From positions 1,240,001 through 1,304,000 of the forward strand of contig BQFW01000013.1 of assembly GCA_020891255.1 (NCBI GenBank): a DNA stretch of 64,000 bases. The letters run 5' to 3'. The position numbers were made by a program, and so were the translations under genes. Position 1 is the first letter of the stretch, and each line of letters starts with the position of its first letter. The notes below the pieces were generated by a model. It saw nothing but the letters and a program-made list of their open reading frames with translations. It did not search any database and had not been told where the DNA came from. The stretch is from Entomortierella parvispora E1425. Lineage: Eukaryota > Fungi > Mortierellomycota. Positions 1 to 64,000 of the stretch are shown one piece after another.

Positions 1-779
1 ACAGATACACAGCAATCATGGAGTGTCGATGAGAGCCCAGAGATCTGCATAGAAGAAGCGTGATATTAAAAGATGTGGACAATGGACTCTGCCGTCTGCG
101 TCACATAAAAAAAGAGCCAGAAGAGAACAAACAAATATTCCACATTCCGGTCGACGCTGCATGCACGCACCCACTCTCTCTCTGTGTGTGTTCTGCACTC
201 GATCCTTCTGCGCATGGACGTCCCAATCTGTCTGTCTGTCTGTCTCTCTGTGTGTGTTGTCTCTTTGGCTTCTGGCGCAATGTACCCACACAGAGGCAAA
301 GAGATCGGACCATAGACAATATGGACGCAATTGGAGACGAACCTTCCTCCTCGCTCCCTCCGTCCCTCCCTTGGTCCCTCGCCCGTCCAAACCCACATCT
401 TTCCCGTCGTCTTTACCCTTTTAGCTTATGCAAAGGATGAAAAAGGAATATAAGGACCGGAATTCCCACTTCATCACTCTTCTTTTTTTTTGTATCTTTT
501 CTTCACCGCTCAATCCTCTATCGATCTATCTCTTTCTCTCTCTCTCTCTCTTTCGATCCTGTTGCTCTCAGCGATCGACTAGTCTCCTCCTCCACCTCAA
601 CATCTTGCCCCCTCATCCCCTCATCCCCCTCGCCGGTTACACTTCTCCCTTGCGCTCATTCGCTACAGCATTCTCAAGAACAAATCTCCGGGATTACCCT
701 CGAAGTTCCTGATTTGATTCCCTTCAGACTGCACCCTTTATTTTTTTTTAATTTCATTCATTCATAATTTCATATCTCA

Positions 780-3004
780 ATGGCACCCAATACCCTCATC
801 GACAACGGCGGCAGCAGCAGTGTCACTGGCATGTACCTTCCCCAAACATACTCCTTCTTGAGCCCAGAGACTTTTGAGACTTTGGTGGAAGGCTATATCA
901 GCCAGCTTCATATCCGTAAACGCAACAAGGCCTTGATCACCCAACAGCTTGCCAACGATTGTCTGATGGTCTTGACCAACCCTGAGAACACAGCGATCTT
1001 CAACCCAAAGTTCCGGTGGTGGGTGCGCAAGCACTTTGTATTCACAGTTGTGGGAGAGCTTAGGATCTTGTTGGACAAGAAGAATGGAAAGCCCGTCTGT
1101 GTGCGTGAACAGCTGTATGACAAGGTCTGCTACTTCCACCACATCATCGGACATGGTGGACGCGACAAGACTTTTGCGGCGGTAAGTTTCTCTTTCTTTA
1201 AACCACTCACCCTGCGCGGGGAATGTCTATTTTTGCATGTTTGCCTGGGGAAGTCTTCAATTGCTGACCATTTCTTTTTTCTGACCCTTCCGACTTTGTC
1301 TCCTCTCCTTTTGCCCTCTCCTGATCTGACCTCCTATCAACCCCTCTCCTTTCGCCACTCTCGCGTGGTTCTGTCCTCCCTTGGTTTGATGTTGCACACA
1401 CACACCAAATAACATAACAACACAAACAGATCACAAAGTCCTACTCAAAGGTCCCTGCCGAGCTCGTTTCTCTCTTCACAAAAAACTGCCAGACCTGTCT
1501 TGGAGTGCGCAAATACAGCAAGAACAAGCGCCCCATCCTCAATGAGCACGAATACCCTCAGCATGTCCCTCAGCAACAGTCGTCCCAGGGTCTTACCATT
1601 GACACAAGTAGTTTCTCGTCTTCGTCCGCGTCCTCATCTGCCACCTCGTCTGCCAGCATTTACCAACAACAATATCACGGATTGATGAAGGGCGACCATG
1701 GTCCCATCACCCCCATCTCTCCCATGTTGCACAGCTCCACCTCGGGTCTCTTCAACAACGCGTACGCTCAACAGCAACAGCAGCAACACCAGTACTCAAA
1801 CCAGTTCCAGCATCAGATGGCTATGAACTTGAGCATGTCCGATATGACCCTGAGCAACGCCTTCTCCAACTTGGGACCCATCTCGACTCAGAACCACCAT
1901 CACCAGTATGCTCAACAGCAGCAGCAACACCACCAGACTCATTTGCACTCGGCCATGAGCAGTGCCTGCTCAACACCCACCACCTTGGCCAAGATGGAGT
2001 TGCCAATGATCCACTCCTATGATGCCAACACGCTCATGAACGGCGCAATGATGTCTCTTGGACAGTACCACCACTCTGCTGGTGCCACCGCTACCAACTC
2101 GACTGGCAGCGACCTCGCTGACAACTCACCCATCCACCAACATCACCACCACCACTTGCATTCGCAGTATGAACACAGCTCGACCACGCTTGAGTCTCTC
2201 TCCCAACAACAACAGCAGCAGCAGCAGCAGCAACAATCTCAGGAGATCTCGACCTCGGAGCAGCAATACTCTCCCGTCTTGGAGTACAGCCAACATCAGG
2301 GATACCAGGGATCTGCTTATGAACAGCCCCAACAACACCAGCAGTACCAGGCTCAGTTCCAAACCCAGGATGTTTACCAGCCAGATCAGACCCAACAGCA
2401 GATCTACTCTACCTACGCCATGTCCTTGCCCCCCATGTCCATGGCTCCCCCTCAAGAGTACTCTCAGCAACAGCAACATGACGAACAAGAGCAAGGCGAT
2501 ATGTCGCCCATCTTGACCCAGAACGAGATGTTCCAGAAGCAGATTCAACAGGAGCAATTGCGATTCCACCAGCAGCAGACAAAGTTCCTTCAGGTGAGCG
2601 ACATGATGAGCAGCAACCTCGGCTCTTCAGATTCTCTGTCTCCTTCTACCTATGAAGATCGCCATAGCAGCTTTGACGAGGCCGATGACAGCACCACGCA
2701 CGAGCTCACTTCCTCCTCGACCTGCTCCTCCATGGCCGCGTCTTACCCACCCATGATCTCAACCTCGTCCTCCATGACGTCTTGCTCGACCGCCTCATCA
2801 CCCCCTCCTTCGGCCGTTCCTTCCTTGGTCTGCTCGCTCACCAGTGATGGATCGATCCCCACGCCAACGACCGCTTCTCCAACGCTTTTGCCCACGCTTG
2901 TGGCAGACTACCATCGTCAAGCGCTCGATCAAGAGGCCAAGCAACAACAACAGAGCGCCCTTGCTTTCATGAATGCCGTGGCTCGCGCAGACCCTGAGTT
3001 GTAA
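780..3004 (+). CDS. Integrase zinc-binding (H2C2)-like domain protein with long Q/H/S-rich tail; 2 exons (780-1181, 1430-3004), ~658 aa
   Basis: GTAAGT donor at 1182 and CAG acceptor at 1429 join in phase 0. The join gives HHIIGHGGRDKTFAA|ITKSYSKVPAELVSLFTKNCQTC (H-x4-H...C-x2-C). No DDE integrase core follows. Confidence 0.75.
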
Positions 3005-3739
3005 AGCACCAATAAGAAAAGAAAACGTCGAACGTCGTTTTGCATTTCCTTTCTCCTCTTCCTCCTCACCATCTCCTGTTCTTATTCCTCTCTAATGTCT
3101 GTGTTCTCATGGATGATCTCTCTCTTTATTTTTTATGACCCAACCTTTCTCCTCCGTCATTCCTCCCTCCTCTATCTCCTATCTCCCTCTCCATCCGACA
3201 CTGTACATACCTTCTTGCAATCCGTCCTTCATATACCCCATCCTGCCACGTCTGTCAGTCCTTTTTCGCTCGTCTTGACCTTTTTTTTTAACGCACTCAT
3301 GTCTCCAAGAAAAAAAAAACAATCCTCTTTTTTTTTTTTCTTTTCTCTCAACCTTCTGATGCAAATATGGACCCAACTTTCCTGGCTCGCCTCGCCCTTC
3401 CTTTGCTCCCATCCTTTGTTTCTAGCACAACATTATAGACTTTACATTACTCACGCCATAATAAATTGTACATTACTGCAAACAACATTCGACTGCTTGA
3501 TTGTCTGTCAACTTGAACCTTTTTACAAATCTAAATCTTCTGGAAAGGAGAGAAAGAGAGAGAGAAAGAGCAGGCAGAAGATTCGGAATATAAATGTACA
3601 ATGTTTTATTGATTAGACATAGTAGAATGACCAGACATAAAGTGGGGATGGTATAGCAAGGTAGTGTAGCGCCTTTCTGCAAAGAGTAGAGAGAACAACC
3701 AAGAGTAGAATAAAAGAAAGGGAGAAACAGTGGTCGAGG

Positions 3740-6542
3740 CTATCGTCTGCGGATCGATTTCAAATCCTCGGGATAGAGAACTAGATCGCGAAGCTCGCGT
3801 GGCAGATAGCGCTGCATCAGTGATTCCACCGACACTTTGTCGTTGACAATTCGAAGTCTCTGCATCAAGCATGCCACATCGGATTCATCAATGGTTTTTC
3901 GTCCTGCATGCTCGGCATACGCTGCAAGGTCATTGGCGGCTTGCTCAAAAAAGTCGTGAGTTCTATAATCATTTCAAGGTCAAAAAAAGGTTAGGACACC
4001 ATTGCGATACAAATGGTAAACAGTTCAAATGATGATCACCGTACCCTTCCAAGATAGCATCCATGGCCTCTCTTGAGATCCTGGAACGAGTGAAAGTATG
4101 CATGAGCTGTTTTTGAAGACTGGTCGGCAACGATGGAACTGGCAAACCATGGGCAGATACCCTGTGGAAGATAGAACACAGTCAGTATACAAGAGAATAA
4201 GCACGGCTCACTGTAGATCCAACTCGTGGCACCCCCCTCTTACCTCGCCGCCTTCTTTGTTGCAACCGTTGCAGTGGGAAGCACATTGCCATTAGACATG
4301 ATGCCCAGTTCACTCGGAAAGTCATCAAAGTATTGAACCCCTGACTGGCCATGTTGCTCTTCGTGCTCCTGGCGCTCAATGTGATCCTCGTTCAGGTTCA
4401 TGTATCCATCCTCAAACTCGTCATTTGGTGGAACTGTTTGATCCTGCTCTTGATCTTGATTCTGATCAAACTCATCACGACGTTCCTGCTCCCCTTCATC
4501 AACGGCAACAACGCCATCCATTTCCACGTCCTCCTGGGTCGGGGCTGCGCCATTTTCGCCTTCTTCGTAATCTGGTGTCCTCTGGAGCTCCTCCTGTTGC
4601 GCCATTGCTGCAGTATCTCCACCAACGCCCTCCTCAGACCCTGGAGCTCTCTGGAACTCATCCTCATCGGTTCCTAATGTCTGTGGTCGTTCATCCTCGT
4701 CTTCCAGTTCCAATGTCTGCGCTTGACTGGCGTCCTCATCTTGCAGCTCCAATGTCTGAGCTAGCCTGGCATCTTCATCATCCAACTCCAATGTCTGAGC
4801 CAGTCTGGCATCTTCATCTTCTAGCTCCAATGTATGAGCTAGTTCGGCATCCTGGACTTCTTCCTGCTCTTGAAGCTGCATATCCTCTTCTTGCAGCTCC
4901 AGAGGCGGACTCAACTGATCCATTTCCTGATCTTCTAGTTCCTGTCGCTCTCGTGCCTCCTCCTCAAGCTCTTGTGCCCGCCGCTCTCGTTCCTTCTCTT
5001 CTTCTTCAAGTTCCAACGCCTGGCTCTCTTCCATCTCTCGCGTGAGGGCTTCAATATCATCTTCTGCCTCCTCTCGCTCATGGCGCTCATCCTCCTCGAT
5101 GGCACGGGCCAGTAATTGCTGTTGCTCTGGCGTCAATTCGTCGCCATCGATATCCTCCCATTCCTCCTCCTCCATTAACTCTGTTTGTTGCGAAGGTTCA
5201 GTTTGTAAACCCTCTTGCTCTAGTTGACTCTCAGACATTTCCCTGTGTTCTTGTTCAAACTGACTGTCCAGAAGTGTAATATCATCCAGATGTCTTGGAC
5301 GCAACTCATCCAGTCCCATTTCTGGTGCAAATGGGTCCATGAGATCATCCAGCTGCTGTAAGCTAAGGTCTCTTGAACGGTCCCCATCGTCCATAAGACC
5401 GCTTATTCCTGCAGAGCCTAGACCAAACGACGAGCCTCGACTTCGAGCTGACATTTGGAATCTCGCTACGCTCAAATCCTCGTCCCACAACTTGTTAAAG
5501 TCCTCTGGATCCTGGAAAGGATTCTCTGCGACAAAATGTCGGAAAGCTTCCTCTCGCGCCTGCATGTACTCTGCCGATGGAGTTGCTGATTTTGCAGAGG
5601 GGATCCGATCATGTCCACTAGAACTGGTCCGTTTTGAAGGAGACTGGGAAGGAGAACCTGCTATGGGTGCGACGAATTCCTCGATACGTTGTGTCCGTGT
5701 TGACTTTGGAGTGAGTTTTCGCCACTGTTCGCTTCCTGGAAGAGGCTGTCTGTCGGGTGATGGCTTGGGCGGTGGATTGAATCCAGGGACTAACATAAAA
5801 TATGAGTGGCTACGGTCAGTATTGTTGCAGGCACTTTCATTCTGTTGATGCCTTTATATATTGACGACTTACTTCGACTTAAAACTCGTAGAATGCCCAT
5901 AGGTGAATGTTTATCTCGTCCAACGCGTCCACGTCTGTTGGCTTCTGATATTAACCGATTGACACGGGCTTGGTTAGCATCCGCGAGGGCTTTGAGAGGT
6001 GTGGTACGTTGAGTCAGTCCGGCATTTGATCTCGACCGTCGTCTCGGTGTCCTCCTGCCTGATCCTGGTGCCACATTGATGGTACGAGACTCTCTCCTTG
6101 GGGTCCTCGGGATATAGTTGGGGTCATTTGGTCCCTACAAACAAGCCGCTATGTGAGTCCATTGTGACTCATTCAATTAAAAGCATGTAAAGTACCATGC
6201 GTTCAACACTCGAGTGCCTACATTCATCCATTCTGAATGACTAGGATCCCCTGCTTCTGGTCCATTGCTCTGTCTTCGGGTGCCTGGCGTATTCGGTCTG
6301 GAAGAAGAATCTCCTTCCTGAATAAAACTTCTGTTTCCAGCAGGTGTACTGGGTTGATTTCCAATGTGAGTTTGGTAAAAAGCCTCCAAGAGACCTTCGT
6401 CGACGGCGACCGTTCTCCGCTTCGTGACATGAGGTGTGGCCGGGACTCTTGTGAAAACGCGTGGTTGCATTGGCCCATAGTCTGGTCGCCGCAATCCTGC
6501 TCGCATGGGCACAATCGGCCGTTGATCCGCGTTCGATGACAT
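3740..6542 (-). CDS. CENP-T: CENP-T/Cnp20-like inner kinetochore histone-fold protein, multi-exon
   Basis: N-terminal SPMGILRVLSR motif and a long acidic middle (ORF 4240-5796). Spliced 3' exons read HGLPVPSLPTSLQKQLMHTFTRSRISREAMDAILEG and FFEQAANDLAAYAEHAGRKTIDESDVACLMQRLR, a CENP-T C-terminal histone fold. Stop at 3740-3742. Confidence 0.85.
4690..4860 (-). repeat. 39-bp coding tandem repeat (~4-5 x A(Q/H)TLEL(E/D/Q)DEDARL) within CENP-T
   Basis: Repeated tccaatgtctg...catc(t/c)tcatc units on the + strand. The peptide repeat is visible in ORF 4240-5796. Confidence 0.85.
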
Positions 6543-6741
6543 GGATGGGACGTTGCTGCTTTCTCCTGTTGCTGCTTGAGTTGTCAAGAGGATTGAATGT
6601 CGATGAAGAGAAGAGATGGACGAAGTGGAAGGTCAATGGAATCAAAATTACCGCAAGGAGAACCTTTGAAGAAGGAGCGCGTTTTTTGGGGGGGCAAAGA
6701 TTTAAACTGCACGTGATCAGTCGCAAATTTCTGCATTTGTT

Positions 6742-8928
6742 TTATTCGAGTTCTTCGATCAACACCTTTGCTTTGCCAGTCTCTCCTGCCCGGGTCGGCG
6801 TTTCCGGTTGAGAAGGAGATACTCTTGAGACTTTCTCCATCTCCTGTTCCCATCCCATCATCTCTTGTCGGACGCGGATGCCTGTCATCACCACCTCCGT
6901 GCGGACCTGGTCCAGCCTATCTGTCTTCAGCAACCATTCGCCTGAATGCAGGTACGATGCGTAGAACTCCAGCTTTTTGACGAGCCGAGTGAGAGTGGAC
7001 CTTGAGTATAACCTCCGCCCCTTGGAAGCATCGGCTTCTATATCCTTGAGACCTTGGTTGAAAACTGCCTCCAGCTCGACAATACATTTGAGACAACGGG
7101 CAGGTCGTGCCAGGAGCAAGGTGAGATCCCGTAACAAGAGCGATAACATTTCCGGTCGAAGCGTATCGCCTTTCCAGAGTTTGGAATTCAGACTTGATTG
7201 CTGTAGCACCGCCAACGTAGTCTCAAAATCATCAACCTCTGGAACGGATGGGGGTGAACGAACAGTTGCTCCGGTAGCCTTTTTCGATGATGCAGGTGGC
7301 GGCGCAAAAAAAGGGCACAACTCAAACACATGTGTCAAGGACTGTTCAGGTTCCTCCAGCAAGTCGCCATTGAGGACTCTGCTTGTAGCTGCAAAAGCAA
7401 ACAAGAGTCCACAAATATGATAGATCAGACTTTGATGAGGTGGTCGAGTCATTGGTGGGAGACTTTTCGTCCGCTCCTCAAGCTGATGTCCAGGATAGTG
7501 CTCATCATCCAGGGTTTGGATTAACGTGCGGTGTGGTCTCAGCATGGCCTCTTCGTCGAGTACCAATCGCTCCTGTACTGCGTTCTTGGTCGAGGAGCCA
7601 TGTGCTGCCTTGTCGGGTATATTTTTTGATGAGTTGGATGATTGTCCAAGAGCTGCTGCTGCCACCGCCAGTCGATTTCCAGAGTCCGAATCGCCTACTT
7701 TGTCTGATGTTGTCACTTTTGAAACGACAACCTTTGTGAGCTGACCTGCTTCTTCAGCCTCCACCTCCCACCATGGATTCCAAATTGGAATCAATTCAGA
7801 AATTTCGGCGTCTCTAAGTGCTTTCAAATCTTCCATATCCAAGTCTGCGAGGATAGCATTGCTGGGGTCGCTACCATTGCCTTGCCGCCCCTGTTGACCG
7901 CGTTGCATGACATCCTCCATCTCCTTCATTAAAAGTCGTGCATTCTGCTCTTCCTCATCGTCGTCGCTCGCGTTGTTGTTGTCGGAAGTCTGTTTTTCTC
8001 CTACATTGCTTTCGACATCGCTGTCTTCCTCTGGTTTCCCAGAAATCATAAATCGTTCCCGAAATTCTTGTTGTTCCTCAGGATTCAATCTCGCCCAAAT
8101 GGAATCGAAGGACTCTTGGTCCAAATCAACTCCAGCGAAGCGATTCACGAAATCTTGGTATTCCTGCTCCAGTGCTTGTTCGATTTCCTCCTCGACTATG
8201 GCCGCGTCCTTGTCCAGCTCCGTTATAGACCCAGAGAGATTTTTGTTATCGAGTTGTTCCTGTTCGATGGCCTTCTGAATCAGCTCGTCACGCTCCTTTG
8301 GCGTCAGTTTCCGTGGAACCGATTTTGCCCCTGGTGTTTGCACCCCACTCTCTGAACCGGTGCCGTTGCTGCTACTGCCTCCACCGCCAACCTTCTGATA
8401 CTGTTGCTGTTGTAAAATATGATGTTGCAAAATCTCATCCTCTGTCATGTTTAAAAGTTGCTCCTGATCCACAGCCTCTCGCTCAAAACGATCCAGAATC
8501 CCGAGCATTTGCTTCCTGTCATTGGATGTCGCTCCTGGATTGGACTGCAGTTCACTCATGACTGCCGCCTTGTAAAAAGACTCTGTACATTGTGCATGGG
8601 ACTAGGAGGATACAAGAATGAGAAAGGTTTTGATTAATAACACATTCTGGGGTATTATTTTAGAGATGACCTCTACAGCGCTGGACAGATGATTATCTTT
8701 ACCTTGTCTTTATAGCATGCTAAAGAGCAGTATCGAAGATTACAACGCGGACAAGTGTATTGGAAGGGCTGTGCTTTGCAACTATAGCCAGAAGTGAAGG
8801 AATGGTTAGAGTTCGTGAGTGCATGCCTGTTCTTTGAGGGGGCCATGTGCATTTTGTAGAAAAAGCACTTACATGCCGCAGGGGTATGTATTCTCGGCGA
8901 CGGTGCGATGCTTCTTTGGGACCACCAT
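6742..8928 (-). CDS. ZNHIT2: Zinc finger HIT domain protein 2 (U5 snRNP/R2TP cofactor), 3 exons
   Basis: Spliced YPCGI|CKAQPFQYTCPRCNLRYCSLACYKDK|SHAQCTESFYKAAVMSEL continues into ORF 6742-8559, which carries PIWNPWW. Start codon is uncertain. Confidence 0.85.
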
Positions 8929-9105
8929 GGAGTTGAAATGTGATGATGACTCGATGGCAGCATGCAGGCGCAGTGCGCTGTCCTTGAAGCTGCCAACACA
9001 GCGCCACCAATTCTCGACATTGTTTGTGAAAGGCAGAAATTTGGCAGTCACGAGTTTGGATTCGTGTTGGTATGAATGACTTTATGGAGAGATATTATTA
9101 TGATG

Positions 9106-10183
9106 TTAAAGGCGGTAGATCTTCTTGACCTCCTCTTCGTCAGCGACCTTGTCAACGCCGCCCTTGGCCAACATGGTGTCCCACCACTTGAACAAAAAGT
9201 TATCGCAGATCAGCTTGAACCAAGGGGTGACGATGATGCCGCTGTCCTTGGTGACACCCTGATCCAACAAGACGCGAAGCTCCTCCTGGGTAACCCACTT
9301 GACGTCGCGGACCTCGTTGGGGCTAGGGTTCATGTCGATGAGCTCCTTGTGCTGAGGGCGCATGAAGAGGATGTAGTCGATCTCGTGCTCGCCCCAGGTC
9401 TCATCAGAGGGAGCAAGGTAGTGGATACGGGTCAAAAAGTGGAAGTCATCCAGAGGAACATCCTTGGCCTCAATTCCCAACTCGTGGAACAACTTGCGCT
9501 GAGCAGCAGTACGGACACCCAAGTTATCCTTCTCAACCAACTCATCGGCAGTGTTGAGAGGGTGGGAGCAGCAGGTGTTGGTCCATGCGTCGGGGAAGGT
9601 GATCTTTTCGGTGGCACGCTGCTGCAACAAGAGCTTGGTACCGTCAGCAGAGAACAAGAAGACGGAGAAAGCACGATGGAGAAGGTTGTGCGCCAAAATG
9701 TTCTTCATCAAGTGACCTACAAGTTTTTAGAAGTAATAAACAGTTAGAGAAAGATCTCCATTTGTGCTTGCAGCAAATCACTCTGTGGTCCAACGGTCCA
9801 AGCAAAGAATAGCTGCATGAAGCAAAGAAATGTGGCGCTGTCGAGTGACCAAATATGGAAGCTCTTTGCAAGTTTCGTATTTGCACCATATCTCACAGCA
9901 CTGTGGATCCTGCTCGAGTGCTTTGCAACCTGAGTATGTCCATTGATCCTGTTCCCACAGAGCAGTAGATATCCTGAGCAACGCAGCTACTGTACTTAAA
10001 GTTAGATAAAGACTTACAGTCCTTCTTAGAACCGGCACCGATGCGGTTGTCATCGCGGTCGAGGACAATGCACATCTCCTCCATGAGCTTAACCTGCTCA
10101 TCGTCGTAAGACGACAGGTCGACATCGGCGATGATGGAGTCGAGGGGAGCGGGGGTAGGAATGACAACGTCGGACTGGCCCAT
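9106..10183 (-). CDS. IDI1: Isopentenyl-diphosphate delta-isomerase type 1; intron 9717-10017
   Basis: Motifs [34 protein letters not shown] and [11 protein letters not shown]. Confidence 0.97.
9760..9992 (-). ncRNA. Candidate intronic structured RNA (H/ACA snoRNA-like) in the IDI1 intron
   Basis: Four consecutive stems: CAGTAG/CTACTG, CTGTGG/CCACAG, GCTGT-GAG-ATATGG-TGCAA nested stem, and GCAGC/GCTGC. The last two are each followed by ACA. No canonical ANANNA H box was seen. Confidence 0.35.
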
Positions 10184-10550
10184 TGTGTTATGTATTGCTG
10201 CAGCAGTGGTATACGGGGAGAAAGCAGTTCGGACGGGGAGGGCGCAGGAGGGTGCGAATATGCGACGGAGGTGGAGGAGTGGAGAGGGATGGGATGGATG
10301 AGAGAAGAGTGGGGTGGAGGAAAGAGTGAATGTCCGAACAGAAGTCGAGGATGAAGACAGCAACGAGTGGCCCTGAGAACAAACACCGGAGAAGAAGAAT
10401 CCAAACTGCGATCAGACCACTGCGAGACTATCTTCACGTACACGCATCGTACGTGCAAAAAATGTCAGGTCAGAACGGGCGGAGCCAATCACATCGCAGC
10501 ACTGCTGTCTGCCTCTCTGCCCTTCTGTTACTGCACTGGGAGACAGAAGG

Positions 10551-10582
10551 GAAGACAGACAGACAGACAGACAGACAGACAG
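10551..10582 (+). repeat. (GACA)n microsatellite
   Basis: Direct reading of the sequence. Confidence 0.9.
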
Positions 10583-11819
10583 CAACACGATGCAAGGTGA
10601 TACGTGACAGAGAACAACATCCGCTGAGCCAACCTGGGAAGCGAAACCCCAAGGGTATAATTGAAAGCACCCCTGCTGGCCTGTGGAAGAGTCAAAACGT
10701 CTTTTCTTCCTTTGTTTAAGACGACTTACCTGCAACGATGGAGCTCTTGCTACTCGACGGGCCATGGTCGCTGCGGCTCTCTGCAATATCATGTCTGCCT
10801 AAACTGGTAAGGATGAACAATAAAGCGTCTACGCTCGTGTTTGCTGATGCAAAGTAAAGAGGATTGAGATGCTGATTGATGTGAAATGCTGATGCAGCAA
10901 AGGGAAAATTCGGGGCAGAGTGAAATATCTGAGCCGCTGTGGCCATGTAAATTTTGGTGGGTGCCTGCACGTTGTCGCGAAAACTGATATTGGACGTGTG
11001 TGTGGGCGCGCACCCCACAACAGATCAATGCGCGACTACCAGAATTGTCACTTTCTGACAACTAACCGCGATATACCATCCAGCTCGCCGCCAAGAATCG
11101 CTCACGAACGCCTTTACAATCCCTTCAAAGCACAGCTGCGTGTGCGAAAGATTAATACGAGAATGTCTTCTTATATATGATCGCCTGGACCTACAAACAA
11201 CTTGGGAGGTATGGATGGACGACTTCTTAGTTGCACCTCCAGGTGCCACGTTCCCACGATCATCACGACTCTCCACATTTCCCTGTGGAGGGGAGGTCAG
11301 AATGCAGCAGGGATACATCAGAGAGCCTTGATCTTATTTTGAGCGTGGGTGGAACGCGATGACGAGATTGGGGCGCACAAAATCTAATGAATCAAAGAAA
11401 TCAATGAGACGTTCACCTTATCCAACGCTTGGCAAATGTCGCTCTGGTCGTCCATGCACATACCCTCATTACGGCAGCTCAGCGTTCATGGCTTCTTGGC
11501 GTTGCGTGTCTTCGAAAGCTCTAATGTGGCCCAAGAGTTGGTGCAGCAGGGGCACGGCCGACCGAGATCCAGGGCGCGTTCTCAGGTTCAACCGACCCAG
11601 GTGCTCATCCCCCTCCCCAACACTGAGCTTTAGCATTACGATTCTTTCTGCCAGCCGAGAAGCTCGCTCACCCAGCCTTAGACTTGGACGCAAAGACAAA
11701 CAAAGTTGTGAGGGTCTATCGATCCTTTATAAAGAGACCACCAGCCCCGCAGAAACTAAAAAAACTCATCACATACACGCAGCACCTTCAGAACCTTTCA
11801 CATTTTCATCAAGCACATC

Positions 11820-34986: not shown

Positions 34987-37900
34987 ATGGGTGTCGCTAA
35001 TGCCTTTGCGCCTCTGAAAGACTGCAAGGCCATCAAAGTCATCGACCCCAAGTCCTTAGATGGGTGTCATATCGATGGATCTGCAGTCTCCTATATCAGA
35101 CTCAAAAATACAGAAGGCCGTCTTCTCCTCAAAGCGTTCAAAAAGCAAGCGAAGGAAGTTAGCACAGCAAGCACCACGGCTTCCCCGTTGCCCCTGGGAG
35201 AATGGGATAAGGAAAACAAATTGTGGCAATTTCCATCTGCTGAACGGCCTGATGGCTCATTTTCCCAAGACGTATCCGTCAGCGTCCCCCAAAGGATATC
35301 CGCTCTTCACATCTCAAGCCCATCTTCGACCTCAAACAAGAACCCCTCCACAACAATCCCGGTTGTTCCACGACAGCCGCTTATTCAGCCCCCGTCATAT
35401 TTTGGACCAGCTTCTTCTGTGTCAGCTTCATTCCCACCAGGATCGCAGCCACTTCCAGACAACGTCTGCCACGAACTCAATAGAGCGCGCGACGAGATAT
35501 TGCCTGTTCTTGCCAGGTCCATGGACAAAATGTTTGACAACAACTACAGCAAGTCGTCCGACTATATCCATTACGATGGGACACCTACAGCTGAGAAGGC
35601 TTTTGCCCGTGAACGTCGGCTCAAAGCCAGCCTACCTGCATCTGTCAAAATGTCTGACATGCTCGCTTCGACCGAAAGACGGCTTTTACAGTTGGAATCG
35701 AAAAAAAACCTGTCCAACAATCAGCTTCGTCGGCTCAGGAAGTATCTCGGGCGCGTCGTGTTTCCACACTGGCTCAAGTGCCGTAGTGTTGACCCCCGAA
35801 CAACTAAGAATGTCGCCCTTGAACTCCATGACTCTCATGGGTGGCGTTTGCACGTCTGCAATGGCCAGTTCGACATTTGCGCTGGAAAATTGGCCCGCGA
35901 TGACCCAAACCTCACGGTGGTGACCACCGACAGTGATCTCATGTTCATGGGGATTAAGGAGTTCGTTCGTTTCCAACCTAGAGGCACCCGGTTCTATTCC
36001 TACCCTGTCGAGGAAATGATTACATTTTGTGGACTTGAATCAAAAGAGCAGTGGGTCGCAGGCGCCGTCGTAAGTCTTAATGACTATGACCCAAGCATCG
36101 GCCGGACGTCGTTCAATAGCGCCATCAAGGCAATGAAGGCCATCCGAGAGGATTTGCTTCGCGAGGACATTAATCCTACTGTTGAGGCGCATGTCGCTCA
36201 ATTCTGCTCGAAGAAAAAGGATTATGTTGAGAATGTCCAGCAGTCCATCAGTAGCTTTGTGAATCTGCAAGAGACGTTTCTTGAACAAAACCAACAGGTC
36301 AACGACGTTCTCGACGACTCGATCCGCAGGATAGTTTTTCGTTTGGGAGTTTTGACGAGCCGGTAAGGGTGAAATTTCACGAAAGACGTTATCCTGTCGT
36401 TATAACTACCAACCAATGTATTCATCATGACTTGTGCATTGCCACTTTACTGCCATCTTAGGTATCGTCAGTCGCGCATGCCCCAATCAGATGAAGGGTC
36501 GGCCATGAACATGTTTAGCGTGTCGTCAGCCGCGTTGATTTCTCCTCAGCTCGATGCGGTAACGGACAATATCGTCAGCGTGTTGGCACTTTGTCCGCCA
36601 GAGCCCGATGCTGGCTCAACCGTCGAACTGTCAACACCTCCTCCAACCACCACAAGCAGTGATCTCGATCCTGAAGTAAAGCTGAAAAAGAAGCACCGTC
36701 GAGGGTAAGACCAATGATTCTGCTGCTCGATGTTTGCACTGAAATACGACAGGCATTTGACCTTTTTTTGAACTCCTATCTTCTTCATGTCTTTATCTTT
36801 CTTTAAAACACAGCTATTGTCGGTACTCCTCTGGCCATAAATACTGCCCCAAGGCATTCTCTTCGGTCTACATAAATCCAAGCAAGAACACTGAGCCCAT
36901 CGGCTGTAGGAACATGACCATTGGCCGACCTGCTCTCAAATTCAAGATCATAGTGAAGAGGACGAAGGAGAGGAGGGCGAAGACAGTTTTCCAGCCGATG
37001 AGGATATTCAGAGCGTTGAGTCTGTCCCTCAGGACAAAAAGTCCAAAGCTGCCAAGGAGAAAAAGGCCAAGGCCGAAGAGAAGAAGACAAAGGCCGAGGA
37101 GAAAAAAGCAAGGGTTGCCGAAGAGAAAAAGGCGAAGGTCGAGGAGAAAAAGTCGAAGGCTGCCGAGGAGAAAAAAGCAAAGGCCGAGGAGAAAAAAAAA
37201 TCTAGAAAGCGACCGAGTACGACGACCTACGCCCCATCCAAGAGGAGGGCCCGAGACGAGGAAATGAAAGGAAAAGGAACTGCGGAGCAAAATGCGGATG
37301 TAAAGTCTCGGAAGAGAAATACCACCAATATCATTGGCGACATTGTCGGTGGCCATTTTCCACTGGTCGCGATGAGACCTGGCCGACTCGAGTCATGCCT
37401 CTCTCACAGCGTAAAAAAGTCGTTTCCGTCGCTCAGCGAAGACGACCGCACAACATTGGTTAAGTACATCGTCACTGTCATACGTACCATGGCCAAGGTC
37501 CATTCCGATCTCCTACGTGAGGGTCTCCTGGCGACGGAGCTCTACATCGCGACCGTATTCAAGGAGTACCCGGCAATTGATGGCGACCAAGCGCTGAGCG
37601 ATGCACAAGAGAGGAGGAGCTGGTTCAATAATCTCTTAACCCCAGCGTATTGTGGCCCATTTTTCCAGCGACTTCTCCGTCGAATGATCTACTGGGGCTC
37701 TGATGATTCTGGACTCGGCAAGACTACGTCAAAGACAGCAACAGATGCTGATGATCTTTTCGAGAAGTACAAGAAGCTCACCGAAGCTCGAAGTGCAAAG
37801 CCGTTCTTACCTAATGACGGAGACATTTGTGACAAAGCATTCATCGAGCAATGTGCAAGAGGTCTCTCTGACATGGTCGGGAGCCATGTATTCAAATTTA

Positions 37901-40491
37901 CTTTGGAACTAAAGAAGAGGGTAAGTCCTTGCAACAAAAGCTATCCTATTCTTTGCGAGCTTCACCATGACTCTAACCACACCGAATTTTTAACTGCGCA
38001 TTGTAATAGGTCATTCTCAACAACCCTGCCTGGGCTTCCTCTGTCTGTGGAAAGGAACTGTTGAACTCGATCAACGACGACGGCAAGTCTGACAAACACG
38101 ATCGGCTTAGCATGCACTTGATTATGAACATGATGCTTCCCGCAGCAGTTCAGGTCAAAACTCTGCCTGAAGTCGGGTTCGCCGACGGATTCTTCACGGT
38201 GACTGAGCGTCAACTTATTAAATGTCTTCTGAAAGACTGCAGGTTGACCAACAATCGCAAAAAAGGCACAAGTGAGAAGGACCGACAAGCCCAGATTCTC
38301 AACAGTATTTTTGGAGCAAAGACGTCAGCCGAAGCCAACACGCAGGACGAGGTCGGACGACTTTCCTTCTACCTTTTCCTCAACGGTCAGAATACTAGCT
38401 ATCGCCGTGGGGCAAACGTGCTCTGGGCCAACGATGACTTGAATGCCTCGTCCTCGTCGTCCTCGTCATCTCTGCCATCGAGCAGTACAAAATGTGCTCT
38501 GCAATCGCTACCCCTCCATTCGAGAATGCTCCTCGAGCAAAACGTTGTCGAACAGATTGAGGAAGTCTCGGCGAGACTGGATGATATGCCCGCTAGTGAC
38601 TCTAGTTATCAAGCCACCAAGGATGAGCTCAGATCCATTGTACGTGACGGTCTCCAGAGCCCTGAACGTTATCAAAGGCAGATCGACGATGCCAGCCCAG
38701 GGTCCAAGCGACCAAAATACGTTCTGAGTGGGGATTTCTCAACGAATGGTTACGATCTGCGTGTCATGGCCTACAAACTGACCGAGAAAAAACGAGCTAC
38801 AAAGACAACAGCGTCGAATGTCGCGGAGGGGTCGTTCACTTCAAGTTCCGCCGGTCCGTCTCGGTTGGCTGTGGATGATCCATCCAGTACTGGGCCTGTT
38901 CTCTCTACTTCCATCGAGATGGAATGGGAATCAAATCTCCCTCCAAGCCCCGAGAAGCAGACATCGAGTGAGCCACCGCCAGCACCTGCACTAGTATCAG
39001 TAGTGGCGTCGGGTGCAGCTTTGCCTTGGTCAACTGCACCAGTTTTGAATGGATGGCCATACATCTATGATGAATTCAACACACAGGATACAATCGACAA
39101 GCTGCACGAAGGCACTGTAGGCATGCAAATTGGCATCCGAGCTCTTTGTTTGGACCCAGGAGTCGCCTGCACAGCCACAGGCACATTGGTGCACTCCAAC
39201 TTTGAACATGATGCCATCAACTTGGTCATTCCTCGCGGCCTCAGAGACACAATCAACAGACGGTACCGCAAGCATCAAAGTAATCTCAAGTCTGCAAAAG
39301 GGATCCCAGACGTCGAGGCGAGGCTAGTATCGATGAAGCCGGTCCAGGTCGGGATGATTGCCCAGGGAGATCGGGACCAAATCATGGAGGATGTCCAAGA
39401 AAAAAACGAAGCACAGACGGGCCTAGCCATGGAAGACGTACAAACGAGCTCCGGCGATGAGTCATCGCAAACAGAGATGGGCATGATGACCTTGACCGCA
39501 GCCATGATCCAGGCTGCCCAAGAGTTCGAGTCAGCGGTGAAGACTCACATCGTGAGCCAAGCAAAAGAGTCGCCAACCCTTCGAAGTTATTACGGCAGTG
39601 TGAAGTTCAAGAAAGACAAGTATGACTACCGTGAAGCTATCCGTCATGATCTCGACTCAGCCACCACTGCAGTTCTCAGGATGCGGCACTTTGTTCCCGA
39701 TCGGCAGCCGACGGCGGATGATCTCCAGACAATCATCAACACTGTCTTGGAGGACCCCAGGAAGGCCAAGAAGGATGTCGAGGCTCTACCAGGGGTCAAA
39801 AGCTACGACTGGATATCTTACCAAAATGCTACGAAAGACTCTGGCCAGCTCTCGGGTGATGAACTCCATGCTTTCTTGTCGTCGGACCCTGTCGTCAAAA
39901 GCCTGGAAAAGATGGCTAGATCATTGTTCAAAAGGGGCTATCTGAGTCTGAATCGTCTCTCGGACCACGATCGTAACGAGTTTCTAGCCTCGCCCTTCAT
40001 TATTGGTGTTGGAGATGGGGATTATCGACGGTGGAAGGGTCAGAGTCATGGATGTGGAAAATTCACAGAGAACTTGATCAGACAGGCAAGCGCTGGCAAT
40101 CTATGAGTGTGAGTGTGTCAGTGGAGTGTGAAGACAAGTTTCTAATATCTGGAAATTTATTTGGATGAAATAGAGGCGAGATCTGGCCAAGGACCTTGCC
40201 AGGAACAAGGAAAAGAGGCCCACTGTCATCAAGCTTGTCAAGATGCCCGAATTCCGGTCTTCGGTGTTTTGTTGCTCGTGCCACTTTCGCGTGAAAGAGG
40301 AGGGCCGATCGGTCATCTGTGACGAGTGCCACAAGAGCCGCGACCGGGACCACAATTCTGCCACGAATCTGTCGCATGCGGCCATACACTTTCTTCGTAA
40401 ACGAGAGTGGCCTGCTCCTCTTGATTTTACAAAGGCGAAGCTTGCGGATCTCGCCGACCACGCCGACCACGCCAACAACAACGATGCTTGA
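34987..40491 (+). CDS. XPG/FEN1-like nuclease-Fanzor1 (TnpB-like RuvC/Zn finger) fusion. Exons 34987-36362, 36462-36704, 36814-37920 (one frame break), 38010-40085, 40174-40491; ~1,700 aa if the break is repaired
   Basis: PIN motifs MGV, HIDGS, YDGTPTAEK...RERR, TTDSDL and VSLNDY. RuvC-I LCLDPG (D at 39153), RuvC-II region IIGVGDG with downstream MPEFRSS (E at 40249), zinc ligands CCSC/CDEC, RuvC-III RDRDHNSATN (D at 40348). Four introns splice in consistent phase. Confidence 0.8.
37033..37200 (+). repeat. Coding AEEKKAK-type charged repeat inside the fusion gene
   Basis: Translation KAAKEKKAKAEEKKTKAEEKKARVAEEKKAKVEEKKSKAAEEKKAKAEEKKK in the frame continuous with ORF 37264. Confidence 0.85.
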
Positions 40492-40607
40492 AGAATGACT
40501 TTAAGCCATATTTTTACGGTATGTCATCATGTGATCTGTTAATTTGCGATTTGTTTTCACTGACTCTTGGACTGTTGGGAATAGGTGCCTGCCACTGTAC
40601 AGGTGAA
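40492..40607 (+). ncRNA. Candidate Fanzor omegaRNA: scaffold ~40492-40587 plus flank-derived guide ~40588-40607
   Basis: Lies between the stop codon and the right inverted repeat. Imperfect hairpins at ~40495-40527 (ATGAC...GTCAT) and ~40556-40581 (TTC-CTGAC...GTTGG-GAA). Inferred from known TnpB/Fanzor architecture. Confidence 0.4.
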
Positions 40608-40612
40608 GTTTT

Positions 40613-42380
40613 TCAATGTGCTTCCTCAATCTCTAACAACGCTGCCTCTGTGGGACCAGACCATACAGCCACCTCTTGTGTGGTGCTCTCCATGCATTCG
40701 ACGGCCATTTGTGTACGGAGAGCGTTGGCAAAGGCCTCGTCCTCGGCTTGATGCTGTTCGCCGTCAAGAACCATGCGTTCGATTTCTTCACTCGTGAGAT
40801 TTCCGTTCTCAGCGCTGACGGTTAGCATGTTGGAGAGATCAGCAGACCTTTGGAACGCAGAAACGATCAAGACTCCGTTAGGGTCCACCTCAAAGATGAC
40901 CTCGATCCTGGGCACCCCACGGGCCGCGGGGGGGATGCCACTGAGTTCCAACTGTCCCAGAAACCTGTTGTCACGAGTGCGAATGCGCTGGCCTTCATGA
41001 ATCCGGAGGAGGATGCTGGTTTGATTGTCGGCCACGGTGGTGAAGTACTCTGATTTCCTGGTGGGCATGGTTGAATGTCGCCCGACAATTGTCGCCATAA
41101 CGCCTCCCAATGTTTCAACTCCAAGAGACAAAGGAACCACGTTAAAAATACAGCAAAAGTTACAGGAATCGATCCATTTATCATCGGAAAGGATCGCGGC
41201 TTGTACAGCGGCGCCATGGGCAACGACCTCCTCAGGAGGAATGAACTTCAGAAGCGCCCTGTTGTTGAAAAACTCTGATACCATCTCTCGGATTTTTGGG
41301 ATACGGGTCGAACCTCCGGAGAGAACAACCTCCTCCACGAGCTCCTTCTTGAGCCTCCCAGTACTGAGAATGTTTTCAAAATGTTCAAGGATCGAAGCAA
41401 AGAGATCCTGATTCAACTCTTCGAAACGGGATTGAGACAAACTTGAGCGGAAATCATGACCGTCGTACAGAGACGCGATCTCGAGGAAGATCTCATCCTC
41501 CGTGGAAAGTCTGCACTTTGCCTCCTCGCAAGCCGACTCGAGTCGCCAGAGTGCAGTGGAGTCTCCACGAAGGTCCTTGTCGAATTTGCGCTCAAACTCA
41601 CTGGCAAAGTGGTCGACGAGTCGTTCAGTGAAAACATCGCCTCCAATGCACCTGTCCGTGACTGTACCCGTCATCTCGAAAATTCCCTCCTCGATCAAAA
41701 AGGATGAGATGGTCAAGATACCACCTCCCAGGTGAAGTACCATGATACTCCTTTCACGTTCCACTGGGGCTACCTTTTCCAAGCCGTAGGCAATGGCGGC
41801 GGCTGTTGATTGATTGATAACACGAAGAACCTCCCATCCTGCCAGTTTTCCTGCATCTTTGGTCGCCTGTCGTTGAGCATCATCAAAGTACACGGGCACG
41901 GCGATCACCGCCTTTGTAACATCGGTTCCCAGAAATGAATCGGCATCCTTTTTCAGCTTTCTCAGAATAATGGTCAAGATATCCCTTGGCACTACCTCCT
42001 TGGTCTCACCCGCATGATACAGTCGAATGCCGGACTTGCTATCCCTGCAACCAATTCGTCGCTCAGCGCCAAAAGGGGCGTTGGATAGATCCTGACTCAT
42101 CTGCTTCTTAGCATCGTCTCCAGCCGGCAGGCCCGTGTCCGAGAAGGATACAAAGCATGGTGTCAGGTTGTCGCCCTGAATGTTGGTAATGATCTGAACA
42201 ACGTCGTCCCGACAAGTAGCAATGCAGGCCGTTGTGGTGCCCAAGTCAATTCCAACAGCTATAGATTGAAAATGAAAGACGATTTGTTAGCGCTGCCAGC
42301 CCCGGGAAGGATCTAGAACAATAAAAGAAATGTAATGCCTGTCAACAAAGAGTATCGTTACATAGATTATCACTGTCCAT
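40613..42380 (-). CDS. Divergent Hsp70-like protein with degenerate ATPase motifs and no lid/EEVD; 2 exons
   Basis: GIDLGTT, AVIAVPVYFDDAQRQATKDAG, VVLSGGSTRIPKI and PQ/RIEVxFxVDxNG-type substrate-binding domain. First exon MDSDNL is joined through an intron with a CTAAC branch site. Confidence 0.9.
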
Positions 42381-42752
42381 GAGCGTGTGTAATCTGAAGA
42401 GGTATAAAAGAAGGGATAAAAGAAAAAGAGACGACGGGTGAAACGAAACAAAAAGACAAAAGATGAGGAAAAAAAAGAAAGGTGGGCTTTGACCTTCACG
42501 GAGCAAGCAATTGAACGGCCCATGGCATTGGGACCACGTGTTCATCGTCACCATTGAGCAGCAGGGGGACAAAGAGTCGATACTGATCGCAATGGTACCT
42601 GGTACCAAACCACTACCAGTACCGTAACCTGAGGTACGAAACATGCATTTCTCAGTTTTATTTCATCTTATCCACTTTATCTCCTAACGGTCGCTCTTCC
42701 AAAGAGTTCAGCGGAACAGTCTGCAGGTCCAGTCCAGTGGTTGTTGGACAAG

Positions 42753-43517
42753 TTAAACGTTATTGGACAGGTCAAGAGTAGACATGTACTGAGGTCCCTG
42801 TCCAGATTCCATAGCCATGTGCATGGTGATCATGGCAGCACCGCTCTGGCCCATGGGTCCTCTTCCCGTAATCTGTTCTCTCAGGATGCGCAATTGCATG
42901 GGCATGTTGGACTGGCCGTAGTAATCAATGATGCCCCCCTTGTCGACCGCGCACTTCAGGTTGGAAAACTCGTCCGTCAGTCCAAACGCCACACACTCGT
43001 CCAGCTTGGTCGTTCCATCGGCCGCTGTCCACCAAGGAGGCAAGAGGCCGCTCTTCCTCTGCGCTTGCTGCAAAAAGCTCCTGAAGGGGATCCTGCTGTC
43101 GGGGCTGCTGCCACTGTATAGACTGTTCTCTGGCGTATGGTTCTCAAACTTGTAGTCGTCATCCAGCATGAGACGGAAAGAGTCGATCAAGAGCCGGAAC
43201 ACGTCCTTCTCGGATCGGTTGTGGAGCCAGGTCTTGTGGTGCAGATGCGTAAAGGGCTTTGGCAGGGTGCTGTCGAGCCCTTTGGGGACGACAGGCGTTC
43301 CAGAATTGAAGTTGTGGGTTCCCTCGGGCGTGGTCAAGACCACAGGCTCGACCGTGCCAGCAGCGAGTCCACACTTTTTCTTGTGCACCTTCCAGTCCGC
43401 GGTTTGACAGGCGCGCGAGCAGTAGAGCACAGACTTGCACTTTGCGCATCGCTTCAGTGCAATGCCGCCCTCGCCTGTAGTCTTGGAGCACTTGGCACAC
43501 TTTGGAGCATCAGCCAT
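42753..43517 (-). CDS. MYND-type zinc finger protein, intronless (254 aa)
   Basis: CAKC...RCAKCKSVLYCSRACQTADWKVHKKKC, followed by a conserved-looking helical domain (WLHNRSEKDVFRLLIDSFR, LLPPWW, MPMQLR). Confidence 0.85.
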   Translation of the reverse strand: MADAPKCAKCSKTTGEGGIALKRCAKCKSVLYCSRACQTADWKVHKKKCGLAAGTVEPVVLTTPEGTHNFNSGTPVVPKGLDSTLPKPFTHLHHKTWLHNRSEKDVFRLLIDSFRLMLDDDYKFENHTPENSLYSGSSPDSRIPFRSFLQQAQRKSGLLPPWWTAADGTTKLDECVAFGLTDEFSNLKCAVDKGGIIDYYGQSNMPMQLRILREQITGRGPMGQSGAAMITMHMAMESGQGPQYMSTLDLSNNV

Positions 43518-43527
43518 GGTTGAATTT

Positions 43528-43651
43528 GAATGAATGGAGGAATGAATGGAATGAATGGAGGAATGAATGGAATGAATGGAGGAATGAATGGAATGAATGG
43601 AGGAATGAATGGAATGAATGGAGGAATGAATGGAATGAATGGAGGAATGAA
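43528..43651. repeat. 21-bp minisatellite (AATGAATGGAGGAATGAATGG)n, ~5-6 copies, just 5' of the MYND start codon
   Basis: Direct reading of the sequence. Confidence 0.95.
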
Positions 43652-43779
43652 CGAGGAGTGGATCGAGAGGAAAAAAGAAAGACAACGGCGCGTGGGAAGC
43701 AAATAAAGTGGCGCTGGGTCCCTGGCAAGGAGTGGATCAGAACGCCACCAACTTTGTTTTTATTTTTCTTCTGGCGCCG

Positions 43780-46700
43780 TCAGAAGCTGAGGTCCAGGGC
43801 CTTCAGTTCGTCAAGGACACGCTCGGTCCTTGCATGCACGCCCTCGACTCCATGCTGTGCGCGACGACGCTGCCAGAATACAGTGCACTCTATGCTTTCA
43901 CATGCTACGAGCTCTACTCCAGTGTTGACCGGACCTGCTCCCGTCACCTTTGGGTCCCAGGGCGTGCCATCCCCGACACCAGCACCTCCTTCTGGCACAG
44001 AGCGACAACACGACCCACAAACGTCTAGCGTGGCCCTAAACATCTTCTCCGCCTTGTTGATCCGATTTTGAAGAACCAACATTGAATTCAGTCGGCCTCG
44101 TTCACTGCAACAGTCGGCGCATAGCTCAGAGTTGGTTTTTTGGTTCGCCATCACAAGCTTGCCGCAAACGGTGCATAGCCGACTTTGATAGTATCGATCG
44201 ATCCTGGGGCCAATCGTAACAATACCTCGTCCCCCTTTGCGCTTTGGTTTGAACTTTGGAGGGGCAAGCAGTGTCTCTGATGCGGGTCCTGCTCCGCTGG
44301 GAACGGTCGTCGATGGGTCTTTTGTACCCTCTAGAGGAATCTGTTGACGACTTTGCTCTGCTGCGATCGTGGCGGATGTGGTCTCTGTCGGTATCACAGT
44401 AGCAGCAGCACCAGGCGAAGAGCCCCCGGGAAGTATTAAAGGGGAGGTTCGATGCACTCGAGGCATCTCGTCAAACCACGACTTGACATCTGCGCCTGCC
44501 AGTTGAAAGATGCGTTCCAATGAAGGGATGACATGTTTGCGGATATAGTATTCACCATTCAGCCGTAGATCGCGGTTGCGGAGGAGCTCTTTGGGATCCA
44601 CCACCTGGTCGGTCAATCGAGCGCCTGGATCTCCATAGACAACCACATATGGCACACGCTCTCCGTATTGTGGCTCTGCTCGGGGATCCAGATCCATTCT
44701 TCGGGCAGAAACAACGGCGCCAGGAGGGGGAACACCTTTTTCACTTCAAAACAAGAGAATAAAAATTGTTAGCAATGGACCCACTGACGCTGAACTGTTT
44801 CCAAAGAAAGATCACAGCTGGTCTGCATTACCTGTATCCGCCCATGCGCACTTCTTTTCCAAACATTAGATCTGGTACAGGGACACGACCATCCAGAATC
44901 TTGCCAAGCTGGCGGACAAAATATGACTTGACTTGAGACAAGTCCTGCGTCCGGAACATAGTCCTAGAGAAGCAAAACATGTCAGCAATCCGTTGCAAGT
45001 GCACGTATACTCAACAATCGTCGTTTTGCACCAGGACTTACTTGATGCAAGTTTCCATGATTTTCTGGACCGCCGGAATGCCATCTCTGCGAATAGTCTC
45101 GATTCCCTTTGCGTCAAATATGGGCTCGGCTTGGTCAGGCGTCTCGAATGATGCACCTACATACCTCTTCTTTGTTACAAGAAAGCATGGATGGTACACT
45201 TTTTCAAACTTGAGCTTGACTGGTCGGGGATTCATCTTTGTCACCGTTTCCGAGATGTCGTATCCGATTTCGAAAGCCTGCTGTCGCGTCCGTCCTTTGA
45301 GCTGAATAAACATGCTGTCAGTGTCTCCATACACCACTCGTGCGTTCCACTTTGGATTCTCATTGACGAATCGAATTGCTCTCTCCAACGTTTCACGGCC
45401 AGAGGCAACAATCGAGTCTGCAATCTCTGTACTCGGCATTCGACCAGAGTACGACGCCGAAGTGTATCCATATGTCACGTTGGCAACAAACTTGAGAGAA
45501 AGCTGTCGTGCCTCCAACAACTTCAAGAGCGACTTATTCTCAGGGAACTCCTTCATGGCCTTCTTGACCATCACGCGTGTGTCAAGAATCTCCGTGAGCA
45601 TTCTCCCCAAAAGACCTCGACGAACATCTTGGTTCACATACATGACGCGATTAGGCGCAACTGCACAGAGCTAGATGTTAGTACCATTTCTAAAAAAAAA
45701 ATAATAAAAAAAAAAAGCACTAAAAAGCGTACCTTGAAGATGGCCCTGGACCAGGGGCAAGATGCCCTCCTGTATCTTGTACTCTGTAACACCGAGCTTG
45801 GTGCCACCGCCGAGCTTGCCAAGACATGTCGAGTAGCAATAGTTGTAGGCAATAACCATGCTTGGGTATAAACTTTGAAAGTCCAGAACCACAACAGGGT
45901 CCTCATAAAAGCCGGACTCAGGTTCCATCACCATAGGGATCACTTCCAGAGCTCGTTGTCCTCCAACCTGAGCTCGACTAGGAGATACCATGAGAAAATT
46001 CTCTGGCTTGGCAAGCCTGATCATAAGTGACTCCACTTTGTACTGAGATCCCCTTGAGATGACGCTGAAAAAGTCCACGCCAAAGACACGGGCGAATTCG
46101 CTTGTTCTGGAGACGAGTTCCTGAGATTCGATGAGTTGTAAGTTGTACTGAGCGCGATGAAAGTAGTTCTTCATCACACGACTTTGATGTAAAGCATGCC
46201 CTCCTTCCCACCACTTGGTCAGAGTTTCGTGTGAATAGTGAGGAACCCTATAAAAGATTTTCAATCAGAGCACGTTCTCTACGCCAGCTCCAATCACTCA
46301 TACCGTCAGCATCAGACTACATACCTTTGCTGCAGAACGTGGAATACAACGCTGCAGAATGAGTAATTTGTCAAGGCAACCTCGCCACGGATCAATCTCC
46401 ATACATTGAACAAATGTCGACCAGTAATCTTCAATCCCGAGTTGTGCCGGCTGTTGAACGACTCACGAGCTTCCATTGCACTCTTTGATAAGACGGGAGG
46501 TCGAATCGGCTTTATACGGGAGAGGAGCTTTGACATGTCTTTACCAGTCAAGTTCTGGTATCGGTCCACCATATATCCCCAAGAGAGATTGTGAACCTCA
46601 AACCCTGCCAAGATGTCAGGGTCCAGATGAAGTACAATATCAACGACTGCCTCTAGCATGTCTTCCTCGTTGTTGGCGATGTGCATGTCCACTCCAACGC

Positions 46701-49700
46701 GTCCGGAAGCCAGGGTTTTGTTCAACCCTGAATCAGCGCGTGTGATGACTCCAGTTCGATAACTACAAGTTGAGCAAAGGTCATCCAACGTTAGTTCAGG
46801 GCGCAGTTTGCTATTTTGACTAGCCGAATCACAATCATTACCCTGGAGCCCATCCGTTGGAATTGAGGTTTTCATTTTCGGTCTGCCAGCAGTAAAACAC
46901 GGCTAGAATTGGGTCATGCTTGGGATCAGGCAAGAGACTCCCTCTCGTCTTGCAATGAAGCTCCAGACTCAAGATGTCGATGTAGTCCTTTTCGATGGCT
47001 ATTGAGCCTGCAACTTTCGTGGGGCTGTTCTTGTATCCAAAAGGGTTCTTTTGAGTCGGTCCCTCTATTTGCGAGATGATCTCCTTCTTTTTCTGTGTGG
47101 ATGGCTCCGCCTTGGACCGTAAGGAGGCTTGGATACGTTCCTTGTCCTCTTGGAGCCAGGCGGCGACTTCTTTCTGTGAGGGTGGCGCCATATTCGGCTC
47201 CCAAAACCGAAAGCCCTCTCCTTGTGCGGCGAGTCGCTTACGATCGAAAATACTATTGAATGCGCCCATCGTTTTTATACTCTTTGACTGCAGCCGAAAT
47301 TCCTTTCCTCCAAAGACTTTGACCTTCGACGGAACATCGTTGTCAACAGAGTAGAAGGGCTTTTGATGCATGAAGTTGGGCAGACCCTCGAGTTCAAAAG
47401 TAGACAAGAGCTCAGAAGTGGTTGGAGCCGGAAAGTGGAACTTGAACACTTTGCAGTATTGAATCGGACCAGGGTGCGATTCAGAACTGAGGGGAGATAA
47501 CGCCGGATTATTAAGATCAGAGGTATGGTCCAAGATGGAGCTATTAGCAAACTCCTCTTGCACCAGGGTATATGGATTGGATTCGGGCATTATCGAATCC
47601 TCTGCGACTACGATCTTGGAGATGTCTACTGGTGAGTCAACACTTCCGTCTTCAGCAATTGGTGTATCAAGCGAATCGTTTGTATGAGTCGACAACAGTA
47701 TACTCCGCTCGACAACTTCGCTCTGCCTTCGTTCTGTGGTGATCGATCCATTGTCAGAGGAGACGAGCGAAATCACGCTACGCATACTGGAGCGTCTCCT
47801 TTTTGACCAATCGTCTGACACGTCGTGAGAAGGTACCAGATCCGGGGAGGTTGGACGGGGCGGTGAATACTGAAAAGCGGGCCGGAGAAGGGGTGGGGAT
47901 GGAGAAGACCACATCTCGTCCATATTGGTAAGGAAATATTGTCGATCAGGTGAAATCGGCTCTGGGTAGTCATATTCGAGCTTCATAGGAGCTTTCGGTG
48001 GACTTCTGGTGGTGGTCCCTGCAACTTCCTGTGGTGCGTCATCGTCAGAGTACTGAGAAATTTCGTCGATCTCATCCATTGCATCAGTGGCGACGATGGG
48101 ACTCGGTGACCTGACAGGAGCTGCTGACATCTCAACATCATCGTCCAAGTCGATAATAGGGTCCTCAGAGACATGAGTTTTCAGAGACGGCTTCATCCTG
48201 ATGTCTTGTTTCCGCTTAGCCAGAGATGGGATCTCTACGTATCGGACAAACTCTCTCTTTGAGGGCTCTGGCGCCGAGGATTTGGATGTTCCCGCTTTGA
48301 CCGGAGTGGGTTCCCGTCGAAAATTTGGTTCTCCCTTAGATTCGCCAGTCATTACGTGTGAATGTCGTACTGGACCACGAACTATCGCGCCTCTGCCACT
48401 CCCTGGGTTTGATTGCACCTTGCCCTGTGTATGGTTTGAGGCCCGAGCACGCTTCCTCTGCAGATCCGAGCTGGCCCGTTTCCATTCGTCAGCGGCAGAC
48501 CGTTTCCTCTCTGGTGGATCAGTAGGACCGTCTCCTCCACCATCAAACTGCGGGATATTTAGTTCATCATCCGCGAACCCTTCATCTTCTTGAGGATCAA
48601 CGTCAGGAGAGCTACGGTCGCTCCAGAGAGCCATGTCATCGCCCAAAAAGTCTTCTTCCAGAAAGTCATCAATGTCAGGCATTGGGTACTCTTCTTCCTC
48701 GTCCTGCTCCTCGATCCCTCCCAATCCTGAAAGTCCTTTAAACAGCTGTTGCTCGCCTCCGATATCCCCTGCTTGAAATTTTGCAGCCTAGATAACACAA
48801 GGCGGTGAGTCACAGCGCCCATTCACTCCAAGGTCCTGCAATTGCGAGGATCCATATACTTACAGATTGGGAAATGATAGACTCGTCAACTATAATCGAG
48901 CTGTCCCCTTCCTGAAAGACGAATGAAGTTTCCGCTTCATTGTCAGGCACGGATTCTTTGGGATTTCCTTCAGGCATTCTTGGGCACAGATAATCGACAC
49001 TCTGGTACGCAGTCATGAAAGATGCACCCAGCGGATCGTCGTGTAGTGGAAAATTGTCAAAGTCGCCTTGAGTTGGAGTAGGGATCTGAGACTTCATTTG
49101 CTCCGCCAATATCCCCTGAATCATATCAGCTACCATTTTCTTGTTGATGTCCTGGTTCAGCCATGGTATGCTCTCTGGATTTCGCAACTGTGTCTTGGGA
49201 ATATCCTGTGAGGGTAACCCATTTGCTTTTCTTCGACGGGCATCATCCTGTATTGTATAAAAATAGACACCAGTCAGCGGCCACAGTTCAGGATCAGGGC
49301 ACAGTGTTCAAAAGAGCGACATTATGAACATACCTCCCACAAACCGGCCATTGAGGGAACCTGAGCGATACCAGATGGAACTTGAAAGCACTCTGCGAGG
49401 TTGTGGTGGATGTTTCGTTCCGGTGCGCGGTCTCTATTTACAATGCTGTCCACTGTTGTATCCATTTCGACTTCACAATTCGAGATTCGCCCAGGATCAA
49501 GCTCATTTGACCAGATCAAAGAGTCTTCGACAGTCGCTTTTGTAAGTCGTTTGGGGTGATCCCCTTCCTCTGGTTCTGTATCAAAAGAAAAACTCTGATG
49601 AGAACTGGAAACAAAAACAAAAATGGACAGGAATGGCTTCAAGATCATACCTGCAACACTGTTTCGAAGAAGTGCTCCTTCAAGCTCGACCCAGCCCATG

Positions 49701-50592
49701 CCATAGAGGTTGAAGTCGATACAGAACTGCAACTTGAAAGGAACGTGAGCCTCAAAAGGTTGAAAATGAGTTCCCATGATAGCGCCGCTCCGCATCAGCT
49801 CCACGATCCGATTCTCAAAGTCTGGATTGAACAAGTAAATCTTGAGGAAATACGAATAACCGACATGATAGCCATAGAATGGTATTCCTTTGACGATGGT
49901 GATTGCTGCCACATATTGGGACCTTCTCAGATCCTGTGGGGTGTTAAAGGTGATTGCTGCCGCATGATTCAAACTCATCCCGAGCTGGTGGATATAGCCG
50001 TGCACTATGTTATGGCGGCATACACACGAGTTAGGCAACAGGGACAGAGAGTATGACCAGTTTCATTCAACGCAAATGGATGGCAGGGTGGTAGCACATA
50101 CGATGCATGGGCTCCAACGACCCTTCGTACGGCACGTAAAAATAAGGATATGCCTAATGAGACATAGAGGACATGTCAATTGACTAAATACGCCACACAA
50201 CAACTCGCTTGACATTCTCCAAAAAAGCAAGGCAGTACCTGGTGAACATGAAGACACGTCTTTTGGCCCCCCTCATTTGCTCCATAGATCCTGACCACAG
50301 GGACTTTCAAGACTTTCACATCTCGAGGGAGGAACTGACACAAGTGGAGATCCAGAGGCCCCGGACTGACCATGGCATAATCCAGATCGACGACTCTTAC
50401 TTTGAAACGAACCTGCCGCCCCTCTGGACCTCTGACTTCAGGTACTTCAGGTACTTCTGGTGCCCCCTCGCGCGACTGGTCGGACTCAAGGTGGATATCG
50501 CGCCTGGAATCATCCGCAGTTGAGGCTGGGTCCGGTAGCCAGCTGAGACGGCTGGCCGAATGGTCGTTGGGTGGTGGGTTCATGTTGCTCAT
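43780..50592 (-). CDS. REV3: DNA polymerase zeta catalytic subunit, multi-exon
   Basis: [66 protein letters not shown] and C-terminal Cys clusters. Confidence 0.97.
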
Positions 50593-50871
50593 TCCAGCAA
50601 GGCGGGGGAGGGGAAAGGGAATGTTCTCATCCAAGAGCGTCTTTACAGGGTGCAGAGTCGGGAGAACCGAGAGGTGAGTTGAGGGGAATGAGGAGAGGCA
50701 GCGTGTTGCAATGAAAGAATGGAGACTGGGAATGGATGGATGGGTTGTATTCACATGAGAGAAGGACGGAAGGAGAAGAAAAGGCGTGAAGAGAGGAACA
50801 AAAGCAAGGACCCGTGACTGACAAAGTTGGTGGCAAAGAACATATTATTTATTAGATGTGTCTGTTCGTAT

Positions 50872-53594
50872 TCATACCAAAAGTCGCGTCTCCACGGCCT
50901 CGACCTTGACCCGCGTGCCTTTGGCCACGCTCTTCTCTTTCCGCTTCTGGTCCGACTCTGCTCTCCGCTCCGCCTCCATAGCTTGCTGATTCTGTCGAAC
51001 CATCTTGCGGATTCTTGCCATCTGCCGTTGCTGCTGCTCCGCCTCCAAGGCCGCTTCTCGTTGCTTGGCGGCTGCAATTCGGCTCTTCAGGTCCTCCTGA
51101 ATCAGTCCCTTGACGTACTGCAGTCGCTTTACTCGAAGACTCTTTTGCTTTTGTTTCCGCTCTGGACCCGTCAGCTTGGCATCCGCCTGTGCTTCTTCCC
51201 TTTTTTTCGCCTTTGCCTCAGCAGTCGCACGTCTCATCTGGGCCCGAACTTCATTTTCTGATGCAGCCTTATGTACAAACACCGCCGTCCGGAAATCAGT
51301 CGCATCCCCAAAGCCCACGAGTCTGTTCTCGGGGGTTTGTTGTTTGGCTGCCAACTCTATGAATGCGTATTGTACCTTGGCCACAGAGCCTATCCGGAGA
51401 CCCTCGCAAATCGACAGAACAATCTGCTTCCGTAAGCAAAACTCCAAGTAGTGTCGCTCCGAAGAACCGGGCAGCTCCCAGTAGGATCGATCGCGCCCTT
51501 GGAGATGTGTAAGCTTCTGATGCCATTCAAACCAGATCTTCTCAATGCTGGTGATTTCCAGGTCCGGGAAGTAAACCATCGTGGGGTGTCGAAGAGGTCC
51601 TCGCTCTGTAAAATCTCCTTTGGCACCATATGAACTGAACCAAATCGGCCCTTCCTCAGAACGCGGTGTTCCTTGATAGAAATCATTGGCTGAACCTGTC
51701 AGTGGCTCTTTGTCTGGAATATAGGGCAGCTCACTGTACCGGAGATTATCTGCTGAGCCTGCAAGGAACCTGTTCTTGACTATTTTTGTCAACTTGTTTC
51801 CAAGGGCCAATAGATCGTCGTTGCCGCGCAAGGTCTCCAGTTTCTGAATCGCCTCCATGACTGCCAAGTTGTCAACCTCGGTATAAATCAAATACATCTT
51901 GACAATCGCAAGTCGACTCTTGAGTAGTGGCACGTCATCCGGGTGCACCCACTGATACTCGAAATTTTTACATAGATCCTTGATGGAGGGCCATCTTGGC
52001 GGCACAACCTTGACATACCGTGGTCGTGGGACGCCTGCGCCAAGCAGGAAGCCAACCCTGTACTCCCAAAGAACGTCTTTCACTGTTTTCAAATGAGGAT
52101 CCAGTCTGTGAGACGGAGGGTCATATAATGGTCGACGGCCAGTGAACCATGGGATGGGTGGTATCATTTGAGTCGGGCAGAGAACATCCTCAAGACTCCG
52201 CTCTTCCACAGGGTTGAGTCGGTTTACAGCGGTGGGTATTTGATTGAGTGTCGTGGTTTCCTGTGCTACCTCGACGCTACTCGTTGGTTCCGCTCCAGTC
52301 TGAGGTTGGGTTTCCTGACTCCGCACTAGAGTGATCGATGTTTGCTCTGCTTTTGACGCTGAAAGGAGAGAATTACTGGCCGGGTTTGACAACCCTGAGA
52401 TAGTTGTTGAAAATATTACTTTGCTCGACGTAGACAGTGTCTGTGGTGTGTCAATGTCCATCCCAATCTCTGATAGATCGGTTGATGGGTTGTCGTTCAG
52501 AATTAAGTGATCCATGGCCGTGTCGCTCAAAGTGGGCTCCCCTGTGCCTGTGGGACTTGACCATTTGCGAACTGATCCTGCACTGTTACTTGTGGACCCG
52601 ATGGCCGGTGATGACTTTTTAGAAGCCGTGTCCACCAGGCTATCGCTCATGCCGATAGATGAAGGCGGCGGAGATTGAGTTATCCGTGAGTTATGTCGCA
52701 AATTGGGACGCGCCGAACTTTCGCCTGCAGTCTGTCGAGCCAGTACCTCCAGTGGGCGGTAAAAGACATCGGCTGCTGAAGATTTTTGTCCCTGCCCAAC
52801 GTTGTGACAAATAAGAGGAGCAATATACTCTGATACGTAGCGGAACGTCTTCATGACCGTGAAATTTGACCCGTCTTCAAATCCTTGGTTTTTGCAGTAT
52901 AACTACTCGAGGAAGAGGAAACGTAAGACGTTAGCGCCCATCGACCTTGACATATCAAGACCCCAAATCGGAAACTCTGCAGGCTTGGCCTGCAAGATTT
53001 ACCTCCCAATATCTCACAGCGGCGTCATCGCGGTGCTGAAATTCACCGACAGCCTTGCGAAGTGCTTCCTGAGTTGAACTTGAATATTGATCGGCCCAAG
53101 ACATGCTGGTCAGCTGCTCTTCGCGTGTCATTTTATCCTTTCGAAGCAAGGTCTGTGCTATCAGTAATCTCGCAGATTCCTCGTCGGCTTTTGACTAGAC
53201 CACAGACAAGAGAAAATGAGTTTTGATGGTCAATGAACCAACATCGCTATCTGAAGACGGTTCAATCAAACAATAAATCAAGGATGAAATATCTTACCTC
53301 GGTCTTGTCAGAATCCTTTTGTTTAAAGCCTCGTCTGATGTCAGGTAATAGTGCATCGATGACTTCCCAGTCGGTTTTGCTTCCCTGAAGCACCTCTACC
53401 CTTGGCGCCTCTACTCTGGCTGGGCTATTGATCAGATTGACCATCCCTGCCTCTATAACTGTATCCTGTTCGACTGGAGAGTTGACCACTCGTGGCATAA
53501 GAGCCCTGGGATTGGATGATCCTGCTGCTGCAGTCGATTGGGCAGTTCTGACAGGATGTGAAGACCTCGCCTGATCCTTCTGAGGAGCTTCGCC
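50872..53594 (-). CDS. Protein with GCR1_C-like DNA-binding domain and Crypton-like N-terminal segment; multi-exon, 5' end unresolved
   Basis: ITSIEKIWFEWHQ...SYWELPGSSERHYLEFCLRKQIVLSI resembles GCR1_C. Spliced YWE|LYCKNQGFEDGSNFTVMKTFRYVSEYI resembles the CryptonF N-terminus. The C-terminus is a charged coiled coil. Confidence 0.5.
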
Positions 53595-53902
53595 CTATGG
53601 TCAAAGAGTGCATTTGAAAGAGAGACCTTTAGCAATTGTGCTCACATTATAGCCTCCAAAGGTTGGTCCTCATGCGACATTACCCTTCGGACCATCGGCG
53701 GCATGACCATTCGGGTTATCTGCCCTGGAGGGAGAGGGGATGTCATTGGTGAGTGGGTTGCGGTGGCTCGCGGTCAGAGAATGATGGCGATGAGAAAACA
53801 CGCCAACATTGCAACAATGCTCAGCCTGCTGAAGACTACGGACACTCACACCTCTTCTTGACCCCTTAAGTGCCACTAAAATACCGCGATTTTTTATTTT
53901 CT

Positions 53903-56202
53903 TCACCTTCGTTTCATGCGGATCATGTACTTTTCAGTAGCAAGGGCTGTCGTGACAAACTGCACATAGTCATCCCTCTGGTTCGGTACGTCCTCCATAG
54001 TATATGTGAGGACCAACGTCGCCAGGACAAGCCGCATTTCCATCATGGCAAAGTTTTTCCCTACACAGTTTCGAGTCCCGGCCGAGAACGGATAGAAGGT
54101 GAATTCTTGGATCGGACTGTTCGGGAAGGGGGATTCTTCAGGGATCCAACGAGTAGGAATGAACTTTAAGGGCTCAGGGAAATAATCTGGGTTCTTATGA
54201 AGGCTTGGAATATGAGCCATCACAACTGAACAAGAGCAAACGGTAATTTCGGTCAATTATGACAAATATGGAGAAAAAAAAAAGCACGCGTCCATGGAGG
54301 GTGACTTACTAGTGCCCTTGGGAATAAAGTAGCCAGCCATCGTTGTATCTTCGGGTACTTCACGAGGAACGCCTACCGAGATGTAAATTTAAGGGTCGAG
54401 TTGTACATTCAGTTGATCAGTACTTTGATAATCGCCAATATGATTCAGCACTTATCTCTCATAATATAGCAAAGCAGTAGATCCATACCATTGGCAGCAA
54501 CAGGTCGGAGGCGCAAGGACTCATTAATGCATGCAGTCAGATAAGGCGAGTTCCGGATCTGATCGTACGCTGGTAACGATCCCTTAGGATTGCTGGCGGT
54601 CGCTCGAGTCAGCTCTTCGTGCAAACGAGTTAGCATCTCTGGATTTTTGACCAGAAACATCAAGGTATGGGTCATGGCTGTGGAAGATGTTTCTGAACCG
54701 GCGATGCTATAGACCCCACCCCAAAGATAATGGTTTAGAATCAGTTACTGGTCAGAAAGAGAAAAAAAAAAGAAAGATGGTGTATACAGAAAACTCACAG
54801 AAATAAGACAGTCTCTGTCTCCAAGGCCTTGTCAGTCAGCTTTCCGGCAATCATGTCTTCGTAAGCGTTTCCAGTCTCGCCCTGCCCATTGGCGCGTTCA
54901 CGCTCTTGAGCATCAAGCAGATACTGCAGAAGATCCGATCGTCTGCCCTCCTGACCATTATTGTGAGAGTCTTGAGCCTGCTGCTTCATAAGGGCATCCC
55001 TTCGAGCCTGGACCCTTTCCGCTCCAAATTTAAAGAACGAATTGTCGACCGGAACCAGCAATCTCAGGATGGGATTGAAGACCTGTTGAGAACTGCGCTT
55101 TAGAGACTTGGCCATGAGTTTCGGAACTGGATGGTCGTCATGAAGGACCATACCAAAGGTTTGTCCAAAGGCCGTCTCGCCAATTATATCGAGCGACAGA
55201 CGGTTCATGAATGAACAAACATTGACTGTGCCAGCGTTCAACTGGCCTCCCTTTTGGCCATTTTGGTTTTGATCCTCAAGGATTTGGTCCATCTTGCGGA
55301 GAAGGACTTGGATGCAGTCGTGCATGATGGGCTCTAGAGTCCGAAGAAAAGAGAGTCCAAACGCAGGAGCCACGAGTCGACGCTGCCACCATGTACGAGC
55401 AATAGAGAGCAGAACAAAACAGATGTTAAAATCGAGCTACTGAAAAACACTACTGCCAGAGATCTATGAGCGAGAACATTGCTTCCATGATATACCCTGT
55501 TTTTGTGAAAGTCCTTGTTCCTAGACGAGAACAGGTTGTGTTGCCCATTCAACTCTAGCCTCTCATGGATGATACTCTTTGGATAATCAATGGTGACAAG
55601 GATCTCCCGGATTGCGTCCTTATCTGCCACAGAAATGATTTCCGGGGCTAAGGAAAAAGAATATTCTCGTTAGCATCGAGAAATCATTTTCACATTGAGC
55701 TTTCCTTTGCCAGACTCTATATATCCTCAATGCTTACCCACGCGCATGACCTTCCCGTAGCGCTTATGACCATAAGGTATAAGGTAGTGTCTATTCAGGA
55801 TATCAGGGTATTTTAGTCAAGAGTTTGTTCTGGAGCAGTGAAGATATTGACAACTTGAAACCTTTCTCCCTACGAGTATCCGGTATGCTGTCCAACTGCG
55901 GTGAAGAAATACGAGATGTTCGTCCAGCTTCCTGGAACATGACTTAATGGATGGAAGTATCTGGTATATACGGCCTACAAGTCGAGCAGAAAGTCAGTAT
56001 TCTGCTTACTGGTCAGTGCGTGTTAACACACACTAGGATTCTTGGCACATTCATTTACACGTCGGATGAAATCAAGCACCGCAAGCGTAAGGATCAAACG
56101 AAGAACACCAGAAGCAGGCTTCTTTCGTAGCTTGTCGATGTATTGAGTCAGCCAAGCTTGAGCCCATCCTGATAATCCTGTCAATTTTGACACTGTCGCC
56201 AT
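53903..56202 (-). CDS. Cytochrome P450 copy 2, multi-exon, apparently intact
   Basis: AGSETS, ESLR, PTRW and FSAGTRNCVG. The exons translate in register with copy 1. Confidence 0.92.
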
Positions 56203-56612
56203 ATTAAACACTGTTACGCGCGGACGATTGTTAAAGATTCTGGTTGGATTGGACGAAATCGAGTGGGTTGGACGTAAAGATGTAAAAGAAAGGGATAAAA
56301 AAGAGAAAGCGAGGGACTTTTGTCGATCGTGCTTCATGACGTGGCACATGTGGATCTTTGCACGCCCGAGCCGAAGGGAACGGAAAAGGCTCAATGGTCT
56401 AAAAGCCGAGACAGGACGAACCTGTGTGTGTGCACAAATCACTGGTTACACGGACCTCGCCTCAGCGTGCAGGCTAACTTTGTCTTCAACATGCCGAGAT
56501 GTGTTACATGGTAGACTACAATGGTTTATCAAGAGTGCGTGTGTGTATAATATATAGTGGAATGTCTAATGCTGATGCTCCTCTTTCCCCGTTCCTTGCT
56601 CGTGACGGCCAA

Positions 56613-58683
56613 TTATTCCGTCCTGTTGTTGCGCAAGTTCTGGCGACGCTTGCTCGCGTCCAACTCTCTCTTTCTGATACGAAGAGATGATTGGGTGATC
56701 TCCAAGACCTCGTCGCCAGCAATATAGGAGATCATGGACTCCAAGCTCATCTCCACTGGGGGTCTCAGCACAATGTTGTCGTCCTTGGCAACTGTACGGA
56801 TATTCGTCACCTGCTTGGCACGGGTAGGGTTTACCTCCAAATCTCCAGCTCTGGATGACTCTCCAATGACCATACCGGCATAGACCTTGTCACCGGGACG
56901 AACAAACAATTTGCCACGGGGCTCGATCAAGTTCAAGGCATACGAAGTGGCAGATCCAGAAGATCCCATAGCGACCAAAGATCCCTTACGGGTTCTCTCC
57001 AGACCTCCCTTGAAAGGAGCGTATTCCAAGAAGGTGTGGTTCAAAGTTCCGTCTCCACTGGTGTCGTTCTTGAACTCTGCAGAGTATCCGAGCAAACCGC
57101 GAGTAGGGCACTCAAAGACCAAACGGGTCTTGTCACCGTTCTCATCGAAAGCCTTCAACTCAGCCTTGCGCTTGCTCAACTTCTCAATAATCGTTCCGGT
57201 GTACTGAGATCCAACATCAATGGTGACCTCCTCGATAGGCTCCAAACGCTGACCAGCATCCTCCTTGTAGACGACACGAGGGGGGGAAACCGAGAGCTCG
57301 AATCCCTCGCGACGCATGGTCTCGATCAAAACTCCAAGCTGCAACTCTCCACGGCCACGGACCTCAAAAGCCTCCTTGTTCTCAGACTCGATGACCTGGA
57401 GGGCAACGTTGGTCTCTGCCTCCTTCAACAAACGGTCCTTGATCATGTTTGAGGTCAGGTTCTTGCCCTCCTCTCCAGCGTATGGCGAATCGTTGACAGA
57501 GAACTTCATGGCAATGGTGGGGGGATCGATAGGGTTGGACTATAGACAGCAATCAAGATGTAGATGGGTTAGCAGTGAGTTCCTTGACAAGTTATACACA
57601 TCCTTGATAGCAAAATCGAAGCACAGTCGTTAACATACAGGAAGAGGCTCCGTGACAGTAAGGTCGCAAAGGGTCGAGTTGACAGAGGCATTGGCAATAC
57701 CAGAGACAGTGACAATATCGCCGGCACCAGCCTCATCCACAGGAATCATCTCCAATCCGCGGCGCACAAAGATCTTTGTCACACGTCCAGATTCGGTCTG
57801 CTTGCCCTCAGGGTTCAATGCCTGCATCTTGTCTCCGATCTTCAACACACCTCCAGTAATCTTGCCCAAGAAACACTTTCCAAGGTAAGGGTTGCTGTCG
57901 ATCTGGGTCACCAGCATTTTGAAGGAATCCGAGCGGTCAACCTTTGGTGCAGGAACATGCTCGACAATAAGATCCAACAAAGGTCTCATGTTTTCACGAG
58001 CAGCGTCGATATCACGGGTAGCCCAGCCCTCCTTAGCACTGGCATAGACGATGGGATAATCCATTTGCTCATCCGTAGCTCCAAGAGATCCGAACAAGTC
58101 GAGCAACAGTCCATCAACAACATCTACACGAGATGTGGGGCGATCGACCTTGTTGAGAACGACGAGTGGACGAAGACCCAACGACAAGGCCTTGTTCAAG
58201 ACGAACTTTGTCTGGGTCATAGGTCCCTCACTGGCATCTACCATTACGAAAGTCAAAGGAGATTAGCATTTGCACTCTAGAGAGGAGCACTTGGATGAGG
58301 GACAAGGAGAAGTCATACCAACGATCAAAGCAACACCATCGACCATAGACAAGATACGCTCGACCTCTCCACCGAAATCGGCGTGCCCAGGAGTATCTAG
58401 TAACAGAAGGTCAACGTTAGTTTTAGATCCAAGCGACCGAATAGGCGTGCTCAACATTACTTCCACTGTGCGAAGACGTACCAACAATGTTGATCTTCAT
58501 GGCCTGGTTATCAGTGGTGTTGTAAACGACTGAGGTGACCTTGCTGAGAATGGTGATTCCTCTCTCCTTTTCCAAAGTGTTCGAGTCCATGACACGAGTC
58601 GATCCCAAAGCCTCTCCTGACTGAGCCAACAGCTTGTCGACAAGCGAGGTCTTTCCGTGATCGACGTGAGCTGTAGTGGACAT

Positions 58684-58720
<37 letters not shown>

Positions 58721-59151
58721 AGACGTCAGGGCACAGTCTCGTAAAGCTTATCGATCCACCAGCAGCTGTAGGATATTGTCTTCAAATGATTCTGATCTCT
58801 CGGTAGTAGAAAAGAAGCCAAAGCAAGGCCTACATCCTTACCAATGATAGCAATGTTACGAATGTTCTCAACAGGCATCATATCCTGGACCGAGAGAACA
58901 GGGGTCTCCTCCTGGGCGGCAGCGCTCGACGAGTAGCACCGACGAAGGAATTGAGTGCCTGAGGCAGGGGCAGCACCAAAAGAGGTTCTGGCCATGAGCA
59001 TGCTCAAACGCTGACCGTGAATCCTGGCAGCATTCCTGAGGAGGGGACGGGCATTCGAGGAGGACGAGGAGACGGTGGTCAAAGTCCTGGAGGAAGGGAA
59101 GGACAACTTGTTCAAGTTGGCATTCCTGAGGGCAGGACGGAGAGCAAACAT
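56613..59151 (-). CDS. typA: Mitochondrial TypA/BipA translational GTPase, multi-exon
   Basis: Arg/Ser-rich presequence, IRNIAII|[51 protein letters not shown], and the BipA C-terminal domain LRIRK. Confidence 0.93.
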
Positions 59152-60363
59152 TGTGGGGGGAAGAAGACAATGAGAATACGACAAGGACGGTGGGGGGAGA
59201 GGAATAGAATGGAACGGAGAGAGTCGAAGAGGAGGACGAGGACGAGGAAGGAGAGGAGAGGAGAGGAGAGGTGGGAGGGAGGGAGGAAGGAAAGAAGAGG
59301 GTGAGTGAGTGAAAGGTGGGAGAAAAAGAAAAAAAGAAAAAGGAAGCCAGTGCAGTGCTGTAGTGTCCCTCTCTCGGAGACGATATTCCCTCATTCGGAG
59401 ACCGACAGTGGGCCACAGAGGGGACTTTTTGCGACTGCGACAGGGACAGGGACAGGGACGGGGACAGGGCAGCAGAGACATCCTAAGCCACCCGATTTGT
59501 TGACATCCGTGTTGCAGGCGCGTAGTGCGGGCCCTTGGAGCCACGCATTTTTACCGTAGGTCAAGCACAAGAATGTCTGTCTGTCTCTTTATTATTTGGT
59601 TTTTGCAAGTTGGATCCTGGGTCTGGTTGTCCGCACCTCGCTCTTTTGTTGTCTTGGTGCCAATGGTGTAAACAGTGGTGTTGTCGGAGGATGGAGAGAA
59701 ACCAAAAGATCGCAAAACTGCACAGGTGTTCGTTCAAATTGTATAATATTCCAGGTCTGTCAAGACGGCACGGGCTAAGCAGATAATTATCGAACATGGG
59801 GATCAAATCGACCATTAGTTTGCATTCTCCTCTCAAAAACAGTTACAGCCTTGCTGCTTCCAGACAATGCTTCAACATTCTCAAGGCTCTTCTACAGCAT
59901 CCTGTGAAAGTAATGGCGGATCAAAAGTCCTCGCGCAAGTCTCCTTTCCATGCTGTACAACTGTGCAGCCACTCCAACAGCCATATTCTATCCTCACATT
60001 CCTGACTCTTGTCGACAGACACGACGTCCGTTTATCCATGATAGTGTTTGGCAATAACATTAGAAAGCTTACCCAAAGGTATATTAGACAATGGTCAAAG
60101 AAGGGTGTCCTCTTAAGGCATTGACTCCCAATATCCATCTTGATTGTTCCTTTCCTGTATTCAAGTTCGGCTCTGTGCATCCTCTTTCATCCAGTCTCTC
60201 TTGATTCAAACTACCGCTGCTTTTCCATCGTCCATGCATCAATTGTAAAAAATAAAAAAAAGAGCTCCTCACGCCTTCCATTCCATCGTCCTCCTCGACC
60301 TCATCCGCTTTTATCTATATCACGTCGTTCCGTTCTGTATTGCCTAGTCGCGCTGGAGCCGAC

Positions 60364-60555
60364 TTAATGGTGAGCCTCGCCGTGGTGAGCGTCAGCCTTG
60401 GGTGCCGTGACGTACTCGTAACCAAGGTAGGCAGCAAAGGCGACAGTCGCGATTCCGAGACCGGGGAACATGCTTCCGAGGCGAGCGGAGCGGGTGAAAA
60501 GAGCATGTTTGCGCCAGGCGTGGTGCTTAGCCCAGGGATCTTGAAATGAGGCCAT
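60364..60555 (-). CDS. NDUFB3: NADH:ubiquinone oxidoreductase B12 subunit
   Basis: DPWAKHHAWR...MFPGLGIATVAFAAYLGYE. Confidence 0.92.
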   Translation of the reverse strand: MASFQDPWAKHHAWRKHALFTRSARLGSMFPGLGIATVAFAAYLGYEYVTAPKADAHHGEAHH

Positions 60556-60726
60556 GATGTGAATTATAAAGAGAGGAGAGTGGAGGTGAAGAGATGATGA
60601 TCTGGACGGATTTCCGGACATCGGACAAAGAGTTTCCGAGTGCCTGCTGGCTGCACGTGATCTCTATTCTTGACCTTTTTTTTAAATAAAAAAGTTTTAT
60701 TCGCGATCTTTTTTTTTTTTCTTCTG

Positions 60727-62823
60727 CTACAACCACTCGTGCCGGGACAACAGCTTGCGATTCAAGTACTGGATCAATGGGGGTACTGAGGCAAGCTGTG
60801 ATTGCTGCCTGTTATCTACCAGACAAAGGCTTTGAATCTCGGATTTTCGATTTAGGTGCAGCATCCTTGAAATCTCGCTCTTCCAGCGATCATGGTTCTT
60901 CACAAGAGGGTGTTCTGTCAAGAGCTTGACTAGCTTTGTTCTGTCTTTGCGGGTTAACGGTATCAATGATCGTCGAAACTGCTCTTGAATATTGCTGGAT
61001 ATGATATCGTTCTCTGAAGATCCGCCAAGTACCTCTCCCCAATCGCTGGCAATCTGTCCAATACACTGCATGGTAGGAATAGCGAGATTGGCGTTGTCAT
61101 AAGCCGACTGGATTGATCCGCATCGGTACGTCAAATAAATTTCAATACCATGGGGATCACAATCCACAAGAGCAAGAAGAGGGATTGTCGCTGAAGAATC
61201 GAGTAGCCTCGGAGGGCGCGATACAATTGCGGATGTCGGCACTTCCAAAGACGTCCAGACTCTGGCATTGATCATATCCGAGATAAGTCGAAGAAGTCGA
61301 CGAGCCGCCTGATCTGGGTACCCTTTGCTTGTCAGGAGGATACATGGCCCATTGGATTCGCAGAACCCCGATGAAATGAGGTTGTGCATCGTCGCTTCCT
61401 TTTCCACCACCAGTACAAAATGCGTTCCGGGATGGATCTCGACTTCGAGGATGTCATCCATATTCACAGGAATCATGACAAGGGTATTGAAATCGGTCTT
61501 TGAAAGAGTATTCTTTTCTGGATCATTATCAACCCCTGACATATACGTGCTGGCCTCCAACGGTGAGGTTTGGTTACTGAATTGAATTTGACGAATATCC
61601 TCCTGTAGCCAACTAGGATCGTTACTCTCAATGCTCGGAGCGATAATGTCCCCTGGGCATATCCTTTTTGCCTTGGTGGAGATGCGAATTGACCCGTAGA
61701 CTGCACTTCGACCGCCTGCAACGACATTCAGGCACGACCTGCTTACCTGTAAAGTACACGCCAAGTCTTCAACGATCCTGTCAACGACATGCTGGGATCG
61801 AAACAGCTGTACATCCTGATAAAAAACGTCGCGCTTTGTGGAGATCGTGCTGTGTAACAAATTTTCATGGATAAGACTGACTATGCGAACTGTCGTCTCG
61901 AACGTGCCGATGTTATTGGCTCCATACCATGCTGTTTTCGTCAATACTTTGTCTGAATGAAGCATTTGTATGCCAGTGCGGTACTCCAGGCTGCCCTGGC
62001 ACTCGTCTGCCGAGCTTCGTTTCCGTCGGATCACTCCAGACTGTTTATCGTACAAGATCGCTTCAGATTTTGTCCTGGACTGTGTCACAACCTTTGGTGG
62101 AAACTGATACGAAAGATCGAACAGGATCTCTGCGACCATCATCTCCAGTTGTTCGAGCACCCACTCGCGAGGTTGCAGTCTTGTCTCCATGAAGTCGACG
62201 TGATCGCCATTTTGAGAGGCAGGATGGGGAGGGATTGGTCTGTCAACCTGCAGCCTTGCCGGACCTGAGCAAAAAGTTCCTTGATCAAAGTTTTCGGATG
62301 ACAAGAGAGATGGAAAGGGCGACGGCGGATATTCAGGACTGCTGCAGATTTCCGCCAGTTCAGACGAGGGGAAGGTCGACGTGCTAAACGACGAGGGGAA
62401 GGTCGACGTGCTAAACGACCATGGTAATGCAGGCATTTGATCCGGTCTGTCAACATCTGACCAGCTGAAGCTATCAAAATCGTCCGTAGTGGAGGGCAGC
62501 CTCATGTCCCATTCACCAAAAGAGTGGATACATTCGTGGTCATCGACATCCTCCTGGTTGGAGACTAGATCATCCTCCACGATGGTACTGCTGATTCCAG
62601 AATACTGGGATTTCTGCCCGTCAGTGTAAAAATCGTCATCAAACAGCATCTCAGATGGAAAGTCGGGCAAGATCTGGAAACCTGAAGATGAAGGCCCATG
62701 GCAAATTGGTGTGAGTGGGTCAGTTGCTGGTTTGATAATTTGGCCTCCATCTAGGTCAAACTCTAGACTGAATTCATCGGATTGTAACGGAGGGACTTCA
62801 TTGTCAGTGGAGAAAGCAGGCAT
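60727..62823 (-). CDS. SPO11: Meiotic recombination protein Spo11, intronless, with long acidic N-terminal extension
   Basis: TKRDVFYQ (catalytic Tyr), VDRIVEDLA, toprim VLVVEKEA, KGYPD and DCDPHG. Confidence 0.93.
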   Translation of the reverse strand: MPAFSTDNEVPPLQSDEFSLEFDLDGGQIIKPATDPLTPICHGPSSSGFQILPDFPSEMLFDDDFYTDGQKSQYSGISSTIVEDDLVSNQEDVDDHECIHSFGEWDMRLPSTTDDFDSFSWSDVDRPDQMPALPWSFSTSTFPSSFSTSTFPSSELAEICSSPEYPPSPFPSLLSSENFDQGTFCSGPARLQVDRPIPPHPASQNGDHVDFMETRLQPREWVLEQLEMMVAEILFDLSYQFPPKVVTQSRTKSEAILYDKQSGVIRRKRSSADECQGSLEYRTGIQMLHSDKVLTKTAWYGANNIGTFETTVRIVSLIHENLLHSTISTKRDVFYQDVQLFRSQHVVDRIVEDLACTLQVSRSCLNVVAGGRSAVYGSIRISTKAKRICPGDIIAPSIESNDPSWLQEDIRQIQFSNQTSPLEASTYMSGVDNDPEKNTLSKTDFNTLVMIPVNMDDILEVEIHPGTHFVLVVEKEATMHNLISSGFCESNGPCILLTSKGYPDQAARRLLRLISDMINARVWTSLEVPTSAIVSRPPRLLDSSATIPLLALVDCDPHGIEIYLTYRCGSIQSAYDNANLAIPTMQCIGQIASDWGEVLGGSSENDIISSNIQEQFRRSLIPLTRKDRTKLVKLLTEHPLVKNHDRWKSEISRMLHLNRKSEIQSLCLVDNRQQSQLASVPPLIQYLNRKLLSRHEWL

Positions 62824-63128
62824 TTGGCATGGAGTGGAAGGAGTGGAAGGAGTGGAAGAAGGAGCTAAAAGTCTAAAACTGGTTCAGCAGGAATTGTTTT
62901 TTTTTTTTTTTTTTTTTGGTGATATTTGAAGTTTATTGTACATGGTAGATATGATGAGAAATGATGCTGGGAGGGAAAGAATGGAGGCAAAAAAGTCGTC
63001 TATGGGTAAAAAAAATTAAAAAGTCATCAAGGATTCGTTATGCATTTGTCCTGTAGGCGATGTCTCTCGTTCCTTCATTCGATCCGGCTCGTTTGCTGGG
63101 ATGTGTGGGAGGTGTAAACCTGTGGTGT

Positions 63129-64000
63129 TTACTCGTAGTCGCTCATGGGTGGGCAAGAGCAAACCAAGTTGCGATCACCATAGCTGTCATCGATGCGGGA
63201 GACAGTGGGGAAAAGCTTGAACTTGTGGAGGTAAGGCAAGGGGTAGGCGGCCTGGAGACGAGAGTAGGTCTTGTTCTTCCAGAACTCGTCATCCTTCATC
63301 AAGACAGCCAAGGTGTGGGGAGCGTTGTTGAGGACGTTGTCCTTCTGGGGCTGCTTTCCATCCTGGACGTCCTGAATCTCAGCACGGATAGCAATCATGG
63401 CATCGCAGAAGCGGTCAAGCTCTTCCTTGCCCTCAGATTCAGTGGGCTCAATCATGAGAGTGTTAGGCACGGGCCAAGACATGGTAGGCGAATGGAAGCC
63501 ATAATCCTGGAGACGCTTGGCAATATCAATAGCCTCGACACCGACAGAGCCGAAGGGACGGATGTCGATGATGAACTCGTGGGCGCACATGCCGTTCTCG
63601 TTGGTGAAGAGGACCTTGTAGTGCTTGCCAAGGCGGTGGGCCATGTAGTTGGCGTTCAAGAGAGCAATCTCAGTGGCGTTCTTGATTCCCTCACCTCCCA
63701 TCATCTTGACATAGGCCCAGGAGATGGGCAAGATCGAAGCCGATCCGTGGGGAGCAGCAGAGATGGGTCCAATGGCCTTCTCTCCTCCAGTCTTGAGGAC
63801 AGGATGGCCGGGAAGGTAAGGAGCCAAGTGAGACTTGACACCAATGGGTCCCATACCAGGTCCTCCACCTCCGTGAGGGATGCAGAAGGTCTTGTGCAAG
63901 TTCAAGTGGCAAACATCAGCGCCAATGTGGCCAGGAGAAGTCAATCCAATCTGGGCGTTCATGTTGGCACCGTCCATGTAAACCTGACCTCCGTTCGAGT
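63129..64000 (-). CDS. GCV2: Glycine cleavage system P protein, 3' part (gene runs off the window)
   Basis: [51 protein letters not shown] and [12 protein letters not shown]. Confidence 0.98.

Follow-up and report, generated by a model that had tools for sequence, protein, structure and literature searches.

Organization of the locus

The window, a 64,000-nucleotide stretch of contig BQFW01000013.1 of Entomortierella parvispora E1425, contains a copy of a DNA transposon whose cargo is a single gene of five exons. The ancestral product of this gene was one polypeptide of ~1,708 residues, in which an XPG/Rad2/FEN1-family domain is followed by a linker, first acidic and then basic (NLS-like), and by a Fanzor1-type TnpB homologue (Table 1).

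Table 1. Features of the element and its cargo gene (window coordinates, all on the + strand)
Feature	Position	Description
Whole mobile element	34354..40599	~6.25 kb, TA to TA; without transposase gene
Left terminus (terminal inverted repeat)	34354..34372	TA + TGGTGCACGTCACCTAG
Exon 1	34987..36362	predicted XPG/Rad2/FEN1-family 5' nuclease domain, 459 aa
MGV start	34987	XPG-like part
D30 in HIDGS	35068-35082	XPG-like motif
D197 in HYDGTPTAEK	35569-35598	XPG-like motif
D296 in GQFD	35863-35874	XPG-like motif
D315/D317 in TTDSDL	35923-35940	XPG-like motif
D366 in SLNDY	36073-36087	H3TH-like NDY motif
Intron 1	36363..36461	99 nt, GTAAGG...TTAG (GT-AG); codon split after second base; L003 donor at same codon position
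Exon 2	36462..36704	linker; peptide QLDAVTDNIVSVLAL conserved in L003
Intron 2	36705..36813	109 nt, GTAAGA...ACAG (GT-AG); Gly codon split, likewise in L003
Exon 3	36814..37920	RYSSGHKY...TIGRP (conserved), acidic, Lys/Glu-rich, basic NLS-like stretches, then beginning of conserved Fanzor N-terminal region
7-nt deletion site	36935..36936	exon 3, relative to L001 (window/L001 alignment)
Intron 3	37921..38009	89 nt, GTAAGT...AATAG (GT-AG), phase 0
Exon 4	38010..40085	692 aa; Fanzor N-terminal (REC/WED-like) region, RuvC-I, RuvC-II position with Gly; structure match
RuvC-I, LCLDPG	39144-39161	exon 4
RuvC-II position, GVGDGDY (Gly)	40005-40025	exon 4
Intron 4	40086..40173	88 nt, GC-AG, donor GCAAGC
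Exon 5	40174..40491	relocated RuvC-II Glu, zinc ribbon (TNB), RuvC-III, stop codon; Pfam PF07282
Relocated RuvC-II Glu, MPEFRSS	40243-40263	exon 5; ~49 residues past Gly
Zinc ribbon, CCSC...CDEC	40270-40329	exon 5
RuvC-III, RDRDHNSATN	40339-40368	exon 5
Conserved 8-bp hairpin	40486..40506	across stop codon; GCUUGAAG-AAUGA-CUUUAAGC
Conserved motif CCAnnTTTTACGG	40506-40519	just 3' of hairpin
Right terminus (inverted repeat)	40582..40599	TAGGTGCCTGCCACTG + TA
Right flank	40600..40625	predicted guide template, by analogy with TnpB/Fanzor

The element belongs to a family of TA-flanked terminal-inverted-repeat transposons of the Tc1/mariner (DDE_3) type that is found across Mortierellomycota, and it is a non-autonomous member. 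Its bounds are the points at which homology with the paralogue L001 (Entomortierella parvispora BQFW01000013, 96–97% identical) begins and ends, the flanks being unrelated, and the same termini delimit L003, L008, L009, L019 and L022. Flanks diverge directly past CTGTA in the window copy, L001, L003, L008, L009 and L019. The left-end core GTGCACGTCACCTA is identical at 14/14 positions to the reverse complement of the right end of L003, L008 and L009, and matches the right end of the window copy itself at 16/23; the reverse complement of the right terminus reads TA-CAGTG..., a Tc1-like tip. The flanking TA might belong to the repeat instead of being a target-site duplication. A DDE_3/Tc1-like transposase gene is found upstream in the autonomous relatives L003, L008 and L002, three near-identical copies sit in different flanks, and internal-deletion derivatives exist in the family.

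The four introns keep phase, as the first-pass annotation of this DNA had proposed, but a 7-nt deletion in exon 3 breaks the spliced frame. As a result, the spliced coding sequence is 5,120 nt long, which is not a multiple of three, and its first stop falls at codon 691, giving a product of 690 residues ended by TGA at 37265-37267; seven placeholder N at the deletion yield one frame of 1,708 codons. The ~1,700-residue protein of that annotation is therefore the ancestral product and not that of the copy as assembled, which the linker deletion has recently disabled. L001, the nearest copy, has also decayed, with a frameshift in exon 1, ~250 codons lost and a D-to-G change at RuvC-I; intact full-length copies exist outside the window. 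Exon 3 is homologous to residues 350-720 of single-ORF relatives. Intron 3, whose LELKKR/GTAAGT donor, branch point and acceptor are conserved in L003 (6042-6121), accounts for an apparent frame break at 38061. For intron 4 there is no GT donor ahead of the in-frame stop, and its GC donor recurs in L001 and L003 and is used by the NCBI model EMPS_09849. The deletion, the Tc1/mariner-like context and a hairpin at the stop codon were absent from the first-pass annotation.

One polypeptide with two nuclease domains

At the family level, the XPG-family nuclease–Fanzor fusion is real. L003, a 45% identical relative, gives an intact ORF of 1,705 residues after splicing of four introns with the same positions and phases as in the window, and P0062 (L007:1899-5405) is a single uninterrupted ORF of 1,168 residues, with the XPG-like domain at its N-terminus followed by the Fanzor middle, RuvC-I and RuvC-II regions. 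Both parts are likewise present in NCBI models from Mortierella sp. 14UC, Benniella and Linnemannia gamsii. In 11/11 distinct elements retrieved together with sufficient downstream DNA, the parts are colinear, with sequence homologous to the Fanzor part lying 3' of the XPG-like domain; the weakest case is L018 (a lone Fanzor-part match, E 0.004). All named relatives belong to Mortierellomycota. Several public annotations imply instead two adjacent genes with separate transcripts: NCBI models split the locus (EMPS_09849, covering only the C-terminus; FBU30_003995 and FBU30_003994; EDD11_008344), and an in-frame stop follows exon 2 if intron 2 is retained. Such an arrangement is highly improbable in view of the L007 ORF, which covers both parts without interruption, and of the single L003 ORF, whose donors, acceptors and phases coincide with those of the window. 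In addition, the frame is open between intron 2 and the first residue of the split 'Fanzor' models, a stretch that contains a conserved peptide (RY[ST][ST]GHKY...TIGRP), and the earliest in-frame Met is found only at 37264. The fusion had been the central claim of the first-pass annotation, and the two tests of it that were run, on homologues with both domains and on the fold of the C-terminus, both support it. No published account of an XPG-nuclease–Fanzor fusion was found in the literature.

Profiles and structure models identify the N-terminus as a divergent, yet apparently catalytically equipped, 5' structure-specific nuclease domain of the XPG/Rad2/FEN1 family. The XPG/FEN1-type motifs previously listed for it are all in place, and the key residues of exon 1 are D30, D197, K204, R211, Q294, D296, D315, D317 and D366. 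A family profile built from 36 relatives matched XPG, EXO1, FEN1 and Rad2 in the PDB (E 4e-10 to 1e-8), XPG and Rad2 being the best or near-best matches. The AlphaFold model of the domain (pLDDT 86.4, pTM 0.81) retrieved FEN1, EXO1 and Rad2 with Foldseek at probability 1.0, bearing out the fold that had been proposed, and, lower, the 5'-3' exoribonuclease XRN2 (rank 49). Although these 36 relatives are just 20–25% identical, all of them have K204, D296, D315 and D317, and 35/36 retain D197, R211 and D366. The likeness to EXO1, FEN1 and XPG covers the fold, the N and I regions, the acidic cluster (D30, D197, D296, D315, D317 and D366), the H3TH-like NDY and the D-x6-K-x6-R gateway pair, whose spacing (D197-x6-K204-x6-R211) is that of XPG and EXO1 in HMM alignments; the EAD motif of the wider family matches EXO1. 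Unlike those enzymes, the domain is borne by a transposon and joined to a Fanzor, is about equidistant from XPG, EXO1 and FEN1, and falls under Pfam thresholds: XPG_I matched 12/41 relatives, and no Pfam XPG match was found in the window protein at E <= 1. The window clade also has a disordered insert of ~65 residues (residues 92-155), and at one of the seven acidic positions of the active site, a metal-ligand position (FEN1 E158, EXO1 E150), Gln replaces the Glu of the wider family and EXO1 (8/36 sequences), which makes full nuclease activity of this clade uncertain.

This substitution would fit a domain that is inactive or structural, or that serves transposition by trimming flaps or gaps at excision and integration sites, in either case without a part in guided cleavage. 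The gene is carried by a transposon and, in autonomous copies, lies beside a DDE_3 transposase, and other mariner elements bear an extra, separate nuclease and a Fanzor, as in PGv-1 with its GIY-YIG enzyme (PMC3627910). However, six or seven of the seven acidic residues and the Lys/Arg pair are retained at 20–25% identity, which argues for a selected catalytic function, and the partner is a Fanzor, not the transposase, in all elements examined, so we regard this explanation as quite unlikely.

The C-terminus is assigned, also from sequence and modelling, to the Fanzor1-type TnpB homologues, with the RuvC-I Asp, a Gly and relocated Glu for RuvC-II, a zinc ribbon and the RuvC-III Asp; every Fanzor motif of the first-pass annotation recurs here. 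The last exon matches Pfam PF07282 (Cas12f1-like TNB) at 27.1 bits (gathering cut-off 26.3, E 4.8e-6), the motif E-x2-(T/S)S...CxxC...CxxC...RDRDHN is conserved in L003–L007, and the RuvC triad as a whole is conserved across the family. For the C-terminal model, Foldseek places only Cas12, Fanzor and TnpB structures at the top, SpuFz and PpFz among them at probability 1.0, in agreement with the TnpB-like RuvC that had been anticipated. The profile matches, the residues kept at 20–25% identity and the PF07282 score place the listed motifs of both domains far beyond chance. The Gly followed by a Glu elsewhere agrees with the rearranged RuvC-II site described for Fanzors (PMC10530073) and with the Fanzor1-specific G500/E536 pair (PMC3627910). 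With Fanzor1, the eukaryotic TnpB-derived RNA-guided DNA endonucleases of Spizellomyces punctatus (SpuFz1) and Parasitella parasitica (PpFz), the fusion further shares introns, a basic NLS-like stretch and, in the case of SPu-1, a TA-flanked TIR element. In contrast, it is 1,200–1,700 residues long instead of ~600–700, it has an additional N-terminal XPG/FEN-family domain (300–460 residues) and a long linker, and in sequence it resembles other Fanzors too little for phmmer, which matched no Fanzor and TnpB just at E 1.2.

XPG is an endonuclease specific for bubbles and junctions. With XPG and Rad2 at or near the top of the profile matches and a covalent tether to an R-loop-forming module, the N-terminal domain might be a second cutter that nicks the displaced non-target strand at the bubble junction, so that the double-strand cut is shared. 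We consider this rather improbable: the RuvC triad is complete family-wide, so that the RuvC should be able to cleave both strands, as it does in other Fanzors, and the disordered linker of ~250 residues points to a loose tether and not to a composite active site.

The 3' end of the element

Conservation of the nucleotide sequence, together with covariation in a hairpin at the stop codon, points to a functional noncoding element at the 3' end. The hairpin has an MFE of -7.9 kcal/mol (z = -5.4); in the alignment, 40/40 cells are paired, 3/8 pairs show compensatory changes, and the covariation score was reached by 0/500 shuffles. In a distant clade, a hairpin with a GUGGA loop is found at the same place. 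From the stop codon to the right end, no conserved omega-RNA-like structure was found besides this hairpin, which RNAalifold retains alone; the 3' region of the window copy does not fold more stably than shuffled sequences (z = +1.56) and has no Rfam match. The guide position in TnpB and Fanzor1 elements (PMC10432273, PMC10530073) predicts that a guide would be templated from the right flank.

The position of the hairpin, which in both clades lies exactly at the stop codon, and its strong conservation and covariation raise the possibility that the XPG-like domain acts on RNA and not on a DNA break. It would cleave a Pol II transcript at a single-strand/duplex junction, for example at the hairpin base, and so free or mature the guide RNA contained in the transcript's 3' end. 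FEN-superfamily enzymes recognise such junctions, the model also resembles XRN2, and a eukaryotic guide inside an mRNA needs release of some form. Against this, DNA enzymes (FEN1, EXO1 and XPG/Rad2) lead the matches in both sequence and fold, and TnpB-family proteins process their own guide with RuvC. Other Fanzor1 proteins also function without such a domain (PMC10432273), and we judge a role in RNA maturation unlikely.

Proposed function and comparison with known systems

The best explanation, to which we give a probability of about 0.55, is a transposon-borne fusion that couples a guided cut and tethered end processing to recombination-based retention or homing. RNA guidance and resection of its own break are here proposed by analogy. 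A transcript across the 3' end of the element would provide a guide matching the flank, as for TnpB and Fanzor elements, and the Fanzor module would cleave a transposon-free copy of the site, adjoining a TA-containing motif of the left flank. The tethered FEN/EXO1-like module would then trim 5' ends or flaps of the staggered break, and repair would be steered to homologous recombination from the transposon-bearing copy, not to end joining. SpuFz1 provides a precedent for a TA-flanked element, with a CATA TAM and staggered cuts (PMC10432273; PMC3627910), and T5 exonuclease fused to Cas12f, Cas12a or Cas12j increases editing efficiency and deletion size (PMC12337685, PMC12490065).

PGv-1, a Fanzor1-bearing Tc1/mariner, is likewise a mariner-type element with a Fanzor and a second nuclease (PMC3627910), but its transposase, GIY-YIG endonuclease and Fanzor are separate genes of a giant-virus element, whereas the fungal second nuclease is of the XPG family and part of the same polypeptide. 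The proposed logic, in which the element's own guide leads to vacant-site cleavage and recombination restores the element, is that of IS200/IS605 TnpB, whose guided cleavage together with homologous recombination promotes transposon retention (10.1101/2023.03.14.532601). The fungal element differs in its DDE_3 cut-and-paste, instead of HUH, chemistry and in its eukaryotic host, and its added end-processing nuclease may replace or bias host resection.

The engineered fusions of T5 exonuclease with Cas12f/CasMINI, Cas12a, Cas12j or Cas12o1, which give higher editing efficiency and larger deletions (PMC12337685, PMC12490065, PMC12581816), also tether a FEN-type 5' nuclease to an RNA-guided RuvC nuclease of the TnpB/Cas12 family. 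These are man-made from a phage T5 enzyme and CRISPR effectors, whereas the fungal protein, whose activities are predicted, is natural, co-evolved and carried by a transposon. The Mortierella-type soil fungi host, on a transposon, a natural counterpart of the exonuclease–Cas12 fusions made by genome engineers.

Structure of the fusion gene

The element lies between a sulfatase gene on its left and a minus-strand Hsp70-family gene on its right, and carries a five-exon gene with an XPG/FEN1-like domain at the N-terminus and a Fanzor domain at the C-terminus. A 6.2-kb stretch of the window is 96–97% identical to a copy on E. parvispora contig BQFW01000013 (L001), and the database protein nearest to the large exon is EMPS_09849, with 86% identity. 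The first-pass annotation had described a protein of ~1,700 residues encoded by exons joined by in-phase introns. The motifs it listed for both domains are each present at the coordinates it gave, and of the four introns that join the exons, three are GT-AG; the other, intron 4, has conserved GC-AG borders, and no GT donor occurs there before the stop codon. The continuous frame, however, is lost at 36935/36936, where 7 nt present in L001 are missing from the window. Because of this deletion, the spliced coding sequence measures 5,120 nt and translation ends at codon 691. One frame of 1,708 codons results when seven placeholder N fill the deletion. The ~1,700-residue protein is the ancestral product and not that of the window copy, which is either a young pseudogene or affected by an assembly error at the deletion. 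A small intron near 36936 was ruled out as the cause of the frame change, since L001, with its seven extra bases, reads through. A conserved programmed −1 frameshift at 38061, prompted by tblastn matches overlapping in two frames at three loci, was also ruled out, as there is no slippery site and the conserved intron 3 suffices. The donor (LELKKR/GTAAGT), branch point and acceptor of this intron are kept in L003, a relative only 45% identical.

Coordinates of the gene, the hairpins and the transposase gene of related elements (window positions unless a fetched locus is named)
Feature	Location	Strand	Remarks
Exon 1	34987-36362	+	
Exon 2	36462-36704	+	
Exon 3	36814-37920	+	
Intron 3	37921-38009	+	GTAAGT...branch...TAG; accounts for the frame break at 38061
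Exon 4	38010-40085	+	
Exon 5	40174-40491	+	
Stop-codon hairpin, 8 bp	40486-40506	+	Folds in every clade member, z −3.8 to −5.4
Distant-clade hairpin	L004:8811-8827; L006:5076-5094; L007:5627-5646		Invariant GUGGA loop, unrelated stems; directly past the stop
Upstream DDE_3/Tc1-like transposase gene	L003:443-2625; L008:304-2486; L002:5604-7180		Three ORF pieces

The relatives speak to the question of one protein or two. In L007, a single unbroken ORF of 1,168 residues (P0062; L007:1899-5405) contains, in this order, the XPG-like domain, the Fanzor middle, and the RuvC-I and RuvC-II regions, the last exon following after one short intron. Spliced L003 gives an intact ORF of 1,705 residues, with the same donor and acceptor positions and phases as the window, and both halves are also found in the NCBI models of Mortierella sp. 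14UC, Benniella and Linnemannia gamsii, so that copies with both domains in one ORF, which the first-pass annotation had proposed to look for, do exist. The peptide directly after intron 2, RY[ST][ST]GHKY...TIGRP, is conserved, and the first in-frame Met after that intron does not come before 37264. The two domains are colinear in all 11 distinct elements with enough downstream sequence, the Fanzor match of one of them (L018) being weak, and the named members come from Entomortierella, Mortierella, Linnemannia, Benniella, Haplosporangium and Gryganskiella. A search for Fanzor relatives of ordinary size without the XPG domain, made with the spliced C-terminus of the L001 copy (P0002), returned only members of the fusion family in Mortierellomycota. 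Judged from these genomic reading frames, the fusion is one protein at the level of the family.

Two further repeats were observed in the window: a few ~135-nt direct repeats in a short array, 75–83% identical, at 30046-30487, and a diverged inverted duplicate of ~1.5 kb (12346-13881 and 53907-55605, 66–75% identity), which may represent two ancient copies of a different repeat or gene.

The N-terminal XPG/FEN1-like domain

The distant homology of both halves was reached only through profiles and structure prediction. The last exon gave the sole Pfam match among the ORF pieces, no XPG_N or XPG_I match was found in the window protein at E ≤ 1, and single-sequence phmmer against the PDB gave no match for the XPG-like exon or exon 4. 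Among 1.84 billion representative proteins, searched exhaustively with HMMER, 75 relatives were identified; a separate metagenome scan used seven close sequences. Among 41 relatives, Pfam recognized XPG_I in 12 (best E 6.6e-5), XPG_I_2 in two and the poxvirus FEN-like G5 family in one, and a profile of 36 N-terminal domains matched PDB structures of XPG, EXO1, FEN1, Rad2 and GEN1 (E values from 4e-10 upward). The AlphaFold model of the domain (pLDDT 86.4, pTM 0.81) has its disorder confined to residues 92–155, and FEN1, EXO1 or Rad2 structures occupy the top 48 places of its Foldseek PDB ranking (probability 1.0, E down to 1e-7). Model and profile agree in the PIN-like N + I catalytic core fold of the XPG/Rad2/FEN1 superfamily.

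The metal ligands were counted against the seven acidic residues of FEN1 (D34, D86, E158, E160, D179, D181 and D233). The window has D30, D197, Q294, D296, D315, D317 and D366, six of the seven being acidic. Of 36 relatives, 28 have Glu at the remaining position and 8 have Gln, the window clade reading GQFD where the wider family has GEAD, so that one acidic ligand is replaced by Gln; GEAD resembles the YEAD of EXO1, from which the window clade differs. No substitution occurs at K204, D296, D315 or D317 among relatives at 20–25% identity, and D197, R211 and D366 are each kept in 35/36. In HMM alignments, the Asp-Lys-Arg of XPG and EXO1 aligns with D197-x6-K204-x6-R211, and K204 and R211 correspond to the FEN1 gateway residues K93 and R100, located 7 and 14 residues past the second Asp. 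An alternative is that the XPG-like domain is inactive, a reading for which the Gln of the window clade could be cited and against which this conservation stands. We conclude that the domain is a member of the XPG/Rad2/FEN1 superfamily, apparently under selection, which fits no single cellular subfamily; it is a divergent branch, seen only by profile or fold.

The C-terminal Fanzor domain

Exon 5 matches Pfam PF07282, the Cas12f1-like TNB zinc ribbon, with 27.1 bits (threshold 26.3). The P0002 model, from the L001 copy that is 86–96% identical to the window, has a pLDDT of 69, and its Foldseek matches are Cas12, Fanzor and TnpB structures only (Cas12b, SpuFz, PpFz, Cas12f and TnpB), the kind of match expected for this end of the protein. 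The Fanzor1 structures SpuFz and PpFz are found at ranks 2–4 and Fanzor2 at rank 24, which points indirectly to a place in the Fanzor1 clade; single-sequence phmmer of P0002 against the PDB reached only TnpB, at E 1.2. All clades share the motifs G-[IL]-D-P-G (RuvC-I), G-D-G (RuvC-II position), E-x2-[TS]-S, CxxC...CxxC and RDRDHNxAxN, which the window presents as LCLDPG, GVGDGDY, the Glu of MPEFRSS ~49 residues further on, and RDRDHN. The Gly at RuvC-II, downstream Glu, zinc finger and RuvC-III Asp that had been read from the window alone recur in all clades. This is the rearranged site of Fanzor proteins, in which a Gly or Pro at RuvC-II is accompanied by an alternative Glu ~45 residues downstream (PMC10530073) and whose G500/E536 pair was noted as specific to Fanzor1 (PMC3627910). 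As in Fanzor1 and TnpB, the RuvC fold is broken by the zinc ribbon.

The carrier transposon

Homology between the window and L001 spans 34354-40599, and the flanks are unrelated. The left end, TA-TGGTGCAC..., and the right end, ...GTGCACTG-TA, are shared by the window copy, L001, L003 and L008, and the right ends of L009, L019, L020 and L022 agree with the window terminus. The termini of the element read TA-TGGTGCACGTCACCTAG... on the left and ...TAGGTGCCTGCCACTG-TA on the right, the TA being a candidate target duplication. The left core is the reverse complement of the L003 right end (14/14 identical), and the copies L003, L008 and L009 share 99% identity, their flanks parting at once after ...CTGTA. 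In the autonomous relatives L003, L008 and L002, a transposase gene, its ORF pieces probably interrupted by introns, sits inside the left end, upstream of the fusion gene; its direct Pfam matches are weak (HTH_33 2.6e-3, DDE_3 0.043), and many of its close homologues carry PF13358 (DDE_3) or are named Tc1-like transposases. The TA-flanked inverted-repeat ends, together with this gene in the relatives, place the element in a transposon family of the Tc1/mariner type, the terminal inverted repeats and the TA at both junctions being those of the IS630-Tc1-mariner group. Fanzor1 genes within TA-flanked mariner-type elements were already known (PMC3627910). No DDE_3-type transposase was found in the window copy, which is therefore non-autonomous. 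As an alternative, the XPG-like domain may act in transposition; it shares its element with the transposase gene in these relatives. The probability that the family has this fusion and transposon architecture is put at about 0.95.

Decay was observed in several copies. L017:491-1909 and the protein P0036 are internal-deletion derivatives in which the XPG-like start is joined straight to part of the Fanzor region, a form that resembles the deletion-derived copies seen in other DNA transposons. L001:6847-11542 has a frameshift in exon 1, has lost ~250 codons across the exon 3/4 boundary and carries Gly for Asp in RuvC-I (LCLGPG). A motif, GGATTTT(T)GTCAAATAA, is found near both ends of L003 (~215-235 and ~8712-8730) in the same orientation and not inverted, its left copy being present also in L002. 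The 3′ UTR, 75–125 nt long in L020, L022 and the window, reaches ~350 nt in L003 and L019 (L003:8600-8900; L019:8090-8400), which share the additional ~240 nt in conserved form. In the window, 14 nt separate the element's right end from the stop codon of the Hsp70-family gene (40599-40615; gene 40613-42244 on the minus strand, Pfam HSP70 1.6e-149), which points to insertion in or beside the 3′ UTR of that gene; a guide derived from the flank would match it.

A conserved hairpin at the stop codon

Conservation at the nucleotide level extends over the final codons and the ~30 nt that follow the stop; the adjacent peptide is not conserved. The hairpin at this position is paired in 40/40 cells, with compensatory changes in 3/8 pairs, a signal matched by none of 500 shuffles and by none of the slid controls, and is accompanied by a conserved CCAnnTTTTACGG motif. 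No conserved structure beyond it was found by whole 3′ UTR folding and RNAalifold, and an Rfam scan of window 34000-41000 gave no match. The hairpin is a conserved RNA or DNA element. The guide RNA of Fanzor1 and TnpB is encoded where the gene ends, at the right end of the element; the conserved features seen there in this family are the covarying hairpin and the CCAnnTTTTACGG motif. Maturation of a putative guide at the hairpin is a possible alternative role of the XPG-like domain.

Discussion

The domain architecture, the active-site residues of both halves, the transposon context and the 3′ hairpin form the observed basis of a possible mechanism. By analogy with TnpB and SpuFz1, the Fanzor half would cut the vacant target site, the tethered 5′ nuclease would process the ends of that break, and recombination with an occupied copy would then restore the element, so that the transposon would dictate its own repair pathway. 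TnpB drives transposon retention (10.1101/2023.03.14.532601), SpuFz1 uses a CATA TAM beside the TA insertion site and makes staggered cuts (PMC10432273), and engineered T5-exonuclease-Cas12 fusions show that such tethering alters both outcome and efficiency (PMC12337685, PMC12490065). Guided cutting of the vacant site with tethered end processing, as the specific role of the fusion, is a tentative proposal, somewhat short of an even chance. As an alternative, the XPG-like domain may nick the R-loop strand. The broader proposal of a natural two-nuclease RNA-guided homing module, whose FEN/EXO1-like part would resect or de-flap ends or else mature the guide at the stop-codon hairpin, is likewise possible, at odds slightly below even.

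What is new is the conserved second nuclease domain joined to a Fanzor1-type protein. No paper was found on a Fanzor with XPG, on Fanzor in Mortierella or on a natural flap-endonuclease fusion. The principal papers on Fanzor are silent on it; literature coverage being incomplete, an earlier mention elsewhere is possible. The long Mucor Fanzor MCi-2 (1,375 aa; PMC3627910) is not the same, as its start differs and it belongs to another kind of element. Public models split or shorten these genes into hypothetical proteins (EMPS_09849, FBU30_003995 with FBU30_003994, and EDD11_008344), and one JGI model of the family is named 5′-3′ exonuclease. The fusion was overlooked because of its four introns, one of them GC-AG, and an XPG domain invisible to Pfam.

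Engineers have independently obtained better editing from small Cas12-family nucleases by joining them to T5, a 5′ exonuclease of the FEN type (PMC12337685, PMC12490065). If the homing reading is true, the fungal family would be the natural counterpart of these editors across one phylum, and it supplies pairs of domains already adapted to each other in nature, together with linkers and NLS-like segments, all of them eukaryotic. The joining of a DNA-end-processing nuclease to Fanzor, with both active sites kept over deep divergence, argues for selection on the steps after the cut, such as resection and repair-pathway choice, and makes the homing/retention hypothesis for Fanzor directly testable in a eukaryote.
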